From: Xylographa opegraphella
Lineage: Eukaryota
Length of the DNA: 64,000 nt
Reading direction: 5' to 3'
NCBI GenBank assembly: GCA_022813865.1
Contig: JALDZX010000068.1
Location: 1 to 64,000 of the forward strand
A program made the position numbers and the translations under genes. Below are positions 1 through 64,000 of this stretch, one piece after another. The notes below the pieces were generated by a model. It ran no database searches, was not told the DNA's origin, and was given only the letters and a program-made list of their open reading frames with translations. Position 1 is the first letter of the stretch, and each line of letters begins with the position of its first letter.

Positions 1-313
1 TAATCGGCTATAGTAAAGGACCAACAACACAGACTGCTAACGCCCTGATTTTCAACATAATAAAAAATTTAGATAAAAATAGCGATTAACTTAATAATAA
101 TATTACAGAAAATTGAATTCAAAGGTGTTTTACTTTTAATGTATTAATAAATAAAATAAAATTCATATTATTAATGACTCGTTAAAAATACTTTCATTGC
201 ACAAAAATATACCGAGAGTAATTTTTGCAAAACATTATTTTACCAAATCACTCACCGATCGCTATGATACTTACCGGAGAGTCGTGCTGTCGGACGGCAA
301 CAAAACGAAGGAC

Positions 314-318
314 AAAAA
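314..318 (-). terminator. Pol III oligo-T terminator of the tRNA
   Basis: AAAAA on + (TTTTT on the tRNA strand) a few nt downstream of the tRNA 3' end. Confidence 0.7.
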
Positions 319-323
319 GTTCT

Positions 324-421
324 TGATCGAAGTGGGACTCGAACCCACGCCCCTTTCGAGACCAGGAGTTAATGTTAAGGTAACCTTAACCTGGCGCCAT
401 AACCAGCTCGGCCATTCGACC
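324..421 (-). tRNA. tRNA-Leu(AAG) with 16-nt intron (368-383)
   Basis: Reverse complement reads GGTCGAA TGGCCGAGCTGGTTATGGCG CCAGG-TT-AAG-G-[TTACCTTAACATTAAC]-T-CCTGG, long variable arm, GGTTCGAGTCC T-loop, TTCGATCA. Acceptor and anticodon stems pair. The intron is at the canonical 37/38 position and complementary to the anticodon. Confidence 0.95.
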
Positions 422-496
422 GATAAATGTGGACCAATTTAATGTAATATATATAGTCCAATAGAAGCATTGAACTTTAATTGTGAATATATATTA

Positions 497-1950
497 TCAT
501 CGTGATGAACAGCTAGGTATATTGTTCTGAATATATACTGCAGCCTTGCCTGCGAAGATCCTTCTGAAATCTGAATGCGCCGATAAATACTTACGTTCCA
601 TTGATCTGAACCATTGAGCAAAGCTCATGATGACCTCCTCGTCTTGATTGTGATTTACCTCTGCCTCTCGGGTTGCCTTGCCTGATAGCTGCAGGTATTC
701 GGGCTTGGTTTCCAGCGGTTGGTTGCCATCACCCCAGATGAATTCGGAGTCATCATACTGCAAACCTACGCGTTTACGTTTCTTGCTTCACAAATGTTGG
801 TATATTGAAACAGCTCTAGCTCCTGTGCGCTTGCAGGGCTGGCGAGTGTGTCCCAAGACCTCCTGAAAATTTGAGCAATTCTCTCTGTGCATCCTCTTCG
901 GTTGTATTGGCATCATTATCATCTTTACTCTTGAATATATACAGCCGAGAAGAAGTCCATACACGAGCTGCCGGATGTTATCCTCAAGTTTTCGTCATGA
1001 AGTTACATAATCTCCTAAATCTCCTGCTATCTTTGCAATCGCATGCTGATGGGTATTGAGGAAATTTTTTAGCTACGAATGTTAGGCGGAATTCTAACAC
1101 AATCTCCTTGTACTGCTGTTGCCGATGCCTAATAAGCCAACTTGACCCCATGTGCTTAAAATGATGAAACTCAATTATGCATTACTACTAACAGCTGTGT
1201 GCGTTCATAGATATACTGCAAGCTTCCCAACAAGGTTTCTTATTATAAACCATTAAATATCTGATTTGTGTCCCCGAGTCACTTCTTCAGGGGACACCAA
1301 GGCATAGTAGCCGTATCTATTCAGATCCTCAAGGATTTAAGAAAATTAAGGCCAGACGACCTTGTGGTGGTAGGGTGCTGAGAAGCCCACTGGCAGAAGT
1401 AACAGCCATCTGCGTTTGAACTTTCCATCCAATTCAATCAGCATACCCGGTCGTTCCTGACTTTCTCCGCGTTGTTCCTAAAGAATTCTGCAGAGATGCA
1501 CATCTAGAATCGGCCAAGAGGACTTGCGGCGCGATTGCTCTTCAATGATATCGACTTAAAAACACAGAAGATGCCGTTGCATCAAGCGTATTTACGGCTG
1601 TATATAAAGCCTTTATAACTTTCTTCTCTTAACACGACGAGTTAAAATAATTTTTCATCCCTCGATTTCAAGGTTGTATATCCCGTAGAAGCTACGGCCG
1701 TGAACCTGGAACCTTTTAAAATAGTTGTTATATGATGACTATATAGCAATTCCTTCTGCAGGAGCTTGGGTCTGAAGGCACACAACTATGATTTTTTTTT
1801 CTAACCCAAGTGGGGTCCAAGGATAGTCGGCCACATTCAGGAAGTGACTTGTGATGGCAGGATATACAGAGGCTGAGTCTGTCACATCCCTTTGAAAAAA
1901 AACATACTTGACATATATTTCTTAAGCTTACATTGTCGATACATTTAAGA
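497..1950 (-). pseudogene. possible decayed gene relic, unidentified
   Basis: Protein-like fragments on - (e.g. QYDDSEFIWGDGNQPLETKPEYLQL, ETLLGSLQYIYERTQLL) broken by many stops, interleaved with AT-rich patches. No family recognised. Confidence 0.2.
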
Positions 1951-2006
1951 AAGCTCAATCTCCCCCACAGCCGGACCCTATGGCTTCCCGTGATCGAGAA
2001 TCAGAG

Positions 2007-2531
2007 TTAAACCCGTCTCCAGATCAAAAAGATCGGACTACCAGCGTTTTTAGAGGGGCCTGGGATGGTATGACGATAGGTATTCGGCCACTGGGCATAG
2101 TCTCCCCAATCAGCTGGATCGTTAGTGATGCCGATCGCATACATCGCAGCGGTCGTGTTCTGAGGCAAGACCTGCATGCATTTCTGGAAGTCCAAGAGGA
2201 AGCGATTCAGGAAATTGTTATGGGTCTCGCGTGTGCTGCGGCACTTGAGCTCCACGCCCCAGTTCACGATCGGCTGCCCCGGGAAGGTGAACCAGAAGTC
2301 GATCCTCTGGCCGGGTGCCCCCGGCCAGATGCCGTCCTGCTCGCGTACCAACGTATGCTGCTGGCCAAAACCCGGGCCTAAGAGGAACAACAATTCCAAT
2401 TGTGCCCAAACTTCCCAGCCTCCTCGGGATTTTTTCGCTTCCTGAACACAAGAGTACTTGGCGGCGATCCAGTTGCTGATCGCTGTAATCAAGGGATCAT
2501 TGGGATTCGAGACGTCGGTTGCGTCAACCAT
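2007..2531 (-). CDS. 174-aa intronless protein with PD-(D/E)xK restriction-endonuclease-like motifs
   Basis: Clean ATG-to-stop ORF with good start context (ACGATCATGG). Ordered motifs GGWEVWAQLEL ... REQ ... RIDFWF ... WGVELKC match the E...D...ExK arrangement. Confidence 0.65.
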   Translation of the reverse strand: MVDATDVSNPNDPLITAISNWIAAKYSCVQEAKKSRGGWEVWAQLELLFLLGPGFGQQHTLVREQDGIWPGAPGQRIDFWFTFPGQPIVNWGVELKCRSTRETHNNFLNRFLLDFQKCMQVLPQNTTAAMYAIGITNDPADWGDYAQWPNTYRHTIPGPSKNAGSPIFLIWRRV

Positions 2532-2938
2532 GATCGTGGTTTGGACGGACTAAGTTTGCAATCGGGGATGTGTGAGGACTCGGTTGGTTGGGAGAGATTA
2601 GATGACTTTGTACGAAGGGTATAGCTGAGCGGGTAGAGGATTTCAATCGAGCATTATATACTTGGCACAGGGGACGTTCATTCACAGCTTTTCCACGCTA
2701 TCAATTCGAGACCGTCCATGGCTGGCTGAAGTAAGTAAAGCGCCACCAGCTGCATGCAGGCATGGAGAAGAGTTGATAAGATGGGAATAGCCATTCCACG
2801 GTTCATCCGTAAGTTCCGAAAGGGTCACAGTCAGACCTTTTTTGACTTGCAGAAACAACGTCGTTCTACAAGGCCAATAGGACGTATCGATAGGAAGATT
2901 TTAGCGGTGTTCCAGACCTTGAGCGGGCTCGTTTCGCC

Positions 2939-2997
2939 AGCCAGCCACTGTCTCTAGCCAGCCACAATCTTTAGCCAGCCGCGGCCCTCAGTCAGCC
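2939..2997. repeat. four imperfect 17-bp-period repeats with AG(C/T)CAGCC core
   Basis: agccagccactgtctct / agccagccacaatcttt / agccagccgcggccctc / agtcagcc at 2939, 2956, 2973 and 2990. Confidence 0.7.
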
Positions 2998-3482
2998 ATT
3001 TATCCCACACGGCTTCTCCAACTGCTGCGGCTTGCAAGAAGGAGGTTCAGAATTGAATGTGCCGTTTGGCCAGGCCCAACGAGTTTCGAAAGTTCAGCTG
3101 GCCACGGGAACGTGGCGCTGAACTCGACGGGGAGGTAGATACAGGCGTGCAGAAAGCGAATACTGAGTGTCGCGAGGGTTAGTCCCTACTAAGCTAGCTT
3201 GTTGCTTCAAAAAATGAATAATTCAATTTATCATGAGTGGAATTCTTTTTTTTAATTCAAGAATTAAATTTTCTCAACGTTGAGCCGGTTTAACCCCGCA
3301 TTTTAAGGCTGAATTTAAGTTACAGCAACTTGAGAATATTGGAAAGAAATCGCACAAAGAAAGCCCGAAGGGCCTTTGCTCTTGTTCCAGAAAACTTTGG
3401 ACCAGGATTCCAGGAATCAGCTCGCCGCGGTAGCCGTATATATCAATTATCCTTCTATGCTTATAAGCCTTCAGACGAGACC

Positions 3483-4745
3483 ATGAGTGCACTTGTCTCC
3501 CTCAAAGATCGGATCTCATCACGACTGCGACGCTTGCTAACAGTCGCGTGCGAGAGTTCCCCCTTAGTACAGGTAGAGGCCACATGAACGTCGACCTTGG
3601 AGAGGTTGCCAACAGAAATTCTGCTGCACATCATCTCCTTTCTGCCAGAGAGCTCTATCGCGTGTATGAGTCTGACTTCAAAATGGTACCACGAAACCCT
3701 CGTTGACCAGTTTGATCTAAATATGCGAGACAAATTTGCAGAAAAACTACGCTTCCTCCGGCTTCTGGTGGAGGACTCACCTGAGATGATGGCATGCTGC
3801 ATCTGCAATATCCTGTACCGCTGGGATTATTGGCAGGAATACCTCTGCCCTAACCATCATGGCCATCCGTCGCTAAGGCGTGGCGTATTCTGGTGCTCTG
3901 CCCATGAACCAGCCATGATCCATCGAAACATGGTGGACGCCTTCCTAAGAGGATCTGCGAAAGGCTCGCGATACGGTCCGCAGCTCCATGAGCTAGATCA
4001 TAGCTGCAAGTCCAATTGTACTACATTATTTCAGAAGAACAAGCATATTGATTCGAGTCTTCACGCTCGTGTTGTCAGGGGGAAGCTTTTCCTTTACGGT
4101 GTCCACAAGCTATCCGTATCCTTGTCAGCTCCACCCCTCGGTACTTTAACTTCACAAGTCAATAGCAGTGAAATTGTCTCGGATTGACTTGTACCTGCAA
4201 TCAATAACTTCAGGACCCTCGGCTGCGGTCACACCAAAGATACACTTCCTGCGGTTATTTTAGATGCGTTTCAGCTCCGAGTAGGTTGCGCCGGCGATCG
4301 GACGAGAAGCCTAGATCTATTGAACTGCGGTTACTGCGCTACCGACCTACGAGTACGAGTCGAACTAGGATGCGGCGGTACGTGCGTGCAAATCGAAGTG
4401 GAGATATGGCAGTCTTTGGGAGGTCTAGAGCCTGACAACAGAGACGAGGCAGAGGATGCAAAGTTCTATTATGGATGCAGGAATTATGAGCTCTTCGATA
4501 TTAGTTCTCCTCCTAGTCGCAACCTAGAAAAAATGTTCAAAGGAGTCAAAGGAGAATGTGGCACTGTGTGGTCCTCAAATCAAGTTCAAGGGAGTCAGAG
4601 TTGGATCCAGTTGTGGAAATGGCACTATGACCCGAAAAAAGCTCAATTTTGCAGATACTGTGCCCCTTGCAATGTGGCCGGGACGTCAGATCGAATTCAA
4701 CGGCAGGCATTGCCATTTCCATTTCCGATACAGCGAGGAGGGTAA
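3483..4745 (+). pseudogene. F-box protein pseudogene (two in-frame TGA, no frameshift)
   Basis: One frame runs from ATG 3483 (MSALVSLKDR) through TGA 3585, the F-box motif LERLPTEILLHIISFLPESSIACMSLT, TGA 4185 and CGYCATDLRV...WQSLGG to stop 4745. The three ORF-track pieces share one frame. Confidence 0.75.
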
Positions 4746-5477
4746 ACGGGTAGAGTGATCGACGGAGCCTTGGTATAATTGCAGAGTCGCAGTACCTGAG
4801 AGTAGACAATACGAGAGGCTGGCAAAGGTACTTGAACGTATGACAGCGGCAAGGTCGGGCGAGTTGCACGGGAGCTTCATTATAGAAATGCCAGTCGCAG
4901 AGTCCACTGTTGATAATACGAGAACAACGTGCGAAAAGGTGTGCAAAGTCACGACGTTCAGCCAAGTATATTCATGTCTCTTATTCGTGTTCAACTCGCT
5001 TCAGGACTGCTGAATAATGACGAGATGTCCGTCTGCTGCCAGGCGTACACATTAACTCCATGATTATCCGAAAGGCTGTGGTTTCCAACTGGACAAGGAG
5101 TGTTGTGCCCGGCTTGACTCTGTGCTATACAATAAAACTCGTGGACCCCGGGCCGATCCTTTTTTGTCTTTGACGCTCCCTCTTGGAAAATTCGGCTGCT
5201 GAACATGCTTAGTCGGAAGGGCCTGAATACGCACAGGATAGGTTGAGGTAGTGGAGGCCAAATCGCCGGCTTGAACAGTGCGTCCACAAAGCGACAATTC
5301 TAGAGGTATATCAGCTAGCTTGATGCTCAAAGAGACAGGGGCTGGGATTGTTCAAGGATTGGGCTCGTCTTGGTTTCACTCTGAGAGCTACTTGTCACCA
5401 ACACTGCGTAGAAGTGCGAGCCCTGCGTTGGTGTCCCACTCACCCGCCTCGACCTATTGACTAGTCAGCATCTTGTT

Positions 5478-5822
5478 TCAAGTGGTGCCATGGGAAGGGA
5501 TGGTAAGCGGTGGCGCTGGGTCAAGAAACTGTTCAATCCGAGCGAGACACTCTTCGGTCCTTTCCAGCCTGCCCGTTATCGGATCCAGGATTCCCGCCAT
5601 GCCAGCACGCACGGCATTTCTGATCTCCCGAAGAGATTCAGGAGAAAGTGCTACCACCGTGACAGGATCAGGGTCGGTGGTAGGGGAGGGGACGTCTTGT
5701 CGGGAGATCCACCACAAAACTTGACGCACAAGCGGTACAGTTTGGGCGTGCCTGGCCAGGCGGTGCACCCAGCCAGGCAGAAAGCGGGAGAGGATGGTGG
5801 CAGCAACAGATAGTCTATCCAT
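5478..5822 (-). CDS. hypothetical small protein (short C-terminal coiled coil); exon structure uncertain
   Basis: ATG 5822 MDRLSVAATILSRFLPGW...LDPITGRLERTEECLARIEQ, GC-rich coding-like composition. No family recognised. Confidence 0.3.
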   Translation of the reverse strand: MDRLSVAATILSRFLPGWVHRLARHAQTVPLVRQVLWWISRQDVPSPTTDPDPVTVVALSPESLREIRNAVRAGMAGILDPITGRLERTEECLARIEQFLDPAPPLTIPSHGTT

Positions 5823-7629
5823 GGCTGGATATAAGGCGGAAAAAAAAGGTGCCAAATTGTCAAGGAAGCAGGATTTGGAGGAAAAGAAGGGCAGGATTCC
5901 AACCAGCTTCGTATTTAACAGAGTTGAACGCAACCGAACCGCTCCTTCCAGACCTCGTTCCTTCCTTGGTTCGAGGAGGATTGATCGCAACAGCCCAAAA
6001 ATTTCTGGATGCCAGGAAGGAACAGAGGAAGCGTCAGAAATCACGACGCAGGACGTAGCCTGGGCCGTACGAGCATCCAATATCTTTCTTATCAATCCTA
6101 GTATTACTTTGTGAGTAAAACTTTCATTATATTTCGACGATTTTTCTTAAATTAAAACAAGAGAATTGATTGTTTCATATTTAATATGCTTAATGTACGG
6201 TCATAAAACCCAAAAAATAAAAGGAACCCAGGATGGGTAAATATATATATAATTGTGCTTATTATGCTGGAGCGCAATACTTACGATTGAATACTATAAA
6301 GCGTTAATGATAGCAGGCGGTGAATGGCATTGCGTGCTACCGCCACCTGGCACACTCAAAACTGGAAAAGACATTCAGTCCTTGATTTCATGCCCGGTCA
6401 CTGGAAAATAATGGTCGACTTTCCCACTATACACAAGAAATGAACGATATGCATTGATCAGGTGAAAGGCCTTATTGCCTGTTGTTGGCTTTATCCCAAC
6501 GAGCTCGTGGCCCATGTCCGTCAAGATTTCAATATTGCTTCGAATACACAGTTCATGTCTGAACGGAAGGGGGAAATGGAGGAGGGAAAAGGATTTCGCA
6601 TGAGTTTGTGGCGATGAGCGCGTCCGTAATGAAACTCTTCCCTACCTCTCCTGCCTCTTTTGCTTTCTCCGTCTCCTTCGCTACATGGCGAGGCTATTTG
6701 CGAGGAACAATCTTATCAGGAAGAACAGTGGGTTGGGTAGACGACCGAGCGTGTTTTCGAGTTCGTGCTTCTTAGGTGGCAGCACCAGGCTCAAACCGAG
6801 TAGTCTCCCTTGTAGTCATCGACGGCGGCGGCGGCGGATGTCGTATCAGAGCACTGGCAATTTCTGTCATCCCGGATGCAAGAACCAGGATGAGGCTCAA
6901 TGGCGTCGAGATATAACACTCCCGCATGGAAGTTGCTGGCTAATGTGGAATCATACTGGAACCTGAAATTCTCGGTCTCTATCTCTTGCCCATCGCTTTC
7001 CTGTCTGGATTGGGGTGTGGACATATTCTCAATACGTCCTCCGACAAACCCGTTCAACGCCAGGATTGAGTACAGTGAGAAGCGTCGCCGTGGGAACAGA
7101 AAGATCGAAGAATTCCCAGGCAGCAGACTTGACTGAAACTAACGTGAGAGTCACAGTTGGGCAACTGTAGCCGAGACCCGAAATGGAATCCCTGAGCCCG
7201 AACTGATTGGCCATCAGGGCAGCGCACGGACGCGCTACCCAATACTTCGTCATGTCTCCCTCCACGCTCTCGCCGTGCTCGGCCAGGCGTCCCCGATGCT
7301 CCGTCACATGCGCCATTGAAGCGGCCTCGCTCCCATTCCTGAGCGAAAATGTTAATGGAAGAAGCACGGTTCGGGGTGTATATGATATATACATAAATAC
7401 ACTATACCCCGAAGGAATATCTGGAGTGGAAATTCATGGCCATTCGTTAGGCTCGTTTGCCAATGGGATAATGTAGGACGCGGTCTTCGTCCAAGAAGTC
7501 AACATCCCTAGTGACAAGCAACAGTCTCCGTGATCTTTTAGTCCGCATCCATGAATTGTAAACTTTCATCCAGTCATATTGCTTTGCTCTCATTCAAAAC
7601 CCTACGCCGGTGGTTCGTAATGCCCCGAC

Positions 7630-10600
7630 CTAAGTCTCTGTTTCAATTCCTGGATTTCTGTCATGGTGCTGGAACCTGTTGATGATATGGTCTTTACCGT
7701 GGTCGACTTTGGTTTTCATCCATTTGACTGTGCGAGCTCCCTGTAATGAATAGCACGAGTCAGGTATGAAACGGTATGTGGTCGGGAAGGACCAACCTTA
7801 TATTGCATTATTCCACGGTGCTGCCGATGCAGTGCCGTTCGATGGTCTTTGTAATCTTTCAACTGCTGGATAGGGTTTCGGCTGCCATCGTCTTGCTGAT
7901 TCTGACCTACAGCACTATCAATCACCTTCGGTACAAGACTGCCCACGTCTGATGTCAAGTCGTCGGAGTCGCTGCTGTCGCTTCCGTCCATTATATCACG
8001 AATCTCCTTGTTATCACTGGCCGTGTCTAGCACTTCAAAGACGTCTTTGAGGTTCGCGTTCTTGCTGATGAGTCGCTTGTGGTAGCTACTGAGACCTTGC
8101 CATAACTTCAGCGGCACCTCAATCGTTCCTACCTTCTCACCCATCGACTCGAGGCAATTATGTTCTGCCCGTTTTAGGTCAATGTCTCCAGCCCATACAG
8201 GCAGCGTTACGCTTTTCTCCTCATCATCGGGTATGTCTTTCAGCCATAGTATGGCAAAGGCAGGCGTTTTGTCTATGACCACCCGATTCTTCCGGAATTC
8301 GATGACCATGCAAGAAGAGTATCTCTTACGGACAGCAAGACATACATTTCGGTCCTTCTTTGAGGTCCAGTGCCCGTCATTGTTATTGTCGTACATTTTG
8401 CCTCGATTGATGGATGTTCTCAACTTCATGCGAAGTCCTCGAAGATCGTCGGGCAGGTCTTTCGATGTCACTGGACCAGTAATTTCAAGCGTCCCGTAGT
8501 CCCACCCCAACAGCTCCTTCGGTAATTGCAATTGAACCGAGCGGAAGATCATTGATATTCGGGCACGACCAAAGCCAACGCCTCCAACCAAGGGATAATT
8601 GTCAACTGTCTGACAACGGTCTCGGAATTGGTCTCCCAGTGGCAAATACACGATTCCCAAAAGCGCGTCCTCTTCGTGTAAACGCGAATCACTGACCGCG
8701 ATTATGACTTCTGTGGACCGCCAATCTCGAATCATACGCTCTGTGCTAGCATTGAAGAACGGTTTCGAGTTTTTGGGTTTGGTGCGCGTTTTGAATATCT
8801 TTTGTTGATTAAGTATGACAGTACAATAGCTCGAAGGAAGATCAGTATCATCCAGCGCGGTATCATCGCCCTCGTCGCCTTCGCCTCTGTTCTTGTTGAG
8901 TCGTTCAAATTGAAGGCCAGTGATGCTGTGGACCTGGATAGATAATATGCCAGAGGGGTACGCTTCTGGAGGAGGGGATGATATCACAAGCTCCTCTTCT
9001 CTTGTTTTGAGGTCCTGTGCTTGTTGTAGTTCGATTTCGTCCGACTTATCTTTCTCCACGTCCTCCCGGAGTTTGCGCTCTGCTTGCTCAGACACCTTGT
9101 CTTTCAGTTGTTGGATAGTCTTGATTTCGGGTTCTGCAGATTGTCGAGCAAGTTGATCCGCCTGGATTTTGACTTTTCTGAAGTATCCAACGCTCCATTC
9201 AAGGGATCCAGGCATGTCTTCATCAGCGTCCATCGCTACGAACCCATCGGTCCGATCCCACATTTTTCCTTTGTAACGAGTGTCGTGCATAATCTCTTTG
9301 AGGTCTAGTTCGACTCTACCGAGATCGTCATCAGCTGAATGGACGTCCGAGTCCCATAGTTGCAGTCGGATCCGTTCGTCAGCATTAAGTTCCTCAGAAC
9401 TAACGAGAATGAACGCAGTTTCGTCCCATATAGGCTCCATGTCGTCCAGGATGATACGTGTGGACCATACCACTTTTCCAACCTTGGCCCATCCAATACT
9501 GATATATGGATCGGACGACCCCTTCCTCAGTCTACCAAGATTGACGTTTCCCTCTTTAAATTCTATCGCCTTTTTGACATGTATCATGATGACTCCAACT
9601 GCATTAGTATCTCTCTTATAATCTGGACCATCGAGCATATCTTTTAGATCCAATGTCAAACTCTTAGGGGCGACATATTCCGCAAGAGCAGCATCTATCG
9701 AACTTTGGACGAAGGAAGATATCAGTGGAAGATCCATAAGATTCAGTCCGTGTTTTGTCAATGGAACGCATGAGAGAGAGGCCTTTGGCTGACCAAGAAA
9801 TGTTAAGGTACACAATGCGAAGAATGGTGGATCAGGGATTAACTGGAGTCTCATCCTCAATGTGCCGACAATTCCTTGAACCTCAACCCAAACAGCTTGA
9901 AGTCGTCAGTGACTTTCAGATAACAAGGGGTTATGCAAATGTACATGCACTATGTACTTACGAAACTTGATACCCCCAGGGAGATAAAATTCAAGAAACA
10001 GATGTGCGTTTTTGACCTTTTTCTTCAACCCCTTGCCACTAGATGTTGCACGATACGAAAAAGCGACCTCCATGTTGACGGAATTGCCCACTTCCGCTTC
10101 CATCCCCTCTGCTATGTTCTCTTTCTCACTCTCTTCCTCTTTCCCGTTATTGTCATCGTTCGTCGACTTTCCTTCTTCCTTGTTGATTTCAGATTCGTCT
10201 GGTTTTGTGTTGTCTGCCACTTGGCCCTGTCCTTGGGCTTTCCTATCACTATCGTTATTGTTGCCAGGTTTGATCTTGCCATCCACAGAAACGCTGTTGG
10301 CGGCTGCCCCTGTCGGAAGCCACTTTATGCCCAAAATTCGAACGGTCTCACTTCCCTGACCGAGGTCGTCCACGCTGACCATACGAACCAGTCTGGGTAG
10401 TGAAGCTTGCATGACATCCTCGAGTGTATCTGCCAAGCTGGTGAACAAGTCCGGATTTATTAGTGGCCAGACCGAGGCGAGCAAGGAATTCAACCACTGT
10501 ACTGATTCTGGCGTGGTCGAGTCGTCGCGTTGTTGATCTTGTTGAGTTTTCGAAGCTTCCCAGATCTCATCATCCCAGATGTCGTCAACCTTATGGGCAA

Positions 10601-11495
10601 GCCAATCTCGCAAACCCCACAAGATTGCTCCTCCAGCCACCAGCCCAACAAAGGGTATAATCCCAGTCGTGAAAATGTAACCAGTCCACGACCTCTGCCC
10701 ACCACTGCTGATAAGATGACTCAAAATTATTGTCATGAAAGAAACGATTATTGTGAGACTCAGTCCGACTGTGATTGCCTTGTTGTATACTAGCACAATC
10801 TGCTCTTTCGTTGCTTGCATGTTTGGAGGAGGAAACAGTCTTTGCATGCCCTTATGCTCCGCTTCAATCTCTTCCTCTTCCTTGCGCAGCTGCGAGTCGC
10901 TCTTTGATGCTCCGCTCGGGCCGGTCGCTGTTCGTGGTTCCGAGCCAAACGCTGATGGATTCTCCGGTACATTTTCAAGCTCTTGGTCTGTTGCGTCATG
11001 AATCGTGACCTGAAGATGTGTAACGGGGTCTGTGACCTTTCGTCCTTGGTTGTCCCGCTTCATGTGCTTGAACATCCTCCTCTTCTTGCGAGGATCGGTC
11101 TCTTCTGCTACCTTTTGCTGCATTCCTGTAGGCTCGTCGTTAGGCTTCTTGTTGCCAGATTCTACGGGGTCAGCATTGTCGTGTTCGTTCCTAGAAACAC
11201 TATCGTTCCCCTCACTCGTGGTGGAGTTCCGATTGTGGCTATCGTAAGGCTCAGGACTACCTGCCTGCCCCAGAGTCCCATTCCGTGCATCTTCGTTGAG
11301 GTGTAAATAACTCTTGATAGATCTATGCGAGTCCTCGTTGACGTTTGTGTCTTGCTCTACCTGCTGGTGAAGATCTTGTCGATGTTGTTGTTCCTCTTCA
11401 TACCCTTTAACCGTGGGGACCGGATGATGGGCATTGTAAGGTGCGTTGGCGACTCGATTACCGGCGTTTGTGTCAAAGTTATCGTTGTCTGACAT
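7630..11495 (-). CDS. mug190: Mug190-like SMP + C2-domain membrane-contact/lipid-transfer protein
   Basis: N-terminal PYNAHHPVPT, two TM helices, SMP start PESVQWLNSLLASVWPLINPDLF, and C2 motifs SSDPYISIGW and LWDSDVHSADDDLGRVE. Introns 9896-9961 and 7741-7796; last exon ends PGIETET*. Confidence 0.85.
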
Positions 11496-12092
11496 GTTTA
11501 CTTCACAGAATTGGCCTTTAAAGTGTGGTTTGACTATAGTAGCAACATATAGATAATGACGCGGAAGGTCCACTGATTGTCATTAAACAGAATTGAACAG
11601 AATTCATTCAAGTGTGCATGAAGGTGCAACACGAGCTCTTCTTGGAAATGCTGACGATGGAGATGCCAATTTATGATGGACATGAATTAAATCATGAGAC
11701 AACTGGAACTTGAAAGGAATGGCAACAGCGAATGGCCATGATGAACTTCAATAAACCTGTTCCATTCGCGTGCTATCCCTGTAAGCTTTTGTGTGGGGCA
11801 ACGAAGCTAAACATGGCATACGTAGGCCTAGACTCGACTTCTGAGCTATTTCGTAGCTACAAAGTACAGCATGGTGTAGACATCAGTCTGGGTATTCAGA
11901 GTAGATACTCGTCTCAGTCTTGAACAAACCGTATGATTCACTGTAAGTTACTCGTAGGCCTGACTCAACCTCTTCACTATTTCTACGATTGACGTCATTA
12001 GCTTCGCTTGGCAGTCTCGCGGTCCACATGCGGCCCTACGGAGTACCACTGATTTTTACAAATATCTTATAACCATCATCAAGCACGCAGGA

Positions 12093-12578
12093 ATGCTCAT
12101 AAATTACTACGAGGTACTTTCTTTACCAGATTCCGTCGCTGCTCGGCGAATCTTGAATCAGGAGGATATCAAGCGCGCCTACAAGCGCGCGCTCTTGCAA
12201 CACCATCCAGATAAATCGACCTCTTCTACCAATCTCAAGGCACCTTATACCGTCGACGATATCACAGCAGCCTACAAAGGCTTGTCCAATCCAATTACTC
12301 GCTTAGAGCTTGACCGAAACCTACAAGTTCAGAATCCGCAGGCTGCACGATTGACAGACCTTTCACTGTCGGGATTGGAGACCGTCGATCTGGACGATCT
12401 TGATTTCGATGAAGCAGAAGGGCTATGGTATCGGACCTGTCGCTGTGGAAATCAGCGAGGCTATCTGATTAGCGAGGACGATCTTGCAAAGGAAGCTGCG
12501 CATGGCGAGATCATCACAGGATGCGGAGGCTGTAGCCTTTGGCTGAAGGTGTTGTTCCAGACAGCTGATGAAGGGTGA
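12093..12578 (+). CDS. DPH4: diphthamide biosynthesis protein 4 (J-domain + CSL zinc finger)
   Basis: J-domain with HPD (LLQHHPDK) followed by CRCG...GCGGCSLWLKV CSL finger; 161 aa. Confidence 0.93.
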   Translation: MLINYYEVLSLPDSVAARRILNQEDIKRAYKRALLQHHPDKSTSSTNLKAPYTVDDITAAYKGLSNPITRLELDRNLQVQNPQAARLTDLSLSGLETVDLDDLDFDEAEGLWYRTCRCGNQRGYLISEDDLAKEAAHGEIITGCGGCSLWLKVLFQTADEG

Positions 12579-13645
12579 CAGAGGATCTGATGAATGAATT
12601 ACTATCTGTTACACTGTTCTCTAATATCGAATGATATCTAGATAGCTCGAGAACTCTCTAGACAGGTGGGAGCCGCCGAGCCCCGCTATCTCAACCATAC
12701 CATACGCATCCGAAGTACGATACGCACAGCGGCATATTGCCCTCACACAACGTTTCGGGTCATTCAGACCTTCCAGCTCTAGAAGGTCTTCAGCATGGTA
12801 CTAGAGACTGCGACGGTACAACAGGCTTTTCGGGATGGAGTGCCAGCGTGAGTGCATGGAGCATATGGTTGGCTTACCTGGCCATCGACAAGCCAGAAGA
12901 GGACAAAACGTTATCGATGAGTTACACGAAGTATAGAAAGAGACCGGTAGAACTGTGAATTTTGTGGTTAGAATTTAGTGCTACCTCAATAGTACTTATT
13001 TTCAGGACAGCGACTGCCCTTTGGGCAAGCCCAACATCTGTGTATCATTTCAGAACCCAGCAACGACTCCCAGACTTAGCGATGTCTTTCCCCAGAACAA
13101 TGACCCCATTTAACCATGAACCTCACTATCAATAGTCGAGCACACTGTTAAGGACATCGATGCTACGCATAAATAACCTCTCCTATTCTTCTCCCAATAG
13201 AGAAATTCGCCTGGGAAGTACCTACGCTTGAATGAGATCTCCTCACTTATCAAGAGTCCTTCCAAACAGTTGCCCTCTTTCCCCCACTCTGTGCCACGGT
13301 GAAGTTTGCGCATTGACATCCGCTACCCCACGCAGTGCTTCAATCACGCAAAGGGGCCAATAGCTGTCTCAAAACATCTATCGGCCGGAAAGCAACGGGG
13401 ACGATAGCAAGAAGACATCCAGCATGGCGACATGGATCTACAGAGTAAAAGAACAAAATAGAAACGTTGAGGGTCAGACTGGGATTCGAGCCCAGGACCT
13501 TGTCCGCATATATTGAATGTTAAGGACACGTGATAACCAACTACACCATCCAACCTCGTAGAGTAGTCACTGCGTAAGTTTTGCAATCAGATTTTTTTTT
13601 CGTTTTTGCTCTGCCAAAACGGAAGTATGTCACACGATTGTCAAT

Positions 13646-13729
13646 ATCCGTGTTGTCACATCCGTGTTGTCATATCCGTGTTGTCATATCCGTGTTGTCA
13701 TATCCGTGTTGTCATATCCGTGTTGTCAT
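13646..13729. repeat. minisatellite, 6 x 14 bp (ATCCGTGTTGTCAT)
   Basis: Six head-to-tail copies with no spacers; only the first differs, at its last base. Confidence 0.95.
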
Positions 13730-15602
13730 ATTTCACCATTCTATTGATACGACAAACTCACAGGGATGCCAATACATATCATGACAACTAGGCAGCTACG
13801 TTCCCCTTAATAAACACCACACCCCTATCTGCCAAAGCTCCTCATTATAAGACATCAAGTACTAGAAGTCGATTGAAATCACCAACCATTCGTCCCATCT
13901 GGCTTCTCGTCTTAACTCCTTCCGACAGCGTATGGAATGGTCCTGGCCTCAGACACTCCTCTACTGTTTGTAGCCAGTTTTCAACAGACGCTGCTCCCAC
14001 TATTCTGACGCTTTCTGAAAGGCTTGAAGGTGCTGTTTCAGTAGGTCAGGTTGGGGCAGTTTTAACGATGGTCTGAGGTAATCTCGACGACGCTTTCTCC
14101 TGGAGCTTGAGTAGCACGAGGTGGATTGTTGGTCTCCGTCAGTGGATCTTCGGTGTCCCCAGATGAATCACCTGTAGAACTACTGAGAGGAAGCGTCTTC
14201 CTCAGCTTGAAAATTGGTAGATGGTTCAGGAATGAATGTGTGCATGTCGTGTTGTCGTTGCCAAGACTATCAGACCCAACTGTTGCAGCGGACTCCTTTG
14301 ATGTAGGACATTCGACAGCAGTAGGGTTGGTAGAGTATCTAGACCGAGTTCTTTAGATTCTTAATTTCCAATAACCCGTATAAAGATATAAAACGGACTC
14401 ATAAAGCCGTATTTGAAGTGTCGATACTCATTCCTAATATCTTGATAATGGGATAAATAATCTTTCAATACCTAAAGTCAATAGCTTTATATAACACCTT
14501 AAAACACTCTTTTAACCTTTGTAATCAGCTCATATAATTGTCCAAGACTCAACTTCGTAAACCAAACGTGCTCTACGAGCTATCAATATAAACTTGCACC
14601 TGCCCATCCTGGTGCCATACAATCACGCCATATACACCTTAGTATAACGCTATCAACTCATTCTGCAAGCTTACAAGGCTATAAGTATATCAATAAACAA
14701 AACAAACGCAAACTTCTGTCATACACAGACTCCAGGTCTGCAAAATTCTTTCGCAATTGCGTTCAGTAAAGTTGGCAGTTTGATATTTATTGTATTATCC
14801 ATCGCATCTTCAACTGTATCATATATATACATATATATATTGCTTGACCCATCATCTGCTGCATCGAAACGACCATCAAAAACGGCTTTGCAGATGCGAG
14901 ACACGGATTGGAAAATGGCTGCACGGATGGGAGCAGGTTTGGAGCAAAACATCTATTGGTCAGCAATAGGCTACCCCGAAGGAGATTAGCGCCGGCGATA
15001 ACCAGCAGAGGCTTATCGCACCACACGTTTGAGGTACCTTAGGTACGAAGTACCTAGACTACCTCCTACTGAAGCACATCGCTGCCGCAGCTCAACCTTC
15101 CGCCGACGAAAGCTCCCACCCCGGCTCTCACCAAGTCCCCCATTCTCAAACGACCCATCCTCTCCCGGTATCACGTTCACGGGGGGCTACTTCCTCCCCC
15201 AGGAAGGGTGGATGAGTTTCTCGTTTGGGGGGGTCGAAGTCAGAGATAACTATCAATTTACGATCAAAGAGAACTCCAGAGCGGAATTTTACGCGTGCTG
15301 TAGTGGGGATACAGAGCGTTGCGACATTTTAAACGGCGGATGAGACAGGGTAGCACGCGAGAAGCGCTGGGGGGTGCGGGATGAACATCGTTATTTTTAC
15401 GAGGTACGCTTTTGTGCTTGCTTCAGAGTATGTTTCTGCGGGAACCGTTGCGATTCGTTATGCTACGCTACAGAATTATGGAAGGCAGGCGAAGCGATGA
15501 GACAGCTACCGTCTGCATCAAGTATCCAGGCACACCGGTGCATCTCCTTGACTGCTGCTCCCGCCCTCACTTCGTAGCCCCGGCACTGATGCTGTGAGCG
15601 GC

Positions 15603-18213
15603 TCAAGGCAAGGACATGAAGAGCTGCAGCATATCCGGATAGTTGGGCGTGCCCAACCCAGTAGCCGGATCCCACCTACAACTTTTGTCAGCAAAGATCC
15701 ACACAAACGATACCCAGCCCGCGATTGTGCGTGACTGAGGAAGTGGGATAGAGACTCACCCTCTCGCGGTATGAAAGCCCTGCGTACCGCACCCGACATT
15801 CGTCCCGTTCGTGATATCATTCAGCACTTCCGGGTTCTTGTACAGCGTGGGATTCACGAACCCCACCGGCCCTTTCCCGGCCTTGAAGCGTTCCTCGTTG
15901 ATGAGGGTGAGCACGGAGGCGAACAGGGGCGATGCCAGACTCGATCCGTAGAAGTGGAAATCGGTCCCGCCGGTTTGAGCGCGGAACATGGCGCCGTTGG
16001 CAGCGACGTCTGGGTAGCCTCTTCCGATTCTGTTGTAGATTCCCTTCGTCTTGTTGACGTTGACTGAGAATTCCGAGTAGTAGGGGTACGATAGGTTTGC
16101 CTCGGCGAAGTACTTTGCGACTGCGGCTTTCTGGTAAGCTGGCTGACCATAGTAGTTGGAAAAACCGCCGGCGGTGGTGAAGTTTTGGGCTGTGCCGCTG
16201 AGATTGACATGCATTACGCTTTCGGGGGTGTAGACTGTTTGATGAGCGTAAAGCATTGTGGCTCCCACCGACGTGATGTAAGGGCAACTAAGTAAGGATC
16301 AGCTGTGTTGAACAATAGCGAGGTTGTAGTCATACTTGGAGGGGTATTGAGGACTGAAGATGAGGCCATCAGGGCCCAAGCAGCCATTGGCCTCCTTATC
16401 ACCCGGGAAGGAGGAGACTCCATAGTCTCCTGATGCAACAAGAATCGAATGGCCTTGGAGACCGAGCTTCATGAATCTGTGTAGCAGTCAGAAAGTCGCA
16501 GCATGACAGGCAAACAGATGAATTTACTCGTTACACTGGCGCTTCGAGTACTTGATTGGCAGATCAGCTTCAGCTTGACCATAGGAAGCACTGATGACAT
16601 TCGTCGGCTTGTAAACACCGCATTGTCGTTGCCCTGAGATGGTCAGCAGAGTAAACGCTAGAGCAAATGGCGATACTGACCCTTGTATCCACCAGGCGCA
16701 GGATCGGGGTAAATCTGCGAGATTTCATTAGCCTGTGAAATGTAAAATTGAGGGCGGAATTTCTCGGCGAATGTGATGTAGCCTATGCCAACAACCTCGC
16801 CGGACTTCATAGTTCGTCCAAATGAAGACAGATTGGAGAGGAATCCACAAACCGGGTCAATTGCCGGATCATCTCCGGTTTCTCCAAACGCAGTATAATT
16901 ACAATAAGATCCGTCAAGAGCGTCAAGAAAAGTATTAAAAAGATTGGTCGTCGCAACCTCCTCTGGCTCATAGATCTGATCGTCGGTCTGGTAGAGAGTG
17001 ACAGTCTGTGGGTAGATCAAGGAGTAACTTTTCCATTTAGTAATGTGGAACTCGAACATGGATGGATCCATACGTACGCCATGTCAATATCGATATTAGC
17101 CTCTCCCGAGTTGAACGAACTATTCAACGAGACCGAGTAATTCGCGCCGTCGATCAATTGCGGAACAGGGTAAGTGCCCTGCGGAACATACGGAGCGTAC
17201 TCGGCATAAAATGAGTCGAGGTCCTGCTTGTTGAAATAACTGCCCTGCTCGTAGAGACCGAGAGAGTTTCCAGGCGATTTCAGCGTTGCATTGGGTATCT
17301 GATACAGAGCTTTGATACAAGGCGGAGTGATATTCAGCCCGCAACCGCGGATGTCGGGCGGGAGGTTCATTGCACTCGGAGAGATCGACTGCAAGTCGTC
17401 GCTTCCTGCTGGGGTAGAGACACGTCCTGCTGGTTTACTGGACAAGGATGACTCTCGCTTGACTTTGACGCTTCGTTTGACAACGGGTGTGAGCTTGATA
17501 CCTGGGGTAATATAGTCGATGTGCTCTTGGATGTGCTTTGGAATATGATATCTGGTAAGGGTTAGCAGTTGCATCACTAATCTGGGCGAGGTAATATTTT
17601 TACTCATCACATCCAACCCTGACGCTTGCACTATGCTTGTGCTCGTGCTCATGATACTCGGTGTTTAGCAGCCTTTCGGCCTCAACCGCCGTAGCATTGA
17701 ATGCCAGCCACCCATAATTGTCGGATTGGATGACCCGTGAGCCATGAATTCCGGAGACTGTGAGCCATTCTCTGACCATCCTCACGGTTTCCTTGGGAGG
17801 GGCGAAGGCATTATGCACTTCTTCCATAGACCAATATTGACCATATTTGTCAGAATCGGGATCCGAGCTAAGTACGGAGTGTCAGCATCTTTACCATTCT
17901 GGTATGCCCGCCAAGCTATCATCTAAATCTTGCTCAGTAGGCAAGGCGGAGCAAGACAAGCAATCCGGGAAAAGCCAGTCAGAACTCATTCTCACACTCA
18001 CACTTCCATGAGATAATCATAACCCTTATCAAGATTCGTTTGGGTCAAGCCTATACGCATTGGCAAAATGGCATCGCCTTCAACCCGAGCGCCCTTGACC
18101 CAGTCTGTAGCTGGAGCATCTCGCTTTTCGTGCAGCGCATGAGCCAATGGCGCCGGCGCAGCATTTGATATGGCAACGAAAGCCGCAGCGACTGCCAATT
18201 GAGATAGCAGCAT
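15603..18213 (-). CDS. secreted sedolisin (peptidase S53, aorsin/tripeptidyl-peptidase-like), multi-exon
   Basis: Signal peptide MLLSQLAVAAAFVAISNA, pro-domain (LPMRIGLTQTNL), catalytic E-x3-D (GEANIDIDMAY), SGDYGV, RGYPDVAANG, GSSLASP nucleophile motif and terminal GWDPATGLGTPNY. Confidence 0.93.
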
Positions 18214-19053
18214 CTCGATCTCGCGATTCTGACTTTGACCGGAGTGGTTCCTCGTGAGGCTTCGGGAGTGCCAGCTGCTGGGGAGAGCTCCCTCTTAAGC
18301 TCATGGTCGAGTGCGGCCATACTGCAGGTACCTCGATTGTACGCTTGTGAGCAAGAGGAAGGAGAGCCGTGCAGCTAGGGCGTGCGTGCATATGGAAGGA
18401 AGCCCCACGTCATGTGAATATCAAGGGTGTCTCCGAGACGCTAACCCAATGTTCCTTCATTTGCCGTTTATTATTGGTGGATGATACTGGTATCGCGAGA
18501 GGGAAATGCGGACTGTGGTAGGCAGGCAAAGCGACGACGTGAATGGAATCAAGGAACCGGCCACGGCACCACCCGGAAAGCTATCCTAGTCGTACCCTAA
18601 TCAGAGCTCCAACCGATTTAATCCTAGCTTTACCGTTGCAGCAGCCGGAGGTAGAATTACGGAGCAATTCTCAGATTAAGGTCCGGATCGAGCATCTGAT
18701 AAGCGCCTTCTCGCGGTTGCGCATCATTGTATACGGTAACGTAGAGTATTTCTCCATCTCATCCGATAGCCGGCTACAGCAGTTCCTCGAAAATCCTCGG
18801 TCTCCACACTCATGAAAGCCGAGGCACCGGCGGCTGACTGGAGCCTTGTTCCCGGGCCCGATATACGAGGGTTTTCAAGCGCAACACTCAAGCTGTAGGC
18901 AGAGCAAGACGGTACAATGTTGGCGTGCAGCTAAAGTAGTCTCTATATACATTGTGACATGTAGTGATCTACCCATCCGCAGCATCTTGCACAAACAACA
19001 GCCATCCCGTCACCCCGACATGACGCCCACCGCCCGCCGCCCTTCCCCCATCA

Positions 19054-21063
19054 CTACAGCTGATACCTATAGTCCGGACTCATATCCCCCTTCTCCGTCT
19101 TCTCCCACTCCGTCAGTCCCAGATCCCTGCCCGCCCGATCCCTATTCCGATTCTGCATCCACACGCTCATGAAGTACGTCACGCAGCTGGCGGCACTCAA
19201 GCACACGAAGCCAATGCAGATGGCGTACCCCGTTTTGTACAAGGGGGCGTCGGCGCTCAGGAAGGCATAGGTGGCGATGATGCCGCCGATGTTGCCGAAG
19301 CCGATCTGCCAGGCGGTGCCGACGGCGCGGCGGTGGTGGCCGCCAAGGTTCTGGGTGAACCAGCAGACTATCACGGGCATGGCGCTGTAGGTTCCCGTGG
19401 TCACGAGGAAGAGGGCCGCGTACTCGAGGTTGTGGTTCGTGTGCACGCTGAGGAGGATGGCGAAGCCGGTGAGGGAGATGCAGATGGGGAGGAGCGTGAA
19501 GATGAACCGGTGCTTGAGTTTATCTGAAAAGAATGCGATGATCATGGCGAAGCCGAAGGCGGTGGCCCATGGGGGGACGGAGTGGACTGTGCGGTTTTAG
19601 TGACTGGTTTGGCAGGTAGAGTGGAGGGACTGCATGATAGTGGCAAGGGGACGTACGCTGGGTCTGAATGCTGGAGTAGCCGTAGCTTTTGATGATGCCC
19701 GGAGCGAAGAAGGCGTAGCCTGTTCATGTATCATCAGCTCACATGAGTTCCTGATCGCGGAGATGGGCTACACACCGTATGCGGGCACAATCAGGCCAAA
19801 ATACATAAACCCTCCAACGAATATTTTATAATCTTTGAAGATTGTCCTCACGTCCTTGAAGCTGATGTTCCGCTCCGCCGCGCTGCGTCCTTGGTCTGCT
19901 TGCAGCCGCGCTTTCACATAGGCTCGCTCGTCCTCGGTTAACCACGAGGCGTCCTCGGGAAAGCTGGGAATTAGAAAGAAGAAGACGATGGCCACGACGC
20001 AGGTGAGGACGCCCTCGAGGATGAAAATCCAACGCCAAGCTAGGTAGCCGCGCATACCGTTCATCTTACCAATAGCCGCCGCGAGGAGGCCGCCGAACGC
20101 GCCGGCCAGGGTGGTGCTGCTGAAGAAAAAGGTGTAGCGCTTTTGCGCCTCGCTGCGCTTGTACCACATACCGATGAGATAGAAGCCTGTGTAGTGTTAG
20201 AAACGAGCGAGTTAGTGATATGAATCGAGGGTTATTTACTGCCAGGAAACATGCCGGTTTCGGCGAGACCGAGGAAGAAACGTGTCGCGAGAAGTCCGCT
20301 GTAGCTTTTGACAAGGCCTTGGCAAATCTGATGCTAGGTCAACATCGGGGTTATCGAAATGAAAGAGGAAAGCTCACAGTAACAAGGCCGAAGACGAACA
20401 TACATCCCGATACTGAATAACTCCAGTCAGTGACTGCATCCAAGTAGAAGGTCTGAGCTGACTTACGCCAGACATGAGGTTTGAGCTTTTTCAAGAATAT
20501 ATTCGAGGGAATCTCGAAAAGCTAGATCCTGTCAGGGACACACCGAATGAGACCGTTATAAGCATACAATATATGGCACGAAAAATATAGTCAATGCAGT
20601 ATTGTACTGATTGGTTCCTGACACCAGGTCCAGATCCGTGGCGAGCCCGAAGACTGTGGCACAATGAGCCTCCCCCAGGTACATAGAATGAACAACTTTA
20701 AAGGGTCGTACCGGCGGCATTGGCAATATTCGTCCTATTCATCGAGTCAGGAGCATTCTCTACACTATCCATGCAACCAAAGTCGAGCCACACCTGTCAA
20801 GAAAGGCCAAGAGGTACAGGATACTCAATACAGGTATAACGCGAAGGTCAATCTGAGTCATGAGCCTCCTCTCGGTTGTGTGCGACGGGCAGACAATGGC
20901 CAAGTCATCATACTCGGGATCGGTATGAGCAATGTCGGGATCATAGAAGTTGTTGCCTTTGTCATGGCGGAATTCGGACTCCAGAGACTCTGTAGGCTCT
21001 GGAAACGTGTCAGTATTGGCCTGTCCGAGCACTGTCGCCGTGCGTACTTGCACGCTTGGCCAT
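19054..21063 (-). CDS. MFS transporter, anion:cation symporter (Tna1/Dal5-like) family, multi-exon
   Basis: IDLRVIPVLSILYLLAFLDRTNIANA, EIPSNIFLKK, MWYKRSEAQKR, WRWIFILEG, FGNIGGIIA, ending YRYQL*. ATG 21063 is joined via a short first intron. Confidence 0.92.
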
Positions 21064-22099
21064 AATTGAGAGTCGGGCTTAATGCGCGAGTCAATATAGC
21101 GTTTTGTCAACGTTCTATGGCGCCTGGCTCTTCGCCTGTAAAAGAATACGCCCGACAGTATGACACGAACGATGACTGCGGAAAAAGACGCATGAAATTG
21201 CTCGCGCCCGTGTGGGAGGAAAGCACGGGCGTATCCATGCTCTTTATGTGCCTCTAATGCAGTGCGATAATACCTAGCGACGGTCGGTCCGGTCGACTCG
21301 GCTACCTCTAATTCTCCGCATCTTGGACAAGTGATCGCCCACCAATAATGCGGGGAGATCTACTGTTAGCTCGATACCCCTGTCATTCGGATCCTCAAGC
21401 TGGTGTGCTCCTTCGTCTTGGGCCGACAAACGCCGCTCCGGCTCGGCTGATTACGCTACCTTACCTTATGCTGGTCTGTCGTGACCTGGCTCTTGGACTT
21501 TGGATATCTTCAACAACACACTGTGCTGAACTGGTAGTCTGGGATATGGCTTCTATGATTTTGAAAAATCTGAACATCCACCAAAGACAAAGTGGAACGT
21601 TAGAGCATCCTAAGCTTTGATACAGGAGCCTCTCCTCCTCTCCTGCTTCTATTACACTATCTCTCTCTCCTTGATCTGGCTCGTCTCGGCCATACTTTTC
21701 TGCTATATGTGACACGATGTGACGGTTGATTACCTCCCCTAGCGTGGTCCGTGGGTCCCGTATCTTAGTTCGTAGCAACGGCAAATGTAGAAACACCGTG
21801 AATGTCAACGGAGGTCTAACGGTCCGTGCTGTGAACCTGGTGTTGAATATCGTCCTTGATCTGCTGGACCGTAGACTTCTTCCTCCAGATAAAACTCAAC
21901 GACTTGCTGTACTTGACTTTCTGCCCTTCTATCTCTTGCACTTGCCATAACCTTCAGCTCATGGCCAAGTAGTTTGACAGAAGGATAGGTTACGTACATA
22001 GACAGTCACAGGTTGGCTGACCCCTTTGCAACTCTTCTGACAACGAGCCTATTGTGTTCGCGAGAGCTGCGACCGTACCTCTTGCTGTTCCACGCTTCA

Positions 22100-22460
22100 G
22101 TCTACGCTTCAGTCTCGCCTCGTGTAAGTATTTGACCCTTCGATATTGCTGGCTACTAACTGACCTCTCCTGTTACTCGTAGCTCCTGGATGACATTCTT
22201 CCTTAAGCTCATTGTCACCACTTCTGTCTCGGCTTGTGTAAGTACTTGAACCTCCGATAATGCTGGCAACTGACGCTTACTGTGATCTTCAGCTCTGACT
22301 GTAACTCTTCTTAAGCTCACGGTCACTGTCTTTATCTCGTCTTGTGTAAGTATCCTGACCCTTGGCTACTGCTGACAACTAATCTCTTCTATCACCGGCA
22401 GCTCCTGACGCACTCTTCCTCAAGCTCACGATCGCCGTCTTGATCTCGTCTTCTGTAAGT
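22100..22460 (+). repeat. tandemly duplicated exon-intron units (~110-bp period) upstream of the F-box gene
   Basis: Introns 22124-22182, 22238-22292, 22346-22401 and a fourth from 22455 all start GTAAGT and have CTRAC/CTAAT branch sites and YAG. The 53-55-nt exons between them are homologous (ctc...cttc(c)tyaagctca...tctcg.cttst). Confidence 0.8.
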
Positions 22461-22630
22461 GCCACAACTCTTTCATAGCCTTGGCAACCATCATGTTGTA
22501 CTGTTGGCTGTACCCTACGTGCCTCTTCTCCTTTCGCAAAATGCACTAACAGAAACCACTTTGCTGCAATTTCTTCAAACCAGATGCTCAACTGCAGATT
22601 GCTGACGGTCACCGTAGAACCAGACTCAAG

Positions 22631-23938
22631 ATGAAAGCCTCCAAGAAGACCCTCCCGTATCTGTCGACCGAACTATGGTCGATGGTTCTGTCTGAATGCG
22701 ATCCCAAGTCATTAGTAGCTTGTATGTTGGCCTGTAGACTATTCAACGACCTCCTCAAGAGTCCAAGGCTCTGGTCCACGGCAAGAGAGAGAACCTTTGG
22801 TGCGGGGTGCCCTCCGCCGCCTCCAAACATGACCGATGGCCAATACGCCGAATTGACACAAGGTCACGGCTGCCAAGAGCCTACGTGCACGGATACACGG
22901 TCGAGGAAAATATACTGGGCGATGCAAATGAGACTCTGCACGTCCTGCTATCGGGCACGCTTCTGCCCAGAGAAGGAGATAGAACTTACTTTGATCTTTC
23001 ATCCAGGATTACGGGACTGTCTCATCCAACACAGATGGGAGGGAGGAAAAAGGTATAAGGGCCTGAATTGCGTGCTAGATGGTCGCCCAATTGCGTTCGA
23101 TCGACTCGCAGTTGATGCAGTTCTAGCAATGTACGACAGTGGCGGCAGTCAAGTGGACACAAACTGGTACAACGCGCAAACGGCAATGATCAGGGAGCTT
23201 GTATCAGCCCTCGTCGCATGCGAAAATTTCTTCCAACTCCGGACATTTGATGAGGACCAAAAGAGATCTGAACACAAGAAAGAGCTAACCAAGTATCTTG
23301 AAGAGCGTGCGATGCAGTTGGTACCCCCTATGTCAGCGGAGGAGCTCCGTTATTGTGACTCTTTCCACAAGGCGATCGCACACGCAAAGCCCCAGAAGGC
23401 ACACAGCGCCGTGTGGAAACGACTCCAACCTAAACTCCTAATCGAGAGGTCGGACCTCTGTCAAGATGACTCAGACGACGGCGATCTCGACGAGGATATC
23501 CGGATGATGGCCAAATTCGATGAGGAGCTTCGGAGCCTTGACCCCTCCGAAGACAAGCCGGATATGGAGAGCCGCGTCGATGGGAACATGGCGGAAGCAC
23601 CCCCAATCGACGAAGGCATGGCCGGGCCGCAGGCATTGACAGCCCCGTATGCCGTGATGATACCGAACCGTGGCAGTGATCAGGCCGCGAGTGCTGGATA
23701 TGAGATCCTTCCACCAACTACGATGAACATATCAGACACCGGCGTGCAAACAAGTGAGGGGAATGGCAATGGAAGTTTCCTGTTGACTGCGATGAATGGA
23801 TTAGACACCGGGTTGGGACCAGGTGAGACGAATGATGGGAGGTCAAGCCCAAGAATTGGACGAGTGCCATGGCCAGCGACAGTCGCGTTTCCGTGGGACG
23901 CCGCACACACCGTCCACCCACGCCATCGGGACCAGTGA
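22631..23938 (+). CDS. F-box domain protein
   Basis: LPYLSTELWSMVLSECDPKSLVACMLACRLFNDLL F-box, then GCQ..C...RKIYWAMQMRLC.SC Cys motif; 435-aa uninterrupted ORF. Confidence 0.8.
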   Translation: MKASKKTLPYLSTELWSMVLSECDPKSLVACMLACRLFNDLLKSPRLWSTARERTFGAGCPPPPPNMTDGQYAELTQGHGCQEPTCTDTRSRKIYWAMQMRLCTSCYRARFCPEKEIELTLIFHPGLRDCLIQHRWEGGKRYKGLNCVLDGRPIAFDRLAVDAVLAMYDSGGSQVDTNWYNAQTAMIRELVSALVACENFFQLRTFDEDQKRSEHKKELTKYLEERAMQLVPPMSAEELRYCDSFHKAIAHAKPQKAHSAVWKRLQPKLLIERSDLCQDDSDDGDLDEDIRMMAKFDEELRSLDPSEDKPDMESRVDGNMAEAPPIDEGMAGPQALTAPYAVMIPNRGSDQAASAGYEILPPTTMNISDTGVQTSEGNGNGSFLLTAMNGLDTGLGPGETNDGRSSPRIGRVPWPATVAFPWDAAHTVHPRHRDQ

Positions 23939-24703
23939 ATCACGACCGACCAGACCGAGAATACTGAGAGATTAGCTTGGGCCTGTGTGTTTTGGCGGCA
24001 AGGTCTCAAGGTGAAGGAAGGGATTGAGACGTTCGAATTAATAATGTTAGCCTGATTGCTTCACTTCGCTGGATAGCTGATAGAAGGAGAAATGATGCAA
24101 GCGGCAACACGGCCCAGCACAAATTGGTGTCACAAACTGCGTTCCTTGGCATGACTGGCGACTGCGTTGAACTTACCTATGCATGCCATTATGCAGAGCC
24201 AACCGCCTTAGCAGGTAGTGTCCGGGATAGCGGAGCTGGTAGCTTAGGTGGTTGTCGTTGAGGTTAGCCCGAGTTTCTTTCCTGTAAACAGCCTTCAGTC
24301 GAGTGTGCTCCACGCCGTGATGCTCGACGTACTGTGATTATCGCCCTCATGCCGTGACCGAAAGGATTTTCCCTCGCGGTCATGTGACGGTTGCTGAGCT
24401 TATCCTCTTCAGCCCTGCTGACGTGATGGTTTGTGTGAGAGAAAAATGCATTATCGATTTTATCTCCAGAGTGGGTCGCAACCCGCCAATCAGCTGGAGC
24501 CTTCACACCCGTTGTCCTACGGAGACTGTTTCCACTTTCTTTTCACTCTATACTAACTGTAAGTGAGACTAGATATTGGATATCTAATCTCATCATCAAC
24601 GCTCTTTACGTTCCCTTCTGTCTTTCCGAATTTCCCTATTCTACATCCCATCGAAAGCTCTACGCCTTTTGTTTAATAGCCATCTCACCTTTCTCGGATC
24701 GTT

Positions 24704-25995
24704 ATGACTACTGCTGCAAAGTCGTTCGCCCGTGTGGCGACGCGGTCGACACCGCTGATCTCCTCCATCAAGAATACTACCACCCATAATACCCGTTTCG
24801 TCATTCCTCGCCACGCTTTCCGATCCTCCAGACGCAGTTATGCCTCCGAGTCGAACGTCAAGACATCTTCAATGGGTCTCTACTGGGGGATCGGTGCTGC
24901 AGCTCTGGCAGGAGCGGGAGGTTACTTTTTCTACAACAACGGGGGCATTACAAGCTTGAGGGAAGGCAGCGCTGGAGAAACAAGGGGGATCTTCACACCC
25001 ACTAAGGAAGACTACCAGAAGGTCTACAACGAGATTGCTCGACAACTTGACGAAAGGGACGACTACGACGATGGAAGCTTCGGGCCCGTGCTGGTCAGGT
25101 TGGCGTGGCACTGCAGTGGAACGTATGTGCTCATATCCTGCCCTGGTATCGCTTGGTACGCGTATGACTGACTCGGCCCAGCTACGATAAGGAGACCAAC
25201 ACTGGAGGATCGAACGGTGCCACCATGCGATTTGCCCCCGAGAAGGATCATGGTGCCAACGCCGGCCTTCATGCTGCCCAAGACTTCATGGAGCCTGTTC
25301 ACGGTATGCAAAGGTTGTCAAGTAGATGGTCTTAGCTTGGCTGATGATTTACGTTCTAGATAAGTTCCCGTGGATCACTTATTCGGATCTTTGGACGCTC
25401 GGGGGCGTTTGCGCGATTCAAGAAATGCAAGGACCCACCATCCCATGGCGTCCAGGTCGAATGGATAAAGATATTTCCATGTGTACCCCGGATGGTCGTC
25501 TTCCGGACGGTGCGAAAGAACAGAAACACTTGCGCGCTATCTTCGGCCGTATGGGCTTCGATGACCGGGAGATTGTCGCATTGAGCGGTGCCCACGCACT
25601 TGGACGTTGCCACACCGACCGAAGCGGGTTTGAGGGACCATGGACATTCAGCCCGACAGTCATGTCAAACGACTATTATCGCCTCCTCCTTGGCGAAAAG
25701 TGGAATGTTCGCAAGGTAAGCTAAATTTCATCGTTAGCAACAGACCTGAAGCTGATGGATATAGTGGAACGGCCCAAAGCAGTTCCAAGACGTGACCAGC
25801 AAGTCACTGATGATGTTACCGACCGATATGGCTCTTGTCCAGGACAAGGAGTTCAAGAAGCACGTTGAGCGCTATGCCAAGGACGACCAAGTCTTCTTCG
25901 CCGAATTTAGAGATGTTATGGTCAAATTGTTGGAGCTCGGGGTGCCGTTCCAATCGAAGGAGGAAGATCGCCTCACTTTACAGCCACTGGCTTAG
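24704..25995 (+). CDS. CCP1: mitochondrial cytochrome c peroxidase
   Basis: Arg/Ser-rich presequence plus TM sorting segment, [31 protein letters not shown] and [10 protein letters not shown]; three introns. Confidence 0.95.
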
Positions 25996-26811
25996 TCCTG
26001 CAACAAAGCATGTCAAGTCATGTCAACTTCAACCTCTGCTTTCGACCATCTCTCGGCCACGGCAAGAGATCATTACAGTTACTTTTTAGCGCCGGCGTCC
26101 TTGATGTGTTTTGCATGGACCAGACTAGACAGGATCTCTGTTGTAATCACTGCTAGACTAGACATAGAGTATAGATTATAGAGAATAGAAGACCGAATCT
26201 AGCAGCAATCAAGCTACTTGACCGTTTCGGCCTCCCCAGACCTTGTGTGGTTACTGAGCTTACCGAAGCTGGATAGCTATCCTCCGAAGCGGACCACATT
26301 CAACTATTTACGGCACCGTACCCTTCACACTACAGCTCCAGCACTACATGATTGCTTACACATCCAGCAGACATAGTCGAGCCCGACATAGAGGCAGAAG
26401 ATCTCGCAAGCTACCAATCTTTCTTTGAATACAAATTAACATACTCCAATTTCTCACAAAAATTCCCAAGCACTGTGGACGTCAATCTCCGATACACAAT
26501 ATGTTATTTAATTATTAGAGCACACGTACGCCCGTGGCATGATTAAGCCAGACTTTGAATACATTAGGGGCGGGGTTCGTTCGTGCAGATGGGAGGAAAA
26601 GCGGGTTACCAATAAAAATGAAAAAGCAATTCGCCAGAATATGAGACTCACCATAAAGCCCCACATCCCTCCCACCAACCACCCAATCACCACCTCCATA
26701 ACCCATACCCAACCCCCCCCAGAAAAAGCTACCGAGAGAAGCAAAAAATGAACCCAACGAGTCAAGCGCCCCCACCCCTCGGCCGCTCATGCCGGTCCGG
26801 CACAAAACCAC

Positions 26812-28881
26812 TCATCGTCCCTGACCGCCTTGGGAGTCGGTGCGGGGAGGGGGGAGGGAGTCGGTACGGGGCGGGGGGAAGGAGGAGAGCGTGAGGTTGC
26901 CAGAGGAGGTGGGGCCATGGGTGCGGGTACGGGCAGCAGGGGGCTGTGTGGGGTAAGAGAGCGGTTTGGGAAAGGGGTTGCTGACGACGTGTTGGTGGCG
27001 GTCGGTGAGGTGCGGGTTTGCACGGAGGTAGGGCGAGGATTTAGGCGGGGGGGTGGGCTTCCGCTCGCGCGTCTCCGTGGGGTCCAGCTCGACGGGGATG
27101 CTGGGCGAGAAGGGCGAGTTGAGGGTGCTCATCGGCGGGGGTAGGTGGGCGAATTGGATCGGGCCCGGAGCTTCGGAACGCGTCGACGCTCCGTTGTCGA
27201 CGGCTGTGCGAGCGCGGTCCGCCATGGCGGGACGCGGGTTGCTGGCGTACGGCGACGTGGACGGGCGCCCGAGAGTGTTCGAGCCACGCGTTGGCGGGCG
27301 GCCCACGGACTCGAAGCCCAGCTGGCGCCCACACATGCGGCAGAAGGGTGCGCCGGGGACTTCGATCAGTGTTTTGCAGCAGCGCGGACAAAGGACTCCG
27401 TCATGGGGGCTTTTGTACGAGAGTGGCACGTTTTGCGAAACATCGTAGTGAGACGAGATTGGGGAGATCGCCGAGACGTCATCCACGTAGTCGTCGTCCC
27501 AGATTGACGCGCGTGACGTGTCGTGCGAGGTTTCATCGTGAGACAAGATTGGGGAAAGCGGCGCGCCCTCTTGAGCGGCGAAGAGATCCTCGCACGAGCT
27601 GCACAGGTTGCGGGACGTCTCCGACAGTGGGCGGCTGTTGCAGTTCTCGCACAGATTGACGTGCATGTGGGCAAGCGCGCTGCCGGAGAAGCGGTTATGG
27701 CGCCTCCCGGACTTGAGCACGGTGGGTGTGCGCAGGATCGGGGCTTGATCGGCGACGATACGCTCGAACCGCGGCTCCGCGCCCAAGTGACAATATGCAC
27801 TGGCGAGGTGGTCGCCCACTTCTGTCAGCGGACTCACTGGGCTTTCGGCATCTGCGTCCTCGGGCGGCGGGGTCGAGCTCATGAGGGACACGCGTGCGCT
27901 GACGGGTTGGAATTCGAGGCCGGGTTCGATTTGGCGGCTGCCTTCGATCCCCGGACCGCGCAGCGCGTCGGCGGCGGGAGCACGTTTGATCTGCGCGGGG
28001 AAGGGCTTGTGCGGTATGAGCAGGCCTGGGATTCCGTACAGACCCTCGGCCTTGAGGTTGAGCTGGCCCGGAATAGCATTAACGAGCTGCATTCGGCGTC
28101 GAGGTGCCGGAGCACGCTCACCTACATTGGGAACGGACGCAGGTGCAACGGGCTTGATGCGTGGACCGTCGACGTCTGCTGCATTTGGTGTCGGCCATGC
28201 AGCCGGTGAGAATCGGTCGGGATGAAGATGGGGCGGGGCTCTGACCTTGCGAGCCCTGTTGCCGGGACTATGCGGTGTGGGCGAGGACTCATGATGCTTG
28301 TCCTTCGGAGGGACGGCGGCAAGCACAGACGGGCCGTGACGAGGTGGCGAGCCAGATCTTAACGAGGATGGCTCTCGGAGTGGCGAGTTGAAGCGGATAG
28401 TTGTGCCAGGGTGCGCTACAGCATGTGTGGCTGTGGGATGTCTGTGATGCGGAGACGCTGGCGTTACCGACTTACCTGGATGACGCTCGCGTTGGGTCAG
28501 AGAGCGGCCTCGTGGTCGGGATGTACGATGAGCATCCATCAAACGTCGAGCCGTTTCACGCTCCATGCGACTTCGTTGCGGCGAAGGACCTCGACTCGGT
28601 TCTTGGACGACTCGAAGATCAGTACGGGTCTGGACGATATTGGGGCCGTTGCGGCCAGATTGGAGGAATGATTCCGTATTCGCCCGATTCCTCTCAGCTT
28701 GGTCTCGGTCCAACTTCTCACGGTGCAGACGCTCTGCGAAGGACTCGGTGTTCTCTTGAACGTTCGCCTTCAGCTTCTTTTCGCTGTTGCCTGACAGCGA
28801 ACGAACTGTTTTCAAAACCGTGCTCATGATTTTCTGGCCTAGCGAAGGGCTGCGTTTGCGTGGATCGTTTAATTCGGACAT
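26812..28881 (-). CDS. hypothetical Pro/Ser/Arg-rich protein with two CxxC...CxxC motifs
   Basis: 689-aa ORF from ATG containing CENC...LCSSC and CPRC...FCRMC. Confidence 0.65.
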   Translation of the reverse strand: MSELNDPRKRSPSLGQKIMSTVLKTVRSLSGNSEKKLKANVQENTESFAERLHREKLDRDQAERNRANTESFLQSGRNGPNIVQTRTDLRVVQEPSRGPSPQRSRMERETARRLMDAHRTSRPRGRSLTQRERHPGKSVTPASPHHRHPTATHAVAHPGTTIRFNSPLREPSSLRSGSPPRHGPSVLAAVPPKDKHHESSPTPHSPGNRARKVRAPPHLHPDRFSPAAWPTPNAADVDGPRIKPVAPASVPNVGERAPAPRRRMQLVNAIPGQLNLKAEGLYGIPGLLIPHKPFPAQIKRAPAADALRGPGIEGSRQIEPGLEFQPVSARVSLMSSTPPPEDADAESPVSPLTEVGDHLASAYCHLGAEPRFERIVADQAPILRTPTVLKSGRRHNRFSGSALAHMHVNLCENCNSRPLSETSRNLCSSCEDLFAAQEGAPLSPILSHDETSHDTSRASIWDDDYVDDVSAISPISSHYDVSQNVPLSYKSPHDGVLCPRCCKTLIEVPGAPFCRMCGRQLGFESVGRPPTRGSNTLGRPSTSPYASNPRPAMADRARTAVDNGASTRSEAPGPIQFAHLPPPMSTLNSPFSPSIPVELDPTETRERKPTPPPKSSPYLRANPHLTDRHQHVVSNPFPKPLSYPTQPPAARTRTHGPTSSGNLTLSSFPPPRTDSLPPPRTDSQGGQGR

Positions 28882-29410
28882 GGTGTTGGTAGTCTGGCTG
28901 TCAAAGCTTCGTACGGGTTGTCCGACTGGAGGCGCTATTGGTTTCGACTGAGGACTAGCTTGTGGAATACTTTATCAACAGGTTTGGAAAGGAATAGAAG
29001 AGATTTAGATCGTTAGAAATATGGGCCACAACATGACTATATGTATCAGGGGTCTCATCAGACGGGAGTCAAGGACAAAGTAACTGATCAACTCAAGCAC
29101 AAGGAAGACTCTATATTATGAACAATCAGCATGAGGCGAAAGCTTTGTCTTATTGTTTCGTTCTACACAATGTGGCTTTGATAGCAAAGAGAGCAACAAT
29201 GCTCTCGAGTATTAGTTGTTTCGTAACAAGTGTAGCACCAAAGGTTGTATTATACAAAGAAATGTCTAGAGCCGGCAAAGCATTCGGCAGATCCATTGCA
29301 AAACATTATCCATAATAGTCCTGCAGCCTAATCAGCATGCGTTTTTAGTGTAGCATTACTTGAGCATACCTTTGCTTGCTCCAACAGAATTTATCAAGTA
29401 TTAGGTGCCT

Positions 29411-30283
29411 CTATATGGCAAGATGAAAAGCACCAAGGATAGCCATTGTGATAAAGAAGAACATGTCGACAATCATACGAGGACCACTACCAGTGGCATA
29501 GTTGTTGATTGGTGGGCTGATGACCGTGGTGTTGGATCCAGCCGGAGATTCTGGCAAGGCACCTGTTGGTGCAACGTATGGAGCCTCGACTGGGGCTCCA
29601 GGGGCGCCAGTTGAGGCAGGGCTTGACTCGACAGTGAAAGTTCCAGTCTCAATAATGGCAGTGGTAATCGGGGTGGCGGCAGTAGCAGCATAAGCTGCGG
29701 CTGGTGAAGCTGCACCGGGTGCAGGAGCCGAACCTACAGCAGGTACTGCACTAGGAGTAGAACTCCCAGAGACCGCAGGGGCAGTAGAAGCTGCAAGAGG
29801 CGTGGGTCCCGTAGATGGTGTTGCAATCGGTGTCGTTATGGTTACCATAGGCATATTCTCGCAAACAGTACACTGAACGGTTGTGACAGTAAAACCTTGT
29901 GGAAGGTAAGTAGCTTCACGTGATGCACCCGTCGAACTGCAAGACTCTGTGACTGTGTACGTCACTGGTTCCAGACCTGTAGGGCACAACTGCGAGTATT
30001 CAGTGGTGTAGACAGTAAGGATTCCTTCTGAAGTCGACTCTGGCATCTCGCATTTGGGACAGTAGGTGCTGACAATAGTTCCTGTGACCGTAGCGCTGTA
30101 TTCTGCTCCAGTACTCGTAGCACAGTCATCGTAGTACTCGGTCATAGTCACTACCTCCCCCGCTGCCAAACTCGTGTTAGGAGCGATACTGGGGGCGGAA
30201 TCTGTGAGGGCACCTAATATATCCTGTGCGGACGCCTTGAGTGCAGCCGCTAGAAGGACGACAGAAACCTTAGTGGCCCTCAT
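29411..30283 (-). CDS. Ser/Thr-rich, probably GPI-anchored cell-wall protein
   Basis: Signal peptide, TYCPKC / YSQLCPTGL / GFTVTTVQCTVC motifs, Ser/Thr/Pro/Ala stalk and hydrophobic C-terminus. Confidence 0.85.
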   Translation of the reverse strand: MRATKVSVVLLAAALKASAQDILGALTDSAPSIAPNTSLAAGEVVTMTEYYDDCATSTGAEYSATVTGTIVSTYCPKCEMPESTSEGILTVYTTEYSQLCPTGLEPVTYTVTESCSSTGASREATYLPQGFTVTTVQCTVCENMPMVTITTPIATPSTGPTPLAASTAPAVSGSSTPSAVPAVGSAPAPGAASPAAAYAATAATPITTAIIETGTFTVESSPASTGAPGAPVEAPYVAPTGALPESPAGSNTTVISPPINNYATGSGPRMIVDMFFFITMAILGAFHLAI

Positions 30284-31116
30284 TGTAGTCGTCGATTGTA
30301 ACTGTGTCCAAAGGCTGTATTAGTAAGGCGAGTAGATTTAAATAGACGGCAAAGTGTCGAGTATTGAATGAATGACTTTGGGAGGAGAAATATTTCCGAA
30401 CACCGACGACGATCCAACCAATGCAATAATGAGTGTGGAGGAGCAAAGCTGAAGAAGGAAAGGACGTCGAGTCAAAGGGCCTTTAAGAAATGGCTGGGGT
30501 AGTTGTGTTGACTTTTTTTAGATGACATTCCAATTGAAGAATGTCCCGTAATCTACTGGGTGCGAGTGTAAACATTAAAGTACAAGCGAAGGAATGAAAA
30601 GAGATTACGGTAACAAGGGAGCCACAACGACACTCCGCATTCGGCAACATCACAGTAACCCATCGAGTTGAAAGCGTCTACCGGAGACGAATACGGATGC
30701 AGTCTCAGAAGAATCTCGAACACGCGAATAATTGTTCCTAATAGCGCTCAGACCATGCATTGAACACGAAATTGTATCCCATCTATCGACATTTCCCTCC
30801 CATCGCTCTCACCAAAGAGAACCCGGCATAACGAGAAGGAAACTTCCTATCCAGGATTGTATTGATCTCCAGAGCCGCTGCATCAAGAGATACATGGCAA
30901 CGCATTGCTGTAGAGACTGAACAATGGTCGTGGCTGGCTCCGTTTACTTTTTGATGAAGAAGGAAAAGAAGTGGAAGTTCTGGAATGTGAAGTAGTCGGA
31001 AAATTTGCTGCTTAGTAATCTTCGGCTAGCCGGTTTCGAAGATTCCCGCTAACTACAGCAGGCTATGCCCTCGGCCTCTTCCCCACACTCCAGCTTCAGG
31101 TGCGATCTTAACGTAG

Positions 31117-33378
<2,262 letters not shown>

Positions 33379-34021
33379 CCCCCGTAGGTACATGTCGATT
33401 CGGATTTGTTCTCTTTGCACACCTGTTTGCTTGCGAGGCGCAGCCCTCCTCCAAGCACACTCACTCGCATCTTGATAGGCTACACTTGAGCCAATAGAGA
33501 ATTTTGTTTCCGAAAGGATAAGCACGTGCTGGACTCCTGACGCTGTATGCATAAATAAAAACACACATACGCAGAGATCGAACACTGAGACGGCGTATCA
33601 GATCGTTGTTGGCTATAGAATACCATGAAAAAGGCTGATCACAAAGCAATGAAGTCCGTCGAGAGCAGTATCGCCTGCAGACTGGTGGGTTAATCTTGAT
33701 CCATCGAGCTCGAAGTCGATGCATGATGACAGGCACTGGGAGACCATGGGAATGAATCACGTTCCTGTAGACCAGACATGCGGTAGCTGAAGGGGCATCA
33801 GCGCAACTCGATTGGCTCGTCTCACGCAAAAGGCCCTAGCCCGGGTCGGGATGCTGTTGTTCCATCCACTGCGAAACGCAATGCACCAGAAAGGTTGCTC
33901 CGCTTGGAACGTCAAGCCCAGCTTTCACCACCGAGAGTCTTGGCGTCCTAATATACCATCACCCCACACTATATTCCGCCCCTCTCCCTAGCCCTCTTAC
34001 GAAACCTTCCACCTCCCCACC

Positions 34022-35819
34022 CTACATCCCCCCTCCCTCTCCCTCCATCCCCCGCCCCCTCCCCCTCCCCGCCACCTCGCCCACCTCCGCCCTCGGCACC
34101 ACCACCGGCCCCACGCTCCCCCTCCACCCAGTCCGCTGCTCAAACGCAAACGCCAACGCCAACAACCTCTCCTCACTCCACCGCTCACTCAAAAAGCCCA
34201 GCCCGAACGCCATCCCCGGCCCCGCCATCACAGACCGCAACAGGGGATCGTGTTCTTTCCGCCACGCGACGCTCACGTCCGCGCCAAACGCCCCCATCGG
34301 CACCGTCACCACCGGGGAGCCGGCGTAGGCTGGGAGGTGGTAGCTGAACACGGAGGGGAGGACGAGGGCGTCGAGGGTGTCGGTTTGCAGGGCGGCGAAG
34401 ATGCCGGCGGGGCCGCAGGCGCGGTGGACGGATTGGTAGGCTGTCCACCGCGTGGGCGGAGGTGGGGGAGGAGTGGGTGGAGAGGGCGCTGGTCCATTGG
34501 GAGATGTCGCGGCGGGGGTGTTGCTCGAGGGGGTGGGTGGTGGTGCAGGTAGCTAGGTCCTGGAGGGAGCGGAGTGGGGTGCTGCTGGGGTCGAGGTGGG
34601 AGAGGTAGGTGTTGATGGCGAGGAGGGCGTTGGGGTCTTGGTAGGCAGAGGTGTTTGCATCATCCCATGGGTACGTGGTGTGGGGAGAGGCGCTGGCGAT
34701 GTCGTCGTTGACGATTTGCTGGTCGCTGCTTTGTGCGTTCACGTGGGTATGCTCGCCCTGTTTGGCCGGAAGGCAAGGGAAGCTCGTGTACACGATCGTG
34801 GCCCCCGCTGCTTCGAGGACGGCGAGCGAGTCGTTGAAGCGATGCAGTATGACTTCGAGGTGCTCTGGCGATTGGGCGGGGTGGAGATCGGGGAGGATAC
34901 CGTTCCATGGGACTCCGATGCGAGCACCTTGCAATGCGTCGCGATCAAGGGCTTTGGTGTAGTCCGGTGGGCTCTCGAAGGGCTGCTCCAGCGTGGCGTT
35001 GTCATTTTCGTAGGTATCTTTGCCCGCCATCGCCGTCAGCAGGTAGGCGGCGTCTTTGACCGTTCGTGCCAAAGGGCCCACGACGTCTTGGCGGGGACAG
35101 GAAGCGATCGCCATGTGTCGGGAGACTAATCCCAACGTCGGCTTGACGCCCACCACATTATTCCACTCGGCGGGAATGATGATACTCCCACGTGTCTCCG
35201 TGCCCGCCGCCGCAGCAGCCAGGCCGACCGATACGGCGACGGCACTCCCGCTCGAGCTGCCGCCTGGGTCTTGATCTTCGCGATAAGCACCCCGGCCTTG
35301 GCCTCCGTAGCCGCTCCATCCCAACGATGTGGTGTCGAAATCGGATCGAAAGCCAGCCCACTCGCTCAGGTTAGTCTTCCCCAGGATGATGGCGCCCGCT
35401 CTCCGCAGTTTGGTGATGATGGATGCCTCTTCCAGAACGCGAGCCTCCAGCAGGCACACCGAACCAGCGGTATTGTTCATCTTGTCCTTCGTGGCAACCA
35501 CGTCTTTCACCAGGATCGGAACGCCGTGCAAGGGACCTCGGACCTTGCCCAGAGCGCGCTCCCCGTCAAGCTCTCGAGCGATGGCTTGCGCATCGGGGTT
35601 GATCTCGTTGATGGCGCGGAGCTTATCGTTGACTTCAGAGATGCGCTGGAGGTACACGTCCACAAGCTCTTCACTCGTGGTGGTGCGCTCCTGTAACAGC
35701 TGGCCAATCTCTTCGATTGTTATGTCAAGCAAAGATGGAATTTTATGGCTGTTGCACATGGTGGCAGATATTGAGAGCAAGAGGAGACAGCTGAAAAATA
35801 TCATTGGTCGATAATACAT
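34022..35819 (-). pseudogene. secreted amidase-signature family enzyme with one frameshift near 34450-34490 (pseudogene or assembly error)
   Basis: Signal peptide, GPLHGVPILVKD, GKTNLSEW, PGGSSSGS and GTETRGSI. The expected C-terminus (WTAYQ...LDALVLPS...AGSPVVTVPMG...WSEERLLALAFAFEQ) is in a different frame. Confidence 0.8.
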
Positions 35820-37249
35820 GGTATCCACATCTAGACTGTACACTGACGAACAGAATGAGGCTCGTCTCAATGCGGGAAAGCAAAAGCCACGAAACCTCGT
35901 TCACGGTCTCCAAGGTCCGATATGGAGATATTGGCACCTGTTCTGCCACAACCCGCTCTGGTCGAACTCCGTGAGTCCCGCCTACCAAAGCATATCGATA
36001 CACAATCTACTAAACCGCGAGTATATTGTATACCGGCTGACCCCAAGAGCAGACCATGTAGTCTAGACTTCGGGATTTGAATGCGCATAAGCTTCACAAG
36101 CAACAGGCTTGTGAATCCCGACGCGATAACAGACGGCTGCGCAATGCTTGGATGCAGCGTGGAGAAAGCTTGAATCATAGGCAATCCGTACACTCTGGCC
36201 TGAGGGTGGTGTGATGCAGACTGAAATGACAGGGAACCACATGGGAAAGTCTCGTCCAAAGCTCCGCAATTGGCAAATCGATCTGCACGGTCTGAATGTC
36301 TCTCCGGCGACCTCTCACGATCGAGGACGAAGAGACAAGCAGTAGGCCACGCCTCCACGACAACATCAATCAAGCCGTCGGGAAGGCTCAGGTTCGGTAG
36401 GCATTCTACACCTATAATATTAATGTGGCAGGCCACGAGAATGACACGATGTTATCTGCCGTTCGTGGCGCTCTACTCGCTCTATCTTAACGTATCTGAA
36501 CGACCTCCAGACCACGGAGCGGTTCCAAGCTTTTCGTCCCTCAATTCCTGGTTGGGAAGTGACATCAAGCCCCCTGAAGCCCCCATCCCAATCTCGTCTA
36601 CGTGCAGGCGACGCTCCCGAAACACGGCCACCAATCAGTCCCGGTGGCGGTCCATTCACGACAAGACGCCAACCAATCTCGCCCCCGGGCACCCCGCTAA
36701 TGAAGAGCCCCCCCCCCGATGCCACGCTAATGTAGGCCCCCGAATATTGCCAGCCCCGAAATAGCACAAGCGCATGAAAGCTTGCTCTCCACATCAAAAG
36801 CTCAACCGAAATCCTCTTTCATGTGCAATAGTGTTCATGGGCTTTTATTGCACCGCGTACCTCGTCTTTCGTTGAGGTGTCCGGACGTCTTCACAGTCTT
36901 TGCCCCGTCGTTGCCAAACGCCTTGCAAATACTAAACCATATGGTAGTGTGAACGTTCATGCTTAGTATGAAGCTTCCTCTCCGCTGCTCCGCGTGGCAG
37001 GCGACACCACCAGACTGACTTCGTCACAGGCAAGACGATTTCACTCGGTCCCCGTCCGGGCACGACGTCTGTTGCTCACCACTCTTGGAGCGAATCATAA
37101 CTCTCGTTCCAATTGAGCTCTCGAACTCGTCTTTCGCTTCAACAAATACGCTTGGATTACTCCTTGCTGTCCGTTCGTTTCGGCCCCCTCCCAGCTAGAA
37201 GGTCCACTTTTGTTACACCTCCACCAGATCCCAACTCTTATTCTTCATC

Positions 37250-37825
37250 ATGCTTCTCAATGAGAAAGACTTCGGCATGGAGGCTCTCACTTCTCCCGAA
37301 CCATCTCCCACCACCAACCCAACACGACCGTCTCTCGGCCTTCAACCACCACCACCCTTCGAGCAGAACCTCACGGCGTCACAATGCACGACACCCACCG
37401 AAGAATACGACCCCACCTCTACCCATCCCTTCTCAGCTTTCTATTCTCATCCCACAACCCGCACTTCCTTCGAACAACTCAAGTCCGCCTCCACAGCCAA
37501 CATAGCCATCAAAGTCTATGAAACTGACCTGGAGTCCGGCTCTCGGATACGCTTCTCGTCCGAGCCACCCGCCAGTATCGCGAACAAGGAGTGCAGCGTG
37601 TGGCCGAGACACCATCAGCTCGCACAGAAAAGCCAAGCGTTGAAGCAGAGCAGAGGCTGCAGTCCGCTGAGAAAGCTGAGCAAGAAACAGAAGCTTCTAG
37701 CCAAGATTTTGATTGCGGTTGTCATCGTCGGTGCCGTCACTGCCATTGCCGTCGGCGTCTCCAAGGCCGTGAATGCGGGTGTGTACAAGAGCAATAACCA
37801 GCAGACGCAGATCGGGAGTACTTGA
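37250..37825 (+). CDS. hypothetical protein with single C-terminal TM helix
   Basis: 191-aa ORF with HPFSAFYSHP and ECSVWP motifs; basic stretch then hydrophobic ILIAVVIVGAVTAIAVGVS. Confidence 0.75.
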   Translation: MLLNEKDFGMEALTSPEPSPTTNPTRPSLGLQPPPPFEQNLTASQCTTPTEEYDPTSTHPFSAFYSHPTTRTSFEQLKSASTANIAIKVYETDLESGSRIRFSSEPPASIANKECSVWPRHHQLAQKSQALKQSRGCSPLRKLSKKQKLLAKILIAVVIVGAVTAIAVGVSKAVNAGVYKSNNQQTQIGST

Positions 37826-38454
37826 TTATGATGAAATATACCCTGTGGCAGAGCTGTGACGTGCTATTACGGGGACCTTTTTATGTCTCTCGGACATCTA
37901 CGGGTCGACGTTTGCCACAATTAACGACAAAACCTTCTCTGAACGATGCTCCTTGTTGATGGCATCTTCCGAATAACGAACACGCGTTATACCACTTTTT
38001 CCATACCCATCCTTTCCTTACCTCGCCGCTGTGGATATCGGGCCTCAACCATATAATACTGGTATTCGATTCTCTTGTGTCATATTCAAACCAGGTTGAG
38101 GCCCGGGCATTGGGATAAGATGCCTTTGTTGCGGACCATGCACGCGATGGCTACTGGGCCTTTGCAAGGAATGGGATGGAGCAGGAAGGAGCTAGGCTGG
38201 TCATGCATAATAGAGCATCGAATTGGTAATTAAAGGCTAAAGAAAACTTTTGCTCCAGACTCGTCTATCCGCTGATGGACATGACATCTCAGGTGTCAAA
38301 CAAACAGAAGCTTTTAATCCTGTATCCTCAAAACCTGCAGATGAATCTTCACCGTACCCCAGATGTGACCAAGTGACAATTTCATGCAGTCTTCAATCAA
38401 GCCACGAATCAACCCTTGTTTATTCATCACTCTCCAACCCATGCATGTCTCCCA

Positions 38455-39378
38455 TCACCAGGAGCCTTCCAACCCCTCTTCTTCCTCGATCAACCAGAAC
38501 GCTCTCTTCACCGTCTTAAATCCTTCTTTCAAGGAGTACGATTTCTTCTGGCGCTGTTCGGTCCAGCGGGTCATGAGATTTTGTATTATCCGATTCGCGC
38601 GAGCAACATCACAGCCGTCGTCGTCGTCGTCATCTTTGTGCGCTTTACATACGGTTTCGTACAAAGATGCTTGAGGGTAGGTGATGAATTCCACGCTCTT
38701 GGGAACACCTTTCGCGAAGCCAGGCGTGAAACTAGACAGGGCGCTGTTCGTCAAAACACAGCAACCGTCGTGACAGGTGGGGCAGTCCAAATACAAGAGC
38801 AGTCGGTCGAGCGACAGCAGGTCCAGCACCGGTGCGACTTTCCGAGGCCAGATGACTTGCGTCAGATGTCGCTTGTACGCCAGATGCAAGCCTTTCCCCC
38901 ATTCCTGAAACTCGTGCTGCAAGCCTTTGTACTCGTACCGGCCCGGATAGAGGGCCGACGTCATGACCTCTCGCAGCTCCTTCCAGTGCCGGTTGAAGAC
39001 AATCTCCCGCTGCCGCTCGTACATGTCTGCCGACTCCAAGCTAAGGCCAACGGATTTCACCCACGAGCAGCGTTCGGGGGTGTGGAGGCATCGTTTGAAG
39101 AAGCGGAGCGTCAGGTCGAGGATGGGGAGCAGGATCTGGTTCTCGGCGTAGAGGATGGGCGATGCTTCTGCGTGGATCTGGCGGCACGTTTGCAGCAGGT
39201 CGACGTCCGGAAGGTCTGCCATGCTTTGCCAAAACCGACCCGGGGGCATGGTGTCGCTGTGGTAGCATAGGTACTTTTCTCCTTGGAGTGCGAAGTAGGG
39301 ACGTATGTAGTCGATGACGAGGGCGTGGGTGTAGATCATCCGCCGGATCTCGTAGGGGAGGGAGAGGAAGCTGGTCAT
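38455..39378 (-). CDS. hypothetical protein with F-box-like N-terminus
   Basis: MTSFLSLPYEIRRMIYTHAL ... LLQTCRQIHAEASPILYAEN, a common fungal F-box-like pattern; 307 aa. Confidence 0.8.
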   Translation of the reverse strand: MTSFLSLPYEIRRMIYTHALVIDYIRPYFALQGEKYLCYHSDTMPPGRFWQSMADLPDVDLLQTCRQIHAEASPILYAENQILLPILDLTLRFFKRCLHTPERCSWVKSVGLSLESADMYERQREIVFNRHWKELREVMTSALYPGRYEYKGLQHEFQEWGKGLHLAYKRHLTQVIWPRKVAPVLDLLSLDRLLLYLDCPTCHDGCCVLTNSALSSFTPGFAKGVPKSVEFITYPQASLYETVCKAHKDDDDDDGCDVARANRIIQNLMTRWTEQRQKKSYSLKEGFKTVKRAFWLIEEEEGLEGSW

Positions 39379-40352
39379 TGTCGAGGGAGGGTTGGTGGTC
39401 GGTGAGTGGGGGTTCAGCGCGGTGGCTACGAAGGGCAGGCGCTGGTGCTGTTGGTAAATAGTGGGAGCAAAGCTTGGAGGTTGTGGGAGTGGATGATGCA
39501 GCGGTGGTGGTCGATTGAAGGACGACTGGGTAGCTTTTCACAGAAAGATTTCGTGTCATTGGGCTCGTTGGAACAGATACAGGGCTGGAGTGATATGGGT
39601 GGGAGTGACAAGCACATTGCTGCTCAGGCAGGCGGCGGACGGGAGTGTGAAGCTGGTGGTTGGAATTTGTGTCATCACAGAAGCGAAAGCTTTAGGATAT
39701 CAATTGCAAGTACTTCGAAGACACAAGCGTGTTTTGAACAACGAGATATGAGGCTCGTGCCATGTTTGGCGCGACTCTATCCTTTGACGTGCTCAGCATT
39801 CAGAACCACGAAATAATTATCATCTGGCGGGCATATTCTGGAGCGGTGAACAGAGGAACTCGGCGTCGCCTCTCAATGATGCACGTCTGCTTCGAGGATC
39901 TCGACAGAAACGAAGAGTCATGCTGCACGGCGGAGCAGTCTCCGATGCTTGCTGGACGTTGAACGTTCGGCCAATGCCCTACGTGCGGCACAGCTCGTGG
40001 CTTCCGCGGCTGATCTGGTCTCGAAAACCCAATTTTAGAAGTGGCGATCCTTTGTTTCAAGGGCATCTGGTGACGGATTCGGAATTCCCAACCTCGTGAT
40101 TAAAATTCGCCTTTTACCGCGCTGCTTCCTGATAGACGCGCGTTGTCAGCTTGTCAGCTTGAGCTCTGGGTTACAGTCTTTACATTCCATCCTTCTGTCT
40201 TTGAATTTCCATTTGCTTTTGCGACGCGCTCGTTTGAATGGGTATATCGCTTTAGCTAGAACGTGAGCCGGCGCCTACGCTTCCACAGCCACCCCTACAT
40301 CATCCAGAGAGAGTTACGCATCCTGGGGAAATCACAGCTTCAGTCTACAGTC

Positions 40353-41739
40353 ATGCCCCTCTTCTCTCGTGACTCCGAGTCCCAGAAGCCGCCTACCGTC
40401 CTTCTAGTCCGCGCAAACGATCTACCGCCGCGGACGCTCATCCAGACACGCCAAGGCGCGCCAGATGGCCCCAAAACGCGTTATCAAATTAATCAGCGAT
40501 GCATCTACGAGCGTCGTCTGCCCGGCGAAGCCTACATGACTGCTCACGTCGAGCGTCTGCAGCCTGGTATCTACGATGGCTCCGTCAACATGTCCAAGTC
40601 GGCTGCGCAAAAGCCGAAACCGGCCTCGAAGCCGACGGCGCCTCCACCTGCAAAACCTGCCGTTTCGAAGAGTGGTAGGGCTCAGTTCTTCGGTAAGTTG
40701 TATGTCAGTATCTCAGCTCTACTGCGCTCATTGCCGGCTTAGATTACGGGCAACATCTCAATCAGGTGCAGAGCATGCCCCACGACGTGAACAAGTCGTT
40801 GCGGAAGAAAGGTAATAGAGATTCCATCCGCACCGAGTATATACTCGACGAACAGAGACGTCCTACGTCTGATCACTCGTTGATGGAGACGCTCAAAAAC
40901 CATGGCTGGCCTCCCAGCCCTTCTTCGACCAGTCTGGAGAAGAACCACGACCAAGTCTACTTTGTCGCTATCGGTTTCGTGCTCCACCCGTCAGACTCCT
41001 CGTCTCATCGGTTCAAGGCCGCCCAGATCAAAGTTTCCGTCGACCTGGCCGACTACACAGATCCTACCCTTATTCCGCCGAAAATCATCAAGTTCGCTCC
41101 CCACCTCATTTCCGGGGCGGTATCGCAAGAAACGCTAAACTGGAATTTCAACCTCGCGAGCTCCTTGGGCATCACCCAAGGTCCCGCCAACGTCTCCATC
41201 CAGCCCTCGTACGGCTACTCCGCCTCCACCGTCGTCTCCAAGATGATGAAGATCCAAGGCTCCACGCGCACGACGCCCTGGGGCGTGGAAGACGGCGAGC
41301 TCATCTGGTCCATGGAAGAGAACCCGCTCCAGAAATCGGGCCTGCCTCGGGAGTTCACCTTCGTCGTGCTCGTGCAGGACGCGAACGGCGACCCGGACAA
41401 CATCGACTTCAACATCGAAATCGAGCCCGTGGTCGACACCTGGTACGGCAGCTACCCCGACTTCTGGCAACGGCGGCGCCGCTACCAACCGCTGTACAAG
41501 GCGCCGCTCGACTTCCGAGAGCGCATCGGGCAGCGCTTCTTCTCCAAGCAGGGCGGGGGCACGACCCCTGCCGGCGAGGCGGCGAGGGAATACAACTTTG
41601 CGAACATGGATGGCGATATTGATGATATGGTTCAGTTGCCGGGCAATACGTTCACCACGAAGGTTAGTCGTCTTGGGCCGATTGAAGCCAGATGTGCAGG
41701 AACTGATTGTTTACCTAGGATGCCACGAAGTCGACGTGA
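40353..41739 (+). CDS. uncharacterised beta-rich protein, 3 exons
   Basis: ATG 40353; introns 40693-40742 and 41663-41718 keep the frame. Motifs IIKFAPH, KIQGSTR and WSMEENPLQKSGLPREFTFVVLV. Confidence 0.75.
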
Positions 41740-42629
41740 TTTCCGGCGAGCAAATCACGTGCTATCCTGCTGCGTATTATATAGGTCGATTTCACAATAT
41801 GGTGTCAAGACCCCCTGGTGTACCTTTTCCAGCCTCCCGCATGCTCCTCGTAAGCTCCAACCTCTCATTCGATTGTATTTGAAGGGTCGGGCTAATACGC
41901 TACAGAGCACTCGCAGGACTCCATAGTTCTAACCTTCCTTCCAGCAAAGTCCGAAGTATCCATCCGTCGTGAGCGGGCCATCCGAGCAACCAGGGTCCAC
42001 GCTGCGGCAAGAAGCTCACCTCCCAGTAATGGCTCACGGGAGGAGTCTGCCGGAGCTCTGCGCGGATGTTATCGTTGAGTCGAAATCCGGTGCATACGCT
42101 ACATGCCTAGAACCTGAACGCCTCTGCCAATGACGACCGGAAGGAGTCGTCCCTCACGCACCCGCTTAGGCTGCGGGTGGTGCGGTGTTGGGGACGAGCG
42201 GGGCGGGGCGGTGTTCTTAGAAAGGGAACAGGGGGGCGGAGGTATGTGAGTGATTGGGAGCGGAAGGTGGTGAAATGGGCTGGTGTGAGCGGATGACCTG
42301 GTGGGGGTGCAAAGGGGAGGGTTAGAACACCATGCGGCGGTGGGGGTGATGCTGAAATGTCACGGGTAGAAAGGCTGGTGGAGTGAGGCCGGAGCGATGG
42401 CGGTTTTGGGGAGATGGACGATATGGCTCGGAGGCGTGGAGCGTAGATATCAATGATGAATGACAAAGTGAGCGGAGAAGAGCGGAGAGAAACCATAGTG
42501 CTTGACCGCCACCTACCTAGCTAGCTACTTTATCTAGCAACATCATTCCAACCCGCTCCATCACGGCTCTCACAACTTCCCCCGCGGCACCACGAACCTA
42601 AGGTAGGCATCCCGTTTCCACAGACCAGC

Positions 42630-44499
42630 CTACGACGCCGGCTTCTCATTCAGCAAGCCCTCCACCTTCCCCACCACGCCGGCCACCCACCGCTTGTGCG
42701 CCAACCAAGCGCCATCGACGGGCGGCGTGCGGAACGCGAGCTCCTTGTGGAAGCAGAACGGCACGGGCGGATGGGTCCAGCGGGGCGTGGCGGCGGCATC
42801 GGCGTAGCGGACGACGGGCGCGAGGATGCGGAGGCTCTTGCCGTAGGGGCTGTCCGCGAAATCGACCCACAGCGCGGGCTGGGCGAAGAAGTCGGTCCGG
42901 CGCTTCCACTGCGCGACCATCATGTAGAAGAGGTCGATGACGTGCTGGTCGGGCGTCATGGCCGGCCAGGCGTACCGCTCCTGCAGGCGCGCCACCACCG
43001 CGCGCGGGTACAGGCCCACCTCCGCTTCCAGCGTCGTCGTGTTGTACTTCGTCAGCGCCACCTCGCAGTGGTAGCTGCCGCCGTGCATGGCGCGGTCGCG
43101 CAGCGCGAGCATGATGGTCACGCACCCCGTCGCGCCCGTCGACATGTCCGAGATGGGCAGCGAGGGCAGCACCGCCTTGCCGTCCGTGAAGCCGTACGCG
43201 TTGCCGATCACGTACGAGGACCCTGCGGCTGCGTCCGCGATCTGCTGCCAACCCGGTCGCTCCGCGTAGTAGCCGTCCGGGCCGTAGCAGTTCTCGTCGA
43301 CATAGATGATGCCCTTGTTGCGCTTGTTGGCCATCTCGAGCACGGCGTTGAGGCCGAAGCCCTTACGCTCGATGGACTTGCGGCGGAAGCCGTTGATGAG
43401 CACGTCTGCTTCCTCAAGGAGTTTCCATAATTGGGCACGGTGCTCCTCGGTCGTGAGGTCGAGCTCGGCTTCGACCTTTCCGGCCGTGAGCGAAAACTGT
43501 GCGAGCTGTAGGAGTTATCTTTTAGCATAAAGCGTCTTTCGGAGTTGGGTGGAGAAGGACTCTTACATCCAGATCGACAAGGTTTTTGGAGGTGATGCGA
43601 ACAACGTCGGCGCCCATGGCGGCCAAGGCCGCACCACAAGCAGGAGCAGCGATGATGCGAGCTATCTCGACAACTTTGATTCCTGCCAATGGACGCTTGT
43701 CGGCGGAAATGGGAAAGGGCACAGGCGGTGTTGCGGGGCATTGCTTCTGCACGTTGTACTGGATCAAGCTATGCCTGGCCAGTGCTTTGCCCGTCAAGGT
43801 CTCCCTCCACGCTGCAGGAGAATAGCAAGGGCTGCCGCACAAACCGTGATCCATCATGATCATCTCGATTTCGCGGTAGCTGTACTGCTTGCTGACCGCG
43901 CTGATCACCTCGTATGCTTCATCATTGGTCTTTGGCGCCTTGGTGGGATCGATTCCGAAAGCCTTGCACATGGGAAGTGGGTTGGTAGAGCCGTGCCAAT
44001 TATACCACACACCTGGAGTCTTGGTGGGATAGATTGCTTGAATTCTATACATGATAGTGTTGCCGAGCGCAGCCCCCAGATTAGACGAAGGCATTATCTT
44101 GTCGATCTCGCCAGAAGCATTCAGCTCCAAAGAATCCTTACCGTCAACACTGAAGAGCGGGATCGTCCCAAGATACAAGCCTGCCTGGTCCGTATTGATA
44201 GTGATGGCACCTGCAGAATCCTGCCCCTTCAGCTCTAGAATCTCCTGACCAACAATGCCTGCCATTGCGTGAAGGACAGCAGTCATGGCTTGCGACTTGA
44301 TCGGTCCAGGAATACAAGGATAATCAAGACCTTCGAATTTGACCGCATCCAGCACAGCAGCATCTTGGGTAAAACCAGGAGTGTTTTTTGCGAGATAGTG
44401 TAGTAGGCGAGTACATTCTTTGGGAACAGGGGTAAAATCAGAATCGACGAAGCTGCCAGGGCCATATTCACCCTCCGTCCTTGTAGTCTGTGAATCCAT
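42630..44499 (-). CDS. family III (CaiB/BaiF) CoA-transferase
   Basis: RPLAGIKVVEIARIIAAPACGAALAAMGADVVRI, YGPDGYYAERPGWQQIADAAAG and LPISDMSTG (catalytic Asp region); intron 43507-43566. Confidence 0.92.
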
Positions 44500-45514
44500 A
44501 CTAGATATGATTTTATATCAAGAGATATGAAGAGATTGGAAGACAATTGGGATCAATCAGAAAGCCAACGGGAGATCACTCTACCCTTATTTGAGAAACC
44601 AGCTGTGACACAGTCACCGAGGCCTTCTTATACTCCTCCATCTTCATGATCGGGAGCGGTAATGTACACTCGCTGGCGGAATGGTTGCCGTATTGCCCAG
44701 TCGTCGATGATCGAATCCAAAGATCAGATGTTTGTTGCGCTCGGGCACGAGTGCTCGGGCACAAACCATGTACAGTGGAGTCGCAGGCATGAAGACAGTC
44801 GTGGCTAAAGCTACTGTGATTACTCAGATAACCAACAGCAGCAAAGGTGGAAGAGCTGCAGACATCAACTCCGCTCCCGGTCGAGATAATTAATATTTTG
44901 GCTTGGTCATTAGTCCGAACTGTTAGGCTCTGCATGTTTAGTAAACTCACAAAGTAAAAGTATAGGCATGCAGAATCGCTTATGCCAAGACTGACAAAGA
45001 TACGTTACTGTAAAGCGCCTCAGTCATCCGACTCGCATTGAAATGCTTTAGGTTTCACGGAGCGGGTATGACAACAGATATCAATGTCTGAACTGTGTTT
45101 TGAGCATGCTGTGGTGAGTAGGTTGCGTTTCCATGTCCGAATAAGTGTGGAGAGGGGCTTGTTACCAAGTCAACTGACATAGTTCTCCTAGTGGCTAATT
45201 TATATCCTTGTACCAAGGCATGTACATTGGTTCCGTGGACTACACTATGCGCCGTTTAAGCAGAAATGTATGCCAGAAGAACAGTAAAAACATCTGCATC
45301 GAACCAGGATGAATGACAAGGGCATTTCGATGTGATCGTTGAGTGTTACAGCCGCACGCTTTCCATCAAGTCCGAATACCGAGAAGACAGCAAGCTTTTA
45401 CGGGGCGACAATCTCTGATACTAAAACACTGGGAGTCGTCCGTTTGCAATTCCTAATTCTCAAATTTTCCCACACCTGTATGCAGTATCACTCATAATAG
45501 TTTCACTTCCAATC

Positions 45515-46474
45515 ATGGCGAACAAATCAAGGGTATTCTTTCTGGACCTCGGTATGTCTAACATGAAAGACAATAAGCTCGCAGGTCGTATAATGTCCTG
45601 CAACGGTGACGGCTCCGACCTCAAGCCGTTGGTGGAAGGTATCGGGACTGCTCCTGACGGGCTGGGAATTGACCTCGACAAGAAGCAGATCTACTACACC
45701 AATATGGGTATACCATCAACCGATAGTGGATTCATCTCTCGTGTAGATATGGACGGAAAGAATGACACTGTCATAATTCCTCAAGGCATTACATGGACAC
45801 CAAAACAACTCACGCTCGAACCGACAACCAAGAAGCTGTACTGGTCTGATCGCGAAGGCATGAGAGTTTTCCGGTCAAATTTTGATGGCTCAAATGTCGA
45901 AATATTGGTACGAACTGGTCAAGGCGATGCCAGCAGACAAGATCCTCGCAACTGGTGTGTAGGGATTGCTGTGGACATCAAACGGGGACGAATCTATTGG
46001 ACACAAAAGGGGCCATCAAAAGGAAATCAAGGCCGGCTGTTCACCGCTGGTATCTATCTGCCAGAAGGGGAGTCTGCTGACAATCGAAGCGACAAGAAAG
46101 TCCTGCTTGACCACCTCCCAGAGCCAATTGATCTCGACCTTGATGCGGCGAAGAATGTGCTGTACTTGACAGACCGTGGTGATCCTCCATTTGGTAACAC
46201 AATCAGTAGCATTGACCTCAACGATCCGGCAAAGATCCAGAAGACGACTTTAGTCAAGAAGCTACACGAAGCGATTGGACTGGCACTAGATGTGGAAAAT
46301 AAGCAGATGTACATGACAGATCTTCTTGGAGGATTGTACAGGGCCAACATGGATGGGAGCGAAGAGAAAGTTTTGTTTCCAGATCTGGGAGACCTGACCG
46401 GCGTTGCAGTCATTACAGGCGGCCCAGCACGATGCTCGAGCGCTGCTTGCAATGGTGATCTCTGCGTCCACTAG
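45515..46474 (+). CDS. stand-alone YWTD (LDL-receptor class B) six-bladed beta-propeller, intronless, no signal peptide
   Basis: Repeated blades IYYTNMG, LYWSDREG, IYWTQKG, LYLTDRG and MYMTDL with DGS linkers; 319 aa. Confidence 0.88.
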   Translation: MANKSRVFFLDLGMSNMKDNKLAGRIMSCNGDGSDLKPLVEGIGTAPDGLGIDLDKKQIYYTNMGIPSTDSGFISRVDMDGKNDTVIIPQGITWTPKQLTLEPTTKKLYWSDREGMRVFRSNFDGSNVEILVRTGQGDASRQDPRNWCVGIAVDIKRGRIYWTQKGPSKGNQGRLFTAGIYLPEGESADNRSDKKVLLDHLPEPIDLDLDAAKNVLYLTDRGDPPFGNTISSIDLNDPAKIQKTTLVKKLHEAIGLALDVENKQMYMTDLLGGLYRANMDGSEEKVLFPDLGDLTGVAVITGGPARCSSAACNGDLCVH

Positions 46475-47238
46475 CGGTTCCTACCTTGATGCTCAACAGA
46501 TTCAATCTTAGAAGCCATAGATAAAATACCTGTAGTATCAAAAGTCCTGAAAACAATACTTCCATATGGGCTTGTAACAATTACCCAGATCTTGAGTAGT
46601 TATATCTGTAGCCAACCGATATTCTGAGAGTCTCCATAATATTTCTACCCACGACCCTGGTTTTACGGCTCGTTTTGCTCGATATCCTCGTTGCCGTGCC
46701 ACATCTAGGAAAGGCGAAGCAACACAAAATTGAGCATGTAATGTGTAGACTCCTGTCGTGTGGTATGCATTACTGACCAAAGTTGCATGCAGCAGCTTCC
46801 TGCAGCGCGTTTCTCCTCCACGGCCCGTAAACCGCACTTAGGCTACAAGTCGGTGAGTGAAGGCTTTCCAGAGCCCGCAGCTTAGGAGGAGAGGCTTCTG
46901 AGCCGGTCAAATCGTTGGTCAGCTCGGGAGCTCCACCGGTCTCGTACGAGAAAACGTCGAAAGGTGGAGTGAGGTCGGGTCGCCAAGACATTTGTCCAAA
47001 GCACCTATCCAACCTAGGCTAGAATGACTAGTGACTATGCCAGCGGCTTTACGCAGGGTTGACTCCAGTAATGGAGCAATGTGAATCAATATCATTCGCG
47101 TTGAACTTATCCGTACGAGGTGCAGGAGCAAGAAGTGTATGGTTACAGATACAAAAATGTGCTAGTGTTTTCTATGGAAAGAAAAGTCCACGCAGTCGTA
47201 GGCATCGGCGATCAGTCTCCAGCTCGCAATCAGCCGCT

Positions 47239-48314
47239 TCAAACCAGGTCGGGAGCATTGTCCTTCAGTTTCATCAGACGGATGATAATATCGTCTCTCT
47301 CGCTCTCTACGGACGTGACATCCGTAGTCTTGAGCCAATCCCCAACGCTCGTCTCCAAGCTCTCAATGTTCTCAGGAGTCCACTGGAAGGCATGCTCGTT
47401 CATGTCTTTGGTCCACGCCTGAACACCCGGCCCAAGATGCTCAAGTAAATGCTTGAAACCTGTCGCACCTCCACCTCCGCCGAGGACATTGGTCATGAGC
47501 GGACCTGTGAGTGCCCACCGAAGACCAAGTCCTGAAGTCACACATGTATCTGCGAAAAGAGGGCGAAACGATCAGTACTCTAAGACTTTCAATCCACTGG
47601 AAGAATTTTACCCAGATCTTTGGCAGAGACAACACCCCTCTGTACCAAACTGTAGGCTTCGTTGCCAATCGCCGCTTGCAATCGGTTAGCGATGAAACCT
47701 GGGCTCTCCTGGCGAAGCACAACGGGATGCTTCCCCAGGGACGCGTAGAATTCCGTGGCCAGTTTGGTATATTTGTCGTTCGTTCCAGGATGAGGTACAA
47801 TCTCAACAAGTGGAATTAGGTGGGGCGGATTGAACGGATGGCCAATCAGCACTCGATCCGGGTTCTGCTTGCAATCATCAATGAATTGAGACGACGGTAT
47901 TCCCGAAGACGAGGACGCAATAATGACATCGCTACGTGTCTTCGCATCGATATTTGCAATGAGTTTGCGCTTGAAGTCCACTCGTTCGGGTGCGTTCTGC
48001 GTAAGGCAGGCGTCAATAAAGGCGTAACTTCAGTGGCGCCGCCGTTCTATTACCTCTTGCACAAAGTCCACCGATCCTAAATGACTGTCCATGTCGGAGA
48101 CAAACTTGTAATTCGATAAGGAAGCATTAGATGAAAGCCCGATACGTTCGAGTACTGGCCATTGCTTCTTCAAGTAGGCTGCGAGTTTCTCCTCTGCCCC
48201 TGGAGCCGGATCGGAAACAATGACCTTGAAGCCTTTGGCAAGGAATAGAGCTGTCCAACTTGCCCCGATGACCCCAGTACCTACAACTCCCACGGTCTCG
48301 ATATTTGAAGACAT
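47239..48314 (-). CDS. 3-hydroxyacyl-CoA dehydrogenase family (L-carnitine dehydrogenase / lambda-crystallin-like)
   Basis: Rossmann GTGVIG, spliced QE|NAPE, ASSSSG, GHPFNPPHLIPLVE, GFIANRLQ and GLGLRWA; two introns. Confidence 0.92.
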
Positions 48315-49306
48315 CTTTACAGTAGTATGCAACGACAGTAGATGGAACACCAAGCCTGTGCCAGTGTCAAGAGTCTTTCGCTACTTTGTATAGGACCGTG
48401 CAGTGTTTTCACGTACAACGTGGAACAAGGAGGCATGTCTCTAGTATATATGTAGAACTCGGCCAACGAGCTGTATGAGCAATTTACACTGCAGGGCACA
48501 AGGCCACTCTGCCAATTTGCGATTGCCATGAGACAGCATAACCATGACAACGCAGGTGCTTCGACAGACAATGGTAGAAAATATGTGGTGTTCGACGAAC
48601 GGATTCGTATTGTGACACCATTTCCTGCACCTAGGATGACATGACAAACCTACTTCTATGGCTCAACTGAAGTATACTAATCGGAATCCCCGTCCAACGT
48701 ATTCGTTGTGCGAAGAGAGCCAACAATCATGTGATGACGGGACTTGGAGGCGTCGACCGGCATATCTGCACTGGTGATCACTAGCTTCGATTGTGCCAGT
48801 GGCTGCTAAGTCCTTAGCGCTTTCACGCTTTCCAGGGTCCGGAAAAAGCTGCAACTTCAACGCGTCAACATGTTCAGTTAGTGCACAAACCATATGTAAC
48901 GATGTATAATAATCGCGCTCCTGTCGGTCCTGCTGCGATCCAGTGGGATTACAAGGCTTGGACCATCGTTGTTGACTCAGCTTGTGTACGTCTTTGGCGA
49001 GTCGGGTCTCGAAGTCCGCCATCTAGTGCTGTTCGTGAAGGCTCTGCGAAAGCTGCAGGCGAAAGACAGAGGTTTGTCCGAGTCCTTGGACCCTGCCAAT
49101 CTTCCAGAAACTCATGAAGTCAAGGACAAGTCATATAGAAAAGGGCCGAGGGTTCTCGGTCGAGATTGTAGACATATACTAGATCTTGTATAATCAAGGA
49201 ACGATCACTCTTTATCAAAATCCCCCATTACAATAGTACGCTGTCAGGTGCTGCCGCCATCAATTCTCGTATTCCGCAGGGACAGACTGCATTGTCAGCT
49301 GGAAAG

Positions 49307-50551
49307 ATGGCCGAAGAGTCGATCGTGGTGATAGGTACGGGATGGGCAGGCTTCACTCTCGCCCAGAAGCTTGACGACAAGAAATTCAACATCACAATAA
49401 TCTCGCCCGAGACCACATCACCTTACACACCTCTTTTGGCAAGTGCAGCATGTGGACTGTACGACTTCTCGCTGGCAGAAGAACCAATAAGACGCAAGAG
49501 CAAGAACTTCAAGCTCATCAAGGCCTACGTCGATGACATCGACCTGGAGAAGAAAATATGTTTTTGTCGTCCAGAATTCACAGCCCTCGCACATCAGAAA
49601 TTTGAGATCCCGTACGACCACGTTTTCATTGCACCCGGTTGCACAAATCAGACATTCGGCACCCCTGGCGTTGCTGAGCATGCCCTCTTTGTTCGCAACG
49701 TCCATGACGCCATGGCGGTGCAGAAGCGGCTGGGAGACATCCTAGAAATGGCGTCTCTGCCTATGAAAACCGACCAAGAGCAGAGAGACCTGCTTCACAT
49801 CGCCGTTGTCGGAGGCGGTCCAACCGGAGTCGAGTTAACCGCTGAGTTGTACGATCTTGTGCACGAGGATTTTTCGAAGCTATATCCAGACCTCAATGGC
49901 AAGATCACGATTGCAATCCATGACGTAGCCGATAACATCCTCACCGCGTTCGAGGCAAGTCTGTCCGAATACGCCTTGGAGAGCTTCAAAAAACGGGACG
50001 TGGCCATCAAAACAGGCTCTCATATCACCAAAGTGGAAGCTGATTGCCTGTACACGAAAGAAGATGGTCGTATCCCCTGCGGTATGCTCATTTGGGCTAC
50101 AGGTAACAAGCAGGTACCTCTGGTAGAGGGCCTTCCGGTCCTCAAAAGTGACCATCTCCCACGTATCCTCACAGACACCCGACTTCGCGTTCTGCGTCCA
50201 GATGGAAGCGTATTTGATTCAGCATATGCTCTCGGCGATGCCGCTGATGTGCGAGGTGGTGAACTTCCTACTACAGCAGAGGTAGCTTGCCAAAAAGCAG
50301 ACTATCTTGCCGGCGCGTTCAACAACAACTCCTGGGACAAACCATTCGAATACTCTCAACGCAGCCTCATCGCGTATATAGGCCAGCATGATGGTGTGGT
50401 GATGGGAGGAAAGACTTGGGAAGGCCCTCGGGCGTGGCTGGCGTGGCGCAGGAAGAATCTGATGTGGACGAGGAACTGGAAGAAGAAGATCCTGATAAGC
50501 ATGAACTGGTTTTTGAATTACTTCTATGGCAAAGAAGTGGCGAGGATCTAG
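49307..50551 (+). CDS. type II NADH:quinone oxidoreductase (NDH-2) family, intronless
   Basis: VVIGTGWAG, YTPLLASAACG, TFGTPGVAEHALF, VVGGGPTGVE, YALGDAAD and PTTAEVACQKA. Confidence 0.9.
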   Translation: MAEESIVVIGTGWAGFTLAQKLDDKKFNITIISPETTSPYTPLLASAACGLYDFSLAEEPIRRKSKNFKLIKAYVDDIDLEKKICFCRPEFTALAHQKFEIPYDHVFIAPGCTNQTFGTPGVAEHALFVRNVHDAMAVQKRLGDILEMASLPMKTDQEQRDLLHIAVVGGGPTGVELTAELYDLVHEDFSKLYPDLNGKITIAIHDVADNILTAFEASLSEYALESFKKRDVAIKTGSHITKVEADCLYTKEDGRIPCGMLIWATGNKQVPLVEGLPVLKSDHLPRILTDTRLRVLRPDGSVFDSAYALGDAADVRGGELPTTAEVACQKADYLAGAFNNNSWDKPFEYSQRSLIAYIGQHDGVVMGGKTWEGPRAWLAWRRKNLMWTRNWKKKILISMNWFLNYFYGKEVARI

Positions 50552-52272
50552 ATGGTTAGTGCGTCATATCTTGCTGGTACAATAAGGGAGGGAAGAGCTG
50601 GTTCTGATCCGTCACATTTTACGTTGTGCATTTTGGCAACATGAATCTTGTCAATATCTCTATAGAACGAACACAACTCCTATCTGATCAGTTCGAGTGA
50701 TCAGCTGTGAGTTCGTCAGCATAAGTAAGTAGATATACAGGATGCAATGGCATGGTTAAAAGAGGCAGCCATGACCTTCACTTCTCAAAATGTTCGAGTG
50801 TCCGGGGTTTGATACCTGATGTCGAGGTTGCGCTCATAATGCCGTGTGCCGAGGATTAACCCTAGCTTTCGACTAGTCCCTGTCGCTCCTGAGATGTAGG
50901 CACTGTGGCCTAAGGTACGCAGGAATGCGCCATGCATCGAGCCTTCGTTACGCGCTTTGCACCTTTCCATTGACTGGAAAGTCTGGGCCAAAGTGGCTTG
51001 CTGCCCAAGCAGCCAAGTACGATCTGCACGAGTTAAGTGATGCAACGGCGGGACTCTGTATCAAACTTGAAAGCAATCATTGACTAAATATCCACAACAA
51101 AGCTGCTCCGAAATCAGATCATTTGTCGGCTGTCCGGGATTCCTAGACTAGGTATAGACGGCAGCTGCCGAATTCTCAAAGACTCCAAGCAAATGATTAA
51201 AGGAAAGACGGTCCTTCTACGGAGTGTTTCCAAACGAAATGCTACTGTGGTCTGAATGAGGCGGGTAGCCACACGATTGACCGTTGTGATCGACAATGGT
51301 GGTGTATGTTAGTCGATCGGACAAACTCATGTCTCAGCCACACTAGTGTTCAATCCCTGACTGCACCAAGCTCAAACTGGAACATTGCAACGAGTGTAGA
51401 TTGCTACCCTGCAAGGAACGTAACGTAACGAGCTCTACTGGCAAGGGAGAACATTTCTCATTGCCTGCACCGCAGAAAACCTGTCTATACTCACAGAGAG
51501 GAGGTGTGAATCGGCGGCAAAGACGAGGTTAGACTCTTCCAGCATTTTGCGTAGCGAGCGACAGCAGATTTGCCGCGTTAGAGCATATTAAATGTATACG
51601 ACAGACATATCTACTTCTCAACATATTGCTTCTTCAACAGGTCAAATCTTTGAGTACAGCACGAAGCTGGATGGATACGTGGAGATTCAGCTACTGAAAA
51701 TAATCATATATGTACGGATCCAATAAAAATGGCGCGAAACAACCGCGGATTATGTTACAATGCCAAATTATGAGTACGAAAATCTATCACGTTAGCACAC
51801 CCTGATCTCGTTGTTGTGTTACACATAAAGGTATTTGACTCAGATAAAGTCGGACACGAAGTTGTTGGCATTGGTCCTCGTAAGGGTGGTGTGATGCAGC
51901 TACCCTAATACAAGCATTGAATTTTGCTAGCTTTTAGGGTTTGATTTGTCCTTTATGCACGTGAGAGCATTGGGACATGTAAGGGATGCATGCCACTTTT
52001 GGTCTTGATCTGGCCTTCCGTCGCAGGCTGTCTCAGTAGAGCGCGTCCGAGATGCGTGGACCTTATATAACATGTATGATTGTCTCTCATCAGGTCAATT
52101 CCCTCAGGGACGGTTGTTCTTTGCTTGCAAGGCTCAGAACTGATAGCACTTTTGGGCTCTCATCATACTATTCACAACCTCAACAGTGAGTTACAGCCAC
52201 GATCCATCGCTCAAGCATCCTAGACTCACAGCTTCTCATCCGATAGGCTCATTTGCGGAAGCTAGCATCCCT

Positions 52273-52770
52273 ATGGACTCCTCGTATCCCGAAGAAGTGC
52301 GGAAATATTATGCTGAAGCCCAGCAAAACGAAACACAGCCAGCGGTGCACTTGTTCTGGATGAACTGGATGAAGTGGTATCTAGGAGACATGATGACCGT
52401 TGAGGAAGAAGACATTGACGATGTCCGGGCACAAGGAAGCGGCCGTAGAGCCTTCAAGATCTCTTGGAACGGCAAAGTGCAAATGACAGGGCAAACGTCC
52501 ACCGGTAAGGATGCCGATGCTGAGGTGATGGCTGCTCAGACAGCTCAATATCACCTTGATATGGGAGCAGATTTTCAGATATTCGTGTTGGACTGTCGAG
52601 GAACCAAGTGTAATGTTCTGCGGATGTGGATGAATGCCGGCGAATCTGAATGGGAGGTGGCTATCAGCGATATTGAGCTTCCCGAAGACCACGCAAAGCT
52701 TGGGGAAGCTTTCCATCGTGGATTTCGACATGTTCGCATTCCAAATCTCGAGAAAAGAATAAATCCATGA
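52273..52770 (+). CDS. hypothetical 165-aa protein
   Basis: ATG 52273 after a probable 5'UTR intron (GTGAGT at 52186 to TAG near 52246); TATA-like TATATAA near 52064. Confidence 0.65.
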   Translation: MDSSYPEEVRKYYAEAQQNETQPAVHLFWMNWMKWYLGDMMTVEEEDIDDVRAQGSGRRAFKISWNGKVQMTGQTSTGKDADAEVMAAQTAQYHLDMGADFQIFVLDCRGTKCNVLRMWMNAGESEWEVAISDIELPEDHAKLGEAFHRGFRHVRIPNLEKRINP

Positions 52771-54144
52771 AAAGACGAAAGCAACCGAGGCGGCAGGACG
52801 TACGAGGGCGCTTAGGACAGCGAGGCTTTCGGTCTACTTATGGTTCATGCTGTATCCTTACCTTATTTGGTAGCCGTTGGCAATGTGCGGATTCACAAAC
52901 TTCGGAACGGAGACAATCGTATTGGTCATAGGCAACACCGTTCGATGGCTGTTGTGCGAGAAATAGTCAAAGCACGTTGGAATATATTCGGAACCACATG
53001 GATGTTGCTAGAACGTGTCGTGTAAAGTTGTCACTGTGAAACACGACAGTGATGCAGAATAACCGATTAAGATTCGTGCCAAGAAGCATTCTGTCATAAG
53101 TCGACGACCATGTTGGACAGTAGCAGCAAACTCAAGTTGAAAGTAATGAAGAGAACTATCAACTGTGGTCGTTGTTCAAGACCCGAATGTTAAAATACAC
53201 TCTGACTGAAACCCCCCCCCAATAGGCCTACTTGCTTCGTATCAACCTACAATGTCACGAGATAGGTAATCAGTTTTAAAAGACTCACCGGAATGGCTAA
53301 GCCGGTCGTGCTTCTCCTCTGTATAGTAGAGTATAACGGACTTTCCATCTGGATATTTCGCTCCCAAGACCCATCTTTTCACCCCCAATATGCTTGCGGA
53401 TTTCAATGCGGATTTCAATGAGCGTCCCCGTCTCGTCGCTGAAAATAACGGCAAAACGATCACGTCTGGTATTTCAGTGCGCATAATCAGAAATAGAGGC
53501 AAATGCAAAGATGAAGTGCGACAGTTATCGGTCTTAGAATGTCATTCGCTGGTAGCTTGACGTAACCGAGGTCTTGGAAGCTGGCATGCAACCATGTCGG
53601 ATGTCATGTCTTGTAGTCTTGCAACCACTGATCGATGGAACTGTCGTCATCGCATGAAGAGAAAAGAATAGCTATACAGCGGACGATATAACCGTCCAAC
53701 GCTTCGCAACCTCGCAGCCAAGAAACCCGAATGGTCCACGTTGAAAGTAGTCGCTGTGACGGTAAAAACAGTAGATTTCGAGGACAAAAATATTAAAACC
53801 TTACGGAGCCAAGTTCTTGCGGAGAGTTGAGTACTTTTAGTTGTGGTGCAACCATGTATTGTATAAATTCTGGTGGCACTGGTTGGCAGGGTTGGCAGTC
53901 CTTCCTCATTCATCTTCCTCCATTTTCAACAACTAAGCGTTACAAGGTTGAGTGACCGACCATGTAATAAGTTGCCTTAACTTAACCTTCCATGCGATAG
54001 ACAAATTTCCTAGGGAACCTTTGAAAGCGTGCACAATCAAGGCTACTGCAATATAAGACTCCATATTTCACAATCTACATCCGTAGTAGCTCGGGCGCCA
54101 ATTGGCGCCACACCATGACCAAGGTAGTTAGCGCTCAATGCCTA

Positions 54145-54157
54145 GCGCGTTGTTTAC
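54145..54157. promoter_or_regulatory. MCB-like core (CGCGT) abutting a forkhead site (TGTTTAC)
   Basis: GCGCGTTGTTTAC about 150 bp upstream of the BRCT gene ATG. Confidence 0.4.
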
Positions 54158-54302
54158 ATAGAAACACTTTGTTGACATCAGTTTGCTCTGGAATTCTTCA
54201 TGAACTTGACGGGGTCTCAATGCCCGTGTGATATTGCCAGCAGGATCTATGGTTACCTCTACAACTTCTGTTCATTTGAGGAAACGTAAAGCAACGACCG
54301 AC

Positions 54303-57300
54303 ATGCCTGACTCACCTCCGAAACGTGTAACACGCGCAAGAGCGAAGGCGGATGCAGAGGCCAACCCAGGCATCAAAACCACAAAGATTACAACCGCTTC
54401 GGCACGAATCGCTGCCGAGAACAATACCTCAGCGAAGGCTGCAATAGCAACCAAGCGAAAGCTTCGAGTAATAGAACAGAAAGCCGAAACGGAGCAGCCT
54501 ACCGGAGGACCCGGTGATGTTGAGACCAAGGTATCCGAAGCGCCAAAGTCTCGCGGTCGGCCTAAAAGGTCAACTAAAGAATCAGATCCCCAAATCGTGG
54601 AAGTAGATGCAGTACAAAGAACGCGGAGTCGGGTTGGAAACAACAAGCTGGATAACGAAGGGAGCGAGCCGGCCGTCAAAAAGCTGAAGAGCAGATCTAA
54701 ATCATCGGAGGAGACGGTTCAAAAGGACCAGAAGACCATCCAGACGAGACCCACCGTGCTGAATGTAGCAAAGAGGATCACTCGCGCTAGGACTACGCCA
54801 GACAAATCCAATCCATCAGCTTCCACTGTCGTAAAGGTACCTACCGTGAAGAAGAAGGTTACCTTTGAAGAGACCCCACAGGATGATAAGGAGAACGTTA
54901 TTGTGCCATCCGGAAACATCAGAAAGCCGCAGCCGAAGTCGACTGGCTTGAGAGCCAAACCTGTGAGAAAACCTCCGACAGGGAAAGGCAATGTAGGAGA
55001 AAAAGGCGCCGACAGCCTGAAGGACAACAAGATATGTACAGCTTCTGGCGAAATCACTCAGCCACTGTCACCAAAGAAGGTGAATCAAGTAGCAAAGAGT
55101 AGCTCAATCAGCTCTGAAGATGAACTATGTGGAGACAAGAGTCCCCTAAGGACGCTCAGCAAGTCACCAGTCAAGCCTCCTATGAGTGCTAGCCGTACAT
55201 GGGAGAGTACTATTTCAAGAGTGGAGCTTGCTCTGGAATCAAATTCACCAACCAAGCTGTCGAGTTCGTCAATTCTGGCAAGTCCGGCTCGTCGCCCACC
55301 GCCATCCCCCTTCAAGGACATTCTGAAGGACTCCCCGAAAAGAATTAACTTCGAAGGTTTGGTTGCCATTCCGTCTCATTCACAATCGCAGAACTTGTAT
55401 ACGCTCAAAGCATCACCGAAGAAGACCAATCTTGGCAATGGGATCCCATTGCCATGTCCCAATCACTCCCAGACACCATTGAAGACATCCTTGTTCCAGT
55501 CTCCAGCTCGGCGACCTGTTTCAGGTTCTCTGTCGTCCTTGAAGCCACCAAATACAATCGATAAAGCTCATGATCTGAAAGTTACCAACGACTTCTCGCT
55601 TCCGGTCTTCACGCCTTCCAACTTGTGCAGCAGTCCCTTAAGAGCAGCCACGCCTAAGGAAACCCCGGTCAAGGTGCATCGAATAACAGCAAACGAGAAA
55701 GATGCGCATACCGTTGAGACGCTTGACCCTAATCGAGATGAGCTGCTCGAGCAGGAGGGAAGAAATATTGAAAACTCAATTCAGGTCTCTTCAACTACAG
55801 CAGAGGTACCGGTAAAAGTCAAAAGCTTTCCAGCGCTTGATGTACTTGATGAATCAGAATTGCCACAAGAAATGCCCAAATCTCAATGTACAACTCCTCC
55901 TGGAGAGCCAACATACGACGCTGCAATTCTATTCAGTCAAGCCACCAATAAATTCAGGTATATGGCGGAGGAATCAGATTCCGAAGACGAGCTCCAGTCT
56001 ACCTATAATACTACGAACAAACCGCCCTTGAGTATTTCAGATATACAGCACCTAAAAATAGAGCGAGCCGACGATTTATCATCAACAGCACCAGCCACTT
56101 ATGCAAGCCATGCCCTAAGCTCTTCTTCCAGACGGCGACAATTGCATAGCTACTATGGACGTCGAAGTTTGAGTCCGTCGAAGACAGTCGATTTCTCTAT
56201 GACGCCACTTGCACTACAGTTGAGCTCGTGGCTAGCATCTTCTCCAGAAAATACTGCTTTGAGTCGCAATCTCAACCAAACTTGCATGCCCTCTTCTCTA
56301 TTCAACAAAACTCGTGGCAGCAATACGAGCAGCGAGGAACAGTCAATTCCATCCCCTGTAAAGTCAACACTGTTCGACGATGAAATGCTTGTTCGCGACC
56401 AAGAGGCTACAATTTTAATGGAAGTTAAGCCTGAAACCGGAAACCTAGATCAAGCCATAAGTCTGGCTGAGAGGCAGCAGTCGGAGGAACCTGAGGAGTT
56501 CGGCGATGAGAACGCTGTCCCAATTGACCCTCAGCTATTTGGCCTTCAATATACGCCTCGTCCGACGCTTGAAACATGTACACCTTCAAGGGTATTTCAA
56601 CCGAACCCACGAGAGATACATACTGTCTCAAAAGTGCCTCTGAGACCAGCAGGAGACGAGTCACCTATCACTTTGCGCCGATTAAGAAGTAAATCGTTCT
56701 CAGATTCTTCGATAATGGCTAAAGCCATTTTAAGACCGGATTTGACTAGAAGTAATACTGTTATCTCCTACAGTCTTGGTGATGATCAAGACACGAACTT
56801 GGACTTAGGTTGCAATGTCAAATCCATCGAAGCATCTACGGATGTGAGCTCAGCCACTGGAGCAATTTCCACTCCCATCAACAAAGCTTTATCAAATTTT
56901 GTTACGCCCGTACGAACCCCCCGTGTTGGTCTTAATGCTCAAACAATGCGAGGCGCAGTTGTATTTGTTGACGTACATACGACAGAAGGCGCTGATGCAA
57001 GTGGCATATTCATTGAGCTTCTGACTCAGATGGGTGCAAAATGCGTTAAACAGTGGACATGGAATCCACATGCCACATGTCAAGTATGCCCAGCTCAACG
57101 TCGTGCCCCTAATGGGGCAAAATCTCTTGGTAAAATTGGTATAACCCATGTTGTATACAAGGATGGGGGGAAGAGGACTTTAGAGAAGGTCAGAGAAAGC
57201 AATGGACTAGTGCTTTGCGTGGGTGTGGGCTGGGTATTGGAGTAAGTACAGATTCATGACGACCCAAGCGAAAATGTCTAATGTTTTCTGGTAGTTGTGA

Positions 57301-57853
57301 ACGCGAGAACCGCTGGCTTGATGAGTTAGACTATGCGGTTGATACCTCTATTGTCCCTCGAGGTGGTCAGAGGCGCCGAAAGTCAATGGAGCCTAAGATG
57401 CTCGCAAATATCAATGGCAGTGTCATGCCTTCAGAAATACCTGCACGGGTTTCGTTTGACCTGTCGCCAACTAAAGAGTTTCTCAATCTTAGCTCACCAG
57501 TGTCACGACGCGACTCTATAGCTGCGTGTTCTTCGGAGCCACAAACTCCGAAGATGGCTGAGAACATTTACGAAGGATATGATGACGGTGCCTCATCCTG
57601 GGATTCACCGGCAACACCTTATTATCTCAACAAGGGTGCAGAGCTGGTACAACAAACATGTCCTCCGAAGCGGACACTGCAGCCGCTATTCCCGCTTTCG
57701 GGGAGAATTGAAGACCAACCGGATGAAAGTGTGAGACAGAGATTGCTGCTTGCGAGAAGGAAGAGTTTGCAATGGGCGCCCAAGGTGGGAAGCCCTCTGG
57801 GAAGGGCAGTAAGCTATGGTAAAGAAGACATGCAAAATGGAGGGATGCTCTGA
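54303..57853 (+). CDS. large Ser/Pro-rich protein with C-terminal BRCT domain
   Basis: GAVVFVDVHTTEGADASGIFIELLTQMGAKCVKQWTW...ITHVVYKDGG...CVGVGWVLD|CERENRW; one intron after 57242. Start could be 54249 or 54303. Confidence 0.88.
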
Positions 57854-58329
57854 GATTTGAAATGTTGTTATGATAGCCCATGTGGGTCTACTGACCACGT
57901 GCTTTTGGCGGTAAGGCGTAATACTTTGGAAATTTGTGCGTTGTAAAGTGCCTACCACAAACTGAAGCCAGCAACATGTCTACTCAAGACCTATTCGGTA
58001 TACCTAGAAATCTCAGTACTTAGTGTTCATATGTTTTCTTGTTTGACTATCCGGTTCATTGCCTGTTCTGCCTCATTCGGATGCCCTAAGTAGTCAAGAT
58101 AACATAGCCTAATCCAATAAGGACGGCCGTCGTCGAGTGAGCAGCTCTCCCTTCTTGCTACTTTCTTCGCACACTCAACAAGCATCCGTCGTAACGAGTG
58201 CCTCCATCTGGCTCGGCGGAGAGCATCCTTTGCTCGTATTAATCCATTGCTGTTGTACACAAGCTTCTCGATGTCCTCCGCAATCTTCTAGCAAATATAC
58301 GACGGCGTGTACTATTTTATCTCGCCAAA

Positions 58330-58773
58330 TCATGCCGCTGCGGACACAAATGCTGTCATCGCTTTGACAGCGTCTCCTTCATGCGCTCTGAGCAACTCCG
58401 TGGCTTTCACCTTAGTCAGGTCCAACTCTTCTACCTGCACAAATTAACGTCAGACCAGCGGAGTAATTCATACACGACTGACTAGTAACGCGACATCACC
58501 CTGGTCGACTTTCACAATCTTCTTCTTCACTGCTTCCGCTCCCTTCTTCTCTTGCGTAGCCTTTCCTTTCCCAGCAACCTCTAGCCGGCTCATAGCTTCA
58601 CCGAGTGCCTTTTGATCAACATCTGACTTCTTCGCTGTGGCGTCGTCTTCCTCGCTGCGGTTTTCAAGCGAAGAAAGAGCCGCAGCTGCTTTTCGATCCT
58701 CTGCACTGGTGGGGGCTACTGGGTGATCATCGTCGACACCTTCATGAACCGCGGCGGGCTGAGGTTCGGCCAT
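58330..58773 (-). CDS. HYPK: HYPK-like protein (C-terminal UBA-like domain)
   Basis: Spliced C-terminus VKVDQGDVALL|VEELDLTKVKATELLRAHEGDAVKAM. Confidence 0.8.
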
Positions 58774-59225
58774 CGTGCTGTCTGCGACAACGTCAAAAAG
58801 TCGGATTTTGGACGTCGGAATACAACCAGATAGCGAGGAATCAGTATGCAGCAGTCAAAACGAGCCATGAATACCTTACACGGGTTGTCAAAATTACAAC
58901 AATCCTGAAGCTAGTTGTATCTTACACGAATTTTATGCAGGTACCACACATTCGTTTTGTGCAGAACCTCCAAAAATCTTTGCCTAGGTATGATTTCATG
59001 AACTTCACACTTCCTCATTCGTAATCGCTTGGTTTTCTTCAGCATGTGATCTTGATCTGCCTGCTTTTAGCTATTTTTTTGCTGCGCCTTTCTACTGCCG
59101 AGAATCTGCGGCACCTTTGGCATATATAACTCAAGAAACTTGCTAAAGAAGGTGTGAATCGTACATTGTGTAACCATTTATATGTTATATCCAGACCGTA
59201 GCATTCTTTACCAATCCCTACTCGA

Positions 59226-60725
59226 ATGGCATCTGCAAATATTCAAGTTCGAAATGAGACTATCGACTCCAGTAAAGATGCGCAGACTGCTGCGGAGCTG
59301 AAAACCGTCTATGGCCATTCGACCAAGACTCTTCCAGGCTCTTGGTCTCCATCTTCTTGGATAAGCAAACCTATTAAGCAAGATGTCTCATACAAAGATC
59401 GTTCCGCTGTTATTCAGGCACTTGCAAAGTTAGAGAGACTCCCTCCAATCGTCACACCGTCAGAGATTATCAAACTAAGGAAAAGTTTGAGAGATGTTGC
59501 CCTAGGAAAGGCATTTCTCTTGCAAGGTGGAGATTGTGCCGAGCTCTTCGATTACTGTGAACAGAATGCAATAGAATCGAAAATCAAATTACTTCTGCAA
59601 ATGAGCTTGATTCTGATCTGGGGCGCGAAAAAACCAGTTGTGCGTATCGCTCGTATGGCTGGCCAATTCGCTAAACCGCGCTCGAGTCCTTTGGAAATGT
59701 ACAATGGCAAGGAGATACACTCCTTCCGTGGTGACAATATCAACGGCTATGATCCAGAAGATCGGACACCAGATCCTTCTCGACTGGTGGCTGCCTACTT
59801 CCATTCTGCAAGTACAGCAAATTATATTCGAGCTTGTTTAGCCTCAGGTATTGCTGATTTGCATTCACCTCTTGATTGGGGACTCGGCCATGTCCGGGAT
59901 GACAACATAAAGGCCCAGTATCAGAGTATTGTCGAAAGCATAACCGAGAGCCTACGGTTTATGCGGACAGTTGGTGCTGATAGTACCGCGAATGGTCTTG
60001 ACACCGTAGACCTTTACACCAGTCATGAAGGTCTTCTCTTGGAATACGAGCAGAGCCTTACCAGAAGACTCAAACATCCAGCGGCAAGAGCAGATCTTGT
60101 GAAGGATAATGTTATACATGAAGGTGACGGAAAAGGCTGGTATAATACTTCGGCGCATTTTCTTTGGATTGGCGATCGGACCAGGCAGCTAGATGGAGCG
60201 CATGTGGAGTACTTTCGTGGTCTGGAGAATCCAATCGGAATCAAGGTCGGTCCGTCAATGGAAGGAGACGAACTCGTCAAACTGCTGGACATTGTCAGTC
60301 CACATAAAGAGATAGGGAAAGTGACACTTATCACTCGTTACGGGGAAAGCAAAGTCGAGGCTTTGCTTGGCGAGCACATTGAAGCAGTCAAGAAGAGCGG
60401 CCATATTGTTGTTTGGCAATGCGACCCTATGCATGGGAATACACGCAGCACACCGGCTGGAGTGAAGACAAGGCAATTCTCTTCAATACTCAGTGAAGTT
60501 TCGAGTGCCTTAAAAATACACAATCAGCACGGGTCATTTCTTGGAGGCGTACACCTAGAATTAACCGGGGACGCGGTCACGGAGTGCGTGGGTGGGAGCG
60601 AGGGACTAACCGACGATGATCTGAGCCTGAACTATACAACATACTGTGATCCTCGTCTCAACGAAAAGCAATCACTGGAGTTGGCCTTTCTGGTTGCGGG
60701 ACACTATCGAAACAGACAGGTTTGA
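59226..60725 (+). CDS. aro-8: class II DAHP synthase (Neurospora aro-8 type)
   Basis: LLQGGDCAE, RMAGQFAKPRS, YTSHEGLLLEYE, WIGDRTRQLDGAH, CDPMHGNT, GGVHLELTG and CDPRLN. Confidence 0.95.
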   Translation: MASANIQVRNETIDSSKDAQTAAELKTVYGHSTKTLPGSWSPSSWISKPIKQDVSYKDRSAVIQALAKLERLPPIVTPSEIIKLRKSLRDVALGKAFLLQGGDCAELFDYCEQNAIESKIKLLLQMSLILIWGAKKPVVRIARMAGQFAKPRSSPLEMYNGKEIHSFRGDNINGYDPEDRTPDPSRLVAAYFHSASTANYIRACLASGIADLHSPLDWGLGHVRDDNIKAQYQSIVESITESLRFMRTVGADSTANGLDTVDLYTSHEGLLLEYEQSLTRRLKHPAARADLVKDNVIHEGDGKGWYNTSAHFLWIGDRTRQLDGAHVEYFRGLENPIGIKVGPSMEGDELVKLLDIVSPHKEIGKVTLITRYGESKVEALLGEHIEAVKKSGHIVVWQCDPMHGNTRSTPAGVKTRQFSSILSEVSSALKIHNQHGSFLGGVHLELTGDAVTECVGGSEGLTDDDLSLNYTTYCDPRLNEKQSLELAFLVAGHYRNRQV

Positions 60726-61096
60726 AAGGGGCTCTTGTCATCGATACTGGATACCTGCTTTCACGTTCCATCAACTACTTTTCTAATAGTTCGCTAAACA
60801 CTTCTTCTTCCACTTCTGTCAAGCACTTCTTACTCTCGACCACTTTGTCCGCTTCTCATCAGCTCCACTTCTCTTGCTTTCCGTCAATCACTCCTCTCAC
60901 TTCCATCAACCACGACCGCCATCACAAGCTTCAACGAAGAATCACTGCTGTCCAACACCATTGCACTGCTTTTACCACCCCTGATCTTCAACGGAACCCG
61001 TTTTTCAAACAATAGACTGTAAGTACTATGTTCGTGTCCTAGTGATCACTCACAAACCTATCCGATTTCTGTGTCATAGGTTAAACTATTGTCAGA

Positions 61097-61707
61097 ATGG
61101 AAAACACAATCGACGACTCCTTAGATCGTAATGAAATACCATCAGAAACAACACCAGCCGCACTCGAAGCGCCTCCTCCTACCACAAACCAGGCTGCAGG
61201 CGCCAATCCCGTCCGAATCCCTGTTGAGGTGCTCATGTTTCTGAATGAATTTTTCCTCGCAATGCAGATTCCCCCTACTGTTTTCACTGACGACCAAGAG
61301 CACGTTTATCGTCACAGTCAGGCAGTGTTGCTGCGAACGCTCATTGAAGCACATCGTGTTGAACGACGTCTGGGTAGATTTGCAAATGCTTGCATAGAGC
61401 TAGCACGTGTCGTTGAGGAGAGGTCTCACGAGTTAAATGCCCGGGAACACTTGGCTGCTCAAGTACACCTTGCCAGGGCTCGTGAAAACGAGGCAATCAT
61501 AAACCGCATACAGACTGTATCGATCAGAGTGGAAGGAGAACGGTTTGGTGCCCGGTTACGACGTGCTGGGGAGGCTGTACGAAGTATCTTCCGCCGATCC
61601 CGTCGTCAAGCAGAACAAGATAGTGATGACGAGAATTGGCAATTCGGTAAGTACATCCCTATGATAGATATGTATTCGAAGTTTAGCTAATAGCGAATAC
61701 AGACTAG
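61097..61707 (+). CDS. hypothetical helical/coiled-coil protein
   Basis: ATG after a 5'UTR intron (about 61019-61079); a terminal intron ending at 61702 gives ...WQFD*. Confidence 0.6.
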
Positions 61708-61948
61708 AATAGAGTATTACAGGGACTGTGATCAGTGTTCAAGTCCATGGCTACAGAGAGAGGCCTTCTGTCCACGCCGGTTTGCTTTCTATATAGGAAT
61801 AGGTAATGTTTGAGGACGTTCGTGGTTGCCTTTTCCGGCAGCCGAGCAAACGTTCGTGTGTTTACCTATCAGGAAGGAGGTCAATTGTAATCTATTCTCT
61901 CGCATGCGTTTCTTTAGCCTTGATAACATTAATCGTCCACCTCCGAAC

Positions 61949-64000
61949 ATGTCGTTCCTTGCGCCATTCTCCAGCTACATGAAGCTTGGCCAAGGCTTCA
62001 ACTCCTATACACAAGAAGTATGTATTGAAGATGCGGTTTTAGTGGAGCCAAATCAAGCCATTTCACGTTCATCATCAATTTTTCATCCTCAAGTGCCAGT
62101 GCAACCACTCCATGTCTGCTCAGAAGCCGCTGCTCCCTCCTCTGTCCCCGAGAAAGCGGCACCTCCAGGCAAGAATCTTAGCCAGATTGTAACCTACTCC
62201 TCCCGCTCGGTTTCTAACATGGCAGATATCATCGACGCCCTGAATCTATCAGCTTCAGCCAGCATCAAGTATGGTACGGTCAAAGGCTCTGGGAGCGCTT
62301 CCTTCGTGAACGAGAATAAAGTTAGCCAGTCGGACGTCAGCTATATCATTACCGTGAAGGTTACCAACGAGACGAGTACAATTGCGGATCATATGGTTTT
62401 CAATCCTCTGGAAAATATGGACCCAAGACACTTTACTGATTTCTTTGGAGACTGTTTCATTAGTGGGTTCTTGGAGGGTGGAGAATTCAGTGCCATTATC
62501 TCCATCAAAGTCAATGATAAGAGTAAGATAAGAGAGGTGAAGGCAGCTGCGGAGGTCGATTTGGCAATAGCAGGTAATATTGATGGGTGAGGAAGTTAGT
62601 ATTCTGTATTGACGGTAGCAGCTGCTCCAGGGTTGACAGCAGGGGCATCAAGCAGCGTCGACAAGAAAAAGACGAGTGTTTGGAATGACACCGAGACAAC
62701 GATATCGGTAAATTGGAGTGGTGGCGGGGAGATCAAGGTCAGCCCAAGACAAGCATCAGCTCAATCTAGTACCAATGATACCCAACACAGGACCCAGCCA
62801 CAAAATGGGACCTTGCCACCGTTGTCGACGTCGCCAGCCGCTTTCCCCACCTAGTAGAGACATCCGCCCAGCGCACTTCTGCCATCCTCACAAAGTACAG
62901 CAGCCTTCGTTCCTTTGTCAGCGCCAACGCCACGCTCATTGCCAAGAACGGTCCGACGGGCGGCTACAGCATCAAGAACTACGAGCTCTGCCAGCTGTAC
63001 ACCATGGATCTCTTCTCGGCATACATGGCTTACAAGTCGATCTGGACGCAGCTCTCGGATATGATGAAGCACACCCACCGCTTCCAGGAGCGCGAGAAGA
63101 GCAAGGATGTACCGGACCCCATTGCCTTGACAGCCGAGAGCCTGAACGAAGCGCGTCTCTTCGCTCGGAAAGAAATGACGCTGATTGCCGACGAGAACGC
63201 GCGGCTGATCCGCGAACCAGAACTGTCAGATGTGGATGACAATGGCGAGCAGAGGCCGCTACCGTATACTTACCCCGGGAAACTGGCCATCCGGCTGCCC
63301 GTAGGTCTCCCCCATCCCATAAGCAAAACTCCCCACACGACCATCACTAAGACCGCGCAGACGAAGATCCCCCACTCCGCCCCCTCAGACCCAAGCACAT
63401 CCTCCCGCAACTCCCACAAACCCACCAAGGAAGAAACCGCCGCCATCAGCGCCTTCGCCGCGCGCGACGACCTGTATTTCAGCCCCCTCTGCGGCGACGC
63501 GCCCTCTCTCACGCACGCGCTCCTCGACCGCGGCAAGCACAAGGCCTTCTGCACCCTCGAGCCGAGCCTCTCCGCCCTGACCAAAGTCCGCTTCCACGCC
63601 CACGAGCACCACTACGGCGACCTGTTCGGCGACTGCCGGCGGCACTCCAAGTCCTCGCAAGGCTGCCTCGCGGCCATCGCCTTCAGCACGCGCGCCAACG
63701 CCACCGCGCGCCCGCTCGAGGACGGCACGCACCACCGCGTCGGCCACCCGAACGGTAACCTGACCTACTGGTCACGGCTGGCGGATCTGGGCTTCGCGAA
63801 GGTGGCGAAGGTGCTCGTCGAGTATGTCCCCGGGAGCGGGCGCGTGGCGGGCCTGGTGTTGAGAGATGCGGGTGGGAATGAGATCACGAGCTGGAGGCAG
63901 TATGGTCAGGCGAAGGTGGAGAGGCCGAAGGGGGTTAGGGTCGAGGTGCAGAGCCCGCCGGATGGGAAGGCCGGGTGGCTGCTGGTAGGGTTTTGGGGGA
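61949..64000 (+). CDS. MACPF/CDC-like protein with possible C-terminal lectin-like domain; truncated by window end
   Basis: MKLGQGFNSYTQEVC...LNLSASASIKYG...FGDCFISGFLEGGEF; introns near 62574-62637, 62737-62790 and 63301-63360; frame open to 64000. Confidence 0.7.

Follow-up and report, generated by a model that had tools for sequence, protein, structure and literature searches.

The intron-bearing locus at positions 42630-50551 of Xylographa opegraphella contig JALDZX010000068.1, analysed within a window comprising the first 64,000 nucleotides of the contig, encodes a long family-III CoA-transferase, a YWTD propeller, a 3HCDH dehydrogenase and a type-II NADH:quinone oxidoreductase (NDH-2) homologue, and this linked set of a lichen-type fungus matches an operon of many soil bacteria. 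The grouping of the four genes is beyond chance because the same families recur beside prokaryotic homologues of the propeller. There is about an even chance that the four genes form one conserved module that oxidises a free 3-hydroxy acid, with the CoA-transferase forming a thioester and NDH-2 draining NADH.

A preliminary description of the window had placed four genes here in two divergent pairs, each sharing about 1 kb, with hypothetical genes on either side. All four genes were present, and their coordinates, order and orientation were as described. The divergent spacers, with bounds taken from the gene models, measured 1015 bp between CoA-transferase and propeller (44500-45514) and 992 bp between dehydrogenase and NDH-2 (48315-49306), and the flanking ORFs carried no Pfam family. 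The former spacer is presumed to act as a shared promoter of the CoA-transferase and propeller genes; no motif common to both divergent spacers was found. The convergent spacer between propeller and dehydrogenase (46475-47238, 764 bp, likewise bounded by the gene models) held no ORF with a Pfam family.

The identity and domain architecture of each gene product could be established directly. The CoA-transferase gene (42630-44499, minus strand; Pfam PF02515) encodes 602 residues in two exons (43567-44499 and 42633-43505; stop codon 42630-42632) separated by a 61-nt GT..AG intron (43506-43566, GTAAGA..CTACAG), and the spliced frame is open across all 602 codons. PF02515 matched with 32.3 and 91.6 bits (cut-off 23.3); behind an N-terminal extension of ~265 residues, the protein covers the CoA_transf_3 profile up to about position 210. 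The protein is 51-53% identical to homologue P0363 and collinear with it through the intron. This architecture, extension included, is common to the fungus and prokaryotes, the extension being homologous to that of the prokaryotic long CoA-transferases (hhalign probability 99.9%, E 3e-31), and it is rare, with 139 representative clusters among 1.84 billion at E 1e-10.

The dehydrogenase gene (47239-48314, minus strand) encodes a lambda-crystallin/L-carnitine-dehydrogenase-like 3HCDH protein of 318 residues with Pfam matches to PF02737 and PF00725. Its three exons (48054-48314, 47612-47996 and 47242-47549; stop codon 47239-47241) are separated by introns of 57 and 62 nt (47997-48053 and 47550-47611), the splice sites of which were read and the resulting frame and length checked. 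Exon 2 is 96% identical to P0121 of Xylographa parallela; by tblastn, identity to P0121 was 86% over residues 1-215, which span intron 1, and 96% over residues 216-318, with collinearity throughout.

The intronless propeller gene (45515-46474, plus strand) encodes a 319-residue protein, 91% identical to one from Xylographa vitiligo, that matches PF00058 with 36.2 bits (cut-off 21) and is a stand-alone, intracellular, six-bladed YWTD (LDL-receptor class B) beta-propeller. The best structural matches were the propellers of LRP4, nidogen, ApoER2 and LDLR (Z 29-32; Foldseek TM 0.70); those of LRP4, LRP6, LDLR and nidogen share both the six-bladed fold (Z 29-32, rmsd 2.1-2.5 Å over 244-254 residues) and the Pfam repeat. 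These nearest solved folds are binding domains and do not indicate the role of the propeller in the locus. Metazoan propellers of the LDL-receptor family are extracellular and EGF-flanked, whereas the locus protein stands alone beside metabolic enzymes and shows ~50% identity from fungi to archaea. Also unlike them, it has no room for a signal peptide, the first strand of its AF2 model (pLDDT 91.5) starting at residue 5.

To examine linkage, 80 prokaryotic genome loci carrying a propeller homologue (~50% identity) were sampled, and partners were counted within 5 kb. The dehydrogenase was found at 44 of the 80 loci, a family-III CoA-transferase at 41 (33 canonical, 8 of the long form) and NDH-2 at 28; all four families occurred together at 20 loci distributed over 5 phylum labels. 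Where at least 4 kb was available on both sides (n = 49), the counts were 34 for the dehydrogenase, 22 for NDH-2, 26 for the canonical CoA-transferase and 7 for the long form. With metagenome loci included (n = 160), the dehydrogenase was present at 88, and at 69 of these it lay no more than 300 bp from the propeller. By contrast, two control genes from the window, an amidase (34188-35900) and the ORF at 40697-41923, had no match at any of the same 80 propeller loci.

The exact set of propeller, dehydrogenase, long CoA-transferase and NDH-2 forms a tight co-directional operon at L039, L044, L045 and L057, and the genome loci with this set are four Pseudomonadota, three of them Bradyrhizobium. 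Two rhizobial plasmids (Sinorhizobium and Bradyrhizobium) hold the same operon, with NDH-2 followed directly by haem O synthase and cyoABC, which encode the cyo quinol oxidase. In a Bradyrhizobium genome, the operon NDH-2 was one of 6 matches at E ≤1e-10, one of which is an 80-residue piece.

The fungal NDH-2 (49307-50551, plus strand; 414 residues, no intron) starts at ATG 49307 rather than TTG 49292, at the same Met as a 414-residue Xylographa pallens protein to which it is 92% identical. It matches Pfam Pyr_redox_2 with 129.6 bits, lacks an N-terminal presequence and has Plasmodium NDH2 and yeast Ndi1 as its best solved relatives (E 3e-49 to 9e-49). Its type is that of eukaryotic Ndi1 (170 bits, versus 111 bits to 9mqy), whereas the prokaryotic operon enzyme belongs with 9mqy (400 bits), which makes the NDH-2 genes analogues rather than orthologues.

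In the mechanism that we infer, the dehydrogenase and propeller would be physical partners that jointly use NAD+ to oxidise a free 3-hydroxy acid to its 3-oxo counterpart; the likeliest substrate is a 3-hydroxy fatty acid of medium chain length. The long CoA-transferase would load the 3-oxo or 3-hydroxy acid onto CoA for thiolysis and beta-oxidation, and the presequence-less NDH-2 would pass electrons from NADH to quinone and the respiratory chain, thereby pulling an otherwise unfavourable oxidation forward. Ketone-body utilisation, in which (R)-3-hydroxybutyrate dehydrogenase is followed by succinyl-CoA:3-oxoacid CoA-transferase, shares this logic of converting a free (R)-3-hydroxy acid to a 3-oxo acid before CoA transfer. 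The families differ: the ketone-body enzymes are an SDR dehydrogenase and a family-I transferase, without a dedicated NDH-2, whereas X. opegraphella has a 3HCDH protein with a propeller and a family-III transferase of the long form.

Of the preliminary interpretation, the module, the 3-hydroxy acid and the NDH-2 sink are retained, and the propeller as a step, carnitine and an aromatic acid are not; nothing points to aromatic acids. The NADH-sink role fits the recurrence of NDH-2 and the cyo quinol oxidase on the rhizobial plasmids. The only characterised enzyme that pairs a 3HCDH domain with a YWTD propeller, Aspergillus nidulans AN8921.4 (beta-hydroxy-MCFA dehydrogenase, betaHDH; 3HCDH-YWTD), is consistent with a 3-hydroxy acid substrate: according to PMC12462446, it is NAD+-dependent and acts on free (R)-beta-hydroxy C8-C14 fatty acids, and the authors invoke a CoA-transferase as the following step. 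The earlier statement that no described pathway has this composition is partly outdated, since this enzyme was described in 2025. Compared by domain make-up only, AN8921.4 and the present locus both combine 3HCDH with a YWTD propeller in a fungal, clustered and apparently cytosolic setting. However, AN8921.4 is a single polypeptide, whereas the X. opegraphella dehydrogenase and propeller are separate convergent genes. According to PMC12462446, AN8921.4 lies in the CYP540A2-CBBR cluster with a P450 and a cytochrome b5/b5-reductase fusion as partners, in place of the long CoA-transferase and NDH-2 found here; neither P450 nor cytochrome b5 was detected in 36 window ORFs of at least 130 residues or in 49 further ORFs of approximately at least 80 residues from the locus spacers and 36-64 kb.

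The same module could instead operate with activation first, as originally proposed, with the CoA-transferase acting before the dehydrogenase; a dedicated cycle resembling beta-oxidation would then have the oxidation of a 3-hydroxyacyl-CoA by the dehydrogenase as its third step. An acyl-CoA dehydrogenase (ACAD) and an enoyl-CoA hydratase lie within 5 kb of the propeller at 35 and 37 of the 80 genome loci, respectively, and together with 3HCDH would cover all but one of the four steps of beta-oxidation; the Pfam name of the dehydrogenase, moreover, derives from CoA-ester dehydrogenases. Both ACAD and hydratase are nonetheless absent from the fungal cluster and from the exact four-gene operons, and AN8921.4 oxidises free acids (PMC12462446). 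The closest solved or curated relatives of the dehydrogenase, namely FHMPC dehydrogenase, lambda-crystallin/L-gulonate 3-dehydrogenase and L-carnitine dehydrogenase, are also free-acid enzymes, with 3ado, 3f3s and 4om8 the closest solved structures to the operon dehydrogenase (E 1e-46 to 8e-48). Because this subfamily acts on free acids, oxidation followed by activation is at least as likely as the reverse, and an activation-first cycle appears somewhat unlikely. Lambda-crystallin/L-gulonate 3-dehydrogenase and FHMPC dehydrogenase are not known to require a propeller partner.

It is improbable that the substrate is a different 3-hydroxy acid, such as carnitine/gamma-butyrobetaine, an L-gulonate-type sugar acid or a hydroxy-dicarboxylate (3-hydroxyadipate, HMG). 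The top NCBIfam rows are PRK06129 and L-carnitine dehydrogenase for the dehydrogenase (the latter best or second-best) and succinate-glutarate CoA-transferase for the long CoA-transferase, but all scores fall far below the curated cut-offs: 258.9 versus 347 for PRK06129, 242.6 versus 414 for L-carnitine dehydrogenase and 86 versus 750 for succinate-glutarate CoA-transferase. The shortfall against PRK06129 also sets the dehydrogenase apart from lambda-crystallin/L-gulonate 3-dehydrogenase and FHMPC dehydrogenase, and carnitine, an option raised in the preliminary description, is not supported at these cut-offs. The prokaryotic set of family-III CoA-transferase, ACAD, hydratase (crotonase) and ligase resembles CaiA-D of Escherichia coli, and the same families occur in dca-type dicarboxylate operons, according to the available part of bioRxiv 10.1101/251942. 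Yet every score was under the equivalog cut-offs, the Cai system lacks a propeller and NDH-2, and the operon partners are of fatty-acid type (a FadE-like ACAD, a short-chain enoyl-CoA hydratase and a fatty-acid-CoA-ligase-like enzyme). The operon ACAD gave 415 bits to FadE versus 126 bits to crotonobetainyl-CoA dehydrogenase, and the canonical CoA-transferase gave 89 bits to CaiB.

The propeller had been described as a separate step. Fusions of 3HCDH and propeller (641-688 residues) were observed at 4 prokaryotic loci, in the domain order published for AN8921.4, although no fused form was found among the best 120 dehydrogenase matches. Because the two are fused in prokaryotes and A. nidulans, the propeller is probably a partner of the dehydrogenase and not a pathway step of its own. 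That it is itself an enzyme, e.g. a lactonase or esterase freeing a hydroxy acid from a lactone, estolide or oligomer, seems quite improbable: a weak Pfam SGL match (E 7e-5), structural matches to beta-propeller lactonases (Z 20-24) and very strong conservation (56 invariant columns, many of them Asp/Glu/Arg/Asn, in 24 sequences from fungi, bacteria and archaea) would accord with catalysis, but at 22.9 the SGL match misses the cut-off of 26.3, the YWTD binding domains clearly outscore every enzyme match, fusion to the dehydrogenase in two kingdoms suggests joint action, and recombinant AN8921.4 by itself catalyses dehydrogenation (PMC12462446).

A synteny check revealed linkage of propeller, dehydrogenase and NDH-2 in some fungi and of all four families in prokaryotes, which supports the earlier claim of one functional module. 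Consecutive locus tags in Scytalidium lignicola encode propeller (g4213), dehydrogenase (g4214) and NDH-2 (g4215), and in Friedmanniomyces simplex the propeller (04300) and NDH-2 (04302) are close neighbours. Among the matches listed, propeller and dehydrogenase lay on equal-sized contigs in 11 of the 14 species with both. Linkage of NDH-2 in fungi is patchy: it lies ~1000 locus tags from the dehydrogenase in Peltaster fructicola and on a contig of unequal size in Rhizodiscina and Mollisia, and 11 Aspergillus/Penicillium species that retain the linked propeller-dehydrogenase pair were not represented among the best 120 NDH-2 matches. This distribution would suit a fungal unit consisting of the pair only, with CoA-transferase and NDH-2 adjoining through inherited synteny, but such an arrangement is hardly probable given that both extra families join the pair at 20 of the 80 prokaryotic loci, that the pair has the rare long CoA-transferase subfamily nearby at 8 of the 80 and that two genera outside the class of Xylographa, Scytalidium and Friedmanniomyces, also have NDH-2 next to it. 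The propeller and dehydrogenase trees agree on the nearest relatives, namely Scytalidium, Agyrium and A. unguis.

Six-frame ORF calling and Pfam searches across the whole window confirmed that positions 42630-50551 hold four consecutive genes in two divergent pairs, as a preliminary description had stated. The first pair consists of a family-III CoA-transferase gene on the minus strand (42630-44499; one 61-nt intron, 602 amino acids) and an intronless gene on the plus strand encoding a YWTD/LDL-receptor-class-B propeller (45515-46474; 319 amino acids). The second consists of a 3HCDH dehydrogenase gene on the minus strand (47239-48314; introns of 57 and 62 nt, 318 amino acids) and an intronless plus-strand gene for an NDH-2 homologue (49307-50551; 414 amino acids). 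The divergent spacers measure 1015 and 992 bp. Splice sites were read off the sequence; homologues that stay collinear through the introns served as one check, and counts of frames and stops as another. The window is fungal, with short GT..AG introns and top protein matches from Xylographa species (Lecanoromycetes); identity to Xylographa proteins was 91% for the propeller, 96% for the dehydrogenase (window exon 2 compared with P0121, the Xylographa parallela ortholog) and 92% for NDH-2.

No Pfam family was found in the ORFs flanking the cluster, and the rest of the window is mixed, with F-box proteins, a Mug190-like SMP/C2 protein, a DnaJ-CSL protein, a sulfatase, an amidase and a class-II DAHP synthase. 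The sulfatase, which is in two ORF pieces and bears an SGSH_C domain, lies with the amidase upstream of the cluster at 31399-35900, and the DAHP synthase ORF, of the plant/bacterial type, occupies 59202-60725 (507 amino acids, Pfam E 6.6e-200). No Pfam match to a P450, cytochrome b5 or reductase was present in 36 window ORFs of at least 130 amino acids, nor in 49 more ORFs of at least ∼80 amino acids from the cluster spacers and the 36-64 kb region. The motif CCTCGG, the FarA/FarB fatty-acid regulatory site of Aspergillus nidulans, occurs 30 times in the window against 32 expected, which is the level of chance; one of these occurrences falls in each divergent spacer. Comparison of the two spacers revealed no repeat in common.

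The propeller scored 36.2 bits against PF00058 (gathering score 21) and 22.9 bits against the SMP-30/gluconolactonase/LRE-like family PF08450, under the cut-off of 26.3. An AF2 model of the protein was confident (pLDDT 91.5), with low confidence only in the tail at residues 304-319. Foldseek retrieved LRP6 and nidogen at E 1e-17 (TM 0.70), and VIA-align placed LRP4, nidogen, ApoER2 and LDLR at Z 29-32, the next rows being at or below 25; NHL domains and lactonases followed at Z 20-25 (lactonases 20-24). Because the nearest solved folds are YWTD domains, clearly above NHL domains and lactonases, the model points to a true YWTD propeller. It would be a stand-alone and putatively intracellular one: the propeller fills the whole ORF, its first strand starting at residue 5, and the extracellular, EGF-flanked context of metazoan YWTD domains is absent from this ORF. 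An alignment of 24 fungal, bacterial and archaeal sequences had a mean column identity of 52% and 56 invariant columns. The family is very large, with more than 7900 proteins reaching E 0.001.

Stand-alone microbial YWTD propellers are named “LDL receptor,” “YncE” or, on plasmids, “3-hydroxyacyl-CoA dehydrogenase” in the databases. The last label, in RefSeq/GenBank, is carried by propellers devoid of a dehydrogenase domain on three rhizobial plasmids (L161, L162, L164) and in further homologues (H1-H7), and was probably transferred from fused proteins. Two proteins labelled as plant, one from Dipteronia sinensis with 65% identity to the fungal propeller (P0010) and one from Quercus suber with 58% identity to the fungal NDH-2 (P0255), probably reflect fungal contamination of those assemblies.

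The exon translations of the dehydrogenase gene matched PF02737 (42.7 and 92.3 bits) and PF00725 (24.3 against 22.1). The solved structures nearest to the dehydrogenase of the prokaryotic operons described below are FHMPC dehydrogenase and lambda-crystallin. The fungal and operon enzymes score under the NCBIfam cut-offs of both PRK06129 and L-carnitine dehydrogenase, and they form a subfamily of their own among the free-acid 3HCDH enzymes. Four prokaryotic loci (L001, L052, L066 and L073) encode fusions of 641-688 amino acids in which 3HCDH is N-terminal and the propeller C-terminal; in the window, the two are separate convergent genes 764 bp apart. No protein of ∼650 amino acids was found among the 120 best dehydrogenase matches in a search covering lengths of 257-2000 amino acids. 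The dehydrogenase and the propeller probably belong together.

An enzyme combining the two domains has been known since 2025 (PMC12462446). According to that source, A. nidulans AN8921.4 has the same domain order, 3HCDH followed by propeller; it oxidizes free (R)-beta-hydroxydecanoate with NAD+ (Km 60 μM, kcat 12 per s) and accepts C8-C14 beta-hydroxy acids. Medium-chain fatty acids induce the gene, which clusters with CYP540A2 and a cytochrome b5/b5-reductase fusion, and a 3-ketoacid CoA-transferase was proposed by the authors for the next step (PMC12462446). The Xylographa locus differs from this: 3HCDH and YWTD domains form one chain in AN8921.4 but are encoded by two genes in the window, and neither a CYP540-type P450 nor a cytochrome b5/b5-reductase fusion is among the window ORFs examined.

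The exon translations of the CoA-transferase scored 32.3 and 91.6 bits against PF02515 (cut-off 23.3), yet they cover only profile positions 1-35 and 57-210 of 366, which departs from the canonical ∼400-residue architecture, and are preceded by an N-terminal extension of ∼265 residues that has no Pfam family. The same layout recurs in fungal homologues (555-596 amino acids) and in prokaryotic operon forms (503-632 amino acids), in which an extension of ∼245-280 residues, likewise of no Pfam family, stands ahead of a domain matching PF02515 from position 1 to ∼186-233. Profile-profile comparison of seven fungal with seven prokaryotic long forms gave a probability of 99.9% (E 3e-31), and the aligned range (fungal 51-482, prokaryotic 55-447) therefore includes the N-terminal extension in the homology. 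The long form is rare, with 139 of 1.84 billion representative proteins at E ≤1e-10 and 33 at E ≤1e-30. These comparisons indicate an unusual subfamily common to fungi and prokaryotes.

A single Asp is invariant across 27 long-form sequences (D428 in the fungal homologue P0363) and aligns with the Asp of “..AMTD..” in the solved chain 10uh_A. This residue would correspond to the catalytic position, Asp169 of formyl-CoA transferase/CaiB, as judged from PDB entry titles naming Asp169 mutants and aspartyl intermediates. Curated equivalogs (SUGCT-like, formyl-CoA, mesaconate, CaiB) scored at best 86 against a threshold of 750 bits with P0363, and the best NCBIfam equivalog for the prokaryotic long form at L039 reached 68 against a cut-off of 442. 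A whole-chain model of the long form was confident (pLDDT 93.6, pTM 0.95) and its only structural matches were family-III transferases and racemases, aligned at rmsd 2.2-6.3 Å across 212-239 columns or at 8-10 Å across ∼370-420. The last ∼30 residues of the predicted window protein (42633-42728) overrun the alignment end of four fungal homologues; the stop assigned there is putative, and a further small intron may be present.

The window NDH-2 scored 129.6 bits against PF07992. E values were 3e-49 to 9e-49 (∼170 bits) for its matches to Plasmodium NDH2 and yeast Ndi1 and 1e-17 to 6e-31 for those to bacterial NDH-2, with 111 bits for the solved chain 9mqy, whereas the NDH-2 of the prokaryotic operons is of the 9mqy type (400 bits). 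The fungal and operon genes thus appear from their sequences to be analogous rather than orthologous, which would make their repeated association more telling, not less. The C-terminal membrane-anchor family PF22366 scored 19.7 bits, under its cut-off of 27.7. Matches to solved chains begin at residue 4-6, and homologues of 412-418 amino acids share the same start; because the protein and its homologues open directly with the FAD-binding fold, an Ndi1-like matrix presequence is unlikely. Peroxisomal targeting was also considered and dropped: the C-terminal ARI of the window protein recurs in Xylographa pallens, but the end is VMH in Scytalidium.

The propeller was next used to locate the gene set in prokaryotes. 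A scan of one genome per prokaryotic species gave at least 584 confirmed matches, counted over the first 600 stretches, and the best 80 loci were analyzed. In tblastn searches of these best 80 with the window exon translations, the dehydrogenase was matched in 45-46, NDH-2 in 31 and exon 2 of the CoA-transferase in 8, while two control genes from the window, the amidase (34188-35900) and an ORF at 40697-41923, were matched in 0/80. ORF clustering and Pfam searches revealed a recurrent operon of acyl-CoA dehydrogenase, enoyl-CoA hydratase, canonical family-III CoA-transferase, propeller, 3HCDH and NDH-2 genes, to which a fatty-acid-CoA-ligase-like enzyme is often added. Strict counts required a match to a bacterial query at E ≤1e-20 over half of its length or more, no farther than 5 kb from the propeller. 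On this basis the dehydrogenase was found at 44 of the best 80 loci (34 of the 49 flanked by at least 4 kb on either side), the enoyl-CoA hydratase at 37 (27/49), the acyl-CoA dehydrogenase at 35 (24/49), the canonical CoA-transferase at 33 (26/49), NDH-2 at 28 (22/49) and the long CoA-transferase at 8 (7/49). All four window families occurred together at 20 of the best 80 loci, under five phylum labels. The interpretation of the fungal genes as one catabolic cluster was largely borne out, and the same gene set recurs in prokaryotes.

Among the 80 metagenome loci listed, most of them short, the dehydrogenase was present in 43-47 and NDH-2 in 16-17, depending on query and threshold. The listed metagenome matches were only 48-55% identical and looked prokaryotic, with no close fungal contig among them. 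Over all 160 loci listed, the dehydrogenase was found in 88, and within 300 bp of the propeller in 69.

The exact four-gene composition of the fungal cluster, here in the order propeller, dehydrogenase, long CoA-transferase and NDH-2, co-directional and tightly spaced, was seen in three Bradyrhizobium loci and one other pseudomonadotan locus (L039, L044, L045 and L057). At two Nitrososphaera loci the long transferase is divergent to the propeller-dehydrogenase pair, as in the fungus. The same four-gene operon is carried by annotated plasmids from Sinorhizobium chiapasense and from Bradyrhizobium sp. CB82, where it is immediately followed by a hypothetical gene of ∼145 residues, haem O synthase and cyoA/B/C (L161:8944-18843 and L162:8959-18858). 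Upstream on the Sinorhizobium plasmid and at L039 lies a divergent gene for a ∼2000-residue protein-kinase/AAA/GAF/PAS/histidine-kinase sensor (∼1960 in L161), which in L161 is accompanied by response regulators. Terminal-oxidase, haem-O-synthase or oxidase-assembly genes were present at 11 of the best 80 of at least 584 genome loci, including 5 of the 6 pseudomonadotan loci with the long transferase. In four Verrucomicrobiota loci, comparison for a common promoter-like motif gave no convincing repeat of at least 22 nt.

Fungal synteny was read from locus tags and equal contig sizes in protein search tables. In Scytalidium lignicola (Leotiomycetes), propeller, dehydrogenase and NDH-2 have consecutive tags (B7463_g4213, g4214 and g4215) on one 164-kb contig, and in Friedmanniomyces simplex (Dothideomycetes) the propeller (B0A55_04300) and NDH-2 (B0A55_04302) share a 31-kb contig. 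Propeller and dehydrogenase tags are near neighbors in Agyrium rufum (004646 and 004644), Penicillium nucicola (008633 and 008636) and Aspergillus unguis (159424 and 159428), and of 14 species for which both genes were listed, 11 have the two on contigs of equal size. NDH-2 is distant from the dehydrogenase or on a different contig in Peltaster, Rhizodiscina and Mollisia, and no Aspergillus or Penicillium species is among the 120 best NDH-2 matches; for these reasons the propeller and dehydrogenase are regarded as the fungal core and NDH-2 as a frequent but inconstant companion.

In both the propeller and the dehydrogenase trees a single branch parts fungi from prokaryotes (SH-aLRT 99 and 100), and the window genes have identical nearest relatives. 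These trees have no outgroup and therefore assign neither a direction of transfer nor a donor. In the propeller tree, archaeal Nitrososphaera is nested among bacterial propellers, prokaryotic phyla are intermixed, and Lipomyces starkeyi, of a yeast lineage, groups with Scytalidium (SH-aLRT 100); both the prokaryotic and the fungal pattern suggest horizontal spread.

It is probable that the four fungal genes form a functional unit. NAD+-linked oxidation of 3-hydroxy acids is thermodynamically unfavorable and is driven by removal of the products. Beyond the gene identities, architectures, linkage and fusions seen in the sequences, the scheme inferred as most likely is the following: the dehydrogenase and propeller would oxidize a free 3-hydroxy (fatty) acid, the long CoA-transferase would form the CoA ester, then open to thiolysis, and NDH-2 would move electrons from NADH into the quinone pool, which in rhizobia may be drained by the co-encoded cytochrome bo3 oxidase. 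For this scheme in full, substrate class included, we judge the chances to be evenly divided.

The main competing explanation keeps the order of the preliminary description, in which CoA activation comes first and the dehydrogenase acts on a CoA ester. It is favored by the presence of acyl-CoA dehydrogenase and hydratase genes in many of the prokaryotic operons; the dehydrogenases group with free-acid enzymes, and CoA-ester oxidation is considered unlikely. That the substrate is carnitine, a sugar acid or a dicarboxylate appears quite improbable, given the failed family cut-offs: P0121 scored 242.6 against L-carnitine dehydrogenase NF005471 (cut-off 414) and 258.9 against PRK06129 (cut-off 347), and the prokaryotic operon dehydrogenases scored 284-312 against L-carnitine dehydrogenase (cut-off 414). 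On these NCBIfam scores a carnitine pathway was rejected, and with it the carnitine-like option raised initially. Little probability is given to a propeller that is catalytic in its own right, its lactonase-type matches ranking below YWTD domains, and equally little to the CoA-transferase and NDH-2 being there by mere synteny: the inconstancy of NDH-2 in fungi speaks for this last reading, and the recurrence of both families beside the pair at 20 of the best 80 prokaryotic loci speaks against it.

A bolder reading makes the module a private “substrate-to-quinone” respiratory branch, conserved in fungi, bacteria and archaea. Here the intracellular propeller would be an obligatory non-catalytic partner that docks the hydroxy-acid dehydrogenase to a dedicated NDH-2 at a membrane, and in proteobacteria the chain would go on to a dedicated cytochrome bo3 oxidase from the same operon; NADH would be passed locally and not via the cellular pool, and fungi and bacteria would have recruited their NDH-2 separately, from the Ndi1 type and the 9mqy type, respectively. 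Taken jointly, these propositions are improbable, but if they are true, the independent recruitment of NDH-2 would show selection on the coupling itself.

If the scheme is correct, (R)-3-hydroxy fatty acids would enter beta-oxidation while bypassing the acyl-CoA dehydrogenase and hydratase steps. Such acids arise as polyhydroxyalkanoate monomers, as constituents of lipid A and rhamnolipids, and as P450 products. Joint encoding of a catabolic enzyme and its own NADH:quinone oxidoreductase, as the module would then represent, is rare. The fungal locus and its prokaryotic counterparts give the propeller defined partners, namely a free-acid 3HCDH, a rare long CoA-transferase, NDH-2 and the rhizobial cyo oxidase, and its function thereby becomes testable in Bradyrhizobium, Sinorhizobium and Cupriavidus as well as in fungi, rhizobia being the easiest. 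The full-text literature searched contained no account of separate dehydrogenase and propeller genes accompanied by a long CoA-transferase and a dedicated NDH-2, of the prokaryotic operon counterpart, or of the link of that operon to cyo oxidase. The only source there to bear on the four-gene module was PMC12462446, and the 2025 A. nidulans discovery is here extended to a split-gene, P450-free form with other partners.

Several prokaryotic loci depart from the common pattern. On a Rhizobium ruizarguesonis plasmid, two acetoacetate-decarboxylase-family genes (L164:11650-13415) follow an operon of the acyl-CoA dehydrogenase/hydratase type in which the CoA-transferase is split; a free beta-keto acid as intermediate would be consistent with them, as an anecdote only, such genes being found in none of the 160 loci and nowhere in the window. 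Some Acidobacteriota-type operons (L013, L021, L006, L007 and L068) include a gene for a PoxB-like ubiquinone-dependent pyruvate dehydrogenase, a further enzyme linked to quinone. In the genome of Bradyrhizobium sp. CER78, NDH-2 has six matches, among them the operon copy and an 80-residue piece, and there are at least three propeller-dehydrogenase pairs: two at L016, one of them with acyl-CoA dehydrogenase, canonical transferase and glyoxalase-family genes, and one at L045 with the long transferase and NDH-2. These pairs suggest paralogous modules for different substrates.
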